64,000 nucleotides of DNA. It comes from Minisyncoccota bacterium (GTDB lineage Bacteria > Patescibacteriota > Minisyncoccia > UBA6257 > XYB1-36-10). The translations under genes were made by a program, and so were the position numbers. This document shows positions 1 through 64,000 of the stretch, piece after piece. Positions within the stretch are counted from its first letter, which is position 1. Each line of letters opens with the position of its first letter. The stretch is from the NCBI GenBank assembly GCA_041651415.1, contig JBAZJH010000001.1, positions 215,713 to 279,712 of the forward strand, given 5' to 3'. The notes under the pieces are model-generated. The model was not told the origin of the DNA. It saw nothing but the letters and a program-made list of their open reading frames with translations, and searched no databases.

Positions 1-882
1 AGCCCGATAAGCGAATTAAGAGCAGTATTGGAAGAAACTTTCGGGGCGGGAAAAACGGCGGTTTTTGATTCAGGAGGGATGACGAAAGAAGAAGCCAAAA
101 AAAATATTTCTTTCTTTTTGAGAGAAATGAGACGAACGGAAAGAAAGGGAAAGGTTTTTGTACGGCAAATAGAAAAAGAAGAAGCGGAATGGCTTGAAAG
201 AGGAAAAAGCTTACGGGAAATTTCCGCCAGTTTTAATCCGAAAGGAATAGAAATTTTCCCGATAAGGTTTTTATTGCCCAAAGAAATAAGAAAAGAAAGA
301 ACAAAAGATTTGAGGCAAATAGCAGAAAGAGAAGACATTTTAGAAAAAATAAATCTAGAGGAAGGAGAATTAAAAATTTTTGATGATTTTTGCCGCAAAA
401 AACACTACGAAGGAAAAAGTTTCAAGAGTTTGGGAAAAAATGAAAAAGAAAGAAAAGAAAAACTTTTATCCATTTTCAAAGAAATAAATTTTGAGGGATT
501 GATAATCGGAAAGAAAGAAAAAGGAGGAGAAAATGAGTTATTAAAAAAGAAAACAATTTTTTTAACAGCGATAGCTAATATAGAAGAAACAAAAGACACT
601 TTCACCAGTTTTATCAAAGAATCGTTCATTAATGGAGAAGCGATAGAAAAAACCATCGAGAAAATAACTTCGGCTCCGGCAAAGACAATGGGCTTTAAAA
701 ATATCGGGGAAATAAAAGAAGGAAATGAAGCCGATATCGCCCTTTTTAACAGAGTGGGAGAAATAAAACATTTGGTTGTCGGAGGGGTTTTAACTATCGA
801 ACACGGAAAAATAACGGGAAAACTGGGAGGAAAAATGAAAAAGGACGAAAATATAAGGAAAGAAAAAACAAGATGGTTTTAA
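1..882 (+). CDS. amidohydrolase-family protein, 5'-partial (reading frame open to window start)
   Basis: C-terminal ~90 aa (…TSAPAKTMGFKNIGEIKEGNEADIALFN…VVGGVLTIEHGKI) matches the typical C-terminus of metal-dependent amidohydrolases. The middle is K/E-rich low complexity. The frame has no stop back to position 1. Confidence 0.4.
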   Translation, partial: SPISELRAVLEETFGAGKTAVFDSGGMTKEEAKKNISFFLREMRRTERKGKVFVRQIEKEEAEWLERGKSLREISASFNPKGIEIFPIRFLLPKEIRKERTKDLRQIAEREDILEKINLEEGELKIFDDFCRKKHYEGKSFKSLGKNEKERKEKLLSIFKEINFEGLIIGKKEKGGENELLKKKTIFLTAIANIEETKDTFTSFIKESFINGEAIEKTIEKITSAPAKTMGFKNIGEIKEGNEADIALFNRVGEIKHLVVGGVLTIEHGKITGKLGGKMKKDENIRKEKTRWF

Positions 883-2024
883 GCAGATTATTTTCTTTTA
901 AAGAAATAAGAAAGCGAGCCGGAAGTCCGGATTATGTAATGCTTGTTTCTTTTATTTTTATTTTAGGATTCGGGCTTTTAATGCTTTCTTCCGCTTCAGC
1001 CGACCTCGGAAAAATAAGAGAAGGGGACACTTATTTTTATCTGAAAAGTCAACTAACAAAAGGAGTGGGGCTGGGTTTATTGGCTTTTCTTTTTCTTTAT
1101 TTTATAGATTATAAATATCTGAAAAAGTTTTCCATTTTTCTCCTTCTTTTAAGCATTATTCTTCTTATTCTAGTCTTTACGCCTCTTGGAGAAACAAAAA
1201 AAGGAGCAACAAGATGGCTGGATATCGGACCGGCATCAATACAACCGGCGGAAATAGTTAAATTTACTTTTTTAATTTATGTGGCTTCCTGGCTTTCCGG
1301 CAAAAAAGGAGAAAGAAGAAGAGAGAATTTAAAAGAAGGGTTTTTGCCTTTTATTTTAATTTCTGGAATAATAGCGACACTATTGTTTTTACAGCCAGCA
1401 ACAAGCATTGTGGCAATAATAATGCTTTCGGCTTTGATTGTTTATTACATCGCCGGAGGAAAAAAGTCTTTTGTTTTTTGGCTGGTTCTCGTAATCACTT
1501 TGGCGATTTCTGTTTACGCTTTTTTTACTCCCTATCGCTGGGCCAGAATTTCTTCTTTTTTTGATTTTATAAAAACCGGAGAAGTAACCGATACTACGGG
1601 CGCGCAACATCAATTAAACCAAAATTTAATAACCATAGGTTCGGGCGGAATTTTCGGAGTGGGTTACGGAAATTCCGTCAATAAGAAAAGCTATTTGCCG
1701 GAACCGATTGGAGATTCCATATTCTCCGTAATAGCGGAAGAATTCGGATTTGTGGGAGCAACGATTCTTATTTTGATTTTTTTCATTTTAGTTTTAAGAG
1801 GATTTATTTTGGCTTACCGGACAGAAGACACGTTCGCGCGCTTGGTTCTGGTGGGATTTTCTTCCGTTATCGGAATTCAAGTTTTTACGCACGTGGCGAC
1901 AAATTCCGGTTTAATTCCGACAACGGGAATTCCGTTGCCATTCGTGAGTTTTGGAAGCACTAGTATGGCGGTTTTTTTAGCTATGGCCGGCGTGATGCTG
2001 AATATGTCAAAATACGCAAAATGA
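873..2024 (+). CDS. ftsW: SEDS-family peptidoglycan glycosyltransferase FtsW/RodA
   Basis: Polytopic membrane protein with SEDS signatures (…GSGGIFGVGYGNS…, …NSGLIPTTGIPLPFVSFGSTSM…). Sits directly upstream of murG as in dcw clusters. Confidence 0.8.
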   Translation: MVLSRLFSFKEIRKRAGSPDYVMLVSFIFILGFGLLMLSSASADLGKIREGDTYFYLKSQLTKGVGLGLLAFLFLYFIDYKYLKKFSIFLLLLSIILLILVFTPLGETKKGATRWLDIGPASIQPAEIVKFTFLIYVASWLSGKKGERRRENLKEGFLPFILISGIIATLLFLQPATSIVAIIMLSALIVYYIAGGKKSFVFWLVLVITLAISVYAFFTPYRWARISSFFDFIKTGEVTDTTGAQHQLNQNLITIGSGGIFGVGYGNSVNKKSYLPEPIGDSIFSVIAEEFGFVGATILILIFFILVLRGFILAYRTEDTFARLVLVGFSSVIGIQVFTHVATNSGLIPTTGIPLPFVSFGSTSMAVFLAMAGVMLNMSKYAK

Positions 2025-2072
2025 AATAAAATTTTAAGGACCGCTTATTTTTCTTTGTGATATAATAAAAAA

Positions 2073-3209
2073 GTGAAAAAAATAAGAATAATTTTTACTG
2101 GCGGGGGAACAGGCGGGCATATTTATCCTTTAGTGGCCGTTTTTAAAGAAGTAAAAAGAATAGCGGATAAAAACAACAGAGAAATCGAGGCGAGGTTTTT
2201 CGGGGCAAGCGGAAAATATCAGACAATGCTTGAGGGATATGGAATGAAAATAGGGAAAATAATTTCCAGTAAGATCAGAAGATATTTTTCCCCTTTAAAT
2301 CTGCTGGAGCCGTTTAAGTTTATCTATGGAATATTTCAAGCTTTGATAAAAGTTTATTTTTTTATGCCGGATGTTATTTTTTCGAAAGGCGGTCCGGGGG
2401 CTTTACCGGTTGTTTTGGCAGGGTTTTTTTACAGGATTCCCGTGATTATCCACGAATCGGACGCGGTGCCGGGGCTAACAAACAGGATTTCAGCAAAATT
2501 TGCCAAAAGAATAGCGATTTCATTCAAGTCGGCAGAAGTATTTTTTAACGGAAAAAAGACAGCTTTAGTGGGCAATCCAGTGCGGGATGATCTGATAAAT
2601 AACCGCGACGACCAAATTTTTGCCAAAAGATATTGGGGATTTAATCCGGAAAAACCGGTGATTTTAGTCTTGGGCGGTTCGCAAGGAAGCGAAATAATAA
2701 ATGACGTGATAATCAGAAACGCGCCGGAACTTCTGAAAAAATACCAGATAATACATCAGACAGGCGAGGATAAATTTAAAGAAGCGAAAGGGGAACTTGA
2801 ATTTATCGGAAAAGAAATCGGGAAAGAGGAAGCGAAAAATTACCAACTTCTGGCTTATTTATCAAAAGATTTAAAAGAAGCGTACACGGCTGCGGATTTA
2901 GTGGTCGGGAGAGCCGGCGCGGGAACAATTTTTGAAATAGCTTCTTTCGGAAAACCGGCTATTCTTATTCCACTAGCCAATTCCGCCGGAGAACATCAAA
3001 GATTAAACGCTTATGAATTTACCGAGACAGGCGGAGGCAAGGTTATAGAAGAAGATAATTTATTGAATAATGTTCTTTTGATTCAAATAGATAAAATTTT
3101 AAGCGATAAAGACAATTTAAAAAAGATGCAGGAAGCGTCTTTAAATTTCTTCATACCGAATTCGGCGGAAATGATCGGGGAAGAGATTTTTCGAATTGCC
3201 AGTTTCTAA
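2073..3209 (+). CDS. murG: UDP-GlcNAc:lipid I N-acetylglucosaminyltransferase MurG
   Basis: N-terminal G-loop IIFTGGGTGGHIYPLVAV, GT28 architecture, C-terminal …GGSQGS… and …GRAGAGT… motifs. Confidence 0.85.
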   Translation: MKKIRIIFTGGGTGGHIYPLVAVFKEVKRIADKNNREIEARFFGASGKYQTMLEGYGMKIGKIISSKIRRYFSPLNLLEPFKFIYGIFQALIKVYFFMPDVIFSKGGPGALPVVLAGFFYRIPVIIHESDAVPGLTNRISAKFAKRIAISFKSAEVFFNGKKTALVGNPVRDDLINNRDDQIFAKRYWGFNPEKPVILVLGGSQGSEIINDVIIRNAPELLKKYQIIHQTGEDKFKEAKGELEFIGKEIGKEEAKNYQLLAYLSKDLKEAYTAADLVVGRAGAGTIFEIASFGKPAILIPLANSAGEHQRLNAYEFTETGGGKVIEEDNLLNNVLLIQIDKILSDKDNLKKMQEASLNFFIPNSAEMIGEEIFRIASF

Positions 3210-3255
3210 AATTTAAAGTATAGAAAAAAGCGTTTTTTGTGTTATAATCAAGATA

Positions 3256-4647
3256 ATGTCAGGCGAAAATAAAGAGGTGAGGGTAAGAATAGCCCCTTCA
3301 CCAACAGGATCGCTTCATTTTGGTACTGCCCGTACCGCTCTTTTTAATTTGCTTTTTGCCAGAAGCAAAAAAGGAAAGTTTTTAATACGCATAGAAGACA
3401 CCGATTTAGAGAGGTCCGAAAAGAAGTTTGAAGAAGAAATATTAGAAGGTTTGGAATGGCTCGGAATAAAATCAGACGAAACGATATTAAGACAAAGCGA
3501 AAGAGGAGATATTTATGAAAAATATTTAAATAAGCTTTTAGAAGAGAAAAAAGCTTATTTCTGCTATTGCACGAAAGAAGAATTGGCAGAAGAAAAACAG
3601 TTTATGCTTTCACAAGGACTCGCGCCAAAATATAACGGAAGATGCTTAAATTCTCCTCCTAAAGACAGAGAACCGCAGCTTATCAGATTAAAAGTTCCGG
3701 AGAAAACGGTAGTTTTCAAAGATTTGATAAGAGGAAAAGTTTCTTTCGATTCCGGATTAATAGGAGATATCGCAATAGCAAAAAATTTAAGAACGCCTCT
3801 TTATAATTTTGCGGTGGTGGTTGATGACTTCGAAGAAAGGATAACGCACGTAATCAGAGGAGAAGACCATGTTCCGAACACCCCCAAACAAATTCTGATT
3901 CAAGAAGCTCTAAATATTCCAATTCCGGAATATGCGCATTTGCCGTTAATCTTAAACCCAGAAGGAGGGAAAATGTCAAAAAGATACATGGAAACATCGC
4001 TTCTGTCTTTTAGAGAAGAAGGATATTTACCTGAAGCAATGATAAATTTTATGGCTTTTATCGGTTGGCATCCAAAAGAAGATAAAGAAATAATGAGTCT
4101 GGAGGAAATAATAAAAGAATTTTCCATTGAACGAGTGCAAAAAGGGGGGGGAATCTTCAATAAAGAAAAATTAGAATGGATAAATTCTCAATATTTAAAA
4201 ATAATGAGCGATGAAGAAGCGGAAAAAAGAATAAAAGATTTTGTTCCGAAAGAATGGACGGAAAAAAAAGAAATCTATAAAAGAGCTGTGTCTTCTTTAA
4301 GAGAGAGGCTAAAAAAATTAAATGATTTTAAAAAAGAAGCAGATTTTATTTTTGAAACTCCGGAATACGAAAAAGAATTGCTTCTATGGAAAGAAACCGA
4401 AATGAAAGAAGAAAAAGAAATCTTGAGAAGAATTAAAGAAATAACGGAAAAAAACACTTCAAATAGAGATGAAAAAATTGTCGCTTTAGCGGAAGAAAAG
4501 GGGAGAGGGGAAGTTTATTGGCCTCTTCGAGTCGCTCTGTCAGGAAGAAAAAATTCTCCGCCGCCGCTGGAACTTCTTTCTATTTTAGGCCAAACCGAAT
4601 CTTTAAACAGAATAGAAAGAGCAATAGAAAAACTTGAAAATGACTAA
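3256..4647 (+). CDS. gltX: glutamyl-tRNA synthetase
   Basis: Class I HIGH-type motif (PTGSLHFG) and KMSKR motif (KMSKRY). Overall GluRS layout, 463 aa. Confidence 0.9.
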   Translation: MSGENKEVRVRIAPSPTGSLHFGTARTALFNLLFARSKKGKFLIRIEDTDLERSEKKFEEEILEGLEWLGIKSDETILRQSERGDIYEKYLNKLLEEKKAYFCYCTKEELAEEKQFMLSQGLAPKYNGRCLNSPPKDREPQLIRLKVPEKTVVFKDLIRGKVSFDSGLIGDIAIAKNLRTPLYNFAVVVDDFEERITHVIRGEDHVPNTPKQILIQEALNIPIPEYAHLPLILNPEGGKMSKRYMETSLLSFREEGYLPEAMINFMAFIGWHPKEDKEIMSLEEIIKEFSIERVQKGGGIFNKEKLEWINSQYLKIMSDEEAEKRIKDFVPKEWTEKKEIYKRAVSSLRERLKKLNDFKKEADFIFETPEYEKELLLWKETEMKEEKEILRRIKEITEKNTSNRDEKIVALAEEKGRGEVYWPLRVALSGRKNSPPPLELLSILGQTESLNRIERAIEKLEND

Positions 4648-5902
4648 TAATTTTTTAAAAAAAGCGGCGATTGTTTTTTTTGTTTTGGCGGTTTTTGGAA
4701 GCGCCGAAGAAATTAAGGCCGTGAGCCAGGAGGAAGAATTAAAGATTAAAATAGAAGAAAGAAACAAAGAACTCCAAAAAATAAAGGAAGAAATCGAGAG
4801 TACGGAAAAAGATTTGAATATAGTCGAAGACCAAAAAAAAACCTATCAAGGAGATGTAAATTCCCTTACCAAAAATATAAAACAGCTCAATTTAGGAATA
4901 AAATCAGCGGAGGTTTCCATTGGGAAGCTTGATTTGGAACTTACGTCGCTTGAAACCGGAATCAGAAGCACGGCAGAAGAAATAGAAGATAAGACTTATT
5001 CAATGGGAAAGGTTTTAAGAGAAGTGCAATTTTTGGATTCTTCGAGCGAAATCATGACTCTTCTAAAAAGTAAAAGTCTGAGCGAGGGAGTGACAAATAT
5101 TCAAAATCTTTTGGATTTAAAAAATAAAATTTCTGACGAAGTGGAAATTTTGAAATCATTAAAAGATGATTTAAATATAAAAGTAAAAGACCGCTCGGAT
5201 AAAAAAGAGGAAGTTGTCCTGCAAAATAAAAATTTAACTTACAGAAAAGTGATCATAGAAGAGCAACAGGAAGAAAAAAAGAAGCTTTTAAGTTTAACTA
5301 AAAAACAAGCGGAAGAATATTCCGACAAACTAAACGATTTAGTAAAAAAACAAGAAGAGATTGCTAAAGAAATAGAAGACATAGAATTAAAATTAAAAGA
5401 AAATTTTAATTTGGAAAGCTTGAAGGGGATAGGAGGAGTGCTGCTTTCCCCGATAAAAGGCGTAGTAGGAGACTTTTTAACCCAAGAATACGGAATCACT
5501 TCTTTTTCCTCAAGCTATAAAAGCGGGTTTCATAACGGAATAGACTTAGGAATTCCTACAGGCACGCCGGTTTTTGCCAGCGCCGATGGTATTGTCGCAG
5601 CAGTTGGGAATCAAGACAGTTATTGTTACAAAGGGGCTTATGGGCGATTTATAGTATTAAAACATTCGGAAAATAAATTAACGACTTTATATGCTCATTT
5701 ATCAAAGTATCTTGTCTCCCCTAACCAAGATGTAAAAAGGGGGGAGTTGATCGGATATTCCGGCAGTTCAGGATTTTCAACCGGTCCGCATCTTCATTTC
5801 ACAGTTTACGCTTCAGAGACTTTCTATATGGGACAAAGCAGAGTATGCGGGCAAATGCCTTTCGGCGCTCATTTAAATCCAATGGAATATATAGGAAAAT
5901 AA
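4634..5902 (+). CDS. M23 family metallopeptidase with N-terminal signal peptide and long coiled-coil (EnvC-like)
   Basis: Signal peptide, ~250 aa K/E-rich coiled coil, C-terminal LytM/M23 domain (HNGIDLG…GTPVFA…GSSGFSTGPHLHF). TTG at 4634 or ATG at 4640 are both possible starts. Confidence 0.75.
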   Translation: MKMTNNFLKKAAIVFFVLAVFGSAEEIKAVSQEEELKIKIEERNKELQKIKEEIESTEKDLNIVEDQKKTYQGDVNSLTKNIKQLNLGIKSAEVSIGKLDLELTSLETGIRSTAEEIEDKTYSMGKVLREVQFLDSSSEIMTLLKSKSLSEGVTNIQNLLDLKNKISDEVEILKSLKDDLNIKVKDRSDKKEEVVLQNKNLTYRKVIIEEQQEEKKKLLSLTKKQAEEYSDKLNDLVKKQEEIAKEIEDIELKLKENFNLESLKGIGGVLLSPIKGVVGDFLTQEYGITSFSSSYKSGFHNGIDLGIPTGTPVFASADGIVAAVGNQDSYCYKGAYGRFIVLKHSENKLTTLYAHLSKYLVSPNQDVKRGELIGYSGSSGFSTGPHLHFTVYASETFYMGQSRVCGQMPFGAHLNPMEYIGK

Positions 5903-6105
5903 AACAAAATGATAGAACAAATTCTAACGCAATTAAAAACAGAAGTATTAGAAGTAATGGGAAATGGATTTCTTTTAATAGCAAAAGGAGCGGCTAATTT
6001 TTTTATTATTTTAATAGATTTCATTAAGTCCTTCTTTTGAGGCAAATTATAATAATATGTCGCAAAACAGCTCTTGTGCGACAGGTTATATAGATTCCCC
6101 CGCCG

Positions 6106-6657
6106 ATGAATAAATTTTCAAAATTTAAAATAATATTTTTAATAATCGGACTCTTAGTCCTTGTTTCTCTTTTAATTTTAAACTTCAATTATTTCAAACA
6201 ATTCACATCCGATTTTATTGAAAATCGACTCGTCTCTTGGGGTTATCTCGGATTCTTCCTTATTGTCTTTTTATTGGAAGCTCTCCCCCAGCCGTTTTTA
6301 AGCCCGCTCATTCCTTTTATTACCGGAGCTATTTTGAATTTTAATGTTATCACTCTTTTCTGGCTTACCATTATCGGTTCCATTCTTGCCAATTACGCCG
6401 CTTATTATCTCGGCTTAAGTTTGGAAAGCTCCGCCGTAAAATTATTTGTAAAAGAAGAAAATTACGACAAATCATTAAGCTGGTTTAATAAATACGGAAA
6501 AAAATCTTTCAGTTTACTGGCTCTTTCCCCTCTTCCTTTTTTCCCCATTTTGGGAGGCGTTTTTAAGATGAATTTCTTTGAATTCACCAAATACGCTATA
6601 ATTCCAAGAATTATCCATTATTTGATATTCGGAAGTATTTTAATCCTTTCGCTTTAA
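6106..6657 (+). CDS. DedA/TVP38-family membrane protein
   Basis: Polytopic membrane protein with DedA-type motifs FLLEALPQPFLSPLIPFITGA and …SPLPFFPILGGV…. Confidence 0.5.
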   Translation: MNKFSKFKIIFLIIGLLVLVSLLILNFNYFKQFTSDFIENRLVSWGYLGFFLIVFLLEALPQPFLSPLIPFITGAILNFNVITLFWLTIIGSILANYAAYYLGLSLESSAVKLFVKEENYDKSLSWFNKYGKKSFSLLALSPLPFFPILGGVFKMNFFEFTKYAIIPRIIHYLIFGSILILSL

Positions 6658-6662
6658 AAATT

Positions 6663-6914
6663 ATGAAATCAAACAAAAACAGAATAATTACTATTGTTAT
6701 CTTTTTAGTGGTTATAGTATCCATCATTCTTTTCATTATCTTTAACTTCAGTATTTTTGATAAAAGAAAAGATTTTATGGAAAAAGAAAAAATTGCCTGC
6801 CAAAATTTTAATATCGACGATTCTTGTTCTTTTTATATTGAAAATGAACGGGTTTCCGGCCAATGTTTCAAATTAAAAAACGGCCCTTTAGTTTGCAGAC
6901 CGATTAAGAAGTAA
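6663..6914 (+). CDS. small secreted/membrane-anchored Cys-containing protein, unknown function
   Basis: N-terminal transmembrane helix, 4 Cys in the C-terminal half. Followed by a bidirectional hairpin terminator at 6935-6965. Confidence 0.35.
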   Translation: MKSNKNRIITIVIFLVVIVSIILFIIFNFSIFDKRKDFMEKEKIACQNFNIDDSCSFYIENERVSGQCFKLKNGPLVCRPIKK

Positions 6915-6970
6915 ATAATTTTTTATTTAAAAAAGGCCTTACGCGAATTTTCGCGTAAGGCTTAATTTTA

Positions 6971-7270
6971 TTAACAAACAAAAGCAATTTTCAAATAAAA
7001 ATAGACGATAAAGAAAAAAACCGCAAAGAAAAGAATAGCAGTGGTGGAGAGAAAAATCATTTCTTTCATTTTAAAATAAAGATCTCTCCTTATTTGCCCC
7101 TTTTCTCCTTCTGTATTGTCAAAAGCTATATAAATCCAAATTTCTTTTCCTATTTGATTGTACTTATAAAAACGGCAATAAAGAAGAAAAGATAGAATGA
7201 AGCTGATAATTCCTGCTCCGAGAACAATGTTTTTGAGCAGATAAAACTGCCCAAGAGTCATTTCGATCAT
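6971..7270 (-). CDS. small membrane protein, unknown function
   Basis: Three predicted transmembrane segments. Ends before the hairpin terminator at 6935-6965. Confidence 0.35.
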   Translation of the reverse strand: MIEMTLGQFYLLKNIVLGAGIISFILSFLLYCRFYKYNQIGKEIWIYIAFDNTEGEKGQIRRDLYFKMKEMIFLSTTAILFFAVFFFIVYFYLKIAFVC

Positions 7271-7354
7271 TTTTAATCTCCTATTTTTGCCAACTGGCAG
7301 ATTTTTTATTTCAATTCTTTTAAAAGTTTTTCATATTTTGTATTTTTTGTCAAC

Positions 7355-7418
7355 AAAACTCCACGGCCGTAAGGCTGTGGAGTTTTAAGTTTCGCCCCAC
7401 AGAAAGGCGGTGTAAATA
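7355..7418. repeat. intergenic mosaic palindromic repeat (modules A+B, degenerate copy)
   Basis: AAAACTCCACGGCCGTAAGGCTGTGGAGTTTT hairpin followed by GTTTCGCCCCACAGAAAGGCGG…. Same family as the copies at 9.6, 11.7, 31.0, 32.6, 35.2, 51.2 and 56.2 kb. Confidence 0.6.
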
Positions 7419-7421
7419 ATT

Positions 7422-8153
7422 TTAATAGACGATATCTACGCCTTTTAAGACAGACTTTATCTTCTCCCCTTCCCCTGCCGGAAGATTATTTTTATAGATA
7501 TAAAGAGTGTCTAAATTCTTCAAGCCGGATATTTTTTCGGAAATGGCGGAAAAAAGCTTATTATTTGCCAAATCCAATTTAGTTAAAGAAGAAAGCGTCC
7601 AAAGTTCATCAGGAAGAGAAGAAAGAGAGTTAACATTCAAATAAAGCTCGGAGAGATTGGAAAGACTACCGATAGAAAGAGGGATCTCAGAAAGCTGATT
7701 ATTAGTCAGGTTTAAAACCACAAGCGAAGAAAGACTGCCGATATTTTCCGGCAAAGAAGAAAGAGAGTTATTGCTCAAATCAAGCAGACGCAAACGAGAA
7801 AGTTTGCCGAGACTAACCGGAAGTTCTTTCAAGCCGTTTTTTGAAGCGTGAAGCTCGACCAGATTCTCGAATTTATCAATATCGCCGGGAAGCGAACCGA
7901 GACCGGCATTATTCAAATCAAGCCAGCAAACGCTTTCCGGATTTTTTTGAGCTTCTTTCAAATCGGTGAAAGGATGTTCTTTGTCGCCAAGACAGAAACT
8001 TTTTCTTTTTTCCGTTAAATTAATTTCCGGCAAGACTGCTGATTCTTCTTGTTGAGATTTATTTTTAAGAAAACCGAAATAAAAGAAAGCGGAAACGAGA
8101 ACAATAAAAATAATAACAAAAACAAAGGAAAGTATCTTTTTATTATTTTTCAT
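7422..8153 (-). CDS. leucine-rich-repeat (LRR) surface protein with N-terminal membrane anchor
   Basis: N-terminal transmembrane/signal anchor, then about seven 22-23 aa repeats of LxxLxLxxNxLxxLPxxIGxLSx (e.g. LDLSNNSLSSLPENIGSLSSL). Confidence 0.75.
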   Translation of the reverse strand: MKNNKKILSFVFVIIFIVLVSAFFYFGFLKNKSQQEESAVLPEINLTEKRKSFCLGDKEHPFTDLKEAQKNPESVCWLDLNNAGLGSLPGDIDKFENLVELHASKNGLKELPVSLGKLSRLRLLDLSNNSLSSLPENIGSLSSLVVLNLTNNQLSEIPLSIGSLSNLSELYLNVNSLSSLPDELWTLSSLTKLDLANNKLFSAISEKISGLKNLDTLYIYKNNLPAGEGEKIKSVLKGVDIVY

Positions 8154-8324
8154 AAGATAATTATAGCATTTTAAAGAAATAAAAAAGTCCGGCCGGCAGG
8201 CCTAAGAGTGGAAAAGTTAATCAAGAGAGGCAAAAGCAACAACCGCAAGCAAGAGATTTTTTAATTTCTTCATAAACGCGCGGGGCTTTCGCGGAGATTA
8301 ACAAATAAGATATAATAAGGAACA

Positions 8325-9098
8325 ATGTTTTATAAAAAAGAGAACGAGGCGGAATTCAGAGAAAAAGCAGGATATGAGATAGGAGAAGAATGGTATCCGA
8401 GAGTGACAAAAATAATGGAAATAAAATCAAAACCGGCGCTTTACCGGTTTTATTCGGCTGTCGGTTTTGATAACGGAGAGAAAATAAAAGAAAAATCGGC
8501 GACGGAAGGGACGATGGTGCATGAGGCCGTCCAAAAAATAATGGTCGGAGAAGACCCGATAGTGCCTTTAGAAATCAAGCCGGCCGTGGACGCTTTCATA
8601 AAATTCAAAGAAAGAAATTTGATTGAGGCCTATCCGGAACTCATTGAAAAAAGGGTCGTTCATAATTTTTTCCGCTACGCGGGGACAGTGGACGCCATAG
8701 TCAATTTAAACGGGCGATTTGGGGTTTTAGACATAAAAACCTCTCAATCGGTCTATCGGGATTACAATCTGCAGACAGCGGCTTATTTTGACGCTTTAAA
8801 AGAGAAGTTTCCGGAGCTTTCCGCCAGGTGGATTTTAAGAATCGACCAGGCGCAAAAATGCATGGCGTGCGGAGCGGTTTTAAGAACAAAAGGAGGCCGA
8901 AAAAAAATCACCAAGCCGTTTCCTTATGTAAACGGAATGTGTAAGGAAGAAGAGCACGCTTGGTCGGACCCGCAAGGAATTATTGAACTTTCCGAATCTC
9001 CCGCCTCCCATGAGAATGATTTTGAAGCGTTTCTTGGAGCCAAAAGATTGTGGGAATGGGAAAATGAGACGATGCTTAAAAAAATAGGATATTTATAA
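8325..9098 (+). CDS. PD-(D/E)XK nuclease-superfamily protein (RecB/Cas4-like) with C-terminal Cys cluster
   Basis: RecB-family motifs in order: GTMVHEAVQ (motif I), GTVDAIV (motif II Asp), GVLDIKTS (D-x-K), QTAAYFDAL (QxxxY). Followed by CMACG…GMCKEEEH. Confidence 0.6.
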   Translation: MFYKKENEAEFREKAGYEIGEEWYPRVTKIMEIKSKPALYRFYSAVGFDNGEKIKEKSATEGTMVHEAVQKIMVGEDPIVPLEIKPAVDAFIKFKERNLIEAYPELIEKRVVHNFFRYAGTVDAIVNLNGRFGVLDIKTSQSVYRDYNLQTAAYFDALKEKFPELSARWILRIDQAQKCMACGAVLRTKGGRKKITKPFPYVNGMCKEEEHAWSDPQGIIELSESPASHENDFEAFLGAKRLWEWENETMLKKIGYL

Positions 9099-9100
9099 TA

Positions 9101-9319
9101 TTATTCGGAGCATTTTTCGATAACGATAGGAATATTTTTAAATTCCTGAAAATAAAGATAACCGAGAGCGAAGCTTAAAGAAGAAATAAGCATAACAAGA
9201 ATAAAGAGAATCATCTCTCTCCCCTTTTCCCTGAAAAAGTCTTTGATTTTTTCCATATTTGAATTATATTGACTTTTAAAAGAAAAATATAGTAAAATAG
9301 CTTGATATGGCACATACAA
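9101..9319 (-). CDS. small membrane protein, unknown function
   Basis: ORF with one transmembrane segment in a short intergenic region. Weak support only. Confidence 0.25.
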
Positions 9320-9579
9320 AATCTGCGGGCTCTACCAGATTAGGGAGAGATTCCAAATCAAAAAGACTGGGAGTAAAGAAACAAGACGGCGAAGCAATAA
9401 GAGCGGGAGAAATAATCATCAGACAACGCGGAACGAAATATCATGGCGGAAAGAACATAAAGACAGGAGCAGACGATACGCTTTTTGCGGCAAAAGACGG
9501 AAAAGTAAAATTCTCCAGCAAGTTTAAAGCCGGATTCGATGGAAAGAAAAGAAAAATAACTTTGGTAGAAGTCAAATAA
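9307..9579 (+). CDS. rpmA: 50S ribosomal protein L27
   Basis: [16 protein letters not shown]… is the canonical L27 N-terminus. 90 aa. Confidence 0.9.
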
Positions 9580-9602
9580 AAAACCCGAAAGGGTTTTTTA
9601 TT

Positions 9603-9724
9603 TTTATTAAATCTCCGCTTCAAACCCCTTAAGATAGCGCGCGGGGTTTGAAGCGGTAAAGATTTAAAATAAACCCCGACTTTCTACGGGGTGAAACTTT
9701 ATAGCCGAAGGCTGTGAAGTTTCG
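9603..9724. repeat. intergenic mosaic palindromic repeat (modules C-B-A, inverted orientation)
   Basis: Contains GGGGTTTGAAGCGGTAAAGATTTAA, AAACCCCGACTTTCTACGGGGTGAAAC and a GAAGGCTGTGAAG hairpin. It is the reverse complement of the layout at 11735-11895. Confidence 0.65.
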
Positions 9725-10168
9725 TTACTCTTCTTTTAAAATAATAATTTTCAGGTCGGCAAAAATTTCCGGAGTCAAGAAAATTCTTAGCGGATATTCT
9801 CCGAGCGTTTTTAAATGACTTTCAAATTCAATTTTGAAAGGCAAAAAGCCAAATTCTTTTTCAAAAATTTGAGAAATATCCTTTTCGGAAACTGAACCGA
9901 AAAGTTCTCCCTTCTCCCCCGCTTTTCTTGAAATTTCAAAAACCCGACCGGAAATTTTTTCTTTTTCTTTCAGAGCCAGATAATTTTTTTCTTCGTTTTT
10001 AACAAGAGCAGATTTTTTTTCCAGCTCTATTTTTTCAACTGATTTGGAATCGGCAATTTTGGCTAGCCCTCTCGGAATAAGAAAATTGCGAGCGTAGCCG
10101 TCCGAAACATTTTTGACTTCAAAACGGCGCCCGATTTTTTTGACGTCTTCCAGCAAGATTATTTTCAT
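9725..10168 (-). CDS. rplI: 50S ribosomal protein L9
   Basis: [36 protein letters not shown] is the canonical L9 N-domain. Confidence 0.9.
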
Positions 10169-10173
10169 AAGAT

Positions 10174-11430
10174 TTATTGCTGTTTAATTATTTCCAAAGC
10201 TTTTTCGAGCTGAGGGTCTTTCTTTTGTTCTTTGTCTTCTTCAGTAATTTCAACTTTATAATCAGGTTCAAGACCTTCTTCCTTTAAGATTTGTCCGCTC
10301 GGCAGGACCCACTCGGCGATAGTAAGTTTAACCATAGAGCCATCGGCCAAGTAATTGAGTTCCTGAACAGTTCCTTTGCCGAAAGTTTTCTCGCCGACTA
10401 ATTTCACGCCACGCAAATCGCGAAGAGCGCCGGCCAAAATTTCGGAAGCAGAAGCGGAACCCTTATTGACCAAGATTACCGTTGGAAAATTTTTCAACGC
10501 TTCATTGCCGGTAGCGACAAAATCGTCTTTTTTTCCGTCGCGGAAACGCTCACTGACAACCACTTTGCCATTTTCCACAAACCAGCCGGACAAACGAGTA
10601 GCCACCTCGAGATAACCACCTGGATTGTTTCTTAAATCAAGCACCAGGCCTTTGGCTCCGGAGAATAGCGACTTAATCATGGCTTCATAAAAAAGCGGAA
10701 GAGAATTTTCATTAAAACCCATCAATTTTACATAAGCGATATCCCCTTTCATTTCCCATTCAAGAGTCGGAACTTTTATCACTTCTCTTATAATAGAAAA
10801 ATCTTTTGCCTCTTTGAATCCATCGCGGAAAATAGAAAGAATAACCTTTGTGCCGACATCCCCTCTTATTTTTTTAACAGCAGAATTGGCATCCAAAGAA
10901 CTGATTTCTTCTCCATCTACTTTAAGAATAAAATCTCCAGCTAAAAGCCCGGCGCGTTCAGCAGGAGTATCTTTTAAAGGAGCAACAACAACTAAACGCC
11001 CATTTTTTGATTCAATCTCCATACCCACGCCGCCAAAAGAGCCTTTAACATCTTCTTCAAATTTTTGCGAATCCTCAGGAGGAAGAAAAACAGAATAAGG
11101 GTCTTTTAATGAAGAAACAAGCCCGGCCATGGCACCATACATTAAATCTTTATCTTTAACTTTTTCGCCGGCTATATGCTTTTCTTTAATCATTCCCCAA
11201 ACTTCCCAGAAAGGATTCAAGCTGATTCCTTCTTTATTTTCAACCCCTTCCCCGCCGGAAGTTTTTATTTCTTGAAACTTTTGCGCGCCAAAATAAAAAC
11301 CAAGATAGAAAGCGAAATAAACCGCAACAAAAGAAGCGGTGGAAGCGATAATAATTTTTTGATATCTTTTTCTTTTTTCGTCCATAAGTTTAGATTCTTT
11401 TATTTTAGCAAGGTAATTAAAAGCGAGCAA
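10174..11430 (-). CDS. ctpA: carboxyl-terminal processing protease (S41 family) with PDZ domain
   Basis: N-terminal transmembrane helix, PDZ region, S41 catalytic region (…[16 protein letters not shown]… and …[15 protein letters not shown]…). Confidence 0.85.
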
Positions 11431-11470
11431 GCAGGTTGCTTTTAATGAAAGGCGAGATAAGATAAAAGCG

Positions 11471-11737
11471 ATGGAAGGCGTAGAAAAAGAAAAATACCTG
11501 GAAGAAATAAAAAAACGGAAGAAAAAATCCCGCGTTTATAAAAGATTCCAATTGATCGGACTTGAGATTGCCATGCATCTTGAAGACGAGAAGCACAAAT
11601 CGCTTTATATAAAAATGGCGAAATTCGGCGACTCGGATAAATTGCTCGCTCTTGCAAAAAATATCGGGGAGAATAAAAAAGCAAAAAATAAAGGAGCTTA
11701 TTTTATGAAAATGGCTATAAAAAAACTGGAAAAATGA
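11471..11737 (+). CDS. hypothetical small basic protein
   Basis: 88-aa K-rich ORF. Followed by mosaic repeat and hairpin+T-run terminator at ~11862-11895. Weak ribosome-binding site. Confidence 0.35.
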   Translation: MEGVEKEKYLEEIKKRKKKSRVYKRFQLIGLEIAMHLEDEKHKSLYIKMAKFGDSDKLLALAKNIGENKKAKNKGAYFMKMAIKKLEK

Positions 11738-11895
11738 AACTCCACGGCCTTACGGCCGTGGTATCCTGAGTTTCACCCCGCAGAAAGGCGGGGTTTATTA
11801 AATCTTTACCGCTTCATCCCCGCGCTAACGCGCGGGGTTTTTGCAAAGATTTAATAAATCCCCTTGGCGGAAAATTCCGTCAAGGGGTGTTTTTA
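11735..11895. repeat. intergenic mosaic palindromic repeat (modules A+B+C plus terminal hairpin)
   Basis: GAAACTCCACGGCCTTACGGCCGTGGTA, then GTTTCACCCCGCAGAAAGGCGGGGTTTATTAAATCT, then TTACCGC…CCCCGCGCTAACGCGCGGGG…AAAGATTTAATAAA. Ends with CCCCTTGGCGGAAAATTCCGTCAAGGGG and a T-run. Confidence 0.7.
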
Positions 11896-12036
11896 ATTTA
11901 AACTTATTCCTTTCTTTATTTCTTCGTTTTTAAAAAAATCAAAAATGTTTTTTATTTCCGCCTGAACTTTTTCAAGGACTTGATCCCAATCAAAACAATT
12001 GGGACAAACAAAAACAGAAGCTACCGATACGTTCAT
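11893..12036 (-). CDS. candidate small ORF (47 aa) with strong ribosome-binding site
   Basis: AAAAGGAGGAAGGAAATG places a near-perfect Shine-Dalgarno sequence 6 nt before the ATG. Encodes MNVSVASVFVCPNCFDWDQ…. Not in the six-frame track, which has a 60-aa cutoff. Confidence 0.25.
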   Translation of the reverse strand: MNVSVASVFVCPNCFDWDQVLEKVQAEIKNIFDFFKNEEIKKGISLN

Positions 12037-12062
12037 TTCCTTCCTCCTTTTTATGTTTATAT

Positions 12063-12091
12063 TTGCCAAAAAGCTTTTGATACAATAATAT
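12063..12091 (+). promoter_or_regulatory. sigma70-like promoter upstream of def (TTGCCA-17-TAATAT)
   Basis: The -35/-10 hexamers have 17-nt spacing. A conserved ATTCCGACCcAAGTCGGA hairpin follows at 12128-12146 in the leader. Confidence 0.3.
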
Positions 12092-12174
12092 AAAGAAAAG
12101 GAAAAGTAAAGATTTAATAATCAAGCGATTCCGACCCAAGTCGGAGCGCAAAGCGAAATTTATATAAATTTGGC

Positions 12175-12684
12175 ATGAAAATTCTAACGATTGAAAAAAG
12201 AGAGGAGGAAAAGTTTCTGCGGAAGAAAACCGCGGAGTTTGATTTTTCCAAGTTTTCCAAAAAAGAAATAAATGAACTTCTCAAGGAAATGAGGAAAACG
12301 ATGAAAGAGAAAGACGGAGTGGGGCTCGCCGCCAATCAAGCCGGTTTTCTTTTTTCCATGTTTGTGGCGGAATCCCCCGCGCAAGGCGCCACGAGAAAAA
12401 GATTTTACGCGGTGTTTAATCCGAAAATAGAAAAAGTTTCCAAAGAAACGGAAAAGGATATTGAAGGTTGCTTAAGCGTGCCGGAAGTGATGGGAGAAGT
12501 GGAAAGATATAAAAAAATAACCGTTTCGGGATTTGACAGAAACGGCAAAAAAACAAAATTAAAAGTTTTTGGGTATACGGCAAGAATTTTTCAACATGAA
12601 ATCGACCACTTGAACGGAATTCTTTTTATTGACCGAGCTTCAAAAAAATTCAAAGTAACGGGAGAAAAAGTGATGAGAGGATAA
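12175..12684 (+). CDS. def: peptide deformylase
   Basis: All three PDF motifs: GVGLAANQ (motif 1), EGCLSVPE (motif 2), QHEIDHLNG (motif 3). Confidence 0.9.
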   Translation: MKILTIEKREEEKFLRKKTAEFDFSKFSKKEINELLKEMRKTMKEKDGVGLAANQAGFLFSMFVAESPAQGATRKRFYAVFNPKIEKVSKETEKDIEGCLSVPEVMGEVERYKKITVSGFDRNGKKTKLKVFGYTARIFQHEIDHLNGILFIDRASKKFKVTGEKVMRG

Positions 12685-12731
12685 AAATAAAAATATTAAT
12701 ACTTAATAATACATTGTAGTGACGCATTAGA

Positions 12732-12917
12732 CTAGTTTGATTCAAGAGGTGGTGAAAACTTTATTATTTTTTCCTCAATAGAAAGAGGTTGAGATTTGAT
12801 TTTGTTTTCTCTATCTTTTTTAACTATTCTCTCTGATTCAGAAATTGTTATTCTTATTTTTATATCTTGATTATTAGGAGAAATTGCCATTATGTTTTTT
12901 AATGAATGATATTGCAT
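12732..12917 (-). CDS. small hypothetical protein inside AT-rich insertion
   Basis: 61-aa ORF 12 nt downstream of the ClpP-like gene on the same strand. Same AT-rich codon usage as its neighbour. Confidence 0.3.
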   Translation of the reverse strand: MQYHSLKNIMAISPNNQDIKIRITISESERIVKKDRENKIKSQPLSIEEKIIKFSPPLESN

Positions 12918-12929
12918 ATTATTTAAGTT

Positions 12930-13862
12930 TTAATTTATTTCAGTATTAGCTAATTTAGATTCTTTTAATACAAAATCAATATAAACGTTTTCTTTACCCA
13001 AAACAAAATTATTTGATATTTGATTTAAAGTTTGTTCATATTCATTACCAAATTCTGTTGATTTTTTAATATTCGATAAAAATCTAGAAATTAAATCATA
13101 GTCAATTACATATCCATGATCAGGACAACCATTAACTAAATAATCAACGAGTATATTTTTATTTTCGTTTGAAATATCAGGATTGTAAAGTGATAAAATT
13201 CTTCGAGCATATTGTTCACCAATATCTAATTTTCTATTTTTATCTCCTATTTTGTACGGATTTATTTGTTTTAAGAGTGGTTCGTAAAATTTTGCTAAAT
13301 AATCAAGAATTTGTTTAGAAAGTTCATTTTTATTAATATGAATAAGATCACTCGTGTATAAGTCGGTAAACATTTTTAAATATAATTCTCGCGAACGAGT
13401 TTCTATTCTATTTAGTGAGTTTTCATCTATTAATGCACTTTCACTTTCAATATCTGGTCTATCATCTAATTCCTTTGGAATTTGCACATCTATCGGACCA
13501 AATTCACCGAACTCATCCATTATAATTTGAGAACCCCCTAACGAAAGTAATGTAGCGGCACTTTTTGCCCAAAAAGGTACAATAATATTTACTTTTGAAA
13601 AGTTTTTTCGAAGAGTCCTGATAATCCTATAAGCATCATCAGCACTTCCACCTGGTGAGTTTATAATAAAATCAATTTCATTAGAGAGAGGATTATCAAA
13701 TTTAAATTGTTGAATTTTTCCTCTTAATTTCATGAGAGTTTTAGGATTAATAACCTCAACAAATAGAAATTGCGGAATTTTCCTAATCTCTGATAGTTTT
13801 TTAATAAGTGATATGATTTCATCCATATGCCTAAAGTTTACATTGAGTGAAGCGAAATGCAA
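12930..13862 (-). CDS. ClpP/S49-fold serine peptidase-like protein (SDH/ClpP-class N-domain plus unknown C-domain)
   Basis: N-domain has IINSPGGSADDAYRIIRTL and …FWAKSAATLLSLGG…, which parallel the ClpP/SppA oxyanion and Ser regions. ~180-aa C-terminal extension of unknown function. Strongly AT-biased codons unlike the flanking def/fmt. Confidence 0.55.
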   Translation of the reverse strand: MHFASLNVNFRHMDEIISLIKKLSEIRKIPQFLFVEVINPKTLMKLRGKIQQFKFDNPLSNEIDFIINSPGGSADDAYRIIRTLRKNFSKVNIIVPFWAKSAATLLSLGGSQIIMDEFGEFGPIDVQIPKELDDRPDIESESALIDENSLNRIETRSRELYLKMFTDLYTSDLIHINKNELSKQILDYLAKFYEPLLKQINPYKIGDKNRKLDIGEQYARRILSLYNPDISNENKNILVDYLVNGCPDHGYVIDYDLISRFLSNIKKSTEFGNEYEQTLNQISNNFVLGKENVYIDFVLKESKLANTEIN

Positions 13863-14730
13863 ACTAGAGTGAAGCTCGATGAAATATTACTTATAACATC
13901 CATTATTTATAAGCTTTTTTTGGTTTTTTTGGCTCATTTTAGATAATAATTAGGTGTAGTGCTTGACATATTATTTAAAGTATGATATATTATATTTATA
14001 ATTAAAAGTTCTTTAAAAATAAGTAAAGTTTCCTACATAGCTTTGAGTTGATTATTTTAGTCACCTGCAAGCTGTGTGGGAAAATTTTCTCATTCAGCCA
14101 AACTATAGGTTGGCCGCTAATAACCTACTAAAAAAGCGGAGAAAAAAATGAGAATCGTATTGAATACGAAAATTAGCGTTGGTTTTTTGGGGGGGAGTTG
14201 CCGGGAATTTGGTCCAGAAGCAAATTTTTTTCCCGAGAAATGCGTTTGCAAATCGTGGGGAGTAATTGCAAGCGGATCAATGACGCCCACTGGCAAGGGC
14301 TCAGAAACAAAAGAGCCCTACAAAATATATCTCCCATGGCACGTGATTATGTCGATGAATGAGACATATTAATTAGTAGCATACATCAATCCCTGCACAA
14401 AGGTTCTAATCCTGCGTGTAGGGGTTTTTCTTTCCCAAAAAAACTAAAAAGAGCTCAATTTAAAAATAGAAATTATAAACAATATTTTATCGGGCGCAGC
14501 CAGATATACGGTGTTAGATAATGTAGCGACTGCAAGGAGCTATTTTATCTAACTCGTTTATATGCGAAGTGTTTTCGTATATTAAACACAATAATGCACT
14601 TTTTGCGAATATTGTGTATGATTTAGTTATACTAAAAATATCAATGAGCGTCTATTTAAAAAACTTGAATATGAATCGCAGCTTCGCAAATTTAGCTTTA
14701 AAACTATAAAAAATCCTTTAATATAAAATT

Positions 14731-15594
14731 ATGAAATTCGTATTTTGGGGGACACCGAGGTTTGCGGAAATTGTTCTAAAGGAACTGCTCCAGGCGGGAT
14801 TCAAGCCGGAGACAGTGGTTTGCAATCCTGACCGATTAGTCGGAAGAAAAAAAATACTCACTCCCCCGCCAGTAAAGATATTAGCGGAAGAAAAAGGCAT
14901 AAAAGTTTTTCAGCCGGAAATTTTAGATGAAAATTTTATAGAAGAACTGAAAAAAATAAATCCGGATTTTTTTGCGGTGGCGGCTTACGCCAAAATAATT
15001 CCGAAAGAAATCTTGGAAATTCCCCGACTCGGTTCGATAGGAATTCATCCATCGCTATTGCCGGATTTAAGAGGAGCAACTCCTATACAAACCGCCATTA
15101 TAAAGGGCTATAAAGAATCGGGAGTGTCTTTATACTTAATGGATGAAAAGATGGACCATGGGCCAATTTTAGGGCAAAAAGGGGTGATTTTGGAGACAAA
15201 AGGGCAAAAAATGGGCTATTTAGAAGCGGAAAAAGCTTTAGGAGAAGAGGGAGGAAAGCTGATAGCTAAAATCCTGCCTGATTTTATAAACGGCAAAATA
15301 GAGCCGAAAGAACAAAATCACGAAAAAGCCACTTTCACTAAAAAAATAAAGACCGAAGACGGATTGGTTGAGATTGAAGATTTAAAAGAAGCTCTAAACG
15401 GAAATCCGGAAAAAGCGAAAGAAATAGAGAAAAAGATTTTAGCGTTTAATCCGGAACCGGGAGTTTATGTTTTAAATCCAAAAAGAATAAAACTTTTGGA
15501 GGCAGAGATAAAAGAAGAGATATTAGTTTTAAAGAAAATCCAAATAGAAGGGAAAAAGCCGGTGGAAAAGTTCAGTATTGATATTTTTAAGTGA
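14731..15594 (+). CDS. fmt: methionyl-tRNA formyltransferase
   Basis: FWGTPRFA N-terminus, formyltransferase core (IHPSLLPDLRGATPIQTAI), C-terminal Fmt domain. Confidence 0.9.
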   Translation: MKFVFWGTPRFAEIVLKELLQAGFKPETVVCNPDRLVGRKKILTPPPVKILAEEKGIKVFQPEILDENFIEELKKINPDFFAVAAYAKIIPKEILEIPRLGSIGIHPSLLPDLRGATPIQTAIIKGYKESGVSLYLMDEKMDHGPILGQKGVILETKGQKMGYLEAEKALGEEGGKLIAKILPDFINGKIEPKEQNHEKATFTKKIKTEDGLVEIEDLKEALNGNPEKAKEIEKKILAFNPEPGVYVLNPKRIKLLEAEIKEEILVLKKIQIEGKKPVEKFSIDIFK

Positions 15595-15891
15595 AGAGAT
15601 TTAATTAAAGAAGAACGGGGGTGGAATTTCTCCTGTCGGTGTTTGGGATGTAGGCAAGTGTTATAGTTTGGTTTTTGCACTTTTTTCTTTCAGCAGGCGA
15701 AGAGCAGACGCCTGCTTTTTTTGCCTCTTGCTTTATTATCGGTTTTAGGTTATAATGACCTTGGTTTGTGGTAAGAGTTTCTCAAAGTGCTTTTTCTAAC
15801 AAATCTGGCATTTTAAAAAAGTTCCGGATAAAAGTAAAAAGCGGCCGAGAGGGGGTCGCCTTACGCAATCTAAAATAAGAATTATATAAAA

Positions 15892-16149
15892 GTGAATAAG
15901 AAATTATTTATCGGAGGCCTTCCTTGGAAAGTTACCGATAAAGATTTGTCTGACGCTTTCAGCGAAGCCGGCACAGTTGAATCAGCTTCCGTCGTCATTG
16001 ATAAAATGACAGGACGTTCAAGAGGATTCGGATTTGTGGAAATGGCTACTGAGGAAGACGCCCAGAAAGCCATCGAAATGTGGAATGGCAGAGAAATGGG
16101 AGGAAGAAACCTCGTAGTCAACGAAGCTAAACCGAAAGTGGAAAGATAA
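15892..16149 (+). CDS. RRM-type RNA-binding protein
   Basis: RNP-2 (LFIGGL) and RNP-1 (RGFGFVEM) motifs. 85 aa. Hairpin+T-run terminator at 16162-16188. Confidence 0.85.
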   Translation: MNKKLFIGGLPWKVTDKDLSDAFSEAGTVESASVVIDKMTGRSRGFGFVEMATEEDAQKAIEMWNGREMGGRNLVVNEAKPKVER

Positions 16150-16361
16150 GCTAAAAAAATACCCTGACGAAAGTCGGGGTGTTTTTTTAAAATAGATGGC
16201 CCCAGGGTTCCAGTCTGGGGCCTTCATGCATTCTCGGGAGAATGCATGATGTACCGCTTTTATTAAAACAGAAAGAAATAGAAAAAGCAAGAAGTTTTCC
16301 ACAGGACAAAAAAAGAGGAAAACCTTTACTTTTCTAAAAAAATAAAATAGAATGAAAATCA

Positions 16362-16490
16362 GCATAACCGTTTGCCCCTCCTTATCCTATTCTCACTCCT
16401 GGAGCTCTAGGGAGCCCCGGCAAACGTTTACCTCTTGCCCCGAATGAGAGTCCCCTCACTCTAGTTCGGGGCTTTTTTTTAATAAATCTC
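16362..16490 (+). ncRNA. candidate small structured RNA (unclassified)
   Basis: Putative TTTACT-17-TAGAAT promoter at ~16325-16355. Long imperfect hairpin CCGTTTGCCCC…GGCAAACG. Terminal GCCCCGAA…TTCGGGGC + T8 terminator on the plus strand. No coding signal. Confidence 0.25.
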
Positions 16491-16502
16491 CACTATAAGG
16501 TT

Positions 16503-16925
16503 TTATTCGGATATTTTATTGGGGGCCGAAGAAGACGGCTTGATTTGAACCGAGTCAGCTATAAAACTTCCGTCGGAATTTGATTTTCCGGAAACTGAAA
16601 CATTACCGCCGACTATTAAATCCCCTTTTTCGCCTTCAGCTGATTTTAGAATCGAAGCGGAAGCGGGAGTAAAAACAATTTTTGAACCGCCGGTTGGAAG
16701 TTTAACGATTATGCTTTCTTCATCCTTAGAAATTATTTCACCCGTTATCATTACGCTATTTTGATTTTTAACGCCACCCGAAAAACCGGACCCAGGGAGA
16801 CGAGCTTGCAGATTGCCGGTGAAAGCAGCCGTTCTTTTTGATTCGCCATATTTAACTCCGGAATAAAACAAACCGATTCCTAAAAGAACGGCGGCGATTG
16901 ATAATAAATAAATATTTTTTTTCAT
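16503..16925 (-). CDS. secreted/lipoprotein-like protein of unknown function (last gene of efflux operon)
   Basis: Signal peptide MKKNIYLLSIAAVLLGIGLFYSG, G/S-rich mature part. Same strand as and contiguous with the ABC permease. Confidence 0.5.
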   Translation of the reverse strand: MKKNIYLLSIAAVLLGIGLFYSGVKYGESKRTAAFTGNLQARLPGSGFSGGVKNQNSVMITGEIISKDEESIIVKLPTGGSKIVFTPASASILKSAEGEKGDLIVGGNVSVSGKSNSDGSFIADSVQIKPSSSAPNKISE

Positions 16926-16949
16926 ATCTTTTTAAAATTAATTTTAAAA

Positions 16950-18173
16950 TTATTCGTAGCGCAAGGCCTCAATAGGATTAAGTTCGGAGGCGCGGCGCGC
17001 CGGATAATAACCGAAAGTTATGCCGATGGCGGCGGAAACGCCAAAGGCAATTAAAACGGAATAGAAAGAAACGCTGGTTTCAACTAAATCTAAATAAGAA
17101 ACAAAGAAAGAAACCAGCCAGCCCAAAATTACCCCGATAACTCCGCCGATAAAAGTTAAAGTGATGGCTTCAGCAAGAAATTGGATGCTAATATCTTTCT
17201 TTTTAGCGCCGATGGCTTTTCTCAAACCGATTTCCCTTGTTCTTTCCGTAACAGTGGTGAGCATCATATTCATAATGCCGATACCGCCAACTATAAGAGA
17301 AATACCGGCGACAGCGGCAAGAAGAATAGTGAAAGTTTCTGTGACACTGGAAGCGGTTTCAACCATATCCGCCTGATTCATAACCCGAAAATCAGCAGAT
17401 TCCGCATTTGTAATTTTATGGCGTTTCAAGAGAAGAGCGGTTATCTCTTCTTCAAGAGCAGTCATTGATTCGGAATCATAAGCTTCGGCATAAATGGAAG
17501 AAAGATGATTATCTCCCGCTAAAAATTTTTGGGCAGTGGAAAGCGGAATATAAATCATATCATCTTGATTGTTCATGCCGCTGCCGCCTTTGGTTTCCGT
17601 TATGCCGATAATTTTGAATTCCATACCATTTATTTTTACGGTTTTCCCGACAACGTCCGAAGCTCCTTCACCAAAAAGGTCGTCTCGAGCAGTGGGACCA
17701 AGAACGGCAACTTTGGAAAAAATTTTTTCATTTTGTTCGGAGATAAAGTTTCCTTCACTTGTTTCAATATTGCGAACGGAAGGATAGGAAGTGGAGACAC
17801 CGACAATGGAAGTATTGGTATTTTTTCCTTTAGAAACAACCTGATAACGGGAAGAAAGTTCCGGGGAAACAGCTCTAACAAGTTCAAGCTCGGCTACTGC
17901 GTCGGAGTCTTCTTTTGTTAATGTAGTGGAAGAACCGCGGCTGGAACTCGCCTGATAGCCAATTGATTTTTGCATTCCAGGCATAACGGTAATTAAATTG
18001 GAACCGGCTGATTCTATTTTTTCTTCCACTGAATTTTGCGCTCCTTCGCCGATAGCGACCATAGCAATAACAGAACTAATGCCGATAACAATGCCAAGAA
18101 TAGTAAGACTCGACCTGACTTTGTTAGCCGAGATAGCGATTAGCGTTTCTTCAAATAAATCCCAAATAGTCAT
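16950..18173 (-). CDS. ABC transporter permease, MacB/FtsX family
   Basis: N-terminal transmembrane helix, large periplasmic MacB-like domain, C-terminal FtsX-type 3-TM bundle. Confidence 0.85.
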   Translation of the reverse strand: MTIWDLFEETLIAISANKVRSSLTILGIVIGISSVIAMVAIGEGAQNSVEEKIESAGSNLITVMPGMQKSIGYQASSSRGSSTTLTKEDSDAVAELELVRAVSPELSSRYQVVSKGKNTNTSIVGVSTSYPSVRNIETSEGNFISEQNEKIFSKVAVLGPTARDDLFGEGASDVVGKTVKINGMEFKIIGITETKGGSGMNNQDDMIYIPLSTAQKFLAGDNHLSSIYAEAYDSESMTALEEEITALLLKRHKITNAESADFRVMNQADMVETASSVTETFTILLAAVAGISLIVGGIGIMNMMLTTVTERTREIGLRKAIGAKKKDISIQFLAEAITLTFIGGVIGVILGWLVSFFVSYLDLVETSVSFYSVLIAFGVSAAIGITFGYYPARRASELNPIEALRYE

Positions 18174-18174
18174 T

Positions 18175-18882
18175 TTAGTTTTTTTTAATTATTCTTTTCT
18201 GATGCTGTTTGGAATCTTCCACAATGACTCCGTCTTTAATATAAATAATGCGTTCGGCGTGTTCCGCCACATCCGATTCGTGAGTGATTAAGATAATGGT
18301 TCTTTTTTCTTCTTCGTTTAATTTTTGAAAAGAGCCGAGAACTATTTCTCCGGTTTTTGAATCCAGATTGCCAGTCGGCTCATCCGCCAGAATTATTGCC
18401 GGGTCATTAACAAGAGCTCTTGCAATCGCCACTCTTTGAATTTGTCCGCCGGAAAGCTGATTGGAAAGATGATAAAAAAAATCTTTGTCCAAACCGGCGG
18501 ATTCCAGCGCTTTTTTAGCTTTCTCTTCCCTTCTTTCTTTAGAGAGTCCGGCATAAATCAAAGGAAGACAAACATTTCTTAAAACAGAAGTCCTCGGCAA
18601 AAGATTAAAAGATTGGAAAACAAAACCGATTTGGTTTTTTCTGATATCAGCCAATTCGTCATCAGTCAATTTGCTCATATCTTTTCCGTTCAAAAAATAA
18701 GAACCGTTAGTCGGCGTGTCCAAAGCTCCAAGAATGTGCATAAGAGTCGATTTGCCACTGCCGGAAGGTCCCATAATCGCCACAAATTCCCCTTCTTTTA
18801 TTTTGAAGCTAACTCCCCGTAGCGCCTGATAATCAAAATCGCCGGTTTTATATGTTTTTTCCACGTCTTTTATCTCAATCAT
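18175..18882 (-). CDS. ABC transporter ATP-binding protein (MacB/LolD-type)
   Basis: Walker A GPSGSGKST, signature LSGGQIQRVAIARAL, Walker B ILADEPTGNLD. Confidence 0.9.
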   Translation of the reverse strand: MIEIKDVEKTYKTGDFDYQALRGVSFKIKEGEFVAIMGPSGSGKSTLMHILGALDTPTNGSYFLNGKDMSKLTDDELADIRKNQIGFVFQSFNLLPRTSVLRNVCLPLIYAGLSKERREEKAKKALESAGLDKDFFYHLSNQLSGGQIQRVAIARALVNDPAIILADEPTGNLDSKTGEIVLGSFQKLNEEEKRTIILITHESDVAEHAERIIYIKDGVIVEDSKQHQKRIIKKN

Positions 18883-18892
18883 TTTTTTATTT

Positions 18893-20674
18893 TTATCTCG
18901 GCGGTCCGCCTCCTCCCATATCGAATAATCCTCCCGAAGACGAGCTTTTGCTTGAAGAAGAACTTAAGGAGCTGGAAGAAGTTGAAGTTGTGGTCTTCTC
19001 GATTATTTTTTCGTTTTCGCTTAAACCGGAAATTATTTCAGTGTTTTCATCATCGGAAATTCCGATTTTAACTTGTCTTTTTTGGATAGAAGAATCATTA
19101 GCTAAAATTTCTACATAAGAAGAATCATTTTCCGTTTTTATGGCCAAGCTTGGCGCCAGAAGAATATCCTGCTTGGAATCAGTAATAATGGAAGCGGTAA
19201 CGCTCATACCCGGTTTAACTCTGTCGTCTTGAACGTCAAAACTTATTTTTAAACTATAAGAAACAACTCCTTGAGAAACAGAACCAATGGAATCCAATTC
19301 CGCCACTTCGCCGGATAAACTTAAACCATCAATAGCGTCAAAAGAAAGCGCAACTTTGTTGCCAACTTTTATTTTGGAAGCGTCAACTTCATTCAAGGAG
19401 ATCTCCGCTATTTTTTGGTCGGCAATGAAAGTGCCGATAGACGCGCCGCTTGAAACAGAATCTCCTTTTTTTATGACAAGCGCAGCTAAAGTTCCGTTAA
19501 AAGGCGCGCGAATATAGCAAGAAGACAAATCCTTTTTCGCGTCTAAAAGGTCATTTTCTTTTTGTCTGACGGTGATTTTAGCAGACCTTATTTCTAATTC
19601 ATCGGCGCCGGCTTTCAGTTCTTTAAGAGATTCCGAACTTTCTTCTATGGTCCTTTTGGCGCTAGTGATGGAATTTTTAGCGCTTTCAATGGAATTTTTG
19701 GCGGAAAGCAGATCAGAGAGAGTTGAGTTTACTTCGCTTGTGTATGAATTAAGAGTGGAGAGATGAGTGTCGGAAAGAGATTTAGGCGTAAGATTATGGT
19801 CAAGAAAAACTTCTCTGTAAAATTGAATAAGATTAGTGGCGCTTTTAACCGTTTCGGAAATATCTCTGGTCAATAGATAAGTTTCATCAATTAAAGTTTC
19901 TATTTCCTCGTCGCTGGCGGAACGGGAAGTTGCTTTATATTTGCCGGAAATTTCTTCATATTCCAATTTTGCCGCCGTATGTTTTGTTTTTAAATCGTCT
20001 TTGTAGTCATCAGCCGCATCATCAAACTGGGCGGCAGAGTTGGCATAAAAATCGATATTCCACTGCGAACTTCCTCCCAAGGCAGAACTTGAAGTATATA
20101 AAGTATCTTGAAGACCGGACATAACGCTAGGCAGATTAAGAAAAGTATTGGAGATGCTGGTAAATCCGTCTTCATAAGCTTTTTTTAAATCTTCTTCAGC
20201 GCTTTTTTTCGATTCTTCCGCCTTAATCAAATTATTTTCAGCTTGAATAAGAGAAAGGCCGCTTGCCGGTTTAAGAAGCTCTTCAAGATTAAGATTGGCA
20301 GTTTCAAGGTCAATTTCGGCATCACGCACGGCTTTTTCCGCATCGCTTGCGTCAAGAGAAGCAATCAAAGCTCCGCTTTGCATTTTTGCGCCGGGAGAAA
20401 CGGCAACATAAACGACATCGCTGGAAGTTTTGGCTTTCAAGTCAACTTCATTGGAAGAAGAAACTTGCCCGCTGCCGGAAACGGAAACCGTGATAGTTCC
20501 CTTTTTTACGGAAGCCAGAACATATTTTGTTTCAGCAGTTGAACCGCTGAATAAATTAAAAATCCAAAAAATAAAAAAGAGGGAAAAAAGGAAAGAGACG
20601 GCGGCAATTCTTTCGTGCGCCGCGGCAAAAGATTTTATTTTTTGAACCGATTCTTTTTGAAATATTTTTAACAT
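18893..20674 (-). CDS. HlyD/MacA-family periplasmic adaptor (membrane fusion protein) with Ser-rich C-terminal tail
   Basis: N-terminal transmembrane helix, long coiled-coil hairpin, lipoyl/beta-barrel regions typical of membrane fusion proteins. C-terminal TTSTSSSSLSSSSSKSSSSGG low-complexity tail. Confidence 0.75.
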   Translation of the reverse strand: MLKIFQKESVQKIKSFAAAHERIAAVSFLFSLFFIFWIFNLFSGSTAETKYVLASVKKGTITVSVSGSGQVSSSNEVDLKAKTSSDVVYVAVSPGAKMQSGALIASLDASDAEKAVRDAEIDLETANLNLEELLKPASGLSLIQAENNLIKAEESKKSAEEDLKKAYEDGFTSISNTFLNLPSVMSGLQDTLYTSSSALGGSSQWNIDFYANSAAQFDDAADDYKDDLKTKHTAAKLEYEEISGKYKATSRSASDEEIETLIDETYLLTRDISETVKSATNLIQFYREVFLDHNLTPKSLSDTHLSTLNSYTSEVNSTLSDLLSAKNSIESAKNSITSAKRTIEESSESLKELKAGADELEIRSAKITVRQKENDLLDAKKDLSSCYIRAPFNGTLAALVIKKGDSVSSGASIGTFIADQKIAEISLNEVDASKIKVGNKVALSFDAIDGLSLSGEVAELDSIGSVSQGVVSYSLKISFDVQDDRVKPGMSVTASIITDSKQDILLAPSLAIKTENDSSYVEILANDSSIQKRQVKIGISDDENTEIISGLSENEKIIEKTTTSTSSSSLSSSSSKSSSSGGLFDMGGGGPPR

Positions 20675-20795
20675 AAATTTTCGCGAAAATTATAAAAACA
20701 AATGAATAGAATTTAAATAACTAAAATATAAATAAACCCTTTTAATATTACGAAAAGAAAAAACAAAAAAATTCAAAGCGCTTGTTTTGTTAATC

Positions 20796-20858
20796 TATTT
20801 TCAAGCCTGCCTGCTGGTAGGCAGGGCAGGTAGGCGGCAGGCAGGAATTTAAGAATGG
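20796..20858. repeat. palindromic repeat family 2 (AAGCCTGCCTGC(C/T)GGTAGGCAGG…)
   Basis: TTCAAGCCTGCCTGCTGGTAGGCAGGGCAGGTAGGCGGCAGGCAGGAATTTAAGAA. Related copies at 57181-57212 and 58521-58565. Confidence 0.5.
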
Positions 20859-21093
20859 AATTAAAAATGAAGAAGAGTATAATAAAAAGTAGCATACAGA
20901 AAATCTTTTTTCCGTAAAGGTCCTCGGAAAAAAGAAATGCCTTGTCCCCTCTTTAATTAGGGGGGAATTTTTTATAAAAAATGGAAGGCGTTAATTATTT
21001 TCCTTATTCCAATGTTCTGCAGAACATTGGAATAAGAAATTCAAAAAATTGATTTTTGGCGGAAAAATAAGTATTATTTTAAAGAAAAAAGAA

Positions 21094-21157
21094 TGCCGGA
21101 TCGTCTAAAGGCCCGCCTCGACGAGCTGAGCTCGTCTCAGCGAGGCGGGTAGGACAT
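21094..21157 (+). pseudogene. duplicated 5' fragment of tRNA-Gln (first 26 nt) interrupted by a 38-nt palindromic insert
   Basis: TGCCGGATCGTCTAAAGG + [CCCGCCTCGACGAGCTGAGCTCGTCTCAGCGAGGCGGG] + TAGGACAT is identical to nt 1-26 of the intact tRNA-Gln at 21422. Similarity stops after that point. Confidence 0.55.
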
Positions 21158-21164
21158 AATAATA

Positions 21165-21413
21165 ATGCATATACTTCATCTGTTGAAAAGCATTAATTTT
21201 TCAAAAAGTTATATCGGTATAACTAATAATCCAGAAAGAAGATTAAAAGAACACAATTCTGGAAAAAGTTTTTACACAAAAAAGTATTCGCCATGGAAAA
21301 TAATTTATACCGAAGAATGTAAGAATTTCAAAGAAGCAAGAGAACGGGAAAAATTCTACAAATCAAGCGTAGGAAGAAGAGCTTTAAAAAAGATATTTGA
21401 TAAGTTAGGATAG
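21165..21413 (+). CDS. GIY-YIG nuclease-family small protein (UPF0213/YhbQ-like)
   Basis: …YIGITNNPERRLKEHNSG…TKKYSPW…EAREREKFYK… matches the GIY-YIG core (GIY…YIG…R…H…G…E). 82 aa. Bracketed by the tRNA-Gln 5' duplication. Confidence 0.8.
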   Translation: MHILHLLKSINFSKSYIGITNNPERRLKEHNSGKSFYTKKYSPWKIIYTEECKNFKEAREREKFYKSSVGRRALKKIFDKLG

Positions 21414-21421
21414 ATTATATT

Positions 21422-21495
21422 TGCCGGATCGTCTAAAGGTAGGACATGGGCCTTTGAAGCCCAGTATCTTGGTTCGATTCCAAGTCCGGCAGCCA
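21422..21495 (+). tRNA. tRNA-Gln (anticodon TTG), CCA encoded
   Basis: Folds by hand. Acceptor TGCCGGA/TCCGGCA with the U1:A72 pair typical of bacterial tRNA-Gln. D-stem GTCT/GGAC. Anticodon stem TGGGC/GCCCA with loop CTTTGAA. T-arm CTTGG-TTCGATT-CCAAG. Discriminator G, then CCA. Confidence 0.85.
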
Positions 21496-21639
21496 AAGTC
21501 AGCGTGGTATCATGGCAAGACCACCTTGCCTCAGTAATGCTCTAATTTCTCCTTCCCTAAAATGTGATACAGGCTGAGTGCCGTATTCAAGACAAAAAAT
21601 CACCGATTAATTTCGATGTTTTTTTGTTTTTTCTGGGAC

Positions 21640-21668
21640 TAGAAATTTATTTCTACATTTGATATGAT
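21640..21668 (+). promoter_or_regulatory. inverted repeat TAGAAAT-tt-ATTTCTA next to a TATGAT -10 element upstream of the XRE regulator
   Basis: Perfect 7-nt inverted repeat at 21640-21655, then TATGAT at 21663-21668, ~13 nt before the HTH gene start. Confidence 0.3.
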
Positions 21669-21680
21669 CTCCTCGAGCTT

Positions 21681-21884
21681 ATGTTTGATATATCAAAAAA
21701 CTTCGGGAAAAAAGTCAGGGAAATACGCCTAAGAAATAAGATGTCTCAAGCCGGTTTAGCCAAGATTCTTGGGGTACACCCCACCGATATTAGTGGTATC
21801 GAGCGCGGCATGAGAAATATGGCTCTTAAGAATATCGAAAGGTTAGCAAAAGCTTTGAACGTATCAGTTAAAGATTTACTCTAA
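21681..21884 (+). CDS. XRE-family helix-turn-helix transcriptional regulator
   Basis: …MSQAGLAKILGVHPTDISGIERGMRNMALKNIERLAKAL… is a classic Cro/C1-type HTH. 67 aa. Confidence 0.85.
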   Translation: MFDISKNFGKKVREIRLRNKMSQAGLAKILGVHPTDISGIERGMRNMALKNIERLAKALNVSVKDLL

Positions 21885-21891
21885 TAACACC

Positions 21892-22734
21892 ATGGCTCAA
21901 CCATTTAACTCAAACCTCGTAATAGAGGAAAAAATATCGGAAGCCGATTTTAAGGCCTATAGCGTCGGCTATGAGCAGAATCAATTCAGGTTTAAGCCTC
22001 TCGTCGATTTGATATGTGAGGTTATTCCCGAATTTGCGCTCGGTTACCATGAAGGCAAGGAGACGCCAAATACACAGATTGTTTCTAGACTTCGCGAAGC
22101 TGCGCGTACGATCTATGGTACTAACAAATTCGAAAATCGTGGTGAGTTTGGCGAGTTAATACTCCATCTATTACTTCGTGATTTCCACGACACGATTCCG
22201 TTAGTTGCCAAGATATATTTTAAAGATGCACAAAATAACGCCGTCCACGGATTTGATGGGGTACATATAACAATTGAACCAGGAAAGAAGAAGTTGTGGC
22301 TCGGGGAATCCAAGATTTACTCCGACGGCTTTGCAGGGATTTCTTCCTTAGCGGAAGATCTCGAAAAACATATTCAGGCAGACTACTTGAAGTCTGAATT
22401 CAGCCTTATAAAGCACAAGCTTCCTGCCAACACTCCCGAAATAGAATACTGGCGGAACCTTATGGATGAACATAAAAATCTCGACGAGATATTAAACGGA
22501 ATCTGTATCCCGATGGTCTGTACCTACTCAAGCAAGACAGTTAAAGACCATAACGCAATTACCAAAGATTATGTTAATGCTTTTACCGAAGAGTGCCAAA
22601 AACTGAAAGAGAAATTCGATGAGAAAAAGATCGCGACGAATGTCGAGGTAATTCTTATGCTTTTACCTATACCAGATAAAGAGGAATTGGTGACCGAATT
22701 AGACGAGCGATTAAAGGCCATGCGCATGGACTAA
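21892..22734 (+). CDS. PD-(D/E)XK-like protein, probable HamA (DUF1837-like) effector of a Hachiman-type defence system
   Basis: 280 aa directly upstream of an SF2 helicase. Candidate catalytic triad D122 (GFDGVH)…E139-S-K141 (LWLGESKIY). Size and gene order match the HamA-HamB architecture. The DUF1837 assignment is from memory of the family, not from a search. Confidence 0.5.
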   Translation: MAQPFNSNLVIEEKISEADFKAYSVGYEQNQFRFKPLVDLICEVIPEFALGYHEGKETPNTQIVSRLREAARTIYGTNKFENRGEFGELILHLLLRDFHDTIPLVAKIYFKDAQNNAVHGFDGVHITIEPGKKKLWLGESKIYSDGFAGISSLAEDLEKHIQADYLKSEFSLIKHKLPANTPEIEYWRNLMDEHKNLDEILNGICIPMVCTYSSKTVKDHNAITKDYVNAFTEECQKLKEKFDEKKIATNVEVILMLLPIPDKEELVTELDERLKAMRMD

Positions 22735-22741
22735 AAAATTT

Positions 22742-24907
22742 ATGGATACCGAAGCCGCAAAATTGTTAATTACCGAGAATCGAGACCTGAGTTTCGAAGA
22801 GAGCTTTCAGCTTTCTCAGTTATGCTCCAAGCTATTAAATGTAAAAGACGCGTCCATTGCTGGACGCGATTTAATTATTCGAGTTTTGGATATTTGGGAA
22901 CGAATTCCCGCGTCAACTCAGACAATGTGGAAAGACTTGATCGAAGCCGCGGGATTCTATCCTTATCTTGAAAAACAGGATTTGTGCGGAGCCGGACTTT
23001 TGCGTCGCGAATATCATCGCTCAAAATATCTTTCGGAAGAAACCTACCTACACGCCGAACAGATGGATCTCTCCATCATGCTGGATACCTCAAACAGCTT
23101 GATAGTCAGTGCTCCAACAAGTTTTGGCAAGAGTAAACTCATTGAAGAAATCGTTGCCAGTGGGAAGTATAATAATATTGTAATCATTCAACCCACGCTG
23201 GCGCTTTTAGATGAGACCAGAAAAAAACTGAGAAAATATGCAAGCGACTACAACATGGTCGTTACCACCACCCAAAAGCCCCAAAGTGGCAAGAACCTCT
23301 TCTTGTTTACTGGCGAGCGCGTTGCGGAGTACGAGCATTTCCCAGCTGTTGATTTTTTTGTAATTGATGAATTCTATAAATTGAGTATCGAGCGCGACGA
23401 TGAGAGGGCGGCTTCACTCAACCATGCGTTGTATAAGTTGCTTAGCATGACTCACAAATTCTATATGCTCGGTCCCAGCATTAACTCCATACCGCCGGGA
23501 TTCGCTGAGCGACACAACGCTGTATGGTTTAAGACTGATTTTGCAACCGTTGCCGTAGATATTGAGCGGATTTGGGAGAAAGTCGGGAGAGCAAAAGAAG
23601 AAGAAAAAGAAGCGCCGTTATTTGACCTCTTAAAAGACCTCAGGGAGCCAACAATCATTTACTGCAGTTCGCCAAATAAAACAAACAAACTCACTCAAAG
23701 CTTTTTAAAATATGTACTATTGAATGAAAAGCTCAAATCTGAACTCCAAAATAATAATAACGACAACGCAATCGACTGGATAAAAGAGAATATTCATGAG
23801 GACTGGATTCTTGCGAAGTCGCTTAAGTACTCTATCGGAATGCATCATGGTGCACTTCCACGCCATCTTTCAAGCTCTATTATCGATTTTTTTAATAGGG
23901 GCGATGTACGTTATCTATTTTGCACCTCTACGTTAATTGAAGGGGTTAACACCTCGGCAAAAAATGTCGTCCTATTTGACGAGAAGAAGGGATCAAAGGC
24001 GATTGACTATTTCGATTTTAAGAATATAGCTGGCCGATCTGGCAGAATGAAAGAACACTTCATCGGCAAAGTTTTTCAATTTCATAAAGAACCTAAGCAA
24101 GAGGAGCTCGATATTGATATTCCACTTTTTACTCAAACCAATGCCCCTCTCGAATTACTTGTCCAAATTGATCCAAAGGAAATTAAAGAGACCGCGATGA
24201 AGAAGTTGGTTAAATTCTCAGAGCTAAGTAATTCAGTACAAGAACTTATAAAGCAAAACAAGGGAGTTTCCGTGGAAGGGCAAATGACAGTAATCGATAT
24301 TTTGAGAAATAATATCGATACTCTCCATGACAAGATTTCCTGGAGCGGCGTCCCATGTTATCCGGAACTGGTTTACGTCATTAGTTTGGCTTGGGAACAC
24401 TTTCGAACAGTTCGCTCGTCAGAGGGTGGCGCTCACAGTCCCAAACATCTCGCTACTCTCACGCTTCAATATATTGGCACAAAGTCGATCAGAGGCATGA
24501 TTGATAAGATGGTTAAAAGCGATTATTGGGTAGCGCACAGACCCGATATACAAGAACGCATTGAGATTATTGTGGATACGGTTTTGCAAGTAAACCAGCA
24601 CTGGTTTAGATATAAGCTACCGAAGTGGCTTTCTGTATTGTCTGAAATTCAGAAATTTGTGTGTCAAGAAAAAGGTTTGCAGTTTGGAGATTATGGCGTA
24701 TTAGCCAATCTCATAGAAAATTCTTTCTTGCCAAGTCATTTGGGAGTCCTTCTTGAATATGGCTTACCACCATCTGCTATTAGAAAAATTGGCGACTATA
24801 TTAAGGAAGAAATGGAGCCGGAGAAATTGATTGCGGCAATCAAACGCCTTGATCCAAATAAGTTAGGACTACTTCCTTACGAAGTAGACAAGTTAAAAGA
24901 TTTATAA
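22742..24907 (+). CDS. superfamily-2 helicase, probable HamB of a Hachiman-type defence system
   Basis: Motif I APTSFGKS, motif II FFVIDEF, helicase C-terminal domain with FCTSTLIEGVNT and motif VI NIAGRSGR. 721 aa. GC-richer codon usage than the core genome. Confidence 0.65.
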   Translation: MDTEAAKLLITENRDLSFEESFQLSQLCSKLLNVKDASIAGRDLIIRVLDIWERIPASTQTMWKDLIEAAGFYPYLEKQDLCGAGLLRREYHRSKYLSEETYLHAEQMDLSIMLDTSNSLIVSAPTSFGKSKLIEEIVASGKYNNIVIIQPTLALLDETRKKLRKYASDYNMVVTTTQKPQSGKNLFLFTGERVAEYEHFPAVDFFVIDEFYKLSIERDDERAASLNHALYKLLSMTHKFYMLGPSINSIPPGFAERHNAVWFKTDFATVAVDIERIWEKVGRAKEEEKEAPLFDLLKDLREPTIIYCSSPNKTNKLTQSFLKYVLLNEKLKSELQNNNNDNAIDWIKENIHEDWILAKSLKYSIGMHHGALPRHLSSSIIDFFNRGDVRYLFCTSTLIEGVNTSAKNVVLFDEKKGSKAIDYFDFKNIAGRSGRMKEHFIGKVFQFHKEPKQEELDIDIPLFTQTNAPLELLVQIDPKEIKETAMKKLVKFSELSNSVQELIKQNKGVSVEGQMTVIDILRNNIDTLHDKISWSGVPCYPELVYVISLAWEHFRTVRSSEGGAHSPKHLATLTLQYIGTKSIRGMIDKMVKSDYWVAHRPDIQERIEIIVDTVLQVNQHWFRYKLPKWLSVLSEIQKFVCQEKGLQFGDYGVLANLIENSFLPSHLGVLLEYGLPPSAIRKIGDYIKEEMEPEKLIAAIKRLDPNKLGLLPYEVDKLKDL

Positions 24908-24958
24908 AATCTATACTACAAGTAAATAAATTGCTATTATACTGCCTTAAAGAAAGGA

Positions 24959-25291
24959 TTGAAATTCATAGTCCGCAAAAAAGTATTAAAGCGCATAAGC
25001 ATTACCACACCCGATGGAGAGACGATAGAAGAAAAAGGAAATATGGATGTTGAAATAACAATTGATGCTTTACACTATAAAAGAAAGTACGACGCTGCAA
25101 TATTTTTTACCGGTGATTCTGATTTTTTAGCGTTAATAACCTATCTGCAGAGAGATGGAAAAAAAGTGTATGTATTTTCTTCGAAAAATAATATTTCCGA
25201 AGAGCTACGAACTGGAAGTGATGGGTATTCTGATGTGTTAATTATCACAAACGACATCTGGGGAAGAGAATTAAAACATCGTTTAAAATGA
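24959..25291 (+). CDS. truncated NYN (LabA/YacP-like PIN-fold) domain protein
   Basis: …MDVEITIDALHY…AIFFTGDSDFLALITYLQRDGKKVYVFS… matches the central and C-terminal NYN motifs (D…D and SGDSDF…GK.V). The N-terminal conserved Asp region is missing. Hairpin terminator at 25296-25320. Confidence 0.5.
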   Translation: MKFIVRKKVLKRISITTPDGETIEEKGNMDVEITIDALHYKRKYDAAIFFTGDSDFLALITYLQRDGKKVYVFSSKNNISEELRTGSDGYSDVLIITNDIWGRELKHRLK

Positions 25292-25519
25292 AAGCAACCC
25301 TCCTTGCGGAGGGTTGCCCTTGGATGTGATACCCTTCTAGTTATGGCTAAACCAGAAGATAGTATTAGTATAGCAAAAGATGAATATGCGAGTCAATAGT
25401 TATCCACAATAATATTTATAAATTAAATATATTTTAAACAAAAAACCCCGAGAGAGTCGGGGTTTGAAAATTGCAATCGTATCTCTTCGATAAACTCAGA
25501 GAATAAAAGAACTAAAAAA

Positions 25520-26440
25520 TCAGAACATAAATTGAAGGCGGGCGAGGAAGCGGCAGTCCCTATCCCCTGCGAGCGGAGTTTCAACATCCGCCGTAAGGGA
25601 AAGATTCTTTTTGAAGCTGAACAAGCGAATGCCGTTTGCCCAAATTAAATCAGAAGATTTTCCTTCTCTTGCGCCTAAATCCAGACGGCTATGAAGTTCC
25701 AGCCATTTTGCCGGATAATAGGCGCCAAATAGATAACCACCGAAAGAGTCGCCGCGCAAGTCGTTTGAAGAACGATAAAGCGCGACACGAAGATAAGATT
25801 CGTTATTAATCTTCCAAGTGCCGTCCATTCCAAAATTCTGATATTCTTCGGAAATTTGGATGTTCTCGGAAAGAGAAAAATTATCACCAAACTTCTTCGT
25901 CAATCTAGCGGAAGTTTCCGGATATTCAAAACTTTTTGAATTATCGAAGGAGTATCCGGAACTGGTAGTGATGTCAGTTAATAAACTCCATCCGTTTTCA
26001 AACGCTCCCACAAACTGAATGCCGTAACCGTAAGAACGGAAAGGTTCAGTGAGCGGACAACTAATTGTTTCCATTTTAAACGGAGGGATACTGGAAAAAA
26101 ATGCGCTAGTGACAACACGACCGAATCTTATCTTCCAGTTCTCATTTAAACCGCGTTCCAGATAAAATTTTCTTAGCCAGTTTATCTCTTCGCGATTCAT
26201 ATGGGCGAAGTTTTCTTCCATAACCAGCTTCCAATCATCGTCGAATTTAACCGTCTGCCAAGTTCGGAAATAAGGCCAATCGAATTCCGGGTCGGCATTT
26301 TCGATGAAAGTAAGCTGAGTATAACCGGCGATATCAATTGAAACACCGGCAATAGAGACGGAGCCGATTAATGGCTCTTGCGAGAAAGCGACAGGAATTG
26401 CGAATAAAGCAACAATAACGAAAGACAACAGAACTTTCAT
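25520..26440 (-). CDS. secreted beta-rich protein of unknown function (porin-like C-terminal Phe)
   Basis: Cleavable signal peptide (…AFSQE). Alternating hydrophobic pattern. Ends …ARLQFMF. GC-richer than the core. Confidence 0.4.
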   Translation of the reverse strand: MKVLLSFVIVALFAIPVAFSQEPLIGSVSIAGVSIDIAGYTQLTFIENADPEFDWPYFRTWQTVKFDDDWKLVMEENFAHMNREEINWLRKFYLERGLNENWKIRFGRVVTSAFFSSIPPFKMETISCPLTEPFRSYGYGIQFVGAFENGWSLLTDITTSSGYSFDNSKSFEYPETSARLTKKFGDNFSLSENIQISEEYQNFGMDGTWKINNESYLRVALYRSSNDLRGDSFGGYLFGAYYPAKWLELHSRLDLGAREGKSSDLIWANGIRLFSFKKNLSLTADVETPLAGDRDCRFLARLQFMF

Positions 26441-26452
26441 TTTCTTCTCCTT

Positions 26453-27748
26453 TTAGGCCGCGCAAGCGGCAGGAGAAGAAATAAAAATATCTCTTGCCTC
26501 TTTAGGCGGCGCTCTCGGTTGAACTACGATTAGAAATTCTCGGTTTAAAACTTTTTTCACACTGGCTTCGGATATTATGAAATCCGGAGCTTGAAAAATG
26601 ACCGGTTCAATTCCGATAAAACAAAGATTAATTTTCTTTATTTTTGGAAGTTTGAATGAAGAAAAAACGTTTTTAAAAGAAATTCCTTCATTCGATTTCA
26701 AAACTTCGTTTTCGGAATCGATTTGACTGGAGATAAAAACGACCGGTTTTGAGATTTGCGATTTTGCAGACACAAGGCTGAAAGAGCCTAAAATCCAAAC
26801 GGCAAAACCAGCCAGAGCCGGGCGATAAACCAGTTCTTTTTCCGCTTTAGTGATGGCGTCTTCAAAAGACAAGACAGGCGCCATTACTTTTGCCCAGATG
26901 GCTTTTTCTTCAAGAGCAGTCGGCCGATAACCGGATTCTTTCGTTTTCAGAAATTCACGCAAAATTTTCCGATAACATCTTAGAGAATTTGCCGTTTCCG
27001 AAACGAAAATAAGTCCGAATGGGCCGAAACAACCGGCATAAAAAATCTCACGGTAATCGAAATAAACTTTTTCGATTACCGCTTTAAAAGATTTTTTAAC
27101 AAACCAGACGTTCAAAAGCAGGCAAAAGACAGACGGAAAAACCAGAAGGTAATACCACTTTAGAAACCACAGCCCGACGGCAGGCCAATCAATATCAACC
27201 CGCATACAATCCGGCTGAGGCGTTTCCGCAAAAGCCTGCATCACCTTAAAGTTAAGTATGACTTTCGCATGTTCTTTTCGAGCTAAGTCATTTTCCGCAA
27301 AAAGTTTTTTATAGCTTTCTGGGGTTTCTTCCGGAGGCTGCCAATTATCGACAAAACATTCTCTTGCTTTGTCCATTATAAAAGAAGTTTTATCTGTCCA
27401 ATCAACTTCAATTTTTGAACAAAATTCAACAATTTGATAATTGAAAGAAGTGGCTTCCTTCAAATCAAGATTTTTTACTTCCACTTTCTTTTTGACTTGG
27501 TCCATTACTTGGGAGATTTCAGCAATGGTTTCTTCGTAAGCAAGAGTTCCCGGGAGAATAATATTTTTTTGTCGTTCTTCAATGCGCTTACTAAACCAAG
27601 ACCAGTCAATAAAGAGAGCGATAAAGGAAATAAAAATCAAAAGAGAAAAAAATGTTTGCCAAGAATTGACAGGTTCCTCGTTGCGCCATTGGTTTTTTTG
27701 CGGATGCGGATAAATTTCAGTTCCAAACCAGTTATATCCGTAATACAT
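26453..27748 (-). CDS. polytopic membrane protein of unknown function
   Basis: 431 aa with several predicted transmembrane segments. No recognisable catalytic motif. GC-richer. Co-directional with and 12 nt upstream of the previous gene. Confidence 0.4.
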   Translation of the reverse strand: MYYGYNWFGTEIYPHPQKNQWRNEEPVNSWQTFFSLLIFISFIALFIDWSWFSKRIEERQKNIILPGTLAYEETIAEISQVMDQVKKKVEVKNLDLKEATSFNYQIVEFCSKIEVDWTDKTSFIMDKARECFVDNWQPPEETPESYKKLFAENDLARKEHAKVILNFKVMQAFAETPQPDCMRVDIDWPAVGLWFLKWYYLLVFPSVFCLLLNVWFVKKSFKAVIEKVYFDYREIFYAGCFGPFGLIFVSETANSLRCYRKILREFLKTKESGYRPTALEEKAIWAKVMAPVLSFEDAITKAEKELVYRPALAGFAVWILGSFSLVSAKSQISKPVVFISSQIDSENEVLKSNEGISFKNVFSSFKLPKIKKINLCFIGIEPVIFQAPDFIISEASVKKVLNREFLIVVQPRAPPKEARDIFISSPAACAA

Positions 27749-27873
27749 CTTTTCTCACCTTCTTTCTTTATTAAGTTGTCAAAATAAAACTGGCTATATT
27801 ATATAATGTTTTTATAAAAAAGTCAAAAAGCGAATGAGGAAAATCGCTTATACTAAAAAAGACGAGAAAAAAA

Positions 27874-28608
27874 TCAAAGTCCGAGAGAAGAGAGAAAAGT
27901 TTTAAGCTCATCCCCTTTTAGTTCGCGGAAGGAGCCGGCGGGAATATTGCCAAGCTTGATATTCATAACCCGCACTCGCTTCAAGTCGCGAACAGTCAGA
28001 AAAAGCGCTTCGCACATTCTTCTGATTTGATGTTTTTTGCCTTCGGTTAAAACTATCCTAAAAGAACGCTCGCCCATTATTTCCACCTTGCAGTTTTTGG
28101 TTTTGAAATCATCAAGAACAATTCCTTCTTCCATTTTATTTTTAAAGCTTCCGCGAAGCTTTTCTTTCACTTCAACCACATATTCTTTTTCGTGAATGTA
28201 TTTGGGATTTAAGAGGCGGTCGGTAACGCGGCCGTCGTCGGTTAAAATAATAAGTCCGTGAGAACTTTTATCCAGACGACCAACCGGAAAAACGCCTTCA
28301 AAAGGGACAAATTTTTTAATGTCTTTTTCACCGAGTTGCGGAGAATGAGTAATCACTTCTCTCGGCTTATTAAAAGCGTAATAATGGAAAGTTTTGGGAT
28401 TTTTATTCTGTTTAACTTCCACTTTATCCCCTGCTTCCACTTTAGCGCCAAGAACGGCAAGACGGCCGTTAATAAAAACTTTTTTGTTTTTGATAAGCTC
28501 GTCTGCGCCAAGTCTCGTGGAATAGCCATGCAAGGCAAGGTATTTATTGATGCGAACAGGGAATTCTTCTTTTTCCATACGGAAGGCAGTATAACACCAA
28601 ATTGTCAA
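27874..28608 (-). CDS. pseudouridine synthase, RsuA/RluB family
   Basis: N-terminal S4 domain (RINKYLALHGYSTR…) and catalytic GRLDKSSHGLIILTDDG motif. Confidence 0.85.
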   Translation of the reverse strand: MTIWCYTAFRMEKEEFPVRINKYLALHGYSTRLGADELIKNKKVFINGRLAVLGAKVEAGDKVEVKQNKNPKTFHYYAFNKPREVITHSPQLGEKDIKKFVPFEGVFPVGRLDKSSHGLIILTDDGRVTDRLLNPKYIHEKEYVVEVKEKLRGSFKNKMEEGIVLDDFKTKNCKVEIMGERSFRIVLTEGKKHQIRRMCEALFLTVRDLKRVRVMNIKLGNIPAGSFRELKGDELKTFLSSLGL

Positions 28609-28653
28609 ATAGGAAACTTGAAAATAGAGGCGAGGTAAGATTTAATTAAAGAG

Positions 28654-29043
28654 ATGATAAAAGCAATTTTGCATTTTTTTGACAGATTAGAAGACAGGGT
28701 AAGACAAATTTTAAGCAAGTCGCCGATAATTTACGCTTTTATCGGCGGAGTGGGCATTGTGCTTTTTTGGAGAGGAGTTTGGGAATTGGCGGACGATTTC
28801 GGGCTTTCTTCTTTCGGTTCACTTTTTATAAGCGTATTAATATTGCTTCTTACGGGAACTTTCGTGTCTTTCTTTATCGGAGAAGAAATACTGATTTCCG
28901 GAGTAAAAGCGGAAAAGAGACGCGACCAAAGTATAATGGAAAAAATAGAAAAGGAACAAAAAAAATCAATCGAGCTCTTGAAGGAAGTGGACGGAATAAA
29001 AAACAGTTTGGAAGAAATAAAAAACAAGCTTGATAAAAAATAA
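28654..29043 (+). CDS. membrane protein with C-terminal coiled coil, unknown function
   Basis: Two transmembrane helices followed by a K/E-rich coiled coil. Confidence 0.4.
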   Translation: MIKAILHFFDRLEDRVRQILSKSPIIYAFIGGVGIVLFWRGVWELADDFGLSSFGSLFISVLILLLTGTFVSFFIGEEILISGVKAEKRRDQSIMEKIEKEQKKSIELLKEVDGIKNSLEEIKNKLDKK

Positions 29044-29063
29044 CTTTTTGATAAAATAAAAAT

Positions 29064-29276
29064 ATGAAAAATTTATACCGAAGCCGAGACAATAAAGTTT
29101 TTGCCGGCATATTCGGAGGTTTGGGAGAATATTACGACCTCGACCCGACACTACTTCGCTTATTGTGGCTTTTTGTTCTCGTAATTACGGCTTTTGTGCC
29201 GGGAATAATCGCTTACATTATCGCTATGTTCGTGGTACCGAAGAAACCGATAACAGAGAGAAAAAAGGCAAATTAA
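29064..29276 (+). CDS. PspC-domain membrane protein
   Basis: LYRSRDNKVFAGIFGGLGEYYDLDPTLLRLLWLF is the PspC N-terminal motif plus one transmembrane helix. Hairpin terminator follows. Confidence 0.7.
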   Translation: MKNLYRSRDNKVFAGIFGGLGEYYDLDPTLLRLLWLFVLVITAFVPGIIAYIIAMFVVPKKPITERKKAN

Positions 29277-29368
29277 AAACGGCTTTGTCATTTTGACAGG
29301 GCGCCGTTTTAACCCTTTATTGTTTATTTTCTTATCATCCTGGATAAACCCAGGATTTGTACATAGCT

Positions 29369-30046
29369 TCATCGCAAAAAAAGAGGTTCCGATTCGTGCT
29401 TTTTCTCTTTCAGATATTCCATGCCCTTACCAACATCCGTGTTAATCGGAATTTTTTTGGCACAAAGCGGACAATTTGCTTCATCCCAAGCGTCAAGTTT
29501 GATATTGACAAGCGCAAAGAGCTTTGGAGGATTTGATATATCCTCCAGCGTGATTCCTCCGCGGTTACAGAGAACGCCAAGACCGACGACATTACCATCA
29601 AGAGCGCGGGTTGCTTGAATGACTGCTCTTGCTGAACCTCCAGTAGTGAGCACGTCTTCCACCACCAAAACGTTTTTTCCGGCGACGATTTTGTCGTAGC
29701 CGCGTTTGATGATAAAGCCAGCATCTATGACTCCCTCTTTTTTTTCGGCATAAACACCAAACACTTCGCGTCCGGTAATTTCCGAAAGATGATGCGCTAT
29801 CCACTGCGAAAGGATTACGCCGCCAATTGCCGGAGCAATGACCACTTCCACACCGTCGTTTGCGAATTGCTCGGCGATTACTTGGCAGAGACGAGACGTT
29901 TCTGCGGTGTGCGGATAGAGCGCATCCTTATTAACGTAAGCCGTACCGTGTTTCCCGGAAGTATAAACGATATGGCTGTCAGTAATCACCGCGCCGACTT
30001 GACCAAGAACTTGCAAAACTTCTTGTTCATTCATAATTTCTTTCAT
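29369..30046 (-). CDS. pyrE: orotate phosphoribosyltransferase
   Basis: PRTase motif VLVVEDVLTTGGS. Start placed at MKEIMNEQ…, which has an AAGGAG Shine-Dalgarno sequence. The longer ORF to 30226 would overlap pyrF. Confidence 0.85.
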   Translation of the reverse strand: MKEIMNEQEVLQVLGQVGAVITDSHIVYTSGKHGTAYVNKDALYPHTAETSRLCQVIAEQFANDGVEVVIAPAIGGVILSQWIAHHLSEITGREVFGVYAEKKEGVIDAGFIIKRGYDKIVAGKNVLVVEDVLTTGGSARAVIQATRALDGNVVGLGVLCNRGGITLEDISNPPKLFALVNIKLDAWDEANCPLCAKKIPINTDVGKGMEYLKEKKHESEPLFLR

Positions 30047-30057
30047 CTCCTTCTTAC

Positions 30058-30768
30058 TTACAGGACTGCCGCGATTTCTTCCGCGATTTTTTTGGCCGCG
30101 TCCGCTGGCGTACCGATTTCTGCCGGCGGTTTTGTAATCGGACGACCAATAACAAGCGCCGTCGCGCCAGCCTTGATTGCTTCCGACGGAGTCATGATTC
30201 GCTTCTGGTCGCCAGCAGCCGCCCATTCAGGACGAACGCCGGGCGTTAATTTCAGCAAAGTAAAATTCTCCAGTACTCCCAGTTCCTTGGGAGAACAAAT
30301 AATGCCATCAGCGCCAGCGTTTGCCAGCATCCGGGCAAATTGTTCTACTTTTGCCGATGCCGTATCGCCGAAAATGGAAAAACATTCATCCGTGCCATCT
30401 TCCTTTATTCCAATAGAGGTCAAAACCGTGACTCCCAAAACAAGGGAATTGCCTTTATTAGCAACCGCGACTTCAATAGCCTTTTGTCCGGCCGAGGCGT
30501 GGACATTAAACATTTTTACGCCTAAACCGGCCACGGCTTTGGCAGCATTGCCGACAGTGTTGGGAATATCGCAAAATTTACCGTCGTAAAAAACCTGCCC
30601 GCCATGCTCGTGAACAAAACGCACCACATTTGGTCCGCCTTCGGCTGTGAGCAATTCAAGGCCAACTTTAAAACACCCGACAAAAGGCGCAAGTTCAGCG
30701 ATGAGTTGACCTGCCTGTTCCAATGAGGGAACATCCAGCGCTACTATAATCCTGTCTTTTACTTCCAT
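30058..30768 (-). CDS. pyrF: orotidine-5'-phosphate decarboxylase
   Basis: IIVALDVPS…, FKVGLEL…, …DGKFCDIPNTV… are typical OMP decarboxylase active-site regions. Confidence 0.85.
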   Translation of the reverse strand: MEVKDRIIVALDVPSLEQAGQLIAELAPFVGCFKVGLELLTAEGGPNVVRFVHEHGGQVFYDGKFCDIPNTVGNAAKAVAGLGVKMFNVHASAGQKAIEVAVANKGNSLVLGVTVLTSIGIKEDGTDECFSIFGDTASAKVEQFARMLANAGADGIICSPKELGVLENFTLLKLTPGVRPEWAAAGDQKRIMTPSEAIKAGATALVIGRPITKPPAEIGTPADAAKKIAEEIAAVL

Positions 30769-30914
30769 GACTACACCTCCTGCAACGTTTTAGTTTTTGA
30801 AGTACAAATAAGTCAAACATTGGTTTAACTTTCTTCTAAAGCATATTACTTAAAAATAATGGAAAAGTCAATGATTAAAAATGAAAACAAAAACTGGTAA
30901 GTTTTCATAATTAG

Positions 30915-30988
30915 TGGACGATACTGGACTTGAACCAGTGACCTCTGCAATGTGAATGCAGCGCTCTAACCAGCTGAGCTAATCGTCC
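30915..30988 (-). tRNA. tRNA-Val (anticodon CAC)
   Basis: Reverse complement GGACGATTAGCTCAGCTGGTTAGAGCGCTGCATTCACATTGCAGAGGTCACTGGTTCAAGTCCAGTATCGTCCA folds as a canonical cloverleaf. Discriminator A. CCA not encoded. Confidence 0.85.
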
Positions 30989-31038
30989 TTTTATTTATAA
31001 AGAATAGATAATAATAAGAGCCAAATCAAGAATTTTAG

Positions 31039-31147
31039 AAACGAAATTCAAGATTGAGTTTCACCCCGCCTACGACGGGGTTTTATTAAATCTTAGCCGT
31101 AAAAACCTCGCGCTAACGCGCAATGTTTCTACGGAGATTTAATAAAA
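31039..31147. repeat. intergenic mosaic palindromic repeat (modules B+C), nearly identical to the copy at 32572-32688
   Basis: …GATTGAGTTTCACCCCGCCTACGACGGGGTTTTATTAAATCTTAGCCGTAAAAACCTCGCGCTAACGCGCAATGTTTCTACGGAGATTTAATAAA. Confidence 0.7.
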
Positions 31148-31267
31148 AAAGAAGGGGTTATTGGAGGGAGAAAGAAACAATCCACCGTTGGAAGAATTTC
31201 TCCGGAGAAAAAGACCAATAACCAGCCTTCTTGTGTAAAAAAGATAGCAGAAGAAAAAAGAAAAAGC

Positions 31268-31300
31268 AAGATAAAAAACACTCCGCTTGAAAGCGGAGTG
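31268..31300. terminator. bidirectional hairpin terminator downstream of rplL
   Basis: AAAACACTCCGCTTGAAAGCGGAGTGTTTTTT: GC-rich stem flanked by an A-run and a T-run. Confidence 0.5.
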
Positions 31301-31308
31301 TTTTTTAT

Positions 31309-31405
31309 AATGAAGTTCTTCGACAAGCTCAGAAACTAAAACTTGCTTTTTAAAACTTATGAAGTTCTTCGACAGGTTTAGAAACTGAAACTTATTTTTT
31401 TTAGA
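31309..31405. repeat. tandem ~49-nt direct repeat (2 copies) immediately 3' of rplL
   Basis: ATGAAGTTCTTCGACAAGCTCAGAAACTAAAACTTGC… followed by ATGAAGTTCTTCGACAGGTTTAGAAACTGAAACTTA…. A related CTTCGACAAGCTCAGG segment recurs at 32540. Confidence 0.5.
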
Positions 31406-31420
31406 ACCAGTGAAAAAAAT

Positions 31421-31789
31421 CTATTTCATTTCGGCGGTAGCGCCGGCTTCTTGAAGTTTCTTTACCAGAGCTTCAGCTTCGTCTTTTTTCAAACCTTCCT
31501 TAACCACTTTTGGAGCTCCATCCACCAAGTCCTTTGCTTCTTTCAAACCAAGACCGGTAACTTCGCGAACAACTTTAATAACATTTATTTTCTGTTCTCC
31601 GGCAGATTTCAATTCCACATTGAAAGAATCTTTTTCTTCCACGGCTTCTCCGGAAGCGGCCGGGCCGGAAACAGCCATAGCGGAAGCGGAAACGCCAAAC
31701 TTTTCCTCAAGAGTTTTGACAAGTTCAGCCAGTTCCAAAACGGAAAGTTTTTCTATTTTCTCAATAATCTCATTGAATTTATCACTCAT
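31421..31789 (-). CDS. rplL: 50S ribosomal protein L7/L12
   Basis: N-terminal dimerisation helix, Ala/Glu hinge, C-terminal …[22 protein letters not shown]…. Confidence 0.9.
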
Positions 31790-31814
31790 TTTTTTATTGG
31801 TTTAATTTTAATTT

Positions 31815-32303
31815 TTAAGCTTTTTTCGCTTGTTCGTTTAAAACAAACATAAACATTTTAAGAGGCGCGGCAATCATGCCAACCAAACGACCGAGAAGAA
31901 TTTCGCGGCTCGGAAGCGAACTGATTTCCTTAATGAAATCAGCGGAAAGAACTTCTTTCTTTTCAAAATCGAAACCGCTAAGAACTTTAAAATTTTCACT
32001 CGCTTTCATCGATTTAAAAATCGAGGAAGCGATATCGATCAATTCTTTATCGGAATAAATAACTCCGATTTGAGCCTCAAAATCTTCAGGGTTTATTTTT
32101 ATCCCCTTTTTTTCAAAAGCAATTCTTAAAAGACGCTTTTTGATAACTTTGTATTCGGATTCCAAACTTTTAAGATTCTTTTTCAAGCCGACGATATCTT
32201 TAGTCGGAACGCCGGTGAAATCCGCTAAAAGAACAGTTTTGCTTGAATCAAGCTTTTTCAAGCTTCCATCAAGTTCCGCTTTCTTTTGATTTTTTGATTT
32301 CAT
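31815..32303 (-). CDS. rplJ: 50S ribosomal protein L10
   Basis: …LKKLDSSKTVLLADFTGVPTKDIVGLKKNLKS… is the L10 fold. Start placed at MKSKNQ…. The track ORF extends to 32354. Confidence 0.8.
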   Translation of the reverse strand: MKSKNQKKAELDGSLKKLDSSKTVLLADFTGVPTKDIVGLKKNLKSLESEYKVIKKRLLRIAFEKKGIKINPEDFEAQIGVIYSDKELIDIASSIFKSMKASENFKVLSGFDFEKKEVLSADFIKEISSLPSREILLGRLVGMIAAPLKMFMFVLNEQAKKA

Positions 32304-32571
32304 TTTTTTGAAATAAAAACGACCTTTAAATAATAAGGTCGCAGACATAAACAAACATTGTTCTCGGCAGGAGATTAAGCTAAAGCAATTCCGACCTAAG
32401 TCGGAACACTCAATTTTTTAGATAAATTTTGAAAAAATTTATAAAAAATTGGTGGCACCTGCGGTCTGCGAACATTTGTATTGTATTTTAAAAGGAAAGA
32501 AAAGTCAAACAAGGAAGCCTCATGCCTATCGTCAGGCAGGCTTCGACAAGCTCAGGGAATAAGAGAAAAGC

Positions 32572-32688
32572 GGAGATTTAAACGAAACTCAATTTTGAGT
32601 TTCACCCCGCCTACGACGGGGTTTTATTAAATCTTAGCCGTAAAAACCTTGCGCTAACGCGCAATGTTTCTACGGAGATTTAATAAAA
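32572..32688. repeat. intergenic mosaic palindromic repeat (modules B+C), near-identical direct copy of 31039-31147
   Basis: GGAGATTTAAACGAAACTCAATTTTGAGTTTCACCCCGCCTACGACGGGGTTTTATTAAATCTTAGCCGTAAAAACCTTGCGCTAACGCGCAATGTTTCTACGGAGATTTAATAAA. Confidence 0.7.
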
Positions 32689-32705
32689 AAAGCCCGTTTT
32701 AGCTT

Positions 32706-33188
32706 TTAAGCATAAACGGGTTCGATATATCCGCTGAATTCCGGCAATACCTTTTCTACGACAGAGGCATGCCATTTCAAAATTTCATTTTCTTCTCTCA
32801 TTTTTCTCCAATCTTCAGGAGAGACAATTTTTATATCTCCAATTTCATTGTCTATTTTTAAAATAGGCAAAAATGGAAGATTGATAAGGAAAATGGAGTG
32901 GCGAAAACCATGTCTTATAATAACGTCTTCGAGAGACATTTGATCTCTCATATAAATAAGATTAATTCCTGTTTCTTCTAATACCTCCCGAAGAGCAGTT
33001 TCCCTTTCCTCTTTTTCCCAAGATTTAGATTTCCCGCCAGGAAGCTTAAAAAAAGTTTTTGTGACTTTTTGAAAGCCTTGATGAGAATAAGAAAAATTCT
33101 TTTCTTTTTCCTTAACTAAAATAACTCCTTCCGTCGTATAAATGATAACTCCGGCAGAAGGACGAAAATTTTCGTTAAAATAAATCAT
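32706..33188 (-). CDS. NUDIX hydrolase
   Basis: Nudix box GGKSKSWEKEERETALREVLEETGI (Gx5Ex7REUxEExGU). Confidence 0.8.
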   Translation of the reverse strand: MIYFNENFRPSAGVIIYTTEGVILVKEKEKNFSYSHQGFQKVTKTFFKLPGGKSKSWEKEERETALREVLEETGINLIYMRDQMSLEDVIIRHGFRHSIFLINLPFLPILKIDNEIGDIKIVSPEDWRKMREENEILKWHASVVEKVLPEFSGYIEPVYA

Positions 33189-33274
33189 AGACCTTCTCCC
33201 TTCTTATTTAGTTTTCAATGTAGTTTTTTGATTATATACTAAAGAAGAAAGAATGTCAAATAGATGTGGAAAAG

Positions 33275-34030
33275 TCAGGCAGTTAAAATGAGCGGGCCGT
33301 TATCCGTGATAGCAATAGTATCTTCAAAGTGAGCCGCCAGCGAGCCGTCGGAAGTTTGATAGCTGTCGTCGTCAAGCTGAAAAATGTTTTCCGAGCCCAA
33401 AGAAAACATCGGCTCAATAGCGATAGTGAGCCCGGAAAAAAGTTTCATCCCCTGTCCAGGATTGCCGTAGTTATAAACAGTCGGCTCTTCATGGAGGCGT
33501 TTTCCAACGCCATGACCGGTCAACATTTTCACGACAAAAACTTTATTTTTTTCGGCAACTTGTTCAACAGCATAACCGATGTCGCCGATTGTTTTTCCGG
33601 GAAAAGCGGATTTAAGAGCCGAAGCAAGAGCTTCTCTCGTGGCTTTTAAAAGATGCGCGGCTTCGGAAGAAATTTTTCCAACCGGAAAAGTGCGGGCGGC
33701 GTCGGTAATAAATCCCTTAAACTTGACGCCTAAATCAATAGAAATAATATCGCCTTCTTTCAAAGCATAATCATTCGGAGCGCCGTGAACGACAATTTCA
33801 TTCACCGAAGAACACAGGGAAGCAGGATAAGGAGTTTTGGCTCCGGCCGGACGATAGTTTAAAAAAGCCGGTTCAGCGCCGGATTTTTTAATAAAATCAA
33901 AAGCCAGTTTATCCAAGTTTTTTAAAACAGCTCCCGGTTTTATTTCTTCAGAAACAGCTAAAAGAGCGCCAGCAAGAATCTTGCCGCCTTCTTTCATTAG
34001 CTTTATTTTTTCCGCGTCTTTTTCCGTCAT
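33275..34030 (-). CDS. map: methionine aminopeptidase type I
   Basis: Pita-bread fold with metal ligands in …DIISIDLGVKFKGFITDAARTF… and …GHGVGKRLHEEP…. Confidence 0.9.
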   Translation of the reverse strand: MTEKDAEKIKLMKEGGKILAGALLAVSEEIKPGAVLKNLDKLAFDFIKKSGAEPAFLNYRPAGAKTPYPASLCSSVNEIVVHGAPNDYALKEGDIISIDLGVKFKGFITDAARTFPVGKISSEAAHLLKATREALASALKSAFPGKTIGDIGYAVEQVAEKNKVFVVKMLTGHGVGKRLHEEPTVYNYGNPGQGMKLFSGLTIAIEPMFSLGSENIFQLDDDSYQTSDGSLAAHFEDTIAITDNGPLILTA

Positions 34031-34707
34031 TTAATACGCTTCAAAATACTCTCGTGAACTTTATAAGGCAAGGGACGGCCGTCTATTTTAAAAATTTTAT
34101 AGCCGTTTTTCTTTAAAGTGTTTTCTATCGGTTTGGTGCGATTCATATATTCAACCAAGCGCTTTTTTATAACTTCCGGAGCGTCCAATGTCCGCTTTTT
34201 TAAAGGACTGCCGGTAAAAGGACAGGAAGTGAGTTTTACTTTTGTGCCCATAATCGGCAGTCCAGTTAAAGGGCTTAAGAGACGCGAGCTATTCCGCTTC
34301 AGCGAATCGGAAGCTTTAACATCAAGAGAAAAAACAAAAATGTTTTTCTGATTAAAAGTTTTTTCCAAGAAAGGAATGAGGCCTTCCACGCCATCTCCGC
34401 CGTAAGTTTCAAAAAGCGTGCGAGGAGAACCGCTATAAACAATGCTGAAACCGGCTTTAAAAATCTGTTCGGTGCGTTTTTTAACGATAGAGAGAGCCCA
34501 AGCCGGGTCGACTAAAAATCCGGTATCGAAAAGCTTTTTTTGTTCCTGAATTTTTTTATCTTTTTTATTATCCGGGTCGTTAAAAACATTTTCCAGATAA
34601 GCGCCCGTATCAAAATGAATGAGGCCAAGGCGGCTTGCTAAGAGACTAGCTTGCGTGCCTTTGCCGGAACCGGGCGGCCCGTAAATAATAACGGCTATTT
34701 GTTTCAT
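34027..34707 (-). CDS. adk: adenylate kinase
   Basis: P-loop GPPGSGKGTQ and the LID region. Start at MKQIAVIIYGPPG…. The longer track ORF runs to 34731. Confidence 0.85.
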   Translation of the reverse strand: MKQIAVIIYGPPGSGKGTQASLLASRLGLIHFDTGAYLENVFNDPDNKKDKKIQEQKKLFDTGFLVDPAWALSIVKKRTEQIFKAGFSIVYSGSPRTLFETYGGDGVEGLIPFLEKTFNQKNIFVFSLDVKASDSLKRNSSRLLSPLTGLPIMGTKVKLTSCPFTGSPLKKRTLDAPEVIKKRLVEYMNRTKPIENTLKKNGYKIFKIDGRPLPYKVHESILKRIK

Positions 34708-34906
34708 AAAGGTATTATAGCAAAAAAACAAAAAACGGAAAAAGTTGACAGTTCAAAATAAAGTGTGGTATATAAGAGACAGATTTTTAACATATTCGAA
34801 ATCCGCTTACACCGAATCCGCCTATCCGCTTTGCGGCGAGGCAAACCGGATTCCTCCGACCTTGTGTCGGAGGAATGACAAAGACAAAGCAAGAAGGAGA
34901 AAGAAA

Positions 34907-35089
34907 ATGGGTTTTAAAACGATTTATTTTGCAGGAATTAACGCGAGGAGTGTCCATAACGCGCTAGAAGAGTGGCTAGGGAAGGAGGGAGAATCCATAG
35001 ATATTACCTCTCATTCTCTTTCTGTGAAATTTAACACTTTAACCGGCTGGACGGAATTTTTTATTTCCGTCATTTATAAAGAGCTATAA
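34907..35089 (+). CDS. small ORF (60 aa) inside an insertion between adk and secY
   Basis: Strong Shine-Dalgarno AAGGAGAAAGAAAATG. Hairpin+T8 terminator at 35124-35150. Opposite strand to the flanking spc-operon genes. No recognisable domain. Confidence 0.4.
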   Translation: MGFKTIYFAGINARSVHNALEEWLGKEGESIDITSHSLSVKFNTLTGWTEFFISVIYKEL

Positions 35090-35147
35090 AGAAAAGGAAT
35101 AAAATCTTTTTCAGAAGAAACCAAAACGGAGCTTTTGCTCCGTTTTT

Positions 35148-35274
35148 TTTATTAAATCTTCGCGAAAACCCCGCGCGTTAGCTAGGGAGTTGAAGCGGTA
35201 AAGATTTAATAAACCCCGCCTTTCTGCGGGGTGAAACTCAGGGTACCACGGCCGTAAGGCCGTGGAGTTTCATT
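35148..35274. repeat. intergenic mosaic palindromic repeat (modules C-B-A, inverted orientation)
   Basis: …ATTAAATCTTCGCGAAAACCCCGCGCGTTAGC…GAAGCGGTAAAGATTTAATAAACCCCGCCTTTCTGCGGGGTGAAACTCAGGGTACCACGGCCGTAAGGCCGTGGAGTTTCA. Confidence 0.7.
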
Positions 35275-35323
35275 TGTAATAATGTGCCTCCGACCAGAGT
35301 CGGAGGAATAAAAGCTAAAGCTT

Positions 35324-36586
35324 TTATTCATACTGGCGGATGGCAAGCTGGGATTCAACTTGGCGCATTATTTCAAGAGCCACAGAAACAACGATTAAGA
35401 GAGACGTGCCGCCTAAGCGGAACATTGCGATGCCTGTTAAACCTTGAATGATATTCGGAAGAACGGCGATAAGCCCCAAAAAGAGAGCGCCGAAAAGAGT
35501 GGTGCGTCCGGTGATTTTGGCAAGATAAGAACTGGTTTGTTCTCCCGGGCGAAGGCCGGGAATAAATCCACCGCTCTTTTGAAGATTTTTGGAAATTTCC
35601 GCCGGGTCGAAAGTAACGGCCGTGTAGAAATAAGTGAAAAGAACAACCATTACAAAATAAGAGATGCCGTAGATCCAGCCATTATTAAAAAGATAAAGAA
35701 CCCACTCGTTCATTTTTATGGAAAGGTCTGGAGAAAAAAGAGAAAAAGCCTGGGCGATAAACTGCGGAAAAAGCAAAACAGAAACGGCGAAAATAATCGG
35801 AATAACTCCGGCTTGATTTACTTTTAAAGGAAGATAACTCGAAACACCGCCATAAAGCTTGTTGCCGCGGACACGGCGGGCATAAGAAATGGGAACTTTT
35901 CTCTCGCCTTCATTAATAAAAACAACGCCAGCGATAACCACAACGCTGATTGCGGCAAAGAGAAGATAGCTTTGAAGCATAGAAGCGTCAAAAGAAAAAG
36001 CGGCTAGACGAAGATTAGCGGGAAGGCCGGCAATAATACCGGAAAAAATAAGAAGAGAAATACCGTTACCAAGGTGGTATTCGCTGATAAGTTCGCCGAG
36101 CCACATCAAAATAACCGAGCCGGCAGTGATAATTATCATATCGGCAAAAAGATTCCAGCCGCTTAAATTGGTGAAAACACCGCGAGAATTCAAGAAGTTT
36201 AAAAAACCGTAAGATTGAACAAGAGCAAGAGGAATGGTGATAAGACGGGAAACACGATTGAATTTTGCCCGTCCCATTTCCCCTTCTTCATAATACATCT
36301 TTTTAAGATTAGGAAAAACGATGGTTAAAAGCTGCATAATAATAGTGGCCGTAATATAAGGGCCGACACCAAGCATGGCGATGGAAAGATTAGACAGCCC
36401 GCCGCCGGAAAAAATATCAAGAAAACCAAGAAGCTGGTTGGAAGAAAAGAGATTTTTTAAGCGTTCAAAATCAACATTCGGAACCGGAATGGAAGCAAGA
36501 AGACGAGAGACAGCCAAGAGTCCGATAATCGAGAAAACTTTGTATCGCAGGTCTTTTATTTTAAAAACGTTCAGAGGGTTGATCAT
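35324..36586 (-). CDS. secY: preprotein translocase subunit SecY
   Basis: 10-TM SecY topology. 420 aa. Sits between rplO and adk. Confidence 0.9.
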   Translation of the reverse strand: MINPLNVFKIKDLRYKVFSIIGLLAVSRLLASIPVPNVDFERLKNLFSSNQLLGFLDIFSGGGLSNLSIAMLGVGPYITATIIMQLLTIVFPNLKKMYYEEGEMGRAKFNRVSRLITIPLALVQSYGFLNFLNSRGVFTNLSGWNLFADMIIITAGSVILMWLGELISEYHLGNGISLLIFSGIIAGLPANLRLAAFSFDASMLQSYLLFAAISVVVIAGVVFINEGERKVPISYARRVRGNKLYGGVSSYLPLKVNQAGVIPIIFAVSVLLFPQFIAQAFSLFSPDLSIKMNEWVLYLFNNGWIYGISYFVMVVLFTYFYTAVTFDPAEISKNLQKSGGFIPGLRPGEQTSSYLAKITGRTTLFGALFLGLIAVLPNIIQGLTGIAMFRLGGTSLLIVVSVALEIMRQVESQLAIRQYE

Positions 36587-36614
36587 GAGAAAATGTCTAA
36601 TTAAGAATTTCTAT

Positions 36615-37046
36615 TTATTTTTTTTCAGAAGTTATTATTTTACCTCCCGCTTTTTCTATTTTAACCCGAGCGGATTTGGAAACAAAGATGTCTTTGATTT
36701 CAACTTTTGATTTTATTTCACCATTGCCAAGTATTTTAATATCGCCGCGGAAGCCTTTATTCAAAAACTTTGCCTTTCTGAAAAATTCCGGATTTATTTT
36801 AGCTTCTTTGAGCTTGTCCAAATCTCCGACATTTAAAACCAAACGTTCACGAGAAACATTTCTGTTTTTATAACCGCGGAATTTCGGCAGGCGTTGAATA
36901 AGTTCGCGTTCAGCCGGAATAATGCGATGACCGGCTCTCGCTTTCTGTCCTTTTTGGCCGCGTCCGGAATAAGTGCCGCGTTTGCCGCCGCGTCCAAGAC
37001 GTTTTTTGCCTGTTTTCTTTTTCACTTGTATTTCGTTGATAAGCAT
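36615..37046 (-). CDS. rplO: 50S ribosomal protein L15
   Basis: …GKKRLGRGGKRGTYSGRGQKGQKARAG… is the L15 signature. Confidence 0.9.
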   Translation of the reverse strand: MLINEIQVKKKTGKKRLGRGGKRGTYSGRGQKGQKARAGHRIIPAERELIQRLPKFRGYKNRNVSRERLVLNVGDLDKLKEAKINPEFFRKAKFLNKGFRGDIKILGNGEIKSKVEIKDIFVSKSARVKIEKAGGKIITSEKK

Positions 37047-37531
37047 TATTTTCCTATATGTTTTGACTTAATTTTTTTCAAAGCTTCAATGGTTGCCATA
37101 GCATTCGTCAGTTTATTGGCAGTGCGTCCAAGACATTTAGCGGTGATATCTTTAATACCAAGCATAGAAAGAACAGTCCTGACAGAACTGCCGGCTTTCA
37201 AGCCATGGCCCACAACCGCCGGACGAAGCAGGACTCTGGCCGCACTGTATTTGGCTTCAACTTCATGATTAATAGTGCGTCCGTTTAAAGGTATCAAGAT
37301 AAAGTTCTTCTTCGCTTTAGTTTTGGCTTTATTCACTGCATCCTGAACATCGGAACCTTTGCCGATACCAATTCCCACTTTGCCGTTTTCATTGCCTAAA
37401 ACAACCGTAGCGCGAAAACGAAATCTTTTTCCTCCGGCGACAACACGGGCAACGCGGCGCAAATCAATCACTTTTTCTTTGTAATCGCTGTCTTTCTTTT
37501 TTAATATTTTTCTATTTTTATTAGGAAACAT
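37046..37531 (-). CDS. rpsE: 30S ribosomal protein S5
   Basis: S5 dsRBD region and C-terminal domain (…VVLGNENGKVGIGIGKG…). rplO follows directly, so there is no rpmD (L30) between them. Confidence 0.9.
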   Translation of the reverse strand: MFPNKNRKILKKKDSDYKEKVIDLRRVARVVAGGKRFRFRATVVLGNENGKVGIGIGKGSDVQDAVNKAKTKAKKNFILIPLNGRTINHEVEAKYSAARVLLRPAVVGHGLKAGSSVRTVLSMLGIKDITAKCLGRTANKLTNAMATIEALKKIKSKHIGK

Positions 37532-37542
37532 ATAAGTTTAAA

Positions 37543-37896
37543 TTAAAATTCCAATCCGGCTTCGCGAGCGCCTTCAGCCAAAGATTTTACCCGGCCATGA
37601 TAAGCATAACGACCCCGGTCAAAAACAACTTTTGTTATTCCCGCCTCTTTAGCTTTTTTTCCAACAGCCATTCCGACTTCTTTGGCTTTTTCAGTTTTGT
37701 TTTTTTTATCTTTTTTTATAAGAGAAGAAGAAGCGGAAGCCAAAGTTTTTCCGGTTTCATCATCGATAATTTGAGCGTAAATATATTTGCTGCTTTTAAA
37801 AACGCTTAAACGAGGCCAACCGCCTTTTTTTATCGAGCTCCTCACTTTAATGGCTCTTCTTGCTCTTTTTTTAGTTATTTCCTTTTCTGATTTCAT
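37543..37896 (-). CDS. rplR: 50S ribosomal protein L18
   Basis: …[29 protein letters not shown]… is the L18 fold. Confidence 0.9.
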
Positions 37897-37910
37897 AATT
37901 CAATTTAAAA

Positions 37911-38450
37911 TTAACCGCTAACGACTTTCTTTCCCGATTTTCTTAAAATAATTTCTTCGACATATTTTATGCCTTTGCCTTTATAAGGTTCCGGTTTTTT
38001 TATGGCTCTGATATTAGCGGCGGTTTTACCGACTAGGTCTTTATTGAACCCGGAAATTTTGATGAGATTTTTTTCAAGCGCGATTTCTATGCCTTCCGGA
38101 ATAGGAAATTTAACCGGATGAGAAAAACCGACGCTTAAAATAAGATTTTTCCCTTCCAAAGCGGCGCGATAACCGACACCGTTAATTTCTAATTCTTTTT
38201 TAAAACCGAGAGACACACCGAGAACGGCGCCGTTTATCAAACTTCTCAAAGTCCCCCAGTTAGCCCGGCCTTGCTTGATGTTTTTTAAAAGAGAAATTTC
38301 AATAAGATTGTCTTTTATGGCAACATCCGTATAAGGAATGATTTTTATTTTTATTTCCCCTTTCGGCCCTTTTATCAAAATAAAACCATCCGCTTTAGAA
38401 ACGGAAACTTCATTTTTCAATTCTATTGGTTTTTTGCCGATTTTACTCAT
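37911..38450 (-). CDS. rplF: 50S ribosomal protein L6
   Basis: MSKIGKKPIELKNEVSV… two-domain L6. Confidence 0.9.
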   Translation of the reverse strand: MSKIGKKPIELKNEVSVSKADGFILIKGPKGEIKIKIIPYTDVAIKDNLIEISLLKNIKQGRANWGTLRSLINGAVLGVSLGFKKELEINGVGYRAALEGKNLILSVGFSHPVKFPIPEGIEIALEKNLIKISGFNKDLVGKTAANIRAIKKPEPYKGKGIKYVEEIILRKSGKKVVSG

Positions 38451-38456
38451 ATTTTT

Positions 38457-38837
38457 TTACCAGATTTCAAAAAGATATTCGCCGCCCAGTTTTTCTTTTC
38501 TAGCTTTAAACGAATTCATAATGCCTTTCGGAGTGGAAATAATTCCGGCGCCATAACCTTGCTTAACCGGACGCAAATCTTTATAACTTAAATAAACTTT
38601 TTTGGAAGGCTTGCTGAAGAATTTAAGACCGCTGATTATGGGCTGTCCGTTTTCATATAAGAGGTTAACATCAATTATTTTTTTGACTCCTTTCCCCTTC
38701 TTAGAAATAGCGCCAATTATTTTTCTTTCAGACAAAACTCCAAGAATATTAAAAACAAACTCCGAATAAGGAACTTTAATTTTTTCTTTTCCGACAGCTT
38801 GAGCGTTTTTAATTCTGATTAATGAATCTTGATACAT
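38457..38837 (-). CDS. rpsH: 30S ribosomal protein S8
   Basis: MYQDSLIRIKNAQAV… and C-terminal …GGEYLFEIW. Confidence 0.9.
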   Translation of the reverse strand: MYQDSLIRIKNAQAVGKEKIKVPYSEFVFNILGVLSERKIIGAISKKGKGVKKIIDVNLLYENGQPIISGLKFFSKPSKKVYLSYKDLRPVKQGYGAGIISTPKGIMNSFKARKEKLGGEYLFEIW

Positions 38838-38849
38838 AGACTTTTAAAC

Positions 38850-39035
38850 TTACCAGCTTGCTTTTTTAATTCCTGGAATTTGTCCGCGACTCGCCATTTC
38901 TCGAAAACAAATACGGCAAAGACCAAAATCTTTCAAATATCCTCTTTTGCGGCCGCAGCGAAAACATCTCGAAACTAAGCGAGAGGAAAATTTGGGTTTC
39001 TTTTTCGCGCGAGCGATTACTGATTTTTTAGCCAT
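38850..39035 (-). CDS. rpsZ: 30S ribosomal protein S14 type Z (zinc-binding)
   Basis: 61 aa with a CxxC…CxxC zinc ribbon ([10 protein letters not shown]…CRICFRE). Confidence 0.9.
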
Positions 39036-39582
39036 GTTTTATAGGGACTTTTATTTCTTTTAAAAACTCAACTGATTTTTGACGGTTGCGAAATTTCGGA
39101 ATAACGGAAACTTCCAAACCAAAGGAAATTTTAGATTCTTCCGGAACTATTTCAGGAAAGATTGATTTATCGCGAAGACCGATGTTTAAAACGCCGCTCT
39201 TATCTACAGAGCTTGGCTTTAGTCCCCGAAAGTCCTTGATACGAGGTAGAACTATATTAATCAATCTGTCCAAAAAATCAACTGCGCGCTTTTTTCTCAA
39301 GGTTACTTTAAGACCGATAATCTGGCCGATTCTAAGCTTGAACCCGGAGATAGCGGATTTTGATTTGATAACCTCGGCTTTCTGGCCGGTGATAAGGCCA
39401 AGTTCTTTAATAAGTTCAGGAACAACTCTTGATTCAAAATCATTAGCCTGGCTCATTCTGCCGACACCGACATTAATAACAACTTTTTCTATTTTTCCTT
39501 TATATTTTTTATCCATAAAATTATTCAAGCCGAGTTTGGCATTTTTTGCAGATGCGAGCCTTTTTATTTTTATTATCCGCAT
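39028..39582 (-). CDS. rplE: 50S ribosomal protein L5
   Basis: …[23 protein letters not shown]… aligns with the L5 N-terminus (…FNY.SVMQVPKIEKIVINMGVG). The start at 39582 overlaps the rplX 3' end by ~60 nt. An alternative ATG at 39516 would remove the conserved N-terminus. Confidence 0.8.
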
Positions 39583-39853
39583 TTTCCAGAATATAGCCGA
39601 CCCTGGAGGCTTTTTTGCAATTCGGACAAAGAAGAGCAATATTGGAAATATCAACCGCTCTCGGAACGGAAATTATCTCTCCTTTTTCTCCCTGGCGTTT
39701 CGGACGCTTATTTTTTTTAAGCAAATTCAAACCTTCGATAACCGCCTTTCTCAAAGAAGAGTCAACTTTAATGACTTTTCCCGTTTTGCCGCGGTCTTTA
39801 CCAGCCAGCATTTTTATAATGTCTCCTTTTTTTATCTTCATATTTTTAGACAA
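39521..39853 (-). CDS. rplX: 50S ribosomal protein L24 with C-terminal zinc-ribbon extension
   Basis: KOW motif (KKGDIIKMLAGKDRGKTGKV) plus CPNCKK…CKKCQ tail. Confidence 0.9.
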   Translation of the reverse strand: MSKNMKIKKGDIIKMLAGKDRGKTGKVIKVDSSLRKAVIEGLNLLKKNKRPKRQGEKGEIISVPRAVDISNIALLCPNCKKASRVGYILENADNKNKKARICKKCQTRLE

Positions 39854-40214
39854 TTTCTTCAGCTAAGTTGGCAATTTTATCGTAACCCCTTTGTTTTATT
39901 TCTTTCGGAATCGGCCCAAAGACGCGGGTAGCCACCGGTTCTTTTTTCGCGTCAACAATAACCACGGCATTTTCGTCAAATCTGATGTAAGAACCGTCGT
40001 CTCTTTTTGTTTCTTTTCTCTGTCTCACGACAACCGCTTTTACTATGTCTTTCTTTTTGATATTTTTCCGCGGTTCGGCCACTTTGACGGAAGCGACAAT
40101 AATATCGCCAAGACGCGCATAATGACGGCGGGTGCCTCCTAAAATGCGAAAACACTGCACGATTTTCGCGCCTGAATTGTCCGCCACCTTAAGCATTGAT
40201 CTTTCTTGAATCAT
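39846..40214 (-). CDS. rplN: 50S ribosomal protein L14
   Basis: MIQERSMLKVADNSGAK… is the L14 signature. Confidence 0.9.
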   Translation of the reverse strand: MIQERSMLKVADNSGAKIVQCFRILGGTRRHYARLGDIIVASVKVAEPRKNIKKKDIVKAVVVRQRKETKRDDGSYIRFDENAVVIVDAKKEPVATRVFGPIPKEIKQRGYDKIANLAEEIV

Positions 40215-40215
40215 G

Positions 40216-40455
40216 TTATTTTATTTCTTTTTTTCCGATTATTGTCCATCTTTTTTCTTTGGAGATAGGGCGGCTTTCTTCAAGCAGAACAAAATCCCCC
40301 GTTTTGAATTCATTCTTTTCGTCATGAGCTTTCAGTTTGGAAGAAACGCGGAAATATTTTCTGTATTTCGGATGCTTTTTCAAACGTTCAATCAAAACAA
40401 CTCTGGTTTTATCCATTTTGTCAGAGACTATTTTTCCCGATAATTTTCTTCTCAT
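40216..40455 (-). CDS. rpsQ: 30S ribosomal protein S17
   Basis: …[30 protein letters not shown]… S17 OB fold. Confidence 0.9.
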
Positions 40456-40466
40456 ATTTTTTAAAT

Positions 40467-40667
40467 TTATTTTTCCTGCTTTTTAAGAATAGTAAAGATT
40501 CTCGCGATTTCTTTTTTGGTATTTTTTATTTCTTTCACATTCTTTATCTTTCCGGCAGCCAAGTCAAATCTAAGAGAGCGCAAGCTTTCTTTTTTATCCG
40601 AAACGGATTTCAAAAGTTCCGCTTCCGATTTATTCATTATTTCTTCCAAAAATTTTTTTCTTTTCAT
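40467..40667 (-). CDS. rpmC: 50S ribosomal protein L29
   Basis: 66-aa helical protein. Position between rplP and rpsQ. Confidence 0.85.
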
Positions 40668-40668
40668 A

Positions 40669-41082
40669 TTAGTCTTTAATCAATACTTTGGTTTTAAAAG
40701 GAAGCTTGTGGCCGGCCAAGCGAAAAGCGGCGCGAGCTTTTTCTTCGGAAACACCGTCGATTTCAAAAAGAACCCGTCCGTTTCTGACCGGAAAAACATA
40801 TTTATCAACCGGACCTTTTCCGCCTCCCATAGTAACTTCCGGAGGCCTTTTTGTCACCGGTTTATCCGGAAAAACGCGAATCCAAACCTTGCCTTCCCTT
40901 TTCAAGTGATTAGTGATGGCGCGGCGGGCAGCTTCAATCTGAGCGGAAGTAAGCCATTTTGATTCAAGGGCTTGAATGCCGTATTTTCCGAAAGCGACAT
41001 AATTGCCGCGAGTTTCAACCGTTCTTTTTTTAGAACGTCCTTTCTGCCATTTTCTATGTTTTACTTTTTTAGGAATAAGCAT
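40669..41082 (-). CDS. rplP: 50S ribosomal protein L16
   Basis: MLIPKKVKHRKWQKGR… is the L16 signature. Confidence 0.9.
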   Translation of the reverse strand: MLIPKKVKHRKWQKGRSKKRTVETRGNYVAFGKYGIQALESKWLTSAQIEAARRAITNHLKREGKVWIRVFPDKPVTKRPPEVTMGGGKGPVDKYVFPVRNGRVLFEIDGVSEEKARAAFRLAGHKLPFKTKVLIKD

Positions 41083-41097
41083 GGTGAAAAATTAAAA

Positions 41098-41787
41098 TTA
41101 CTTTTGGGATTTATTCTCCGCAACCGGCTTTTCGGCAAAAATTTCGCCTTTATTTATCCAAACCTTTACGCCAATCGTTCCGAAAGTCGTAAAAGCAGTA
41201 GCGTCTCCGTAATCAATATCGGCTCTCAAGGTTTGAAGAGGAATCGTGCCTTTTGCCAGCCATTCGGTGCGGGCAATCTCCGCTCCGTCCAAACGTCCGG
41301 AAACTTTTATTTTTACTCCTTTGACATCCCTGTTCTGTTCCGCCAGCTCGATGTATTTTTTTAAAGTCCTTCTGAATTTAAATCTTTTCTCCAGGTCCCA
41401 AGCTATTTGCTGAGCCATCAGAACAGCGGAAATTTCCGTTCTCTTTAACTCTTCGATATTAAGATTGATGGGAAAATTTTTTTTCGTGTCTTTGGTGGTT
41501 TTCTTCAAAGCTTTAACTATGGCTTTATTCAAGTCTTCTATCCCCTGTCCGCCGCGGCCGATAATAAGGCCCGGGCGAGCGGCGCGGATGTGAATTTTGC
41601 ATTCGTTTCCGGTTCTTTCGATTTCAATCGAAACAATACCGCCGGCGCTGATTTTTTTATTGATGACATGCCTGATAATTTCATCTTGTTCAAGAAAATC
41701 TTTAAAACCTTCCTTGAAAAACCACCTTGATTTCCAAGGTTTCATAATTCCTAAACGAAATGAGTCGGGCCTGATTTTGTGTCCCAT
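41098..41787 (-). CDS. rpsC: 30S ribosomal protein S3
   Basis: MGHKIRPDSFRLGI… KH domain plus S3 C-terminal domain. Confidence 0.9.
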   Translation of the reverse strand: MGHKIRPDSFRLGIMKPWKSRWFFKEGFKDFLEQDEIIRHVINKKISAGGIVSIEIERTGNECKIHIRAARPGLIIGRGGQGIEDLNKAIVKALKKTTKDTKKNFPINLNIEELKRTEISAVLMAQQIAWDLEKRFKFRRTLKKYIELAEQNRDVKGVKIKVSGRLDGAEIARTEWLAKGTIPLQTLRADIDYGDATAFTTFGTIGVKVWINKGEIFAEKPVAENKSQK

Positions 41788-41807
41788 AGTGATAATTTAA
41801 AATTTAA

Positions 41808-42344
41808 TTAAACGGATTTTCGGCGGAACATTTGTTTGAAGAATCCTTTTTCTTTCGCCACTTCTTTTCTGCCCGTTTTTTCGACTTCTTTTTCCATAAT
41901 CTTTTTGGAAGATTCTTTTTTCAATTCCGGTTTTTTACCCGCTTTTTCTTCTTTCTTCTCTTTTTTCTTTTTGATGATATTGAACTTGGCTTTAAAATTC
42001 TTGTCTTTAATTTCATCAAGAACAAGAGAAATATGGCTGCATTTTCTTTGAATCGGAGAAGCGGAACCGCGGGCGCGGGGAAGAAATCTTTTAAGCTTCG
42101 GACCTTCGTTGACAATAATGTTTTTTACAAAAAGAGCGTCCGAATTGAGATTCTTGTTTTTTTCCTTGGCGGAAGAAACGGCGGAACGAATAAGCTTCAA
42201 TATGGGAAGAGCGGAACGTTTGGACATTAAAATAAGCTCCGCTTCCGCAGAATTAACCGGCATGCCTTTAATCAAGTTCGCGATCAAGCGGACCTTTCTT
42301 GGAGCCATGCGTAAATAATTGAGTTGTGCTTTTTGTTCCGTCAT
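41808..42344 (-). CDS. rplV: 50S ribosomal protein L22 with Lys-rich C-terminal extension
   Basis: …AQLNYLRMAPRKVRLIANLIKGMPV… L22 core. ~60-aa K/E-rich tail. Confidence 0.9.
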   Translation of the reverse strand: MTEQKAQLNYLRMAPRKVRLIANLIKGMPVNSAEAELILMSKRSALPILKLIRSAVSSAKEKNKNLNSDALFVKNIIVNEGPKLKRFLPRARGSASPIQRKCSHISLVLDEIKDKNFKAKFNIIKKKKEKKEEKAGKKPELKKESSKKIMEKEVEKTGRKEVAKEKGFFKQMFRRKSV

Positions 42345-42351
42345 ATTTTAT

Positions 42352-42663
42352 TTATTTAGCGGGAGCGGCGGGAGCCGGTTTTGCCGCCGAACCTTTTTCA
42401 ATATCTCTTTGCATTTTTCCGCCGTGGCGAACAAATTTTCTGGTCGGAGAAAATTCCCCCAAACGATGCCCGACCATATCTTCAACCACTTTAACTTCAA
42501 TGAATTCTTTTCCGTTATAAACGCCAAAAGCGCGACCAATCATTTCAGGCGAAATTTCCGAAGCGCGGGACCAGGTTTTAATAACTTCGCCCGGCTTGGA
42601 TTTTTCCATTTTTTTCAACAATTTTTGGTCAACGAACGGACCTTTTTTAAGTGAGCGCGACAT
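42352..42663 (-). CDS. rpsS: 30S ribosomal protein S19
   Basis: [12 protein letters not shown]…GHRLGEF… is the S19 signature. Confidence 0.9.
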
Positions 42664-42665
42664 AA

Positions 42666-43496
42666 TTATTTTTTCTTATTTCTTCTTTCTATAATGAATA
42701 AATTGGATTTCTTTTTCTTGTTTCTGGTTCGGCGACCGCCAGTAACATTGCCCCAAATATCTTTCGGGCGCTTGGTGCCTCTTTGCGTGCGGCCTTCGCC
42801 GCCGCCATAAGGATGGTCAACCGGATTCATAACCGAACCGCGGACAGTGGGACGAATGCCAAGCCAGCGAGAACGTCCGGCTTTTCCGGAAACAACCAGA
42901 TTGTTTTCCGGATTGGAAGCGCGCCCCAAAGTGGCAAAACCGGCGGAAGGAACCTTTCTGATTTCGCCGGAAGGCATTTTCAAATGAGTGAATTTTCCTT
43001 CAAGAGCCGCCACTTCCACAAAAGAGCCGGCGGAACGAGCAATTTGCCCGCCTTTATTTGGAGAAAGTTCAACATTAAAGATTTGATAGCCAACCGGAAT
43101 TCTGTTTAAAGGAAGACGATTGCCATTCTTCAAAGGAGCTTTATCACCAGTCATAACAGAATCGCCGACCTTAAGATCATGGGCCGCTAAAATATAACTT
43201 CTTTCTCCGGTTTTGTAAACGATACGAGCGATAAAAGCGGAACGATAAGGGTCGTATTCAAGATGTTCCACTTTAGCCGGAATATTCAAAAAGCTTTGTT
43301 TGAAATCAATGAGGCGATAAAGTTTTTTATGGCCTCCGCCTTGATGACGAACAGTAATGCGGCCGGCGGAATTGCGGCCGGAACGGGAAGAAATTTTTAT
43401 CAAAAGTTTCTTTAAAGGCTCCACTTTAGAAAGGGAGGAAAAATCCGCAAGAATCATTTGGCGCCTGCCGGGCGTTCGGGGATTAAATTTTTTCAT
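42666..43496 (-). CDS. rplB: 50S ribosomal protein L2
   Basis: …[19 protein letters not shown]… and …HPYGGGEGR… L2 signatures. Confidence 0.9.
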
Positions 43497-43499
43497 ATT

Positions 43500-43778
43500 T
43501 TATTCGGGAAGCGTGTCTATTTTTTGGCCTTTTTTCAGGGTAACGATTATTTTTCTTTTGCCTTCCTGTTTGGAAAACTTGGAACCGAATCTTTTCTTTT
43601 TTCCCGGAAGATTAATAATGTTCGCTTTAATAACATTAACAGAATAAAGGCGTTCAATAATTTTTTTCGCTTCCGAAGAGGAGGAATTTTTATTAATCAA
43701 AAAAATGTATTTTCCGGAACTGCCGAGGTCAACGGATTTTTCAGTGATATAAGGTTTTTTTAGTAAAAGCGGATTCAT
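43500..43778 (-). CDS. rplW: 50S ribosomal protein L23
   Basis: 92 aa. …KPYITEKSV…KYIFLI… L23 fold. Confidence 0.9.
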   Translation of the reverse strand: MNPLLLKKPYITEKSVDLGSSGKYIFLINKNSSSSEAKKIIERLYSVNVIKANIINLPGKKKRFGSKFSKQEGKRKIIVTLKKGQKIDTLPE

Positions 43779-43784
43779 ATTTTT

Positions 43785-44453
43785 TTATTTCGTTTTAGCA
43801 TCAGCGGTTCCGACCGCGGATTTTCCAAAATGGCTGATAATCGTGGAAACAGCGTCTTTTTCTATAAAAATATCACGATAAACGGAGAGGTCGTAAACGT
43901 TCAAAGATTCAGGATTAATAGAAAGAACTTTCGGAATATTTTTAGTTGCCCGATTAAAATCGCGATTTTCTTTAGCCGGCACAAAAGCGGCGCTCACTTT
44001 ATTTTTTTCGGCAAAAAGATTTTTGACTATGGAAGCCGCTTCTTTTGTTTTTGGAGAACTTAATTTCAAAGAATCGATTATCTTAAGATTTCCGTCTTTT
44101 ACTTTTTTAGACAAAAGAGAAAACAAAGCGGCAACTTTCTGCTTTTTATTTATTTTTTTATCAAAACTTATGGCCGGATTAGGACCATGAGTAACACCGC
44201 CGCCTTTCCAAAGCGGAGAACGAATGGAGCCGTGGCGGGCGCGGCCGGTACCTTTTTGTTTCCAAGGTTTTTTGCCGCCGCCTTGCACCTCTCCCCTATT
44301 TTTGACGCTAGCCACAACTTCGCGAGAATTGGAACGCTGAACTTCATAAGCGAAATGAACCAGTTCTGGATTCCAATCGGCGGAGAAAGCAAAATCAGGC
44401 AAATCCATTTCGCCCACTTTTTTGTTTTTTATGTTGTAGATATCGGCAATCAT
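43785..44453 (-). CDS. rplD: 50S ribosomal protein L4
   Basis: …KNRGEVQGGGKKPWKQKGTGRARHGSIRSPLWKGGGV… L4 signature. Confidence 0.9.
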   Translation of the reverse strand: MIADIYNIKNKKVGEMDLPDFAFSADWNPELVHFAYEVQRSNSREVVASVKNRGEVQGGGKKPWKQKGTGRARHGSIRSPLWKGGGVTHGPNPAISFDKKINKKQKVAALFSLLSKKVKDGNLKIIDSLKLSSPKTKEAASIVKNLFAEKNKVSAAFVPAKENRDFNRATKNIPKVLSINPESLNVYDLSVYRDIFIEKDAVSTIISHFGKSAVGTADAKTK

Positions 44454-44458
44454 TTTTT

Positions 44459-45013
44459 TTATTTCTTTATTTCCAAAACGGAACCGTTAAATCCCGGAAC
44501 CGCTCCCATAATAAACAAAGTGTTGTCTTCTTTATTGACTTTAACCACGGTCAGATTTTTGACGGAAACTTTTTTCAAACCGTCGTGGCCGGCCATACGA
44601 AGACCTTTCCTGACTTTTTGAACGCCACCGGCGCCAAGAGAGCCCGGGGCGCGATGGCGGTCTTTTTGTCCATGGCTTTTCGGTCCGCCATGGAAACCAT
44701 GCCTTTTAATGGCGCTCTGAAATCCTTTGCCGCGGGAAATCCCCGAAACAACAACTTTATCCCCTTCATTAAAAAGGGAAACATCTAAGACGTCTCCTTT
44801 TTTGATTTCTTTTGATTCCGAGCGGAATTCCCTTAAAACTTTTCTTTTGCCGATAGGCATAGAAACTTGAATCGCTTCGTAACCGTGTTTATCCAAGTTG
44901 CGAAGATTGGAGACAGTGTTCGGTTCGGCTTTAATAACCGTGACCGGAACCACTTTTTCATTTTGCCAAATCTGGCTCATTTTAACTTTTTTTCCAAGGA
45001 TAAACTTATTCAT
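44459..45013 (-). CDS. rplC: 50S ribosomal protein L3
   Basis: …LGKKVKMSQIWQNEKVVPVTVI… and …GKGFQSAIKRHGFHGGP… L3 signatures. Confidence 0.9.
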   Translation of the reverse strand: MNKFILGKKVKMSQIWQNEKVVPVTVIKAEPNTVSNLRNLDKHGYEAIQVSMPIGKRKVLREFRSESKEIKKGDVLDVSLFNEGDKVVVSGISRGKGFQSAIKRHGFHGGPKSHGQKDRHRAPGSLGAGGVQKVRKGLRMAGHDGLKKVSVKNLTVVKVNKEDNTLFIMGAVPGFNGSVLEIKK

Positions 45014-45260
45014 AATTTTTCAAAAAAATAAAGGGCGGGCCCTTCAATAGTTTGAAATTAACCCATTTACGCGTGTCCTGAATTATAAAGCATCAGAAAG
45101 GGTAATGTCAAGAGAAAAAAACAACAGCAATAAATAGATAAAACTTTACATCCCAACGCGAGGGTTCGCGGAGATTTAATAATCTTTTTTTTGCTAAAAG
45201 AAACAAAAATCCCTCTGTTTTATTATAGAGGGATTTTTGAAAGAAATAGATAGAACTTAT

Positions 45261-45605
45261 TTATACAGCGGAGCCGACGCCAACCATTTTGATTTCCACA
45301 TCAATACCGGCGGGAAGATTCAGATTGGAAAGCGATTCGATGATCACGCGGTTCGGATTCAAGATATCAATCAATCTTTTGTGAACGCGAAGCTCAAACT
45401 GTTCGCGAGAATCCTTATGGACAAAAGTGGAACGATTAACGGTGTAGCGCTTTATTTCAGTAGGCAAAGGAATCGGACCGACGATTTCGCCGCCATTCCT
45501 TTCTGCTGTGTCAATGATTTGATGGCAAGAATTATCAACGAGCTTATGGTCGTAACCCTTGACCCTAAGGCGCAAATACTCCGCTTGTCCCTTCTTTTTT
45601 ACCAT
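45261..45605 (-). CDS. rpsJ: 30S ribosomal protein S10
   Basis: …LRLRVKGYDHKLVDNSCHQIIDTAERNGGEIVGPIPLPT… S10 signature. Confidence 0.9.
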   Translation of the reverse strand: MVKKKGQAEYLRLRVKGYDHKLVDNSCHQIIDTAERNGGEIVGPIPLPTEIKRYTVNRSTFVHKDSREQFELRVHKRLIDILNPNRVIIESLSNLNLPAGIDVEIKMVGVGSAV

Positions 45606-45607
45606 AT

Positions 45608-46807
45608 TTATTTATTGATTTTTGTAACAACTCCGGCGCCAACGGTTTTTCCTCCTTCGCGGATAGCAAATCTCTGGCGTTCCTCAAGAGCAACTGGGGA
45701 AATAAGTTTCACTTTGAAAGTGACAGTGTCGCCCGGCATAACCATTTCCACGCCAGCTGGAAGTTCAACTTCTCCGGTGACATCGGTGGTTCTGATGTAA
45801 AACTGAGGTTTGTATCCTTTGAAAAACGGAGTATGACGGCCGCCTTCCTCTTTATTTAAGACATAGATTTCGGCGTCAAATTCGGAATGAGGAGTAACGG
45901 AACCAGGTTTTGCAAGAACTTGTCCGCGTTCCACATCTTCTTTCTTAAGCCCGCGGATAAGGATTCCAACATTGTCTCCGGCTTGTCCTTCATCCAAAGT
46001 TTTATTAAACATTTCAATTCCGGTAACAACGGTTTTTTGAGTGTCGCGAAGACCGATAATTTCGATTTCTTCGTTGACCTTAACAACGCCTCTCTCAATA
46101 CGGCCGGTAACGACCGTTCCTCTTCCTTCAATGGAGAAAATATCTTCTATAGGCATAAGGAAAGGCTTGTCGAGTTCGCGAACCGGATCAGGAATGTAGC
46201 TATCCATAGCATCGATCAAATCAAGAATGCATTTGGCTTCCGGAGCATCAATTGAGATTGCTTCAAGAGCTTTAAGAGCGGAACCACGGATAATCGGCGT
46301 GTTGTCTCCGTCAAATTCATATTTTTTAAGGAGCTCGCGAATTTCGGATTCAACAAGGTCAATAAGTTCCGGGTCATCAACCATATCGCACTTATTCAAG
46401 AAAACTATAATTTTTGGAACACCAACCTGGTGAGCAAGAAGAATGTGTTCGCGGGTTTGAGGCATCGGGCCGTCTGTTGCCGCCACCACAAGAACCGCGC
46501 CGTCCATCTGAGCGGCTCCGGTAATCATGTTTTTAATGTAGTCGGCGTGTCCGGGAGCATCAATGTGGGCGTAGTGCCTCTTTTCCGATTCATATTCCGA
46601 ATGATGCAAAGCGATAGTGATACCGCGTTGCTTTTCTTCCGGTGCATTATCAATTTGGTCGACTTTCTCTTCTTTTTTGGCTAAACCTTTTTTAAAAAGG
46701 ATGTGGGTAATAGCCGCAGTGAGCGTAGTCTTGCCGTGATCAACGTGGCCGATTGTGCCAACATTGACGTGCGGTTTGGAACGCTGAAATTTTTCTTTTT
46801 CTGCCAT
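45608..46807 (-). CDS. tuf: elongation factor Tu
   Basis: [23 protein letters not shown]-motifs. 399 aa. Confidence 0.95.
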
Positions 46808-46944
46808 ATTATTAGATTAATAAATAATAATTAATTTTAAAAAACTTTATTCTTTTTCGCAATTCTTATTTTAAGGCAAAAGCCTTAGTTTTGTCAATAA
46901 GGTTTTGCATATAAAATTTATTTTATAAATTTTAGACGAAGCTC

Positions 46945-49050
46945 TTATTTTCGACCTTCAATAATTTCCTGTTCGATATTTTTCGGGACAGGTTCATAGG
47001 AACCAAATTCCATTGTGAAGCTTCCCCGTCCTTGAGTCAAAGAACGGAGCTTGGTGGCATAACCGAACATTTCGGAAAGCGGAACTTTCACGTCGATGAC
47101 TTTCGTGCCTTCGCGGTCGTCCATGGATTCAATCCGGCCTCTCTTGGAATTCAGGTCGCCCGAAACATCGCCTAAAAATTCAAGCGGAATAATCGTCTGA
47201 ACCTTCATAATCGGTTCCAAAATTATCGGTTTGGCGCGCTTAGCGGCTTCTTGTAAAGCCATAGAAGCGGCAATTTTGAAAGCAGCTTCGGAAGAGTCGA
47301 CTTCATGAAAAGAACCATCATAAAGAGCAACTTCAAAATCAACGAGAGGAAAACCGGCGATAACGCCTTTTTGCAAAGCTTCCTTGACTCCTTTTTCCAC
47401 CGCCGGAATAAATTCATTCGGAATAGCGCCTCCCTTAATTTCATTTTCAAAAGTGAAACCGGCACCGCGCTCAAGCGGAGTGATTCTAAGACGCACATGG
47501 CCGTATTGTCCGCGTCCGCCGGACTGGCGAATATATTTTCCTTCAGCTTCAGAACCGGTCGTTACAGTTTCTTTATAAGCAACTTGCGGACGACCGACTG
47601 ACGCGTCCACATTAAATTCACGCTTCATACGGTCAACAATAATTTCGAGATGAAGTTCACCCATGCCGGCAATAATAGTTTCGCCGGTTTCCTGGTCGCT
47701 TTTGATGCGAAAAGTCGGGTCTTCATCAGCCAGACGCTTAAGAGCCAAGCCCATTTTTTCCTGGTCGGCTTTTGTCTTCGGGTCGATTTTAACATTAATA
47801 ACCGGTTCTGGAAACACAATTTTTTCCAAAATAATCGGGCGGTCGGGAGAACAAAGCGTGTCGCCGGTCGTGGTGTTTTTCAAACCAACAATGGCGCCGA
47901 TGTCGCCGGAAAAAATTTCTTCCACTTCTTCGCGCTGATTAGCATGCATGCGGAGAATCCGGCCGACTCTTTCTTGTTCGTTCTTAATGGAATTTAAAAT
48001 GTAGCTGCCTTTTTTAAGGCTGCCGGCATAAACGCGGAAGAAAGTGAGGTGTCCAACATAAGGGTCGGAAGCGATTTTGAAAGCAAGAGAAGTGAAGGGA
48101 GCGCTATCGTCTGGATTTACAGTAATTTCCGCTTCGGTTTTAGGATCATTGCCTTTAACCGGAGGAACGTCTAGTGGAGACGGAAGATAATCAACTACAG
48201 CATCAAGAAGAAGCTGGACGCCTTTATTTCGAAGAGCGGTGCCGCAAAGAACCGGTACAAGAACGTAATTAATAGTGGCTTGCCTTAAAGTTTTTTTCAG
48301 TTCGTCTACAGAAATTTCTTCGCCGTTTAGATATTTATTTATAAGAGCTTCATCCTGCTCGGAAATTTTTTCAACAAGAATCGCTCTTTTTGCTTCCGCT
48401 TCCGCGCGCAAATTTTCCGGAATTTCAATTTTTTCCATTTTTTCTCCGTTTTCGCCGGAAAAAGAAAAAGCTTGCATAGTGAGAAGGTCAATGACGCCGG
48501 AGAAAGCGCCTTCCGCACCAATAGGAATTTCAAGAGCAACGGCTTTTTTAGTCAGTTTTTTTAAAATGGAATCGAAACTTTTATCAAAACTTGCGCCCAT
48601 GCGGTCAAGTTTGTTGATAAAACAAATTCTCGGAACTTTATATTTATCGGCTTGGCGCCAAACGGTTTCCGATTGCGGTTCAACACCGGCAACGCCGTCA
48701 AAAACTACAACACCGCCGTCTAAGACGCGGAGAGACCTCTCAACTTCAACCGTGAAGTCAACGTGGCCGGGAGTGTCAATCAAATTAATGCGATATTCAA
48801 AATTCTTATCTCCTTTTTTATAAGTAGGGGTCCAAAAACAAGTGGTGGCGGCGGAAGTAATAGTGATGCCGCGTTCGCGTTCCTGTTCCATCCAATCCAT
48901 AATGGCTTCTCCTTCGTGAACCTCGCCGATTTTATGCGAAATGCCGGTGTAAAAAAGAATGCGTTCGGAAACAGTTGTTTTTCCGGCATCGATATGAGCG
49001 ATAATGCCGATATCTCTCACTTTTTCCATTGGGTATTGTCGAGCAGACAT
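46945..49050 (-). CDS. fusA: elongation factor G
   Basis: [22 protein letters not shown]-motifs. Five-domain 701-aa protein. Confidence 0.95.
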
Positions 49051-49125
49051 ATTATAAAAAAATTTCTAATTTCTAATGATTAATGATATTGCGACTAAAA
49101 AACAAGCAAAAACATATGTTTTGCT

Positions 49126-49614
49126 TTATTTATTCTTAGGTTTGGAAAAATTGGCAAAGTGAGCAAAAGCGCGGTTAGCTTCAGCCATTTTATGGGTATC
49201 CAGTTTTTTCTTAATAGCGTTGCCTTCGTTATTCGCCGCAGCAATCAGTTCTTCCGCCAAGCGTTTTGACATCGGCATGCCTTTTTTGCCGCGCGCGGCG
49301 GTGATAATCCAGCGGGCAGCCAAAATAAAACGGCGGTCGGGACGAACTTCAATCGGAATCTGATAATTGGCGCCTCCCACTCGGCGAGAAGCAAGCTCAA
49401 TATCAGGAGCGGCGTTTTCCATAGCTTTTTCAAAAACCGCCACCGGGTCCTGTCCGGTTTTTTCCGCCAAAATACTAAAACAATCGTGAATGATTTTTTC
49501 AGCCGCGGTTTTTTTGCCGTCCAGCATCAAATAATTGACAAAACGGCCAATGTCGAGGCGGTTATATTCAAAGTCCGGACCGAAATGTTTTTTATAAACT
49601 CTTTTTTTTCTCAT
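49126..49614 (-). CDS. rpsG: 30S ribosomal protein S7
   Basis: …NYLMLDGKKTAAEKI… S7 fold. Position between rpsL and fusA. Confidence 0.9.
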   Translation of the reverse strand: MRKKRVYKKHFGPDFEYNRLDIGRFVNYLMLDGKKTAAEKIIHDCFSILAEKTGQDPVAVFEKAMENAAPDIELASRRVGGANYQIPIEVRPDRRFILAARWIITAARGKKGMPMSKRLAEELIAAANNEGNAIKKKLDTHKMAEANRAFAHFANFSKPKNK

Positions 49615-49624
49615 CTTGATTTAT

Positions 49625-50035
49625 TTATTTAGGCCTCTTGGAACCGTATTTGCTTCTTTGCTGTTTGCGCTTCTCAACGCCGGCAGTGTCAAGAACGCCG
49701 CGAACGATATGATAACGAACACCGGGAAGGTCTTTGACGCGGCCGCCACGGAGAACAACCACGGAGTGCTCCTGAAGATTGTGGCCTTCGCCCGGAATAT
49801 AAGCGGTCACTTCCATGCCGTTTGAAAGCTTGACTCTTGCCACTTTACGAAGAGCCGAGTTCGGCTTTTTCGGAGTGGTGGTAAAAACTTTCAAACAGAC
49901 TCCCCTTTTGAAAGGAGAAGGAGAATCAACGGGCTTGTTTAAAATAGTATTAAAATACAGCCGAAGAGCCGGAGTTTTTTGTTTTTTAGCGGAAGTTTTT
50001 CTTCCTTTTCTGACTAATTGATTGATTGTGGGCAC
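49625..50035 (-). CDS. rpsL: 30S ribosomal protein S12
   Basis: [12 protein letters not shown]…[11 protein letters not shown]… S12 signature. Confidence 0.95.
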
Positions 50036-50261
50036 AATAGAAGTTAAAAGTTTGTAAAGTTGAAAGTTAAAAGGACAATAATAATCGCGGGCAAGATAGC
50101 CTGCGGTTTTTAAATATAAGGCAAGAGATGCGTATTGTCAAATGACGAATTACTAATTTCTAATAACCAACTAATTATTAATAAATGACAAAAAAATAAA
50201 TTTTTCTAAATCAAGCCAAAAAATAATAAAGCTTTTAAAATTCAATAGAAAAAAGATATTT

Positions 50262-50885
50262 TTAAAAAACCAGAGAGGAACCTATTAAAAGATAAAAAAT
50301 AGCTTCGGAAATCGGGGAGATAAAAACGAAAGCAACAAGAAGAGCGATAAAAATGCCAATATAACCAAGTTTTAAAAAATGGCGGAAATATTTCGGAAAG
50401 AGAACGGCAACGATTTCTGAACCATCAAGAGGCGGGATGGGAATAAGATTGAAAACAGCAAGAACGATATTGGTGTAAACCACGAGTTCCAAAAAGAAAA
50501 TCGCGTTAGCGGAAAGGAGTCCGTAAGAAACAAGAAAAGGAGCGACAAATCTGATGAAAAGGCCGAAAACGGCGGCGATAGACAAGTTGGCGGCAGGACC
50601 GGCTAAAGCAACTTTCAGGGAACCATATTTTTTATCGGAGAGATTATAAGGATTATAAGGAACAGGCTTAGCCCAGCCGATAAAAATTCCGGAAGAAAAT
50701 AAAAGCAAGAGCGGAAGAATAATAGTGCCGAAAGGGTCAAGATGAGGAATAGGATTTAAAGTAAGGCGTCCGGCGCGTTTGGCAGTGTCGTCTCCCAATT
50801 CATAAGCCATAAGCCCATGAGCGTATTCATGAAAAATAGCCGAGACTATAATAACGAGATAAGTAAAAAAAGGAGATAAAGACAT
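50262..50885 (-). CDS. M50/site-2-protease-like membrane metalloprotease (small)
   Basis: HExxH in the first transmembrane helix (IFHEYAHGLMAYELG). Polytopic. 207 aa. Confidence 0.55.
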   Translation of the reverse strand: MSLSPFFTYLVIIVSAIFHEYAHGLMAYELGDDTAKRAGRLTLNPIPHLDPFGTIILPLLLLFSSGIFIGWAKPVPYNPYNLSDKKYGSLKVALAGPAANLSIAAVFGLFIRFVAPFLVSYGLLSANAIFFLELVVYTNIVLAVFNLIPIPPLDGSEIVAVLFPKYFRHFLKLGYIGIFIALLVAFVFISPISEAIFYLLIGSSLVF

Positions 50886-50949
50886 AGTTTTGCTTGCTTT
50901 TTGTGTTTCCTTATATTACACTAATTAAACTATTAAGGCAATAAAAAAT

Positions 50950-51132
50950 ATGAAACAATGTGAAATTTGCGGCAGAGGTTCCATAATGCGCAACAAAAGA
51001 GTAAAGTTGCGCGGAAATTACAACCCGACCGGAACAACCAGAAAGAAACCGAATTTGCAAAAAACTTTTTATAAAGGAGAAAGTATTTTATCCTGCACGA
51101 AGTGCATAAAAAGACAAAAGAAAGCAAAGTAA
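50950..51132 (+). CDS. rpmB: 50S ribosomal protein L28
   Basis: MKQCEICGRG…L.GNYNPTG…K… zinc-ribbon L28. Hairpin+T-run terminator at 51131-51165. Confidence 0.85.
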   Translation: MKQCEICGRGSIMRNKRVKLRGNYNPTGTTRKKPNLQKTFYKGESILSCTKCIKRQKKAK

Positions 51133-51174
51133 AAATTTTCCGCTTAGGGCGGAAATTTTTTTTTATGAAGTTTT

Positions 51175-51312
51175 TTACGCGCAATGTTTCTACGGAGATT
51201 TAAACGAAACTCAATTTTGAGTTTCACCCCACAGAAAGTCGGGGTTTTATTAAATCTTAGCCGTAGAAACCTTGCGCTAACGCGCAATGTTTCTACGGAG
51301 ATTTAATAAAAA
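51175..51312. repeat. intergenic mosaic palindromic repeat (partial C + B + C)
   Basis: CGCGCAATGTTTCTACGGAGATTTAAACGAAACTCAATTTTGAGTTTCACCCCACAGAAAGTCGGGGTTTTATTAAATCTTAGCCGTAGAAACCTTGCGCTAACGCGCAATGTTTCTACGGAGATTTAATAAA. Confidence 0.7.
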
Positions 51313-51428
51313 AAACCCTCTGGCGGAGGGTAAGGCCAGAGGGAAAACGGTTCGGGAGGAACCGCAGCAACCGGGAATCTCTTCTCTATCTTGTGCTATT
51401 TTTTATGATAGTTTAAAGGAAAAAAAAG

Positions 51429-51998
51429 TCAATACCCAGTAGACTTGCCAATTTGGCGATTTATAGAAAATGAAGAACCGTCCAGTGACGCGCCTAAAGA
51501 ATAAGATTCATCACCGCAACCATTTGTAATTAACGGTATGATATTAGGGACCGGACCAAAAATCCAAAGATTGTGTTTTTTGCTCGCCTCTTCTAAATCT
51601 TGAGCAAAAGAGAGAATTCTTTTAATGAAGGTGTTTTCTTTCCAAGAAAGTTTTGGCCAAGCGGCTCCGCAAATTCTTGAAATGAAATCAATTTTAATTT
51701 CATTCAAATCCGGCCTGATAGCCTTTAATTCCTCTTCGGTAACGACTCTAAGTTCATAAGGAGAAGAGATTGAAAACGGTTCACCAAATTTCTTTTCACA
51801 AAAAGGGCCTCTTCCATCCCAGAAACAAGACGGACCTTTTACTGCGACATGACGAATTATTCCGTTTTTCATCAAGCCATAGATAGGCCAACCGGTTCCC
51901 CGCGAAAAAGCGATCGCGAAAGCATAGCATTCCCCATCAAGACAAAAAGATTTTATGAAAGACCGAAGTTCTTTTCTATTAATCGGCGATATTTCCAT
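51429..51998 (-). CDS. hypothetical Cys-containing protein
   Basis: 189-aa ORF with normal codon usage. No recognisable motif. Confidence 0.4.
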   Translation of the reverse strand: MEISPINRKELRSFIKSFCLDGECYAFAIAFSRGTGWPIYGLMKNGIIRHVAVKGPSCFWDGRGPFCEKKFGEPFSISSPYELRVVTEEELKAIRPDLNEIKIDFISRICGAAWPKLSWKENTFIKRILSFAQDLEEASKKHNLWIFGPVPNIIPLITNGCGDESYSLGASLDGSSFSINRQIGKSTGY

Positions 51999-52148
51999 AG
52001 TGCGCCTCCGAACACAGGTTTATAAAAAAGCTCAAAATATAATAAATGACTTTTAGTGTTTCGTCAATATCAGACAAAAAACAATCTTGTGAAAAAGAGC
52101 CCGGTCAGATAAGATAAAAGAAAAGTTTTGTTTTTAAAGTATTTCTAA

Positions 52149-52219
52149 CGGGCTGTCGTATAACGGAAGTACGCATGCATGGGGTGCATGTAGCCCGGGT
52201 TCAATTCCCGGCAGCCCGA
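52149..52219 (+). tRNA. tRNA-Pro (anticodon GGG)
   Basis: Acceptor CGGGCTG/CAGCCCG with the C1:G72 pair typical of tRNA-Pro. D-stem GTAT/GTAC. Anticodon stem CATGC/GCATG with loop ATGGGGT. T-arm CCGGG-TTCAATT-CCCGG. Discriminator A. CCA not encoded. Confidence 0.8.
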
Positions 52220-52366
52220 CAAAGATAAGCGCAAAAAAACAAAGTTTGATATAAAACAGATTTAAATCGGGTTCTTAGCCAGAGTCCGTCTTTAATGGAA
52301 ATTCCCGGCCCGCTTCGCCGAGACAAAAGCGAGGCGAGCAGCCCAACCAACTTTAACTTTTTTCTT

Positions 52367-52395
52367 GACTTTAAATAATATCTGTGCTATAAAAA
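52367..52395 (+). promoter_or_regulatory. sigma70-like promoter TTGACT-17-TATAAA
   Basis: Near-consensus hexamers with 17-nt spacing, ~65 nt upstream of the 52461 gene. Confidence 0.4.
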
Positions 52396-52460
52396 GCAAG
52401 GTTTTAAATTGCGGTGTTTTGCCGCAAAAGCACATAAAAAATTAAAAAGGAGAAAGAATC

Positions 52461-52964
52461 ATGGGACAAAGATGGAAGGATTATGAGGGTGCGTTGGAAT
52501 ATGGACCGAAAAAAATTGTCGTAAAGGTTATTTTGGGACTTTTTTCGGTCGCTGTTTTGGTTTTTGTTCTCGGATATATGTTTGGTTGGTTCGGTGAAGC
52601 AGTAATGTTAGCGAAAGAGGAATTCGGACCGCGCGCCATGCTTGAAAAGTATGAGTGGTTTAAAGATGCCGCCGCTCAACTTGAAAAAAAGCAGGCAGAC
52701 ATTGCTGTTTACAACGGACGCTTAACGGCGATGAACGGGACTTATAAAGACCTCGCTCGCCAGAAGTGGCCGCGTGAAGACCGGGAACAATATAACATTT
52801 GGACATCGGAAGTCGCCGGAGTAAAAGCAAGTTTTAATGCGCTTGCTGCCGATTACAATGCCCAAATGGCCAAGTTTAATTGGCGATTCGCTAATGCCGG
52901 AGATTTGCCTAAAGGAGCGGATAAACCGCTTCCGCGAGAATTTAAAGAATACATTTCCCAATAG
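52461..52964 (+). CDS. membrane-anchored protein of unknown function
   Basis: One N-terminal transmembrane helix, then a soluble ~120-aa domain. GC-richer than neighbours. Good Shine-Dalgarno AAAAGGAGAAAGAATCATG. Confidence 0.45.
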   Translation: MGQRWKDYEGALEYGPKKIVVKVILGLFSVAVLVFVLGYMFGWFGEAVMLAKEEFGPRAMLEKYEWFKDAAAQLEKKQADIAVYNGRLTAMNGTYKDLARQKWPREDREQYNIWTSEVAGVKASFNALAADYNAQMAKFNWRFANAGDLPKGADKPLPREFKEYISQ

Positions 52965-52998
52965 TTCCAGGAATCAAACGAAAGAAAGGAAAATACAA

Positions 52999-53553
52999 AT
53001 GAAGAAAGCATCCGTAGTTTTCACTTTTGTTTTAGCGCTTGGCATCTTAACTGGATGCGGACCCCAAGTTCAATCTGTATCCGGAACTAAGATGGCAACA
53101 GTCGAGGAAGTCAAAACCGGCTCTAACGGACTGACGGTTGAACAACAAAACATATCGGATCGCATTATTATGGACAACCAACCCGGCGCCATCAAACACT
53201 TGTATGTTGTTTCCGCTTATAGTGGACAGGTCATTATTTATTCCACTGTCCGCGGAAAAGTAACAAGTAGCGGGAAAAGATTAACACCAGACAGTGTTGT
53301 AAATAGTGTAAATAATTTCCGTTTTAATATAAGCGGAATGGAATTTTGTACAGATAAGGTTCTAGGAGAAGATGGGACCTATGGATCGTCTATAGAATAC
53401 TTGTATTGGTGGGATGCGAAAGGAGTTTACCATCAGCAATACGTAACCGGCGGCATGATTCTTCATGTTTCCGACCAACCGCTTGCGGTTAAGGGAATTA
53501 TCATTAATATGGAAATTACCCAAAAACCGGAAGTGGAAGCAAAAGAAGAATAA
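52999..53553 (+). CDS. lipoprotein of unknown function
   Basis: Lipobox …LGILTGC. Start at MKKASVV…, which has its own ribosome-binding site. The track ORF from 52837 is an upstream read-through overlapping the previous gene. Hairpin terminator at 53575-53605. Confidence 0.5.
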   Translation: MKKASVVFTFVLALGILTGCGPQVQSVSGTKMATVEEVKTGSNGLTVEQQNISDRIIMDNQPGAIKHLYVVSAYSGQVIIYSTVRGKVTSSGKRLTPDSVVNSVNNFRFNISGMEFCTDKVLGEDGTYGSSIEYLYWWDAKGVYHQQYVTGGMILHVSDQPLAVKGIIINMEITQKPEVEAKEE

Positions 53554-53621
53554 AGAGGAGAAAAAACCAACAACGCCTTACGGAGAAATCCGCAAGGCGT
53601 TTTTTATTAAATATTTTTAAA

Positions 53622-54557
53622 TTAGTTTTTTATTTTTTGTTTGAAAGAATCGATAAGAGGCGTAGATAAAGGATTTACTCCGGAAGATTTGGCAATGGAA
53701 AGAGAAGCCCAGCCCGCAATGAGAAGAGAAGAAAAAATCTCTTCAAAAACATTATCTCCCTTCGATTCGTTCACGAGAACGGATTTAAAGATTTCGGAAG
53801 TAACGGCCATTCTTTTTTTAATCATCGCCGAGTCGCGAGAAGAAGAAAGAAAAATAAAAGCAAATTTATTTAAGCCGGAAGAAAAACCTTCCATTTCGTT
53901 ATGATTCAGTTCCGGAAAATAATTGGCAAAAGCGGGAATTTTGGCGGTTTCGTTGAATTTTATTTTCCAAGCGTAAGCGAGCGGGAAATTAAGAAGGGAA
54001 GAATAAACGACAGGAATCTTGCCGGAAATAAATTCGGCAAATTTTTCTCCGTCCTTGATAAAAGATTCCGGGCGGAATTTAGAAGAAAGAGAAGAAACTT
54101 CTTCCTCTTCTTTTTTAAGACCGATTAATTTAAGGAGAGCTTTTAAAGAAAAGCCGAGGGCAAGGCGAGGCGGAAAACCGGCAGGAATTTTTACAAAAGG
54201 AATTTTGTTTTCCAGAGCCAGACGAAGAAGCTGGCCACCAGAGGAAACAACGGCAAGATTCAATCCCTTTTTTAAAGATTCATTAAAAACATCAAGCGTT
54301 TCTTCGGTTTCGCCGGAATAAGAAGAACAGATAATAAGAGAATCATTTAAAAAATAATCGGGAACGCGAGGAAGTCCGTAGTCGCGATGGATAAGAAGGT
54401 CCAGTTTTGGAGCGGCAATTTTAATAAATCCGGCTGATAAATGGGAACCGCCCATACCAGCGACAATAAACTTATCCGCGCCTTTTAAATTTTCTGAATT
54501 GATTATTTCAGGCTGAAAAGCAAATTGGGCGGAAAAGTTTTTAAGGATATTTTCCAT
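53622..54557 (-). CDS. bifunctional phosphoglucose/phosphomannose isomerase-type SIS-domain protein
   Basis: SIS motifs FIVAGMGGSHL and ICSSYSGETEETL. Size (311 aa) typical of the PGI/PMI family. Confidence 0.65.
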   Translation of the reverse strand: MENILKNFSAQFAFQPEIINSENLKGADKFIVAGMGGSHLSAGFIKIAAPKLDLLIHRDYGLPRVPDYFLNDSLIICSSYSGETEETLDVFNESLKKGLNLAVVSSGGQLLRLALENKIPFVKIPAGFPPRLALGFSLKALLKLIGLKKEEEEVSSLSSKFRPESFIKDGEKFAEFISGKIPVVYSSLLNFPLAYAWKIKFNETAKIPAFANYFPELNHNEMEGFSSGLNKFAFIFLSSSRDSAMIKKRMAVTSEIFKSVLVNESKGDNVFEEIFSSLLIAGWASLSIAKSSGVNPLSTPLIDSFKQKIKN

Positions 54558-54615
54558 AAAAAGATTATAACATAAAACCGGTCCGATTATATCGGACCGG
54601 TTTTTAAAAGAAAGA

Positions 54616-55389
54616 TTAATTTGCCAAAGCTTTGTCTAAAACAGATTTTATGAATTCAGTTGGATAAGCGCCTGGAATAGTACCCACGTAACCTTTTTCG
54701 TTAAAAACAAGAGAGTAAGGAGTGCCTTCAGCGCCGTTTTTTGAACCTTCGGCAGCTTCAGAGGCTACAGAAGAAGCATATTTACCGGAATCAAGGCAAG
54801 AAGAAAAAGCTTTTTCGTCTATACCCAGAGTTTTAGCGATATCAGACAATTCAGCGATTTTAATCTGTTCGTTTTTGAAAAGTTCATCGGCAAATTTCCA
54901 GAAAGCGTCATTGCCGCCAAGTTCGGCAACACATTCGGAAGCTTCCGCCTTTTTTTCCGCTCCGGCATGAATGCTTAAAGGAAAGTGGCGGTAAATCCAA
55001 GCAACTTTTCCGGTATCGATATAATCAGCTTTAACATCATTCAACATAGTTTCCTGAAATTTTCCGCAGAAAGGACATTCCAGGTCGGAATATTCATAAA
55101 TTTTAACGAAAGCATTGCGGTCGCCAAGAATATGGTCAGTATCCGAAACAGGAGAAACCGATATTTCTGTTTTTGCGCCAAGAGATTCTTCCACTTTTGC
55201 CTGTTCGCCATTTTTAACTGAAGGACTGGAGTCATAAACAACAGCTCCCGCGATAAGAAGGCCGGCGACAATAATGGAACTTGCGATAATATAAATGTTA
55301 TTTTGTTCTTTATTATTTTCTGACATTTTAAATAAGTGAATTATAAAAGGCGAGATAAGTATAAAAGAAAAGGAAAAAGTTATCAACAA
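54616..55389 (-). CDS. DsbA-like thiol:disulfide oxidoreductase with N-terminal membrane anchor
   Basis: CPFC active site (YSDLECPFCGKF) inside a thioredoxin fold. N-terminal transmembrane helix. Exact start uncertain. Confidence 0.75.
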   Translation of the reverse strand: MLITFSFSFILISPFIIHLFKMSENNKEQNNIYIIASSIIVAGLLIAGAVVYDSSPSVKNGEQAKVEESLGAKTEISVSPVSDTDHILGDRNAFVKIYEYSDLECPFCGKFQETMLNDVKADYIDTGKVAWIYRHFPLSIHAGAEKKAEASECVAELGGNDAFWKFADELFKNEQIKIAELSDIAKTLGIDEKAFSSCLDSGKYASSVASEAAEGSKNGAEGTPYSLVFNEKGYVGTIPGAYPTEFIKSVLDKALAN

Positions 55390-55394
55390 AAAAG

Positions 55395-55775
55395 AGGGGG
55401 TTGAAAATAAAAAAGAGGTTTGATAATATTGAAATCAGTACTTCAAACCGGTTATAGAAGAACTGAAGGAAGAGTAAAACTCAAACGACTTATGGAAGCC
55501 GTTTGGGCGGAAAATGGGAAGCGGTTCGACCGCACTTTGCTTGGTTATCAACAAACCGGCAAAAGGAGAAATATCATGTTGAAAGACAAAATGGTCGCGG
55601 GTTCCCGCGGTCAACCACAGGAATTCGGTTTCGGTTTTGAGTCTACAGTGTCTACAGTTCGGTTCTGCGACAGCGACGCGGTGGAGACTACTCTCTAAAG
55701 AGCACGCGCTTAGTGCATAGGGGGGAGATGTCTTCTACCCGGCCCGAGGCAAAAAGTCTCGGGCCTTTTAATTTT
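55395..55775 (+). other. cassette copy A: promoter (TTGAAA-17-TAATAT), ~140-nt conserved leader, SD+sORF (55576-55698, 40 aa), intrinsic terminator
   Basis: The leader CAGTACTTCAAACCGGTT…AGAGTAAAACTCAAACGACTTATGGAAGCCGTTTGGGCGGAAAATGGGAAGCGGTT is repeated almost exactly in copy B. Shine-Dalgarno AAAAGGAGAAATATCATG. Terminator GGCCCGAGGCAAAAAGTCTCGGGCCTTTT. Confidence 0.45.
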
Positions 55776-55776
55776 T

Positions 55777-56145
55777 AATATTGACAAAAAATAAATCGAT
55801 TTGATATTATAAAAGCAGTACTTCAAACCGGTTGAAGAAAGAGTAAAACTCAAACGACTTATGGAAGCCGTTTGGGCGGAAAATGGGAAGCGGTTTCGGC
55901 CGCACTTCGCTTGGCTAGCAAGCCAGCGGAGGGAGAAATTATCATGTTTACCCAAAAGACGGCGACCTGTGGATGTCCACGCGGTCGCCCGGAAACGATG
56001 GCTCAGTTTTTTTCAGTCACGACGGCCCCCAGAATCAGCGACGCAGTGGAGACTTTCCAAAGCACACGCTAAGGTAAACACCCCAAGTGCGTAGGAACTC
56101 TCCTACCCGGCCCGAGACAAAAAGTCTCGGGCCTTTTAATTTTTA
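55777..56145 (+). other. cassette copy B: promoter (TTGACA-18-TATTAT), conserved leader, SD+sORF (55944-56072, 42 aa), intrinsic terminator
   Basis: Same leader minus a 16-nt segment. Shine-Dalgarno GGAGGGAGAAATTATCATG. The peptide differs from copy A except for a shared …SDAVET… stretch. Terminator GGCCCGAGACAAAAAGTCTCGGGCCTTTT. Confidence 0.45.
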
Positions 56146-56150
56146 ATATT

Positions 56151-56262
56151 GAAATGAAACTCCACGGCCTTACAGCCGTGGTATCTTCAAGTTTCACCCC
56201 GCCAAAGGCGGGGTTTTATTAAAAATGAAGCCCCGCAGCCCTATGGTCGTGGAGTTTCATTT
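56151..56262. repeat. intergenic mosaic palindromic repeat (A+B enclosed by a long inverted repeat)
   Basis: ATGAAACTCCACGGCCTTACAGCCGTGGTA…GTTTCACCCCGCCAAAGGCGGGGTTTTATTAAAAATGAAGCCCCGCAGCCCTATGGTCGTGGAGTTTCAT. Confidence 0.65.
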
Positions 56263-57120
56263 TTGGCAGTTCGGGCAAAATCTTGTTCCACGCCCGCCGA
56301 CCTTCATTTTTTCTATTTTTGATTTGCGGCAACGCGGGCACAATTTTTTTTCTTTTTGATAAACCTTAAGAAATTTAGCAAAACCTCCGGGATGGCCGTC
56401 GCTATTTCTAAAATCGCGAAAAGTAGTCCCCTTGTGTTTAATCGCTTTTTTCAAAATCGATTGGCATAGCAAAAATATTTTTTCTTTTTCTTTTTTTGTC
56501 AAACTTTCCAACTTTCTATCCGGCCGGACCTTCGCTTCAAAACAAATTTCATCCGCGTAAATATTGCCGATTCCCGCGATAAGACCTTGATTCATCAAAA
56601 CCGCTTTTATTTTTCCTTTTTTATTTTCCAATAATTTTAAAAAAGATTTTTTTGTAAAAGCGGGAGAAAGCGGGTCAAGCCCGTATTTTTCTTCCACTGC
56701 CATTTTTTCTTTCTCATTAACCAGTTTCATATAACCGAATTGGCGCATATCGTTAAAGAAAAGCCGGCTATTATCGGAAAAAGAAAAAATGATGTGCGAA
56801 TACTTATTCGGCAAATCTTTTAAGTCGCTATCGGAAATTTTGTGTCCGCCGGCAGTTATCTTTTCTTTTTTCTTATAAATAAGCTGGCCGGTCATTTTTA
56901 AGTGAGTAAGCAAAAAAAGGCCGTTTGAGAGATAAAAAATTAAAAGTTTTCCGGCGCGGGAAATTTTGATAAATTTTCGCCCTTCCATTTTTTTGATAAA
57001 TTCAGAAGCATTTCCGCGCACGATTTTTTTCTTTCTGACTTCCACTTTTTTTATCCTTTTTCCTAAGATGATTTTTTCTAAATCCTTTTTTATTGTTTCT
57101 ACTTCCGGAAGTTCGGGCAT
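56257..57120 (-). CDS. mutM: formamidopyrimidine-DNA glycosylase (Fpg/Nei family)
   Basis: N-terminal MPELPEVE (catalytic Pro2/Glu3), H2TH region, C-terminal zinc finger CPRC…CPNC. Confidence 0.85.
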   Translation of the reverse strand: MPELPEVETIKKDLEKIILGKRIKKVEVRKKKIVRGNASEFIKKMEGRKFIKISRAGKLLIFYLSNGLFLLTHLKMTGQLIYKKKEKITAGGHKISDSDLKDLPNKYSHIIFSFSDNSRLFFNDMRQFGYMKLVNEKEKMAVEEKYGLDPLSPAFTKKSFLKLLENKKGKIKAVLMNQGLIAGIGNIYADEICFEAKVRPDRKLESLTKKEKEKIFLLCQSILKKAIKHKGTTFRDFRNSDGHPGGFAKFLKVYQKEKKLCPRCRKSKIEKMKVGGRGTRFCPNCQK

Positions 57121-57168
57121 GGTAATTATGTCATTTTTACGACTTTAAATAGGTGTTTTTATTCCGCC

Positions 57169-57549
57169 TGTCATTCCAGCGAAAGCCTGCCTGCCGGTAG
57201 GTATGGCTGGAATCTAGGTTAATTGATAAATTTATAATATAAATCCTCCCATTTTGGGTTCTCTTTTTCAATAAGCCCCAATTTCCAATTTCTTTTCCAT
57301 GCTTTCAAATTTTTTTTCTCTTTTTATTGCATCGTAAGCATTAACAGTTTCTTCATAATAAACAAGCTTATCAACTCCGTATTTTTTAGTGAATCCTTCA
57401 ACTAGTTTATTTTTATGCTCTCCAATCCTTCTTAAAAGATCAGAGGTAACGCCAACATACAAGGTACCATTTCTTTTACTGGCTAAAATGTAGACGTAAT
57501 AAGATTTCATAAATAACTTTCTGGATTCCCGCCTTCGCGGGAATGACAG
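57169..57549. mobile_element. ~380-bp mini-element: GIY-YIG gene bounded by 14-bp terminal inverted repeats CTGTCATTCC(A/C)GCG, each end forming an ATTCC…GGAAT hairpin
   Basis: Left end CTGTCATTCCAGCG at 57169-57182. Right end CGCGGGAATGACAG at 57536-57549, whose reverse complement CTGTCATTCCCGCG matches 13/14 positions. The left hairpin also embeds a family-2 palindrome (GCCTGCCTGCCGGTAGG). Confidence 0.5.
57268..57510 (-). CDS. GIY-YIG nuclease-family small protein (UPF0213/YhbQ-like)
   Basis: MKSYYVYILASKRNGTLYVGVTSDLLRRIGEHK…TKKYGV…LVYYEE…REKK… is a textbook GIY-YIG core. 80 aa. Confidence 0.85.
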   Translation of the reverse strand: MKSYYVYILASKRNGTLYVGVTSDLLRRIGEHKNKLVEGFTKKYGVDKLVYYEETVNAYDAIKREKKFESMEKKLEIGAY

Positions 57550-57627
57550 ACAAGAAAAGAGTTTTGCATCTATCTTAAATTCAATAAAAAGAGATCTTAC
57601 AGAAATGACTGGAAAAAATAATAAAAA

Positions 57628-58467
57628 TTATTTTGTTATTTCTCTTAAGATACCAATATTTTTTTTATCGGGACCAAGATTATCAAAACCGGGCACTTCC
57701 AAAATCCAGGGAATGTTTCTGAAGTGAGACACTTGCGCAAGATTTTTGAAGCCGGATAAGCCGATTTTTCCTTCACCGATGTTCTCATGGCGGTCGTGAT
57801 GGGAGTCCGCGGCGGTTTTGGAATCATTGGCGTGAATCAAGGCAATTTTTTCCAGGCCGATTTTTTTGTCCCAAACGCTGAAAAAAGTTTTTATTTCGAC
57901 CGGAGAATATTCTTTAATCATCCCCGATTCAAAAGCGTGCGCGGTGTCAAAACAAACTTGAACTCGGGCAGATTTGACTTTTTTGATAATGGCAGAAATT
58001 TCTTCCAAACCGCCGACTTTACCGCCGCCGCCGGCATCATTTTCCAAAATCAATTTTGATTTTCCTTTGACGTTTTTCAGAACTTCCTTGATGCCGGAGA
58101 CAATAAAATCAATCCCTTTTTCTTTCGCCATTTTTTGGGAAGAGCCGACGTGGAAAACCAAACCGAAAGCGCCGAGCGCTTCCGTAATTTTAAGATGGGC
58201 GGATAAGCTGGCAACAGATTTTTTTCTTAAATCGGGAATAGGAGAAGCCAGATTAACAAGATAAGCGGAATGAAGAAAAACCGGACCGAGGCCGGATTCT
58301 TTTAAAGCTCTTTCATATTTTTCTATTTCAGCGGAAGAAGGAATTTTGGCCTGCCACTTTCGCGGTGAGGCGCCAAAAATTTGAAAGCAGTCCGCGCCGA
58401 TTTTTTGCGCGTTTTCCACTCCCCTATAAAACCCGCCAGCGACAGAAATATGGGCGCCGATTTTCAT
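57628..58467 (-). CDS. nfo: endonuclease IV (AP endonuclease family 2)
   Basis: MKIGAHISVAGG… TIM barrel with His/Asp/Glu metal ligands (…FHVGSS…, …LENDAGGG…, …CFDTAHAF…). Confidence 0.85.
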   Translation of the reverse strand: MKIGAHISVAGGFYRGVENAQKIGADCFQIFGASPRKWQAKIPSSAEIEKYERALKESGLGPVFLHSAYLVNLASPIPDLRKKSVASLSAHLKITEALGAFGLVFHVGSSQKMAKEKGIDFIVSGIKEVLKNVKGKSKLILENDAGGGGKVGGLEEISAIIKKVKSARVQVCFDTAHAFESGMIKEYSPVEIKTFFSVWDKKIGLEKIALIHANDSKTAADSHHDRHENIGEGKIGLSGFKNLAQVSHFRNIPWILEVPGFDNLGPDKKNIGILREITK

Positions 58468-58520
58468 AAGAAAATTATAACAGAGAGCGAAAGAAAAGAA
58501 ACAAAATCTATTCTTAAATT

Positions 58521-58565
58521 CTCAAGCCTGCCTGCCGGTAGGCAGGAATTTGAGAATAGATTGAA
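58521..58565. repeat. palindromic repeat family 2 copy with flanking inverted arms
   Basis: TCTATTCTTAAATTCTCAAGCCTGCCTGCCGGTAGGCAGGAATTTGAGAATAGATT. Centre CCTGCCTGCCGGTAGGCAGG, arms AATCTATTCT…/…AGAATAGATT. Confidence 0.55.
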
Positions 58566-58577
58566 ATTGACAAATAA

Positions 58578-60335
58578 TTATTTTTTTAAAAGTTCTTTGA
58601 AGATTTCGGGTTTGATGTCCACGCGGCCGGCGGCTTTCAAGCGTTTCTTGCCGCGCTGCTGTTTTTTCCAAAGTTTCATTTTGCGGGTGCGGTCGCCGCC
58701 ATACAAATAGCCGGTAACATCTTTTTTCAAAGCGGGAATGGTTTCACGGGCGATAATCTGGCCGTGAGCTTTTCCTTGAATGGCTTGAGCAAACTGCTGG
58801 CGCGGAAGAAGGTCTTTCAGTTTTTCGGCCATTTTTCTCGCCTCGTAATCAACTTCGTCTTTTGCCACCACGCGAGTCAAACCGGAAACAACTTCGCCCG
58901 CAACCAAAATTTCCAATTTTTCCACCGCGCCTTTTTCGTAGCCGGCAAATTCATAACTGAAAGAAGCGTAGCCTTCCGAAACAGATTTTAATTTGTCGTC
59001 AAAATCGCGAATGAGGTCGGCAAGAGGCATTTTGGCTTTGAAAATAGCATGTTCTTCGTCAAAATTTTCCGTCGTGGTTTCTTTCATATGAAAAATTCTA
59101 TTGAGTTGCATCAGGCCGTTTAAAAAAATATTGGGAGAAATTATTTCGAGATTAACCAAAGGCTCATACACTTCGTCAAAATCATCGGGAAAATCTTTCG
59201 GATTAAAAATAGTTGTTTCCTTCCCGCCTTTCTTAATAATGTAAGCGACAGAAGGAAAGCTATTAACGAGCGAAAGCCCGAATTCTCTTTTTAACCTTTC
59301 AAAAACAATTTCAAAATGGAGGCGTCCCAAAAAACCGCATTTGAATCCGCGACCCAAAACTTCGCTCCGGTCAGCTTCAAAAGTGAGCGAGGAATCATTC
59401 ATTTTGAGACGGCTCAAGGCCTGCTTCAATTCATCGTAATCGCTTTCTTCGCTCGGATAAAAAGAAACAAAAACAACCGGAGTCGGTTCTTTATAGCCAG
59501 AAAGAGGGCGACCGGATTTATTTCCCAAAATAGTGTCGCCGATTTTAATTTTTTCCGGGTCTTTCAAACCAGTAGCGACAAAACCGATTTCGCCGGCGGA
59601 AATTTTTTCCGATTTTCTAATTTCCGGATGAAAGAAGCCGACTTCTTTGACTTTAAAAAACGTCTTGGCGGCGGAAAGAAAAACTTCGTCGCCGGATTTC
59701 AAGGAACCGTCAAAAACGCGAATGTGAGCAATATCGCCTTTATGGTCGTCATAAACGGAATCAAAAATAAGAGCGCTGAAAGTGGAATTTTTCTCCGACT
59801 GCGGAGGAGGAATTTTTTCAATAACGGCTTGAATGACATTTTCTACGCCAAGTCCGGTTTTAGCGGAAACACGGAGAATTTCTTCTTTAGGGCAACCAAT
59901 AAGTTTCGCGGTTTTTGCGGCAATTTCTTCAAGATGAGGCGGGTCCATATCAACTTTATTCAAAACGCCGATGATTTTTAAGCCGGCGCGGCGGGCAGAA
60001 TGAAAATTAGCCAAGGTTTGCGCTTGAATGCCTTGAGTTCCGTCAACCAAGAGAATCGCTCCTTCAACCGCGGCAAGGGCGCGGGAAACTTCATAAGAAA
60101 AATCGGAGTGACCGGGAGTGTCAATCAGATTCAAAATATAACCTTTATATTCCATGCGAATCGGAGCCATTTTGATGGTTATCCCCCGCTCCCGTTCAAG
60201 GTCAAGCTGGTCAAGATATTGAGCTTTCATTTTTCTTTTTTCCACTGCGCCAGTCAAATCAAGCAGGCGGTCAGCCAAAGTGGATTTGCCGTGGTCGATA
60301 TGGGCGATGATGCAAAAATTGCGGATGTTTTCCAT
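58578..60335 (-). CDS. lepA: elongation factor 4 (LepA)
   Basis: N-terminal GTPase (AHIDHGKSTL, DTPGHSDF, NKVD). EF-G-like domains II-V. LepA-specific C-terminal domain (…YGGDRTRKMKLW…). 585 aa. Confidence 0.9.
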   Translation of the reverse strand: MENIRNFCIIAHIDHGKSTLADRLLDLTGAVEKRKMKAQYLDQLDLERERGITIKMAPIRMEYKGYILNLIDTPGHSDFSYEVSRALAAVEGAILLVDGTQGIQAQTLANFHSARRAGLKIIGVLNKVDMDPPHLEEIAAKTAKLIGCPKEEILRVSAKTGLGVENVIQAVIEKIPPPQSEKNSTFSALIFDSVYDDHKGDIAHIRVFDGSLKSGDEVFLSAAKTFFKVKEVGFFHPEIRKSEKISAGEIGFVATGLKDPEKIKIGDTILGNKSGRPLSGYKEPTPVVFVSFYPSEESDYDELKQALSRLKMNDSSLTFEADRSEVLGRGFKCGFLGRLHFEIVFERLKREFGLSLVNSFPSVAYIIKKGGKETTIFNPKDFPDDFDEVYEPLVNLEIISPNIFLNGLMQLNRIFHMKETTTENFDEEHAIFKAKMPLADLIRDFDDKLKSVSEGYASFSYEFAGYEKGAVEKLEILVAGEVVSGLTRVVAKDEVDYEARKMAEKLKDLLPRQQFAQAIQGKAHGQIIARETIPALKKDVTGYLYGGDRTRKMKLWKKQQRGKKRLKAAGRVDIKPEIFKELLKK

Positions 60336-60458
60336 TATTTAGACCATAACAGAAAAATGCTATTTTGCCTATTGACAAAAATAAATAAGAGATTATAATT
60401 TCGCTTAGTATTTTGAAGTTCAGAAACGCGGAAAAATCCGCAAAAAAGGAGAAAGAGT

Positions 60459-60923
60459 ATGTTGAGTTTTGTGAAGTGGTTACAAGAGGAGTTGGAGAAA
60501 ATAACGGCGGAGGAAATGGAAGCGACTGGCGTAGAATTGGACGCCGGAAATGTGGGCGAAGAAGTAATCGCCGAAGAAATAAGTGTTCCTTGCAAAAAGC
60601 TTTTTACTTTTTATAAAAAGCTCTGCCAGAAACACAAAGAGACGGTTATCGGTGTGATGACCGCAGAGTTAAGAAAGGAAATGCTTGGGGAAAAGGCAGA
60701 GGATGACGAGTCCAGTAAAGAAATTAATTTGCTGGAAGAGTATAAGAAAATTACATACTCAATATTCTGGAGAAGTATTAAAATGGACTTCCCAGAGACC
60801 GAAAAGCAAGCGGTAATTGGAATTCGAAGGGGGTGGAAAATCGTCAGCGCCCTTCCAAAAAAAACGGGAGAAATTCCGGAATGCCTTCTTCATCAGATAC
60901 TTTGCAGTATTCAAGGTTCTTAA
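60459..60923 (+). CDS. hypothetical acidic protein
   Basis: 154-aa ORF with Shine-Dalgarno AAAAAGGAGAAAGAGTATG. No recognisable motif. Confidence 0.4.
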   Translation: MLSFVKWLQEELEKITAEEMEATGVELDAGNVGEEVIAEEISVPCKKLFTFYKKLCQKHKETVIGVMTAELRKEMLGEKAEDDESSKEINLLEEYKKITYSIFWRSIKMDFPETEKQAVIGIRRGWKIVSALPKKTGEIPECLLHQILCSIQGS

Positions 60924-61008
60924 ACCTCCTTTTTTTCCTTCCAAGTTCAAGCAAAGCCAGCGAATTCGCTGGCTTTTTTAATTTCATTTTTTAAATTTTT
61001 TGGAAAAA

Positions 61009-63129
61009 CTAAACGCTTTTTAGAGTGAGGACAAATTCAATTCTTTTTTCGGGAGCAGGATTCTCAAAAGTGAAAAGAAAATTATCCGCTTCGGCCCATT
61101 TGAAACCGGGCGGAGCTTCTATGTCAAATTTCACTCCCCCTTTTACTCCGGACTGCCTGTCAAAAACAAAAGAGAATTTTTGGCCTTCGGACACAATCAT
61201 TTTTTTCTCATTTTCATATTCAAAACGGAGAGTTTTGGTTTGGCCGGCCAAAGTAGTGAGCCAAGCGGAGAAAACCGATTTTCCCGCTTCTTCTCCTTTT
61301 TCCAAAAGAACGATATCTTCATCTTTTTGAAATTCTTCTTTTTCATAATCAAGCGGCGGATAAATTTTTTTATTTGTCGCGCCGGTTAAATTGAGAAGTT
61401 TGGAGCCCGAAGGAGCAAGAACGCGAATAAAGCTTTGATTTTTGGTCGTGTACCAATCGTATTTGGCGTCGCGTCCGTTATGCGAACGTTCGATGGAAAG
61501 AAAATTGGTTATTCTGCCTTCGGTGTTTATTTCGGTTTTGAGATAAATGTCTTGGTTTAAAAAAGCGTCGGTTTTGCCGCCGGCAATATTAGCGGCGACA
61601 ACTGCGAGATAATTTCCCTGAAAAGCCGGAGAAGTTTCAAAGACGCGGCCGGCGACTTTCTTTTTTTCAAAAAAGGCCTGAAGATTTTTATCGGAAGAAT
61701 AAAGCATCAAATCTTTTTGGCCGAAATGATAAATTATTTTTTCAATCAAAGCGTTTTTCTTTTCAAGAGGAAGTTCATTGATTTTAGAGAGAATAATGGG
61801 AGTAGCGTCTTTAATGACGGTTTTCGGCTGGCCTTTGTCTTTTGTTCTTTTCACTTCTATTTCATATTGGATTTCTTCCAAAAAATTATCTTTGGAAAGA
61901 GTGAGATCGTATTCGGGGAGTTCAACCGGCCCGACAGCTTCCAGAATACTTTCAAAGACGTCGGTGTTTACAGCAAGAACTCCGTCAAAAGTTATTCCTT
62001 TTTCGGAATAGATTTTAGAAGAATTCAAAAGAAAAGTTATTTTCTCGGCGGATTTTTTAAAATCAAAGAACCAGTTGGAATCACGGGCGGTCCATCTTGA
62101 AACAATCGTCTGGAGAGGCGCGGGAGGAACTATATTCAAATCAAGCTGGCCGTCCGGGTCGTAAATGTCGGAAACTTTTAACTCTTTAACAGCGCCGCGG
62201 CTTACGGACAGGTCGGCATAGCTCCCGATAAAACCGCCTGCGGGGCGAAGCTCGGAAGGATTCTGAAAAACAATAAGCCAGTGGCGTTCCAGCGGATAAT
62301 CAATAAAAGAAATAAGAGAGGAAAGAAAATCATTCAAACCGTCCAAATCGTTGCGGAAAGAAAGAAAAGAGCCGATAGATTCTGAATCCTGACTAACCAA
62401 GGAAAGGGCGGAAGAAAGATTATCGCCTTCCTTCATAATAAGGCGGGAATCGCTTTCAACTTCTTTCAATAAAGGAAGAAGCTTATCGCCTTCGCCATTC
62501 AAGAACCAGGAAAGCCCGTCGCTTTTCAAAACATCGAGATTCTCGCCGGTTTCCAAGGCTAAAGAAGCCGTGTTTTCAAGACCGGAAAGAGAATCGGAAG
62601 CCTTTTTAAAGCTGTCGAAGAAACCGCCGAGAAGGCCGGCGATTTGAGCCAAGCCCAGATTTTCCGCCTGAAATCTTAATTCTTTAATTTCCGACTTGGC
62701 GGAAAAAAGAGATTTATTGCCGGATTTAAAGTCAAAATTCTTGAAATAGCCGGCAGTTTCGATAAATTTTTCCGCGATGGATTTAGAAGAAGAAATAGCA
62801 TCTTCTTTAAAATTAAGAACAAGAAAAGAATAAAAAGCTAAAGAAGAAAGAATGGCGCCGATTATAAAAGGAAGGAAAAATCTTTTCCGGCGGGAATCAA
62901 TTTTTATTTTGGAATCCAGTTTTGAAACGGGGTTGTTAAAAGAAACCTGTTTTATTTCAAGAGGAGAAAAAGAAACGGTTTCAATTTCCACATTTTTAAC
63001 AGAGGATTCGGTTTTAACCGGAATAGTTTTGAAATTAGCGCCGGGGAAAAAGGGAAAATCTTCCGGAGGGCTTTCCAGGGGGCGAATGTCGCCCAGTTTT
63101 TTATAGATATTTTTTTTAGGAGCGCGCAC
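61009..63129 (-). CDS. large membrane-anchored extracytoplasmic protein of unknown function (possibly DUF4012-like)
   Basis: Cytoplasmic N-terminus, single transmembrane helix (FFLPFIIGAILSSLAFYSFLVL), ~600-aa extracellular region. Immediately downstream of a GT4 glycosyltransferase. The DUF4012 assignment is a guess from architecture only. Confidence 0.45.
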   Translation of the reverse strand: MRAPKKNIYKKLGDIRPLESPPEDFPFFPGANFKTIPVKTESSVKNVEIETVSFSPLEIKQVSFNNPVSKLDSKIKIDSRRKRFFLPFIIGAILSSLAFYSFLVLNFKEDAISSSKSIAEKFIETAGYFKNFDFKSGNKSLFSAKSEIKELRFQAENLGLAQIAGLLGGFFDSFKKASDSLSGLENTASLALETGENLDVLKSDGLSWFLNGEGDKLLPLLKEVESDSRLIMKEGDNLSSALSLVSQDSESIGSFLSFRNDLDGLNDFLSSLISFIDYPLERHWLIVFQNPSELRPAGGFIGSYADLSVSRGAVKELKVSDIYDPDGQLDLNIVPPAPLQTIVSRWTARDSNWFFDFKKSAEKITFLLNSSKIYSEKGITFDGVLAVNTDVFESILEAVGPVELPEYDLTLSKDNFLEEIQYEIEVKRTKDKGQPKTVIKDATPIILSKINELPLEKKNALIEKIIYHFGQKDLMLYSSDKNLQAFFEKKKVAGRVFETSPAFQGNYLAVVAANIAGGKTDAFLNQDIYLKTEINTEGRITNFLSIERSHNGRDAKYDWYTTKNQSFIRVLAPSGSKLLNLTGATNKKIYPPLDYEKEEFQKDEDIVLLEKGEEAGKSVFSAWLTTLAGQTKTLRFEYENEKKMIVSEGQKFSFVFDRQSGVKGGVKFDIEAPPGFKWAEADNFLFTFENPAPEKRIEFVLTLKSV

Positions 63130-63133
63130 GAAT

Positions 63134-64000
63134 TTAAATTTGAGAAGATAAAATTTTTAAAATTTTAGAAGCGGAAGAAGGCCAGCTGAATTTTTTGACA
63201 TTTTCCAATCCTCTTCTTGAAAGTTCCGCGCTTAAATCTTTTTCAAGCATAATTTTTTTCACAGCGGAAACAAGTTCGGAAAATTTCCAAGGGTCAATGA
63301 GAATGGCGGAATCACCAAGAATTTCCGGCAAAGAAGAGCGGTTTCCGGCAATAACCGGAATGCCGCAACTCTCCGCTTCAAGAGGCGGAAAACCAAAGCC
63401 TTCAAAAAAACTGGGGTAGAGGAAGGCCTTAGCTTCATTATACAAGAAAACCCGTTCGGACGGAACGATGTCGTTTTTTATTTTTATAAAATTGCGGAAA
63501 GGAGAAGAAAAAATTTCTTTTTTTGCTTCGCCAAAGAGCCATTCTTTAGAACCGGCAAGAACAAGCTCAAGAGAGGAAAAGTCTTTTTCTTTTTTTATTT
63601 CGTTGAAAGCGGAAATGACAGCCAATAAATTTTTGCGCGGCTCAAAGGAACCGAGAAAAAGAAGATAAGGGTTAAGAAGCCCGTGCTTTTTTTTAAATTT
63701 TCCCAAATTATCTTTATCTTTTTCTTCGGAGATAACGCGAAAATCGGGATTAACCCCCGGGCAAACAACGGATATTTTTTCCGGCGGAATTTTGAAAAAA
63801 TCGATTATATCGCTTTTGGTAAATTCGGCATCGGTGATAATATGAGAGGCTTTTTCCGCCTGAATGCGGCAATTCTGCAGGAAATGCCAAAAACGCTGGC
63901 TTTTTGTAAAAAAAGAAGGATAGTGAAGAAAAGAAAGGTCATGAATAGTGAGGACACGAGGAGTGTTTTTTAGAGAAAGCGATTGAAGATGCGGACTGAA
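63134..64000 (-). CDS. glycosyltransferase family 4 (GT-B), 5'-partial; reading frame continues past window end
   Basis: C-terminal Glycos_transf_1 motif EGFGFPPLEAESCGIPVIAGNRSSLPEILG. Upstream in the same frame with no stop to 64000 is a GT4 N-domain (…RVLTIHDLSF…ISVVCPGVNPDF…). The track ORF was truncated at an internal TTG (63706). Confidence 0.75.
   Translation of the reverse strand, partial: FSPHLQSLSLKNTPRVLTIHDLSFLHYPSFFTKSQRFWHFLQNCRIQAEKASHIITDAEFTKSDIIDFFKIPPEKISVVCPGVNPDFRVISEEKDKDNLGKFKKKHGLLNPYLLFLGSFEPRKNLLAVISAFNEIKKEKDFSSLELVLAGSKEWLFGEAKKEIFSSPFRNFIKIKNDIVPSERVFLYNEAKAFLYPSFFEGFGFPPLEAESCGIPVIAGNRSSLPEILGDSAILIDPWKFSELVSAVKKIMLEKDLSAELSRRGLENVKKFSWPSSASKILKILSSQI

Follow-up and report, generated by a model that had tools for sequence, protein, structure and literature searches.

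The tRNA-Gln gene in the 64-kb stretch of DNA analysed here (the window) is preceded by a broken copy of its own 5' part, and a small GIY-YIG nuclease gene lies between the two. How did such an arrangement arise, and is it peculiar to this genome? The first-pass annotation read it as the footprint of a small element, carrying nothing but a GIY-YIG gene, which had entered the 5' half of the tRNA and left an intact tRNA behind. The idea of an element of this kind fits the comparison presented below, in which the layout recurs at many tRNA genes and in many phyla; that of a footprint left by a single event does not.

Architecture of the tRNA-Gln locus

The intact tRNA-Gln(UUG), with an encoded CCA, was identified by both ARAGORN and Rfam (RF00005, 61.7 bits). 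Its first 18 nucleotides (TGCCGGATCGTCTAAAGG) occur exactly twice in the window, at 21422–21439 and at the upstream site listed in Table 1, and no further match appears even with three mismatches allowed (chance expectation 0.03). A further exact repeat, GGTAGGACAT, is found at 21148–21157 and 21438–21447. Positions 1–26 of tRNA-Gln are therefore duplicated 328 bp upstream, as exact repeats of positions 1–18 and 19–26, in agreement with the initial description. The displaced copy is broken in the D-loop after G18G19 by a 38-nt insert, whose boundary is ambiguous by the dinucleotide GG, and it leads straight into the ORF as had been noted, with the ATG 7 nt past the tRNA fragment and the stop codon 8 nt ahead of tRNA-Gln. 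Compared with an uninterrupted tRNA-Gln, the extra DNA consists of the palindrome, tRNA positions 19–26, 7 nt, the GIY-YIG ORF, 8 nt and tRNA positions 1–18, placed exactly at D-loop site 18/19. The gap of only 8 nt between the ORF and tRNA-Gln is too short to accommodate a second promoter, and the promoter-like site upstream is a candidate for one that the fragment, the ORF and the tRNA may share.

Table 1. Features of the tRNA-Gln locus and of a probable second instance at tRNA-Pro, in window coordinates.
Feature	Position	Strand	Basis or remark
Promoter-like site TTGATT-17 nt-TATTAT	21049..21077	+	Consensus scan only; may serve fragment, ORF and tRNA alike
Displaced tRNA-Gln positions 1–18	21094..21111	+	Acceptor 5' strand, D-stem 5' strand, D-loop to G18G19; kept in L001
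GC-rich imperfect palindrome CCCGCCTCG...CGAGGCGGG, 38 nt	21112..21149	.	Within D-loop of displaced copy
Displaced tRNA-Gln positions 19–26 (TAGGACAT)	21150..21157	+	Exact GGTAGGACAT repeat
82-aa minimal GIY-YIG nuclease ORF, Slx1/UPF0213 branch	21165..21413	+	Pfam PF01541
Intact tRNA-Gln(UUG)	21422..21495	+	ARAGORN, Rfam RF00005
Probable second, ORF-less instance: tRNA-Pro 3' pseudo-copy	52268..52347	+	Alignment to tRNA-Pro 52149–52220

The insert had been described as a perfect palindrome, which needs correction: its two 19-nt arms are 79% complementary. It is predicted to fold into a perfect 9-bp outer stem (CCCGCCTCG/CGAGGCGGG) around an off-centre 7-bp hairpin and a 5-nt bulge, with an energy of −31.2 kcal/mol (z = −3.2). 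The full 38-nt insert occurs once in the window and belongs to a family of palindromes of the form CCYGCC..GGCRGG.

No integrase is encoded between the fragment and tRNA-Gln or directly downstream, where an HTH gene and HamA/HamB (Hachiman) are found, and the 3' 23-mer of tRNA-Gln has no second copy in the window, and hence no 3' att repeat. The contrast originally drawn with integrase-type tRNA elements is borne out. A classical island at the tRNA 3' end, at which the downstream Hachiman genes might hint, was rejected for want of that second copy. A scan of the window at the Rfam gathering thresholds returned three tRNAs and no ribozyme or other RNA family; on this basis, and given that the downstream tRNA-Gln is complete, a known structured RNA, a group I intron or a split tRNA was ruled out.

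The GIY-YIG protein and selection on the locus

The ORF product is identical (100%) to an NCBI protein from a Candidatus Paceibacterota MAG and matches the Pfam GIY-YIG family PF01541 over residues 3–70 (E = 1.4e-16; 60.9 bits against a cut-off of 22.6). Its AlphaFold2 model (pLDDT 90.9) has a three-stranded sheet with helices, and the best Foldseek matches to it are UPF0213 protein BH0048 and Slx1 (probability 1.0; TM ~0.6–0.7 to Slx1), with I-TevI and the UvrC catalytic domain also recovered. A profile search of the PDB ranks the relatives in the same order as the fold search: 1zg2 (BH0048) at 3e-11, 1ywl (EF2693) at 6e-11, Slx1 at 1e-6 to 1e-5 and I-TevI at only 2e-3. The residues invariant in the family are all present (Y16, G18, R26, E29, H30, N31 and E62). 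At position 5, the GIY tyrosine, the window protein has His, whereas its relative L001 (see below) and at least 90% of relatives have Tyr. The catalytic domain fills all 82 residues, leaving neither a DNA-binding module nor an auxiliary domain. Judged by profile and modelled fold, the protein belongs to the Slx1/UPF0213 branch as a minimal standalone domain. Standalone Slx1-like and UPF0213 proteins likewise consist of a minimal GIY-YIG domain with no DNA-binding extension (PMC1564403). Eukaryotic Slx1 differs in being a structure-specific nuclease dependent on Slx4. The papers that could be searched describe neither linkage to tRNA genes nor a flanking repeat architecture for the UPF0213/Slx1-like proteins, and we know of no nuclease activity for this GIY-YIG subfamily.

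The family is large, with 6,637 clusters at 50% identity, and just three weak relatives were found among 2.9 million viral contigs. A phage-borne Seg-type gene was rejected on account of this near absence. Elsewhere in the window, a second GIY-YIG paralog of another subfamily lies on the minus strand (57271–57510) between endonuclease IV-like and Fpg genes; its flanks form inverted rather than direct repeats and no tRNA adjoins it. Given its subfamily, its repeat type and the lack of a tRNA, it was not counted as the same module.

An independent assembly from another sample (Logan SRR27710297; locus L001) is syntenic with the window and has the same layout. Between the two, the ORF has dN/dS 0.10 at dS 0.62 and is, by this comparison, under purifying selection. 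The tRNA fragment and palindrome differ at 2 of 64 positions where ~27 differences would be expected neutrally (0.42 per site; P = 7e-13), while the upstream spacer, unlike them, cannot be aligned. The palindrome taken by itself is identical at 37 of 38 positions in L001 and at all 38 in L093, whose ORF shows 67% nucleotide identity to that of the window and 55% at third codon positions (P = 1e-10). The view of the locus as the decaying remnant of a one-off event has to be given up in the face of this constraint. A search by way of the upstream neighbour, a 593-aa efflux adaptor, found no empty site, and no empty allele turned up for any other locus: L001, the only syntenic relative found, also has the GIY-YIG gene, and the next-nearest efflux-adaptor homologs (~50% identical) are not syntenic, with a sigma-factor operon upstream and no tRNA.

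Recurrence at tRNA genes across genomes

We fetched 164 loci containing relatives of the ORF, from Patescibacteria, Bacteroidota, Ignavibacteria and others, and analysed them together with the window locus (165 in all). A same-strand tRNA gene starts −40 to +200 nt from the ORF stop at 97/165 loci and lies just upstream instead at 27 others. The first-pass annotation had proposed looking for further GIY-YIG ORFs beside tRNA 5' fragments, and these proved to be plentiful: a 5' pseudo-copy of the locus's own tRNA, called above the 95th percentile of control regions, lies upstream of the ORF at 80 of the 88 non-redundant loci with a downstream tRNA. The fragment-to-ATG distance has a median of 8 nt, and the ORF stop overlaps the tRNA 5' end at 43/80 loci. 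In the 50 best-scoring loci the pseudo-copy is 97.9% identical to the tRNA over aligned positions, and in 49 of them the D-loop holds, at the same site as in the window, a member of the same palindrome family. The palindrome is thus an almost invariable component of the module and no incidental later split. Within tRNA-Arg copies 42/51 inserts fall between G(G/A)ATA and G, and within tRNA-Gln copies 20/24 fall at the D-loop GG. Palindromes of the CCYGCC..GGCRGG type are enriched 10–20 fold within 150 nt of related ORFs.

A mirror form of the layout begins with the intact tRNA, continues with the ORF and closes with a 3' copy interrupted in the T-loop. The 3' copy is present at 26/32 loci of this class and is almost always split between GGTTC and GAATCC. 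Use of the tRNA 5' half, singled out at first as the unusual trait of the element, is thus real for this locus but does not define the family. The partner tRNAs cover at least 11 isotypes (Gln, Arg with five anticodons, Asn, Leu, Cys, Tyr, Gly, Ser, Glu, Phe and Val). ORF clades follow tRNA type across phyla, and ORFs 71–79% identical to each other occupy different tRNA species, in one case (L136) within a single locus. Tandem arrays also exist, and the array of the isolate Parafilimonas terrae includes a copy with an in-frame stop codon. Wherever a spare copy exists, a palindrome has entered a full-length tRNA copy as well (L027, L115, L065 and L071), which we count among the signs of spread and decay. 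Patchy spread, new sites and degenerate copies, traits of homing genes, are all observed. Besides long-read assemblies, the carriers include the isolates Parafilimonas terrae, Mangrovibacterium marinum, Aequorivita sinensis and Algoriphagus sp.

Partial copies lacking the ORF had been held in advance to speak against an element. Hairpin-split tRNA copies of this kind do exist, at L039 and at tRNA-Pro in the window, and are read here as relics or non-autonomous copies. The tRNA-Pro 3' pseudo-copy begins 47 nt downstream of its tRNA and is split in the T-loop, between GGTTC and AATTCC, by 25 nt; a second split, at the acceptor boundary, holds a CCCGCTTCG..CGAGGCGAG hairpin of the same family as that in the tRNA-Gln fragment. 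It matches tRNA-Pro at 24 of 25 tRNA-derived positions, and its alignment score of 30.3 exceeds the 95th percentile of the controls (23.6). We found no description of the module in the literature, although most subscription journals lay outside the search and absence there is not proof; the gene cassette is apparently both widespread across bacterial phyla and undescribed.

A proposed homing-type cassette and competing readings

We consider it about an even call that the locus is a member of a large family of ~0.3-kb selfish homing-type cassettes residing inside tRNA transcription units. The cassette would insert at a conserved D-loop site of the tRNA gene. With its terminal replacement copy of tRNA positions 1–18, the cassette would regenerate an intact tRNA on its right side and displace the original 5' part to the left. 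The ORF, which would have no promoter of its own, would be transcribed from the tRNA promoter along with the tRNA. The Slx1-like nuclease is proposed to break tRNA genes in the D-loop ('A-box') region or, in the mirror form, in the T-loop ('B-box') region at the GGTTC-GAATCC junction, and the fixed palindrome positions are no more than an indirect pointer to such a target site. Repair of the break by recombination with a copy that bears the cassette would then bring the cassette into the cut gene, and would also give rise to the tandem arrays. By sitting at the exact cut site of the displaced copy, the palindrome would destroy the target there, and recombination between the right-hand repeat segments would yield a palindrome-disrupted, dead tRNA; target loss and the dead-tRNA penalty would together stabilise the cassette.

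Several features sit uneasily with this proposal. The regenerated tRNA retains the presumed target and confers no self-immunity, unlike classical homing insertions, and the 82-aa protein has no DNA-binding domain with which to read a long site and, in the window, carries His at the position of the GIY tyrosine. A fixed homing gene that is purely selfish would not be expected to show long-term purifying selection at a vertically inherited locus, as seen between the window and L001; such selection could instead point to a host function. Conservation of the palindrome sequence exceeds the needs of a mere 'disruptor', the family is nearly missing from viral contigs, and no empty allele was seen among the loci examined.

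If the homing-type reading is correct, the cassette (~250 bp coding plus a tRNA piece and a palindrome) would rank among the smallest self-contained selfish genes of bacteria. It would have escaped notice within tRNA transcription units that are essential to their hosts, among them Bacteroidota, Patescibacteria and Ignavibacteria. It would represent a DNA-level way to invade an essential, unspliceable RNA gene by means of a carried replacement end, with the displaced copy 'poisoned' such that loss of the element leaves a dead tRNA. It would also give the standalone Slx1/UPF0213-like proteins, a large orphan group, a first biological context, show that the link between a GIY-YIG nuclease, tRNA genes and segmental amplification recently made for phage SegB holds for bacterial chromosomes too, and account for a kind of incomplete tRNA gene that is confusing in tRNA annotation. 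The model is directly testable, since several of the carriers are available as cultured isolates.

The closest precedent for a tRNA-linked GIY-YIG cassette is SegB of phages T4/T6, a free-standing homing endonuclease in a tRNA cluster which homes with nearly 100% efficiency and recognises GGTTCRANTCC in tRNA genes (PMC2330249), and whose nuclease activity together with homologous recombination gives rise to tandem [tRNA + segB] repeats (PMC13096335). Both systems place a GIY-YIG nuclease gene among tRNA genes of many isotypes, and the T-loop motif targeted by SegB is the very motif split by the palindrome in the mirror-class pseudo-copies. Tandem arrays occur in both, those of SegB forming with microhomology at the tRNA 5' end. 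SegB, however, is phage-encoded, belongs to the I-TevI/Seg branch and has a C-terminal extension (28 residues of which can be lost in the amplified unit), whereas the cassette protein is a domain-only, chromosomal member of the Slx1/UPF0213 branch, and neither a palindrome-split pseudo-tRNA nor a fixed fragment-ORF-tRNA unit has been reported for SegB loci. Islands and prophages with a tyrosine integrase also carry a piece of tRNA, regenerating the intact gene and leaving a partial copy at the other end (PMC9897764). The cassette has both of these features in common with them, but such islands span 9 to >100 kb, encode an integrase and use mostly the tRNA 3' part, while the cassette is ~0.3 kb, encodes no integrase, uses the 5' part (the 3' part in the mirror class) and has a displaced copy split by a palindrome. 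In fungal mitochondria, free-standing GIY-YIG ORFs insert at gene ends and duplicate the displaced terminal segment (e.g. Allomyces atp6), and the same genomes contain GC-rich double-hairpin mobile elements. There too a mobile ORF brings a replacement gene end and leaves the host gene intact; the hosts, however, are organellar protein-coding genes, the site is the gene end rather than an internal loop and the hairpins are not a fixed part. Finally, REP/RAYT systems (REPtrons) resemble the cassette in tying short GC-rich palindromes, found in both orientations, to one dedicated nuclease gene. RAYT is an HUH/Y1 enzyme and the cassette gene encodes a GIY-YIG protein, so the cassette falls outside that family, and REPs are highly repeated, extragenic and not embedded in tRNA pseudo-copies.

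The comparison with REPs leads to an alternative which we regard as improbable, namely that mobility resides first of all in the GC-rich palindromes, as REP- or MITE-like units that insert at nuclease-cut D- or T-loop sites of tRNA genes, with the GIY-YIG gene acting in trans as their dedicated nuclease, like RAYT for REPs. Insertions would survive only at duplicated tRNA segments, and the layout would be a product of survivorship rather than a whole moving unit. Such independence would fit palindromes that are conserved far beyond their flanks, are found flipped at the same site as in the window (L085, L090, L091 and L105), stand in tandem runs of three to four units at one site (L005, L099 and L010), and occur in the ORF-less tRNA copies, in full-length tRNA copies where a spare copy exists (L027 and L115) and, as CCTGCCTGCCGGTAGGCAGG copies, in ordinary intergenic DNA of the window. 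Sense and antisense strands are also matched in hairpin stability (21 versus 25 hairpins) and in G-U pairs (34 versus 39), which argues for an element acting at the DNA level; a sense-strand RNA hairpin function was judged unsupported for the same reason, with room left for an orientation-independent RNA role. The palindromes are nevertheless few, the CCCGCCTCG type occurring once and the CCTGCC type at three places in 64 kb, and they cluster beside ORFs instead of being dispersed. No known mechanism inserts a free palindrome, and the position of the ORF, precisely between two tRNA copies with hardly any spacer, is left unexplained. The strand balance likewise counts against a host function, which we think rather unlikely, in which an Slx1-like nuclease with a tRNA-linked or DNA-repair role would be deliberately co-transcribed with the tRNA, and the pseudo-tRNA and hairpin would form an RNA leader or trailer, for instance as a stem-loop that stabilises the mRNA, as a signal for processing or as a decoy. 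This would account for the dN/dS of 0.10 over dS 0.62 at a vertically inherited locus and for the strong constraint on fragment and hairpin. The ORF transcript has the hairpin at its 5' end in one class and at its 3' end in the mirror class, and stem-loops at such ends stabilise mRNAs. The location of the second GIY-YIG paralog between endonuclease IV-like and Fpg genes and a reported prokaryotic fusion of an Slx1-like domain to a TrmH (Gm18) tRNA methyltransferase (PMC1564403) point the same way. A host gene, however, would have no need of a duplicated tRNA piece; the partner tRNA varies widely, and the arrays with inactivated copies and the ORF-less relics resemble selfish turnover.

The proposal nearest to that of the first-pass annotation, which we hold to be distinctly unlikely, is a ~330-bp circle excised by recombination between the tRNA-derived repeats. 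Its Campbell-style re-integration through a single crossover in the 18-nt arm, either homologous or by a putative activity of the GIY-YIG protein, would restore the order fragment-ORF-tRNA. The topology of both classes is indeed that of a single crossover between a tRNA-segment circle and a chromosomal tRNA, the direct repeats stay ~98% identical and the arrays vary in copy number. A double-stranded circle of this size would be very stiff, however, and efficient RecA recombination usually needs arms longer than the 18 + 8 nt available; we know of no GIY-YIG protein that acts as a recombinase. That the layout is a chance repeat or an assembly artefact has a negligible probability. The window does come from a MAG, and short repeats can cause mis-assembly, but the independent L001 assembly and ~100 further loci share the layout, isolates and long-read assemblies among them, and the chance expectation for the 18-mer is very low; recurrence effectively refutes this reading. 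A further, highly speculative possibility is that the split pseudo-tRNA is a programmable targeting adapter. The conserved palindrome would be a handle for the nuclease, which has no DNA-binding domain of its own, and the flanking tRNA-derived arms, in the form of RNA or of extruded single-stranded DNA, would position the cut by pairing with the tRNA gene such that it falls where the palindrome sits. This would explain why, at every kind of tRNA, the arms match the local one at ~98% identity, why conservation of the palindrome extends to its sequence and not just to its structure, and how at least 11 tRNA isotypes could be served by 80-aa proteins that are almost identical. In a variant of the adapter proposal, drawn by analogy with the reading of branched DNA by Slx1, the nuclease might read the cloverleaf, four-way-junction-like form of extruded tRNA DNA.

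Anatomy and recurrence of the module

In the window (G+C 39%), an ORF for a small GIY-YIG protein lies between an intact tRNA-Gln gene and a split partial copy of that gene's 5' part (see table). The product of this ORF is identical to an NCBI protein from a Candidatus Paceibacterota (Patescibacteria/CPR) MAG. The first 18 nt of the tRNA have two matches in 64 kb even when 3 mismatches are allowed, against a chance expectation of 0.03. The first-pass annotation had described the tRNA-Gln 5' duplicate, its D-loop insert and the GIY-YIG ORF, all of which we confirm, except that the insert is not the perfect palindrome reported: its arms are 79% complementary, and it folds (-31.2 kcal/mol, z = -3.2) into a perfect 9-bp outer stem around an off-centre 7-bp hairpin and a 5-nt bulge. 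No integrase lies downstream of the tRNA-Gln, where the HTH_3 gene, HamA and a HamB-like helicase together form a Hachiman defence system (21681-24907), and the 64-kb window holds no second copy of the tRNA-Gln 3' end to mark an integrated island.

Features of the tRNA-Gln locus, of arrays and of ORF-less copies (window positions unless a locus is named)
Feature	Position	Strand	Evidence or remark
Promoter-like TTGATT-17-TATTAT	21049-21077		Just 5' of the fragment; consensus match only
Copy of tRNA-Gln positions 1-18	21094-21111	+	Exact repeat
38-nt GC-rich insert between the two fragment pieces	21112-21149
Copy of tRNA-Gln positions 17-26 (GGTAGGACAT)	21148-21157	+	Exact repeat
82-aa GIY-YIG ORF	21165-21413	+	Pfam GIY-YIG E=1.4e-16; starts 7 nt after the fragment
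Intact tRNA-Gln(UUG), encoded CCA	21422-21495	+	ARAGORN and Rfam
HTH_3 gene	21681-21884		Directly downstream of tRNA-Gln
HamA	21892-22734		Downstream of tRNA-Gln
HamB-like helicase	22742-24907		Downstream of HamA
NYN-domain ORF	24959-25291		After the HamB-like helicase
ORF-less tRNA-Pro 3' pseudo-copy	52268-52347		47 nt downstream of tRNA-Pro (52149-52220)
Array, locus L069 (Parafilimonas terrae DSM 28286)	2130-2900		Unit: terminator, ORF, palindrome-split tRNA-Glu 3' copy
Array, locus L083	1400-2800		4-5 units of terminator, ORF, palindrome-split tRNA-Glu 3' copy
ORF-less region, locus L039	1700-2320		tRNA-Arg(CCU), then T-loop palindrome-split 3' copy 20 nt later

The same order of 5' fragment, palindrome, ORF and start of tRNA-Gln is found in L001, a locus from an independent assembly of another sample whose ORF is 87% identical and adjoins an ortholog of the same efflux-adaptor gene. 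At three further loci (L002, L003 and L004), ORFs 59-62% identical lie directly 5' of tRNA-Gln, each preceded by a 5' fragment of its own, differently sequenced tRNA-Gln that a GC-rich palindrome splits after the D-loop GG. We analysed by script a further 160 loci that contain ORF relatives, drawn from collections of genomes and metagenomes, so that counts refer to 165 loci (164 fetched and the window locus). A same-strand tRNA starts -40 to +200 nt from the ORF stop in 97 of these (Gln-UUG 23, Gln-CUG 15, five anticodons of Arg 45, Asn 6, Leu 3, Cys 2; also Ser, Gly and Tyr) and lies just upstream of the ORF instead in 27. A 5' copy of the locus's own tRNA, scoring above the 95th percentile of control regions, precedes the ORF in 80 of 88 non-redundant loci with a downstream tRNA (median score 52 versus 15 in control regions). 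The units are very tightly packed, with a median of 8 nt from fragment end to ATG. In the 50 loci with the best scores, the aligned tRNA-derived positions agree at 1866 of 1907, and 49 of these loci contain one or more inserts of at least 12 nt. The window locus is a typical, seemingly intact member of the module family.

The ORF stop codon falls within the first 10-23 nt of the tRNA at 43 of the 80 loci, with gaps of, for instance, -10 (L012, L015, L042) or -15 (L002, L086); in tRNA-Arg it can coincide with U8-A9-G10. Processing by RNase P would strip such a stop codon and leave a non-stop mRNA, which may be a built-in limit on nuclease expression; the window locus, with its stop codon 8 nt upstream of tRNA-Gln, is exempt. 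At some loci (L103, L009/L108/L109, L153, L089) the 5' fragment and the adjacent tRNA-Gln differ in the acceptor or D-stem, as in TGCGGGATCGTC (fragment) versus TGCCGGGTCTGC (tRNA), and these fragments may originate from another tRNA-Gln gene or a foreign donor.

A mirror class shows the order intact tRNA (Glu-UUC, Arg-CCG, Gly, Phe and others), terminator, ORF and copy of the tRNA 3' part, the terminator often being copied too. The 3' copy was found in 26 of 32 non-redundant mirror loci and is almost always palindrome-split in the T-loop, between GGTTC and GAATCC. Of the earlier interpretation, then, the small GIY-YIG unit that leaves the tRNA intact stands; a one-off footprint is contradicted by the same layout in the independent L001 and many further loci, and use of the 5' half is not the defining trait, since the mirror class carries the tRNA 3' part. 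At some loci (L065, L071, L115, L027) the pseudo-tRNA is full-length and carries palindromes simultaneously in D-stem, D-loop and T-loop.

Units of ~360 bp also occur in tandem, two in the isolate Parafilimonas terrae DSM 28286, where a TGG of the first ORF copy has become a TAG stop, and four to five in a long-read Lewinellaceae MAG; some units of the L083 array are frameshifted, which long-read errors could explain. Elsewhere the ORF is missing. L039 has, ahead of its intact tRNA-Arg(CCG), two ORF-less 5' pseudo-copies in tandem, both with a palindrome at position 26/27. The tRNA-Pro pseudo-copy in the window reads CGGGTTC, 25 nt inserted in the T-loop, AATTCCCG, a CCCGCTTCG..CGAGGCGAG hairpin before the acceptor 3' strand, and GCAGCCCAAC, with 24 of 25 tRNA-derived positions matching. 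We read both as relics or non-autonomous copies, the tRNA-Pro pseudo-copy looking like one derived from a mirror-class module.

Palindromes, sequence constraint and the protein family

GC-rich palindromes make up the inserts, and their ends are related (CCYGCC...GGCRGG), as in CCTGCCTGCCGGCAGGCAGG in Bacteroidota, CCTGCCCGACTTG...CAAGGCGGG in Ignavibacteria and CCCGCCTCGAC...GTCGAGGCGGG in Patescibacteria. Perfect-stem GC hairpins number 1.8 per kb at 150 nt or less from the ORFs versus 0.06-0.2 per kb beyond 300 nt, and the insertion points are fixed: 42 of 51 inserts in tRNA-Arg copies lie between G(G/A)ATA and G, and 20 of 24 in tRNA-Gln copies at the D-loop GG. L085, L090, L091 and L105 carry, at the same site, the reverse complement of the window's palindrome, and neither hairpin stability (21 hairpins sense versus 25 antisense) nor G-U pair counts (34 versus 39) show a sense-strand preference; the palindrome therefore behaves as a DNA-level or orientation-independent element. 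In L005, L099 and L010, the single D-loop site of the pseudo-copy is filled by 3-4 tandem ~45-nt palindrome units. Palindromes of the CCTGCCTGC(C/T)GGTAGGCAGG type also lie in ordinary intergenic DNA of the window (20806-20845, 58526-58546 and 57186-57195); the 20-mer at 58526, embedded in a longer palindrome ATTCTCAAG...AATTTGAGAAT, equals palindromes that split tRNA-Arg pseudo-copies in Bacteroidota loci (e.g. L015, L059).

Between the window and L001, the ORF has dN 0.060 and dS 0.62 (dN/dS 0.10) and the spacer 5' of the fragment is unalignable. Fragment and palindrome differ at 2 of 64 nt, where ~42% of sites would differ neutrally at this dS (P = 7e-13), or P = 2e-5 with the observed 22% third-codon-position difference as the neutral rate. 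The 38-nt palindrome is identical at 38/38 positions (P = 1e-10) in L093, a locus whose ORF is 67% identical in nucleotides (third positions 55%) and whose tRNA acceptor stem differs. The low dN/dS and the near-unchanged fragment and palindrome indicate that ORF, tRNA-derived arms and palindrome are all maintained.

The 82-aa protein is a GIY-YIG superfamily member of the Slx1/UPF0213 branch and consists of the catalytic domain only. Against the PDB, the family profile matches UPF0213 proteins BH0048 (E = 3e-11) and EF2693 (E = 6e-11), then Slx1, with I-TevI far weaker; Foldseek with an AlphaFold2 model (pLDDT 90.9) likewise ranks UPF0213 ahead of Slx1 (TM 0.6-0.7), then I-TevI and UvrC. Y16, G18, R26, E29, H30, N31 and E62 are invariant in the family, and the GIY tyrosine found in at least 90% of relatives is His in the window protein. 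The profile (E<=1e-10) recovers 6,637 clusters at 50% identity among 1.84 billion representatives and just 3 weak relatives in IMG/VR. ORF clades track tRNA type and host group; however, different tRNA species can have ORFs that are 71-79% identical, as at Arg-CCG and Ser-GCU, both in L136.

On the minus strand, 57271-57510 of the window (flanks 57150-57560) encodes another small GIY-YIG protein, from a different subfamily (YVYILASKRNGTLYVGVTSDLLRRIGEHK), with a seemingly truncated C-terminus. No tRNA adjoins this ORF, whose neighbours are genes for an endonuclease IV-like protein (57628-58467) and for Fpg (56257-57120). It is flanked by hairpins (ATTCCCGC-GAAG-GCGGGAAT and ATTCCAGC..GCTGGAAT) and by a 10-bp inverted repeat (CTGTCATTCC/GGAATGACAG).

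A homing-type model and its rivals

Set against a tRNA gene without interruption, the window locus has as extra DNA the palindrome, tRNA 19-26, ORF and tRNA 1-18, placed exactly at D-loop site 18/19. The mirror-class counterpart, at T-loop site 56/57, comprises tRNA 57-76 with terminator, ORF, tRNA Y-56 and palindrome, where Y is the position near the anticodon stem-loop at which the copy begins. Both sites are in the most conserved sequence blocks of tRNA genes. Homing insertions at a cleavage site have this geometry; the difference here is that the insert brings the missing tRNA end and so regenerates an intact tRNA. For SegB, a phage GIY-YIG homing endonuclease of the T4 tRNA cluster with a homing efficiency of nearly 100%, experiments have defined the T-loop block GGTTCRANTCC as the recognition-site core (PMC2330249). 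Tandem [tRNA-Tyr + segB] repeats arise from SegB nuclease activity and homologous recombination, the tRNA 5' end and segB 3' end share microhomology, and segB genes are enriched beside tRNAs of many isotypes (PMC13096335).

From this geometry and the SegB precedent we infer a four-step homing model, to which we give about an even chance. The 82-aa nuclease would cut tRNA genes at the D-loop or T-loop site, and repair off a cassette-bearing copy would spread the cassette and build arrays. The tRNA promoter would drive the ORF, because there is no room for a promoter of its own; in the mirror class the ORF sits just behind the tRNA terminator. The palindrome would abolish the target in the displaced copy, and recombination between the right-hand repeat segments would yield a palindrome-disrupted tRNA, making most routes of cassette loss lethal. 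Several points weigh against this model: the regenerated tRNA is still a potential target, the protein lacks a DNA-binding module, the palindrome is conserved beyond the need of a mere disruptor, purifying selection sustained over a long time, at a locus passed on vertically, could reflect a host function, and no empty site was found.

In a rival view, the mobile units are primarily the palindromes, with the GIY-YIG protein as their nuclease, in the manner of REP/RAYT. This would account for the ORF-less copies, the tandem palindromes, the two orientations and the copies in ordinary intergenic DNA of the window; we consider it fairly unlikely. If the protein instead served the host in a tRNA-linked role or in repair, and pseudo-tRNA and hairpin acted at RNA level as leader or trailer, this would fit the selection data and the reported fusion of an Slx1-like domain to TrmH (PMC1564403); we consider it distinctly improbable, given how many tRNAs serve as partners and given the arrays and relics. 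Excision of a ~330-bp circle and its Campbell-type re-integration via the tRNA repeat is topologically equivalent to the homing insertion, and we give it little credence. An artefact is ruled out by recurrence in independent assemblies and isolates.

The module would be a homing-type nuclease gene at tRNA genes. It would work like a SegB-type free-standing homing endonuclease gene, but has no DNA-binding extension and yielded no empty site; it resembles tRNA-integrating islands in regenerating the tRNA from a carried copy, but has neither integrase nor 3' att. We found no description of a unit of palindrome-split pseudo-tRNA, mini GIY-YIG gene and tRNA in the literature searched, which was incomplete. 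The architecture is widespread, involves essential genes and provides a first context for a large orphan family of proteins, and the homing model is testable in cultured carriers. Near a tRNA-Val, the window also contains two copies, ~1.5 kb apart (31055-31120 and 32592-32660), of a ~65-nt direct repeat, gagtttcaccccgcctacgacggggttttattaaatcttagccgtaaaaacctYgcgctaacgcg.

Follow-up and report, generated by a model that had tools for sequence, protein, structure and literature searches.

Positions 55395-56150 of the window (the whole 64-kb stretch of DNA that we analyzed) carry two tandem units with a period of ~370 to 380 bp, cassettes A and B. Each unit consists of an extended -10 promoter, a 128- to 140-nt leader, a GGAG Shine-Dalgarno (SD) motif, a small open reading frame (sORF), a 3'-UTR hairpin, and an intrinsic terminator (Table 1). 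An initial annotation had described tandem promoter-leader-sORF-terminator cassettes here, and we recovered every part that it named. Both promoters are sigma70-like, as it had proposed, and TG-extended, with 9/12 consensus matches in A (TTGAAA-17-TAATAT) and 11/12 in B; the orthologous element of a relative, L004, has the layout of promoter A (TTGAAA-17-TGnTAWWWT). The ORFs of 40 and 42 codons have GGAG 7 nt (A) or 8 nt (B) 5' of the ATG, and the terminator common to the units has a 10-bp stem and a T run in both, within a block that is 92% identical over 61 nt. The mean column identity of the A-B alignment is 83%, rising to 98% in a 63-nt block (55464-55526 versus 55833-55895), and the 31-mer core has two exact occurrences in the 64 kb versus zero expected.

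Table 1. Window coordinates of the predicted features of cassettes A and B
Feature	Position	Strand	Details
Unit A	55395-55775	+	
Promoter A	55401-55429	+	TTGAAA (55401-55406), 17-nt spacer, TG-extended -10 TGATAATAT (55421-55429)
Leader (5' UTR) A	55436-55575	+	140 nt; SD GGAG 55565-55568
Leader A helices	P1 55436-55465; P3 55482-55505; P4 55521-55533; P5 about 55535-55564	+	
Leader A purine-rich linker	55506-55520	+	GGGCGGAAAAUGGGAA
sORF A	55576-55698	+	40 codons + TAA: MLKDKMVAGSRGQPQEFGFGFESTVSTVRFCDSDAVETTL
mRNA hairpin within sORF A	55593-55612	+	
3' UTR A	55699-55775	+	Hairpin directly 5' of terminator
Terminator A	55741-55765	+	GGCCCGAGGCAAAAAGTCTCGGGCC, 10-bp stem, then T run
Unit B	55776-56150	+	
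Promoter B	55781-55810	+	TTGACA, 18-nt spacer, TG-extended TATTAT
Leader (5' UTR) B	55816-55943	+	128 nt; SD GGAG 55932-55935
Leader B helices	P1 55821-55837; P3 55851-55874; P4 55890-55903; P5 55905-55931	+	
Leader B linker	55875-55889	+	
sORF B	55944-56072	+	42 codons + TAA: MFTQKTATCGCPRGRPETMAQFFSVTTAPRISDAVETFQSTR
mRNA hairpin within sORF B	55961-55989	+	GGCGACC...GGUCGCC; stems invariant in B, L004, and L054
3' UTR B	56073-56143	+	Hairpin GUAGGA-ACUC-UCCUAC, then terminator
Terminator B	56109-56133	+	10-bp stem, then T run

Sequence prediction makes each cassette an independent transcription unit, running from a promoter to an intrinsic terminator that belong to it alone, and the plus-strand transcripts would be about 337 nt (A) and 325 nt (B) long. 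No gene is predicted to be cotranscribed with either, and the genes on either side run in the opposite direction. Promoter A stands back to back with a minus-strand promoter-like site of the dsbA-like gene (55386-55358). Just past cassette B, positions 56151-56263 hold a dispersed hairpin repeat copy rather than a third cassette.

Copy A is also open over 92 codons (55420-55698), and the gene caller predicted a 68-aa ATG version of this ORF (P0001). The initial annotation had itself raised the alternative that the 92-aa ORF is the real gene and that copy B is a frameshifted pseudogene. Comparison with B and L004 refuted this: 1-nt indels interrupt the frame in B, and the L004 orthologue has a TGA (GTT TGA GCG) in the 'MEAVWAENGKRF' frame, so the 92-aa ORF is not conserved. 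Its start would fall inside the -10 box, and a protein search with it matched only itself. We find this alternative scarcely credible. The claim that the conserved core stands in different frames relative to the two sORFs proved correct, with 82 nt between core and ATG in A and 81 nt in B, an offset due to two 1-nt indels (in the P4 loop and the SD spacer). By these comparisons, the leader is noncoding.

We followed the fpg-dsbA site through relatives by means of their Fpg homologues. The element is present in L004/L005 and L054 and absent from the site in the more distant relatives L006 to L013. The two further copies are both single, of the B type, and at the same site, giving four copies in all in three lineages, whose Fpg proteins are 83 to 84% identical (window-L004, window-L054, and L004-L054). 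CM R1, which scored leader B at 230 bits, found no additional copy in the window and the syntenic contigs of more distant relatives. An exact 22-mer, which misses the L004-type variant (TTGAGCGG), had a sole match in the GTDB species genomes, a chance one inside secA of a Pseudohongiella MAG. A scan of JGI metagenomes with an 18-mer gave 38 matches and one of viral contigs gave 2, all by chance, and blastn against phages and plasmids gave none. The distribution is thus very narrow, and the element is a new family restricted to a narrow clade, which probably lies within Patescibacteria. Pfam-annotated called genes within 10 kb on each side of the cassettes encode NDK, ABC transporter, GT4, DUF4012, LepA, Nfo, GIY-YIG, Fpg, DsbA-like, PGI, M50 peptidase, S12, S7, EF-G, and EF-Tu proteins.

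The initial annotation had said that its reading would fall if leader conservation were absent at homologous loci. The leader is conserved there, with 80 to 82% identity across the three lineages (leader A is 80 to 82% identical to those of B and L004), versus 59 to 70% for the upstream spacer and 54 to 59% for the 3' UTR in the same lineages. In these alignments, leader conservation matches that of the fpg coding sequence, which is 82% identical overall in the window-L004 pair, and exceeds that of fpg third codon positions (66%). The predicted +1, 7 nt downstream of the -10 box, is where sequence conservation sets in; the leader indels are of 1, 1, 3, and 9 to 11 nt; and an unpaired linker, GCGGAAAAUGGGAAGCGG, is invariant among the copies. 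The start at +1, the 1-nt indels, and pairing that is kept through changes agree with the earlier proposal that the leader is conserved at the RNA level. The cores of A and B are more identical to each other than either is to the orthologue of the nearest relative; therefore, part of their likeness is probably concerted evolution, beyond purifying selection. The 98% identity of the 63-nt core probably reflects gene conversion in part.

Hairpins P1, P3, P4, and P5 were predicted independently in each complete copy. Paired cells amounted to 96%, versus 35 to 49% with the partners slid, and in five pairs, including three in P5, both partners changed. The covariation analysis of related leaders that had been suggested earlier showed, in the four sequences, that P3, P4, and P5 keep pairing through changes, compensatory ones included. 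Some of these pairs are G-U, which work on the plus strand only and so fix the strand. The covariation statistics are weak, because the structure was derived from the same four copies, from three lineages, that gave these figures. The terminator in L004 also has a compensatory change, from G-C to A-U. In the predicted folds, the leader is a row of independent hairpins without a closing helix or multiway junction, P5 ends right at the SD, and the SD is free. In all three complete copies, the minimum-free-energy fold of the leader by itself leaves both the SD and the AUG unpaired, and full-length folds leave them partly accessible. We found no alternative structure sequestering the SD in the predicted folds and no terminator inside the leader. 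With the SD accessible and no such alternative, a regulatory switch is unsupported by the predicted folds. Two further pairings were rejected: a UGGG:CCCA pairing enclosing the SD, which is missing in A and L054, and a long-range pairing of the 5' AAACCGG with UCGGUUU in the ORF (RNAalifold), which has a C-A mismatch in B and L054.

The initial annotation could not match the leader to a riboswitch consensus, and our Rfam scans led to the same result. Rfam 15 at the gathering threshold gave only three tRNAs in the window and no family on the cassettes, and at E ≤ 10 the cassettes were overlapped only by terminator-type chance matches of ≤22 bits. The L004 copy had no family either, and the sole one that it had in common with the window was a terminator-type SdsR_RyeB match. 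ARAGORN did not find a tmRNA. A riboswitch of a new class, sensing a metabolite or ion and controlling translation of the small ORF, would accord with a structured leader directly 5' of the SD, in which the four sequences have covarying P3 to P5 helices and the invariant unpaired GCGGAAAAUGGGAAGCGG. A long leader is also unusual here: in the window, 8/52 long ORFs have a -10-like box 3 to 20 nt 5' of the ATG, a placement suggestive of leaderless mRNAs. Nevertheless, the helices are independent, without a closing helix or multiway junction, and the leader predictions contain no expression platform, that is, no mutually exclusive structure that hides the SD or forms a terminator. The predicted free SD, the restriction to three lineages, a controlled gene that gives no metabolic clue, and the failure to match Rfam even at E ≤ 10 also count against a riboswitch, which we regard as quite unlikely. 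The glutamine-II riboswitch/downstream-peptide motif (Rfam RF01704) is found before small ORFs in cyanobacteria and is likewise a conserved structured RNA placed directly 5' of an SD that serves a very small ORF. The cassettes differ in having no sequence or structure match to it even at E ≤ 10 and no evident pseudoknot or compact aptamer, in belonging to another phylum, and in duplicating the entire promoter-to-terminator cassette rather than an aptamer.

The ATG, GGAG, and TAA of the sORFs are aligned in all four copies (A, B, L004, and L054), with frames of 40 to 54 codons. In an unbiased MAFFT nucleotide alignment, the ORF gaps (15, 6, 9, and 6 nt, and 3 and 6 nt) are all multiples of 3, as are all indels of the L004 and L054 orthologues of sORF B. 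Indels in the leader and 3' UTR, unlike those in the ORF, are not multiples of 3, and the 3'-UTR lengths 5' of the terminator differ by 6, 10, and 4 nt. On this evidence, the reading frame, its start, and its stop are maintained among the homologues, and the sORFs would be translated. The cassette SD, of the type AAGGAGAA, agrees with that of the few SD-led genes in the same genome; in the 64-kb window, only 6/52 long ORFs have GGAG or GAGG 4 to 18 nt upstream.

The peptide sequence itself showed no sign of protein-level selection, since the ORF differences are spread over the codon positions without bias (8/12/9, 6/9/10, and 12/11/12), dN/dS in frame is 0.58 to 1.0, which is not below the values of the two shifted frames, and AlphaFold gave a pLDDT of 56 with no secondary structure. 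The B-type ORFs are 67 to 68% identical to B. The A and B peptides had been said to share only a short SDAVET block; they do share it, but a weaker RG.P.E block is common to them as well. Pfam and NCBIfam gave 0 matches for the peptides, an sORF profile search returned only P0001 and P0122, and a HMMER profile search of 1.84 billion representatives returned only the two ORFs themselves and spurious repeat proteins. Where the ORF is conserved best, RNA pairings are predicted: GGCGACC with GGUCGCC, and GAGAC with GUCUY of the 3' UTR.

Such an ORF might be incidental, together with its SD and ATG, to a purely noncoding structured RNA of unknown class. The missing codon-position bias, the few stops in the other frames (which in B stay open for 78 and 92 codons), the conserved ORF blocks that fall on predicted helices, and a peptide without homologues among 1.8 to 5.8 billion proteins are all consistent with this view. 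It is nonetheless unlikely, as it leaves unexplained five ORF length differences between conserved anchors that are all multiples of 3 (a chance of about 0.004 by our estimate) when indels outside the ORF are not, as well as an SD, SD spacing, ATG, and TAA that are invariant in the four copies. There is also no matching Rfam family.

The initial annotation had listed leader peptides, a toxin-antitoxin module, and a precursor-peptide locus as candidate identities, and none of these held up well. A leader peptide fits poorly because the transcript has no gene downstream. In favor of a type I toxin-antitoxin-like module or a peptide-precursor (RiPP or pheromone) locus, the cassettes show tandem duplication, a long structured 5' UTR, and a small fast-evolving ORF, together with presence/absence polymorphism at one site. 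Type I toxin genes (hok, aapA, tisB, and ldr) often occur as tandem duplicates too, and their mRNAs resemble the cassettes in having a long, highly structured 5' UTR, a small ORF, and stem-loops at the 3' end. However, the cassette peptides are hydrophilic and have neither a run of ≥15 hydrophobic residues nor a transmembrane stretch; the SD is unsequestered in the predicted folds; and no antisense promoter-like site lies within the cassettes, the minus-strand sites being only at 55386-55312, where they serve the dsbA-like gene. By our reading of the sequences, each of the four peptides has a Gly with a Glu seven residues after it, a spacing reminiscent of a lasso-peptide ring. We rejected such a ring, because the proportions are wrong (an N-terminal "leader" of merely 8 to 9 residues and a "core" of >30) and maturation genes are missing nearby: the Pfam-annotated called genes within 10 kb on each side encode no recognizable maturation enzyme, be it a cyclase, a protease, or a RiPP recognition protein. 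A toxin or RiPP locus is very improbable.

The main rival to a cis-acting leader is a dual-function or mainly trans-acting sRNA, whose 5' domain would base-pair with RNAs or titrate an RNA-binding protein. The first 18 nt, which are invariant, would do the work together with the P1 loop and the purine-rich linker, leaving the sORF as a passenger, secondary or dispensable. A free-standing ~330-nt unit that has a promoter and a terminator to itself and no gene downstream fits this description, as does an RNA domain that is far better conserved than a peptide with dN/dS of about 1 and no predicted fold. Structure extends over the whole transcript (z = -2.9 and -5.5), with 3'-UTR hairpins that different sequences preserve between copies, and hairpins with free linkers resemble protein-sponging sRNAs. 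SgrS/SgrT, RNAIII/delta-haemolysin, and SR1/SR1P are likewise free-standing (~200 to 500 nt), have a promoter and an intrinsic terminator to themselves, encode peptides of <50 aa, and have an RNA domain that is better conserved. The cassettes have no homology to these, and their conserved domain is purine-rich and 5' of the ORF, with target pairing in trans being only hypothetical here. The purine-rich linker is SD-like, not anti-SD, and by a hand count the five GGA motifs of leader A are near the base-composition expectation. In addition, every ORF indel is a multiple of 3 and the ATG, SD, and TAA are kept in all copies, which would be unexpected if translation were irrelevant. We hold this sRNA alternative to be possible but doubtful.

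Our preferred explanation, which is tentative, is that the cassettes encode two paralogous monocistronic small-ORF mRNAs with a new, lineage-restricted, and probably cis-acting structured 5' UTR. Each paralogue would be transcribed independently, from a strong TG-extended sigma70-type promoter to a strong intrinsic terminator. The first 128 to 140 nt would form a conserved noncoding string of four hairpins (P1, P3, P4, and P5) with conserved purine-rich linkers between them, and P5 would abut a canonical SD from which a frame of 40 to 54 codons is translated into a weakly constrained, probably disordered peptide. The leader would probably act in cis and posttranscriptionally, as a docking platform for a trans-factor that sets translation initiation and/or mRNA stability. 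This factor is more likely to be an RNA-binding protein, possibly the sORF peptide itself, than a small-molecule ligand, and it may act together with the 3'-UTR hairpin and with the conserved hairpin that lies 17 to 18 nt inside the ORF. The string of hairpins, the conserved unpaired purines beside the SD, and the SD-abutting helix resemble mRNA leaders that proteins bind, such as ribosomal-protein autoregulatory and CsrA-controlled 5' UTRs. The cassettes differ from these in that their product is not a ribosomal protein, the binding protein is hypothetical, and GGA motifs are unenriched over base composition by the hand count, on which ground we rejected a CsrA-type GGA platform.

Patescibacteria are ultrasmall episymbionts whose mRNAs may largely lack long leaders. 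To our knowledge, hardly any work has explored posttranscriptional regulation or small proteins in bacteria of the Candidate Phyla Radiation, and a full-text literature search found nothing relevant. The window has few SD-led and several apparently leaderless ORFs, and this locus nonetheless keeps an SD, a structured leader, and strong signals twice. General importance is limited because the distribution is very narrow, and if the cassettes are merely a lineage-specific, highly expressed small-ORF gene, they are an ordinary orphan. In a more far-reaching version, which we consider unlikely, the leader would be an undescribed cis-acting sensory or protein-binding RNA class of this Patescibacteria clade, gating a rapidly diversifying pair of disordered small proteins, with gene conversion keeping the leaders alike while the peptides diverge; the gated proteins might then be, for example, factors in host-cell interaction. 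Should the leader prove to be a sensor or to dock a protein, it would open a way to study regulation in organisms that still resist cultivation on their own.

Cassettes A and B lie head to tail, and each comprises a sigma70-type promoter-like site, a leader (the 5' untranslated region of the predicted transcript), a Shine-Dalgarno (SD) sequence, a small open reading frame (sORF), and an intrinsic terminator (see the table). Alignment and scans for repeats and signals agreed with the initial annotation of these units in every detail that could be checked. The two units have a mean column identity of 83%, and a direct-repeat scan found a 63-nt block that is 98% identical (55464-55526 versus 55833-55895) together with a second block, of 61 nt and 92% identity, at the terminators. 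Within the 64-kb window, a 31-nt core is present exactly twice, where none is expected. The G+C content is ~0.50 to 0.55 over the cassettes, versus ~0.30 to 0.45 in most flanking windows.

Features of the cassette region and dispersed hairpin repeats (window coordinates)
Feature	Position	Strand	Details
Two-cassette region	55395-56150	+	A, 55395-55775; B, 55776-56150
Promoter-like site A	55401-55429		TTGAAA-17-TAATAT, TG-extended -10
Promoter-like site B	55781-55810		TTGACA-18-TATTAT, TG-extended -10
Leaders			A, 140 nt; B, 128 nt
P1 loops	55441-55460; 55821-55837		invariant
SD			GGAG, 7 or 8 nt upstream of ATG in both units
sORF A	55576-55698		40 codons
sORF B	55944-56072		42 codons
Terminators	A, 55741-55765; B, 56109-56133		10-bp GC-rich hairpin, then T run
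DsbA-like thioredoxin-fold gene	54616-55323	-	flanks cassette A
fpg	56257-57120	-	3' end faces cassette B
GIY-YIG-domain ORF	57268-57510	-	80 aa, between nfo and fpg
REP/MITE-like hairpin repeats	56151-56263; 7351-7415; 11732-11863; 35213-35275; 9602-9649; 31039-31151; 32580-32692; 51177-51315		modular, intergenic

The promoter-like sites of cassette A and the DsbA-like gene are back to back. The window matches ENA contig ERZ27247363 k141_1350282. Its gene content, which includes DUF4012 and bact-PGI_C, and the source names of some more distant Fpg homologues, which start with '[Pat', indicate a probable Patescibacteria/CPR MAG. We considered the perfect-looking 113-nt hairpin between the B terminator and fpg (-58 kcal/mol, z = -7.9) as a third cassette and rejected it, as it is a member of a modular repeat family dispersed in the window (AAATGAAACTCCACGGCC..GGCCGTGG; CCCCGC..GCGGGG; TTTATTAAATCT..AGATTTAATAAA). 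This copy has no counterpart in the relative L004, and one copy of the repeat adjoins tRNA-Val. The nfo-fpg interval near the cassettes is a variable, possibly mobile, insertion site: L004 (83% relative) has an unrelated 117-aa ORF in place of the GIY-YIG ORF, and in L006/L007 (78% relative) the gap is only 2 bp.

The leaders matched no Rfam family, whether the cutoff was the gathering threshold or an E value of ≤10, and the peptides matched nothing in Pfam or NCBIfam. When the sORF translations were searched against 5.8 billion proteins, the only matches were this locus and one relative, and a profile search of 1.84 billion representative proteins added only spurious repeat proteins. Exact-word DNA scans gave 38 matches in JGI metagenomes and 2 in viral contigs, all by chance, and blastn against phages and plasmids found none. 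An exact 22-mer search of GTDB species genomes, with a word that would miss the TTGAGCGG variant, gave a single chance match: the leader core TTGGGCGGAAAATGGGAAGCGG within secA of an unrelated gammaproteobacterium (Pseudohongiella MAG OZ253535.1, L003 3204-3225), where it encodes ...VLGGKWEAEV.... Lone exact-word matches in very large collections thus need a context check.

Further copies came from a synteny walk through Fpg homologues. L004/L005 (Fpg 83% identical) has a single copy in the fpg-dsbA interval, and L054 (84%), a 1-kb contig, carries one copy that is cut within the leader. The Fpg proteins of L004 and L054 are also 83% identical, so the three lineages are roughly equidistant; both orthologues are B-type copies. 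Relatives at 78%, 70%, 67%, 66%, and 64% Fpg identity have no element: their fpg-dsbA site is occupied by an unrelated gene or a spacer of 45 to 175 bp, and no match emerged when their contigs were scanned with a covariance model of the known copies. On this evidence the element is real, but its range is limited to a narrow clade.

The claim that the leader is conserved at the RNA level held up, including in the homologous loci, where loss of conservation would have spoken against it: the leader is conserved in L004 and L054, with 80 to 82% identity in all pairs. For calibration, the window and L004 copies of fpg share 82% identity over the whole gene, falling to 66% when just third codon positions are compared. 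Identity between copies is 59 to 70% in the 40 to 45 nt upstream of +1, 67 to 68% for the B ORF versus its orthologues, 52 to 58% for the A ORF versus the others, and 54 to 59% for the 3' UTR before the terminator (window copies versus orthologues). In each of the complete copies (A, B, and L004), conservation begins at CAGUACUUC, 7 nt past the -10 box. The alignments also confirmed that the core sits in different frames, 1 nt apart, with respect to sORFs A and B. Leader indels of 1, 1, 3, and 9 to 11 nt, a break in B of the 92-aa frame that spans 55420-55698 in A, and a TGA in that frame in L004 (GTT TGA GCG) indicate that the leader cannot be coding; the last two refute the alternative, raised in the initial annotation, that the 92-aa ORF is the real gene. 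The A and B cores, at 98%, resemble each other more closely than either resembles the orthologues; gene conversion between the two units has therefore probably contributed to their striking identity.

Folding each complete copy separately predicted the same four hairpins (P1, P3, P4, and P5, from 5' to 3'), with the SD and AUG unpaired and z-scores of -1.5, -1.9, and -4.7. In a covariation check on just the four copies (A, B, L004, and L054) from which the fold was derived, 96% of cells were paired, versus 35 to 49% with partners slid by 1 to 3 columns, and five pairs, including three in P5, had both partners changed. Compensatory examples are UUUGC/GCAAA (A) versus UUCGC/GCGGA (B) versus UCCGC/GCGGA (L004) and GGUU/AACC versus GGCU/AGCC. 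A number of the variants form G-U pairs, which on the opposite strand would read C-A, and the structure therefore belongs to the plus strand. These comparisons indicate that the leader is a conserved, noncoding, structured RNA of that strand. The P1 loop holds the 6-nt palindrome ACCGGU within AAACCGGUU, which could permit loop-loop (kissing) dimerization of the A and B transcripts.

The ATG, the GGAG at 7- to 8-nt spacing, and the TAA stop align in 4/4 copies. In an unbiased MAFFT nucleotide alignment, the B-type ORF gaps (15, 6, 9, 6 and 3, 6 nt) are all multiples of three, as are net length differences between conserved anchors in five independent events (chance probability, ~0.004 by our estimate); the pre-terminator 3' UTRs (42, 36, 46, and 40 nt) differ by 6, 10, and 4 nt. 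The SD type AAGGAGAA agrees with the few SD-led genes of the window, where only 6 of the 52 ORFs that are at least 150 aa long have GGAG/GAGG 4 to 18 nt upstream, a rough count given mechanical start-codon assignment. By an equally rough count, eight of these 52 have a TAnAAT -10-like box 3 to 20 nt before the first ATG (six TG-extended), which suggests many leaderless mRNAs in this genome. Our view is that the reading frame is maintained, which makes it fairly likely that translation matters; a purely noncoding RNA seems unlikely to us.

ORF substitutions fall evenly on the three codon positions, in-frame dN/dS (Nei-Gojobori, 0.58 to 1.0) is no lower than in shifted frames, B-type divergence is about neutral, and stop codons are rare in other frames as well. 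AlphaFold gave the peptide a pLDDT of 56 and no secondary structure. The ORF blocks with the highest conservation fall at predicted RNA pairings: a hairpin 17 to 18 nt into the ORF (GGCGACC...GGUCGCC) has zero synonymous changes in B, L004, and L054, copy A has a different hairpin at this position, and GAGAC of the DAVET block is predicted to pair with GUCUY in the 3' UTR, with G-U, G-C, and A-U variants. Our reading is that the peptide sequence is weakly constrained and that much of the conservation within the ORF lies at the RNA level. We found no support for a type I toxin-antitoxin system, as the peptides are hydrophilic and there is no antisense promoter, or for a RiPP precursor, as the 10 kb to each side contain no recognizable maturation genes.

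Structurally, the leader is a series of hairpins separated by invariant linkers rich in purines, and P5 runs right up to the SD. The leader contains no terminator, no conserved alternative pairing that masks the SD, and no helix closing a multiway junction, features that make a genuine new riboswitch improbable. For these reasons we tentatively favor a cis-acting element of posttranscriptional control or stability on two predicted monocistronic mRNAs, each with a small ORF. This architecture would be better explained by a platform on which a trans-acting factor docks than by a classical riboswitch aptamer with an expression platform. The main rival to cis-acting control, a dual-function or mainly trans-acting small RNA whose working part would be the conserved 5' domain, has in our view a smaller but appreciable chance.

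In function, the locus resembles the glutamine-II/Downstream-peptide arrangement (a riboswitch or leader plus a small-ORF unit), dual-function small RNAs, and protein-bound leaders; it belongs to no curated family that could be tested (Rfam, Pfam, and NCBIfam). Weighing against its significance, its known occurrence is confined to three lineages, and its gene product gives no functional clue. The locus is nonetheless genuine, unexplained, and atypical of this genome, and we would class it as a new, lineage-restricted case of the structured-leader small-ORF gene or dual-function RNA kind.

Follow-up and report, generated by a model that had tools for sequence, protein, structure and literature searches.

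In the window, a stretch of 64 kb of Paceibacterota DNA that was analysed as a whole, the interval between fpg and nfo was found to hold a frameshifted Ssn-family nuclease gene between two inverted hairpins. The locus is a degraded instance of the known Ssn system and not a new type of element; its features match those of the published Ssn/SRM system. The assignment as an Ssn/SRM module is based on the GIY-YIG domain, the spacing of the catalytic residues and the SRM/NTS match, with SsnA compared by its published description, and the probability of this reading was estimated to be about 0.85.

The Ssn family consists of single-domain GIY-YIG proteins (cd10448), 94 aa long in Neisseria meningitidis (Chenal et al., Nat Commun 2025, PMC11893778). 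Ssn binds the 28-nt hairpin repeat NTS, CGTCATTCCCGCGMAVGCGGGAATCYRG, within which the dRS3 repeat of Neisseria is found; the binding is restricted to ssDNA and to the NTS strand, and the cleavage occurs a few nt 5' of the NTS (PMC11893778). The mutation of Y6, Y17 and E64 of SsnA abolished the cleavage, and split half-sites were still cleaved (PMC11893778). A degenerate SRM was reported near 71% of Ssn homologues and on both sides in 42% of them (PMC11893778). The discoverers likened the Ssn units to IS200/IS605 and REP/RAYT, the same comparison as was drawn in the initial annotation, and hypothesised that they are mobile; in Neisseria, Ssn decreases the integration of NTS-flanked incoming DNA (PMC11893778). 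The phylum Patescibacteria is not mentioned in PMC11893778, and the present locus extends the Ssn family to it.

The observed anatomy of the locus is listed below. All the features named in the initial annotation were present, with coordinates that were 1 base too high.

56257-57120, minus strand: Fpg, neighbour gene
57121-57627, no strand: complete inserted segment from the nfo stop to the fpg start, defined by comparison with relatives
57168-57181, plus strand: left terminal repeat, CTGTCATTCCAGCG
57168-57217, plus strand: downstream SRM, inverted, composed of CTGTCATTCCAGCG, a 24-nt loop and GCTGGAATCTAG
57184-57208, no strand: decayed nested palindromic repeat (CCTGCCTGCCGGTAGG...) in the loop of the downstream SRM, with intact copies elsewhere
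57219-57311, minus strand: out-of-frame remnant of the ancestral ~96-aa gene, TAA stop at 57219-57221
57268-57510, minus strand: ssn-like GIY-YIG ORF in its present form, 80 aa, PF01541 match
57310-57317, minus strand: A8 homopolymer, the point of frame loss, with 1 additional A compared to the family frame
57521-57549, minus strand: upstream SRM/NTS-like hairpin, CTGTCATTCCCGCGAAGGCGGGAATCCAG, ending 10 nt 5' of the ATG
57536-57549, read as reverse complement: right terminal repeat, CTGTCATTCCCGCG, 13/14 match to CTGTCATTCCAGCG
57591-57612, minus strand: probable decayed second upstream SRM (CCAGTCATTTCTGTAAGATCTC), from the alignment with the sister strain L001
57628-58467, minus strand: Nfo, neighbour gene

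The unit measured 382 nt from outer end to outer end and 378 nt from GTCA to TGAC, in agreement with the unit of ~380 bp proposed before, and both neighbours were confirmed. The 14-bp terminal inverted repeats were seen as described, with identity at 13 of 14 positions. The two hairpins of the unit are inverted copies with GTCA outward on each side. On the gene strand, the unit starts with CTGTCATTCCCGCG-AAGG-CGGGAATCCAG, followed by 10 nt, the ATG and the ORF, and it ends with the ancestral stop, 1 nt, and then CTAGATTCCAGC, the loop and GCTGGAATGACAG. The module runs in the same direction as the genes lepA-nfo-fpg-dsbA. As the gap between the upstream SRM and the ATG is only 10 nt, there is no room for a promoter inside the unit, and ssn is therefore probably transcribed by read-through from nfo; the promoter scan called nothing at the hairpins.

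The 80-aa ORF had been described as a canonical GIY-YIG ORF. The domain was verified: Pfam GIY-YIG (PF01541, E 2.3e-15) was the only domain detected, and Y1_Tnp, the HUH/Y1 transposase domain, was not found in the unit. As a correction, the ORF is the frameshifted version of a ~96-aa gene. The catalytic residues Y7, Y18, R28, H32 and E65 are retained, and the C-terminus is out of frame. Y7, Y18 and E65 are invariant in the family alignment, and their spacing of 11 and 47 residues equals that of Y6, Y17 and E64 in SsnA. In the alignment with 37 homologues, the window protein departs from the family consensus past residue 67. The alternative frame reads KEKKNLKAWKRNWKLGLIEKENPKWEDLYYKFIN up to a stop, the family consensus being REKQLKKWNRKWK..LIEK.NP.W.DLY, and restores the near-invariant C-terminal W, K, L, I, N, W and D. 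The frame-corrected gene encodes 96 aa and ends at 57219-57221, the family mode being 95-96 aa. The ORF is only 80 aa long because of a +1 frameshift in the A8 run, which removes the conserved C-terminal third. Proteins of 93-109 aa are encoded at 124 of 127 family loci; the truncated three are the window copy, the sister strain L001 and an unrelated MAG (L034), every one of them at the same A-run. Due to the observed frameshift, the window copy is most likely inactive or crippled, as judged from its reading frame. No identical sequence of the 80-aa protein is on record. Among the solved structures, only distant UPF0213 matches and spurious TyrRS matches were obtained for it, and the NCBIfam search gave nothing above the cutoff.

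A hairpin at each end had also been claimed, and both sequences fold. The folding energy of the right hairpin (57521-57549) was -12.3 kcal/mol with a z of -5.3 to -5.5, and 0 of 200 shuffles equalled it; the corresponding values of the left hairpin (57168-57217) were -11.9 kcal/mol and -2.8. The left hairpin has the same 8-bp ATTCCAGC/GCTGGAAT stem as the right one and a 24-nt loop with a nested palindrome. The published SRM pattern is HGTCWYN(0-2)YYVSBRHN(0-5)WNVSBRGN(0-2)RNCYNB, with a loop of at most 5 nt and a location within 500 bp of the gene. The segment 57521-57548 on the minus strand was the sole match of the pattern in the 64-kb window, compared to 0.06 matches expected from 100 dinucleotide-preserving shuffles, and it lies within 500 bp on the 5' side of the gene. 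The upstream hairpin is identical to the NTS consensus at 27 of 28 positions. The downstream hairpin, on the 3' side, has the GTCA...CYAG frame with a CTAG tail and the 8-bp stem, and it falls outside the published pattern for the sole reason that its 24-nt loop exceeds the limit of 5 nt. The large loop may be tolerated in the downstream SRM, given the cleavage at split half-sites in the published system.

The segment 57591-57612 is probably a decayed second upstream SRM, as judged from its alignment with CCGTCATTCCCGCTAAATCCA in the sister strain L001, where the motif is better preserved; tandem SRMs are frequent at other homologous loci. The SRM content of the window amounts to a single strict copy besides two or three degenerate ones. 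The loop of the upstream SRM differs between L001 and the window by a 12-nt insertion. In the Rfam search over the region, nothing reached the gathering threshold; a weak FtrB match at 57500-57572 (E<=1) scored 26 bits against the cutoff of 66 and was judged to be due to chance. Neither hairpin has a T-run, and the promoter and terminator scan called no terminator-like site there. Two Logan contigs (L084, L085) break off precisely at the inner hairpin edges, which was read as a palindrome or repeat effect in the assembly graph and not as biology.

Further palindromes were observed in the window. A second palindromic repeat family, CCTGCCTGCYGGTAGGCAGG, occurs intact at 20806-20825 and 58527-58546, and palindromes of this type are nested in the SRM loops of two other loci as well, L026 from Kerfeldbacteria and L039 from Saccharibacteria. 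At 34846-34881 on the minus strand, in the leader of a small ORF and distant from any ssn, there is a solo SRM-like hairpin, TTGTCATTCCTCCGACACAAGGTCGGAGGAATCCGG; its CCTCCGAC...GTCGGAGG stem is repeated ~440 nt downstream (35289-35310).

The family proved to be very large, with only 14 of the 8000 candidates scored being not significant. At least 160 homologous loci with 55-73% amino-acid identity were collected in the genome and metagenome scans, their members being ~95 aa long. The hosts are Patescibacteria, four Proteobacteria classes, Dehalococcoidia, Ignavibacteria, Planctomycetota, Dadabacteria, Melainabacteria and others. The linkage of the gene and the hairpins was observed throughout the family. 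For the hairpin count, 117 loci with 120-nt flanks were used, and GTCR, a perfect 8-bp stem and a 3-9-nt loop were required. A sense hairpin was present upstream of the gene at 62 loci, an antisense hairpin downstream at 65 and hairpins on both sides at 44, compared to 6 of the 3366 background 120-nt windows from the same loci, resulting in an approximately 300-fold enrichment beside the gene. There were 33 distinct perfectly paired stems, among them ATTCCCGC, ATCCCCGC, ATTCCGGC, ATGCCGGG and ATCCCAAA, and the frame GTCA...CCAG was unchanged throughout.

The units from GTCA to TGAC had a median length of 360 nt (range 348-461 nt), and the inverted layout with GTCA outward was shared by the window and 44 other units. 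No target-site duplication was detected in the 44 units, and the base 5' of GTCA was only biased to T or C. Between loci in unrelated contexts, the nucleotide similarity extends from about -30/-47 relative to the ATG to about +28/+37 relative to the stop, a span that corresponds to the gene and its hairpins. Two copies per genome were found in several cases (L006/L028, L049/L076, L065/L072), and these paralogues are 76-81% identical at the nucleotide level. Two close relatives, L113 (~1880-2500) and L115 (1-493), are 90-94% identical apart from a ~110-nt indel carrying a canonical SRM, CGTCATTCCGGCGCACGCCGGAATCCAG, which represents the gain or loss of a solo SRM. No near-identical copy in another context was present among the matches listed, where the closest metagenome relative had 73% identity. 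A phmmer search of the six-frame ORFs of the 64-kb window revealed no second ssn and returned only the distant ORF at 21165-21413.

The proposed check of the fpg-nfo spacing in relatives revealed an empty site. The synteny lepA-nfo-fpg-dsbA-pgi is kept in the relatives. In L086/L087 (Ca. Pacebacteria GCA_028709185.1), whose Nfo is 83% identical, the junction reads TAA-AA-ATG, with 2 nt separating the nfo stop from the fpg start; in L091 (65% identical) the nfo-fpg spacer is 9 nt. An artificial empty junction would read …ACAAAATAA-AA-ATGCC…. Since the spacers of the relatives are 2 and 9 nt, the segment 57121-57627 (507 nt) is an insertion in the lineage of the window. Beyond the hairpin-bounded unit of 382 nt, the insert has 78 nt more at one end and 47 nt more at the other, and its borders therefore do not coincide cleanly with the hairpins; the upstream excess holds the putative decayed second SRM. 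In L088-L090 (66% identical), a different insert of 446 nt is found at the same junction (~3847-4292 in L089), containing an unrelated 118-aa ORF on the opposite strand with no Pfam match. The nfo-fpg junction seems to take insertions repeatedly.

The comparison of the window with L001 revealed 0 differences in the 156 nt of ssn codons 29-80, whereas the adjacent nfo genes are 88% identical at the nucleotide level. This mosaic identity points to a recent exchange or conversion of a part of the element between the two strains. As the block of codons 29-80 is identical, the frameshift shared by the window and L001 may be recent as well.

Three other explanations of the locus were weighed. As the gene is flanked by two genes of base-excision repair and shares their orientation, it could be a common housekeeping nuclease of the fpg-nfo repair cluster, and the hairpins would then be terminators or attenuators of a generic kind without relation to the protein. 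This explanation is largely refuted and retains hardly any probability: the gene is absent at the same junction in the syntenic relatives, and homologues in unrelated contexts retain the same hairpins. The lack of T-runs and terminator-like calls and the ~300-fold enrichment beside the gene rule out generic terminators, a doubt that had been raised already in the initial annotation. A functional module in spite of the frameshift, in which some full-length Ssn is regained, as by a phase-variable or programmed switch, through slippage of transcription or translation on the A8 run, is improbable. A runs of such length are slippery, as is known from the programmed slippage of the IS3/IS630 type, and the frameshift is located within the 8-A homopolymer; the downstream frame is open and wholly consensus-like up to its own stop, and the single independent truncation, in L034, shares the same A-run. 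However, as 124 of 127 family members are in frame, slippage is not a trait of the family, the intact downstream frame may merely reflect a recent mutation, and the block carrying the mutation is identical between the window and L001.

The third explanation regards SRM-ssn-SRM as a minimal autonomous transposon-like or homing-like element, whose own nuclease, by its action on the terminal hairpins in ssDNA, drives the excision, copying and spread of the unit and also of solo SRMs; it can be entertained only tentatively. The architecture is IS-like, as was remarked on by the discoverers of Ssn (PMC11893778). The insertion polymorphism at the nfo-fpg junction, the homologues across phyla at 55-73% amino-acid identity, the end of the between-locus similarity at the outer hairpin edges, the two copies in several genomes and the SRM-carrying indel between L113 and L115 agree with mobility, and the identity of codons 29-80 between the window and L001 suggests a recent partial exchange. 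On the other hand, GIY-YIG enzymes hydrolyse DNA and are not known to form a covalent intermediate. Lacking such an intermediate, the reaction has no apparent strand-transfer step, and Ssn as a transposase would have no obvious chemistry and would require host recombination or repair. The inverted motifs provide one cleavable site per strand, which makes a single-strand excision of the IS200/IS605 type unworkable as such. Moreover, the within-genome paralogues are old, judged by their 76-81% identity, no near-identical copy exists elsewhere among the matches listed, the hairpins do not form the borders of the 507-nt insert, and the conserved flanking hairpins are equally explicable as recognition or regulatory sites. 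In Neisseria, the integration of NTS-flanked DNA is lowered by Ssn, not raised (PMC11893778), and no paper showing the mobility of Ssn units was found in the later literature searched.

The more specific proposal that SRM-ssn-SRM units are a self-mobilising class, which would move through ssDNA intermediates with a hydrolytic GIY-YIG nuclease replacing the transposase and with host repair or recombination completing the move, is doubtful. If it were true, the insertion at the nfo-fpg junction would be an example that can be dated, and the sister lineage would supply the empty site. Of the minimal nuclease-only mobile element suggested initially, the hairpin-nuclease-hairpin unit was confirmed and is found repeatedly in different phyla; a self-mobilisation by the nuclease would be no more than a hypothesis. 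The suggestion of an active or recently active family was not upheld for the window, because the copy is frameshifted, the window has no second copy and the other GIY-YIG ORF belongs to a different subfamily.

As an Ssn/SRM module, the locus would be expected to work by analogy with the characterised homologues, from which its enzymatic activity, cut positions, expression and biological role are inferred. The module came into this Paceibacterota lineage within the 507-nt insertion exactly between nfo and fpg. In the ssDNA state, the GTCA-CCAG motif with its enclosed 8-bp stem and loop would fold and be bound by Ssn, and the enzyme would cut by hydrolysis a few nt 5' of TGTCA, and only on the strand reading GTCA...CCAG. 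The minus strand is predicted to be cut at ~57551-57553 and the plus strand at ~57164-57166; since the motifs are inverted with GTCA outward, these cuts would be external to the unit and on opposite strands. Patescibacteria are considered to rely on DNA uptake, and a nuclease specific for incoming ssDNA could therefore matter to them. Taken alone, the window locus is one more, probably dead, Ssn member. Its value lies in the comparative evidence on the mobility of NTS-ssn-NTS units, the question left open by the discoverers: a close relative in which the site is cleanly empty, a similarity of unit size across unrelated contexts and a mosaic identity of two strains.

Two other regions of the window were recorded. 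The ORF at 21165-21413 encodes an 82-aa GIY-YIG protein with UPF0213 and Slx1 structures as the best matches and lies directly upstream of tRNA-Gln (21422-21495). It had been counted as one of two such small GIY-YIG ORFs; this pairing failed, as the ORF is UPF0213/Slx1-like, only distantly related to ssn and has different flanks. In the segment 21096-21495, a duplicate of the first 25 nt of tRNA-Gln precedes this ORF and is split by a 38-nt hairpin (cccgcctcg...cgaggcggg); the segment looks like an insertion at the 5' end of the tRNA with a partial target duplication. At 55401-56160, between fpg and the dsbA-like gene, there is a tandem duplication of a non-coding unit of ~369 nt. In each copy, a promoter-like TTGACA/TTGAAA-17-TATTAT/TATAAA stands at the start and a GGCCCGAGRCAAAAAGTCTCGGGCC+TTTT terminator at the end. 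The tandem unit had no Rfam match, and in the relative L086 the corresponding interval is only 70 nt long. The duplication may be a pair of small-RNA genes of no known kind or another insert.

The locus was compared with four known systems. The literature search on COG2827 and on GIY-YIG with terminal inverted repeats gave nothing relevant. UPF0213/YhbQ (PDB 1zg2, 1ywl) and Slx1 are likewise small GIY-YIG-only proteins, but the window ssn matches 1zg2 only distantly (E 8.5e-4), and the ORF at 21165-21413 fits that clade better. With the GIY-YIG homing endonucleases (I-TevI, Seg proteins) the locus shares the GIY-YIG catalytic fold and the flavour of a selfish element. In contrast, these enzymes have ~250 aa with a C-terminal DNA-binding domain, whereas the window protein has ~96 aa in its ancestral form, no such domain and a score of 24.9 bits with TIGR01453, the model of group I intron endonucleases, below the cutoff of 56. 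The window gene is located outside any intron or phage, and a long dsDNA homing site contrasts with the hairpin-adjacent ssDNA inferred as the target of the window protein.

The REP/BIME-RAYT (TnpA-REP) and IS200/IS605 systems are alike in that a small gene lies between short GC-rich hairpins recognised as ssDNA by its product, that the hairpins occur also solo or clustered, and that a target-site duplication is lacking. They differ by an HUH/Y1 transposase with a covalent intermediate, in place of which the window has a hydrolytic GIY-YIG nuclease. In IS200/IS605, the two subterminal hairpins are located on one and the same strand, on which both ends are processed; the window hairpins are inverted, for which cleavage on opposite strands is predicted. 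Compared to Ssn/NTS, the window differs in its host, a member of Paceibacterota (CPR), in the frameshift of the gene, in the 24-nt loop of one hairpin holding another palindrome, and in the number of SRMs, which reaches hundreds per genome in Neisseria and is not expanded in the 64-kb window. It is like SsnA of N. meningitidis (NMV_0044/NMB0047, CAX49033.1; PMC11893778) in the ~95-aa single-domain GIY-YIG protein, in the hairpins of the form GTCA-ATTCCCGC-loop-GCGGGAAT-CCAG, in the inverted NTS-ssn-NTS layout and in the spacing of the catalytic Tyr, Tyr and Glu.
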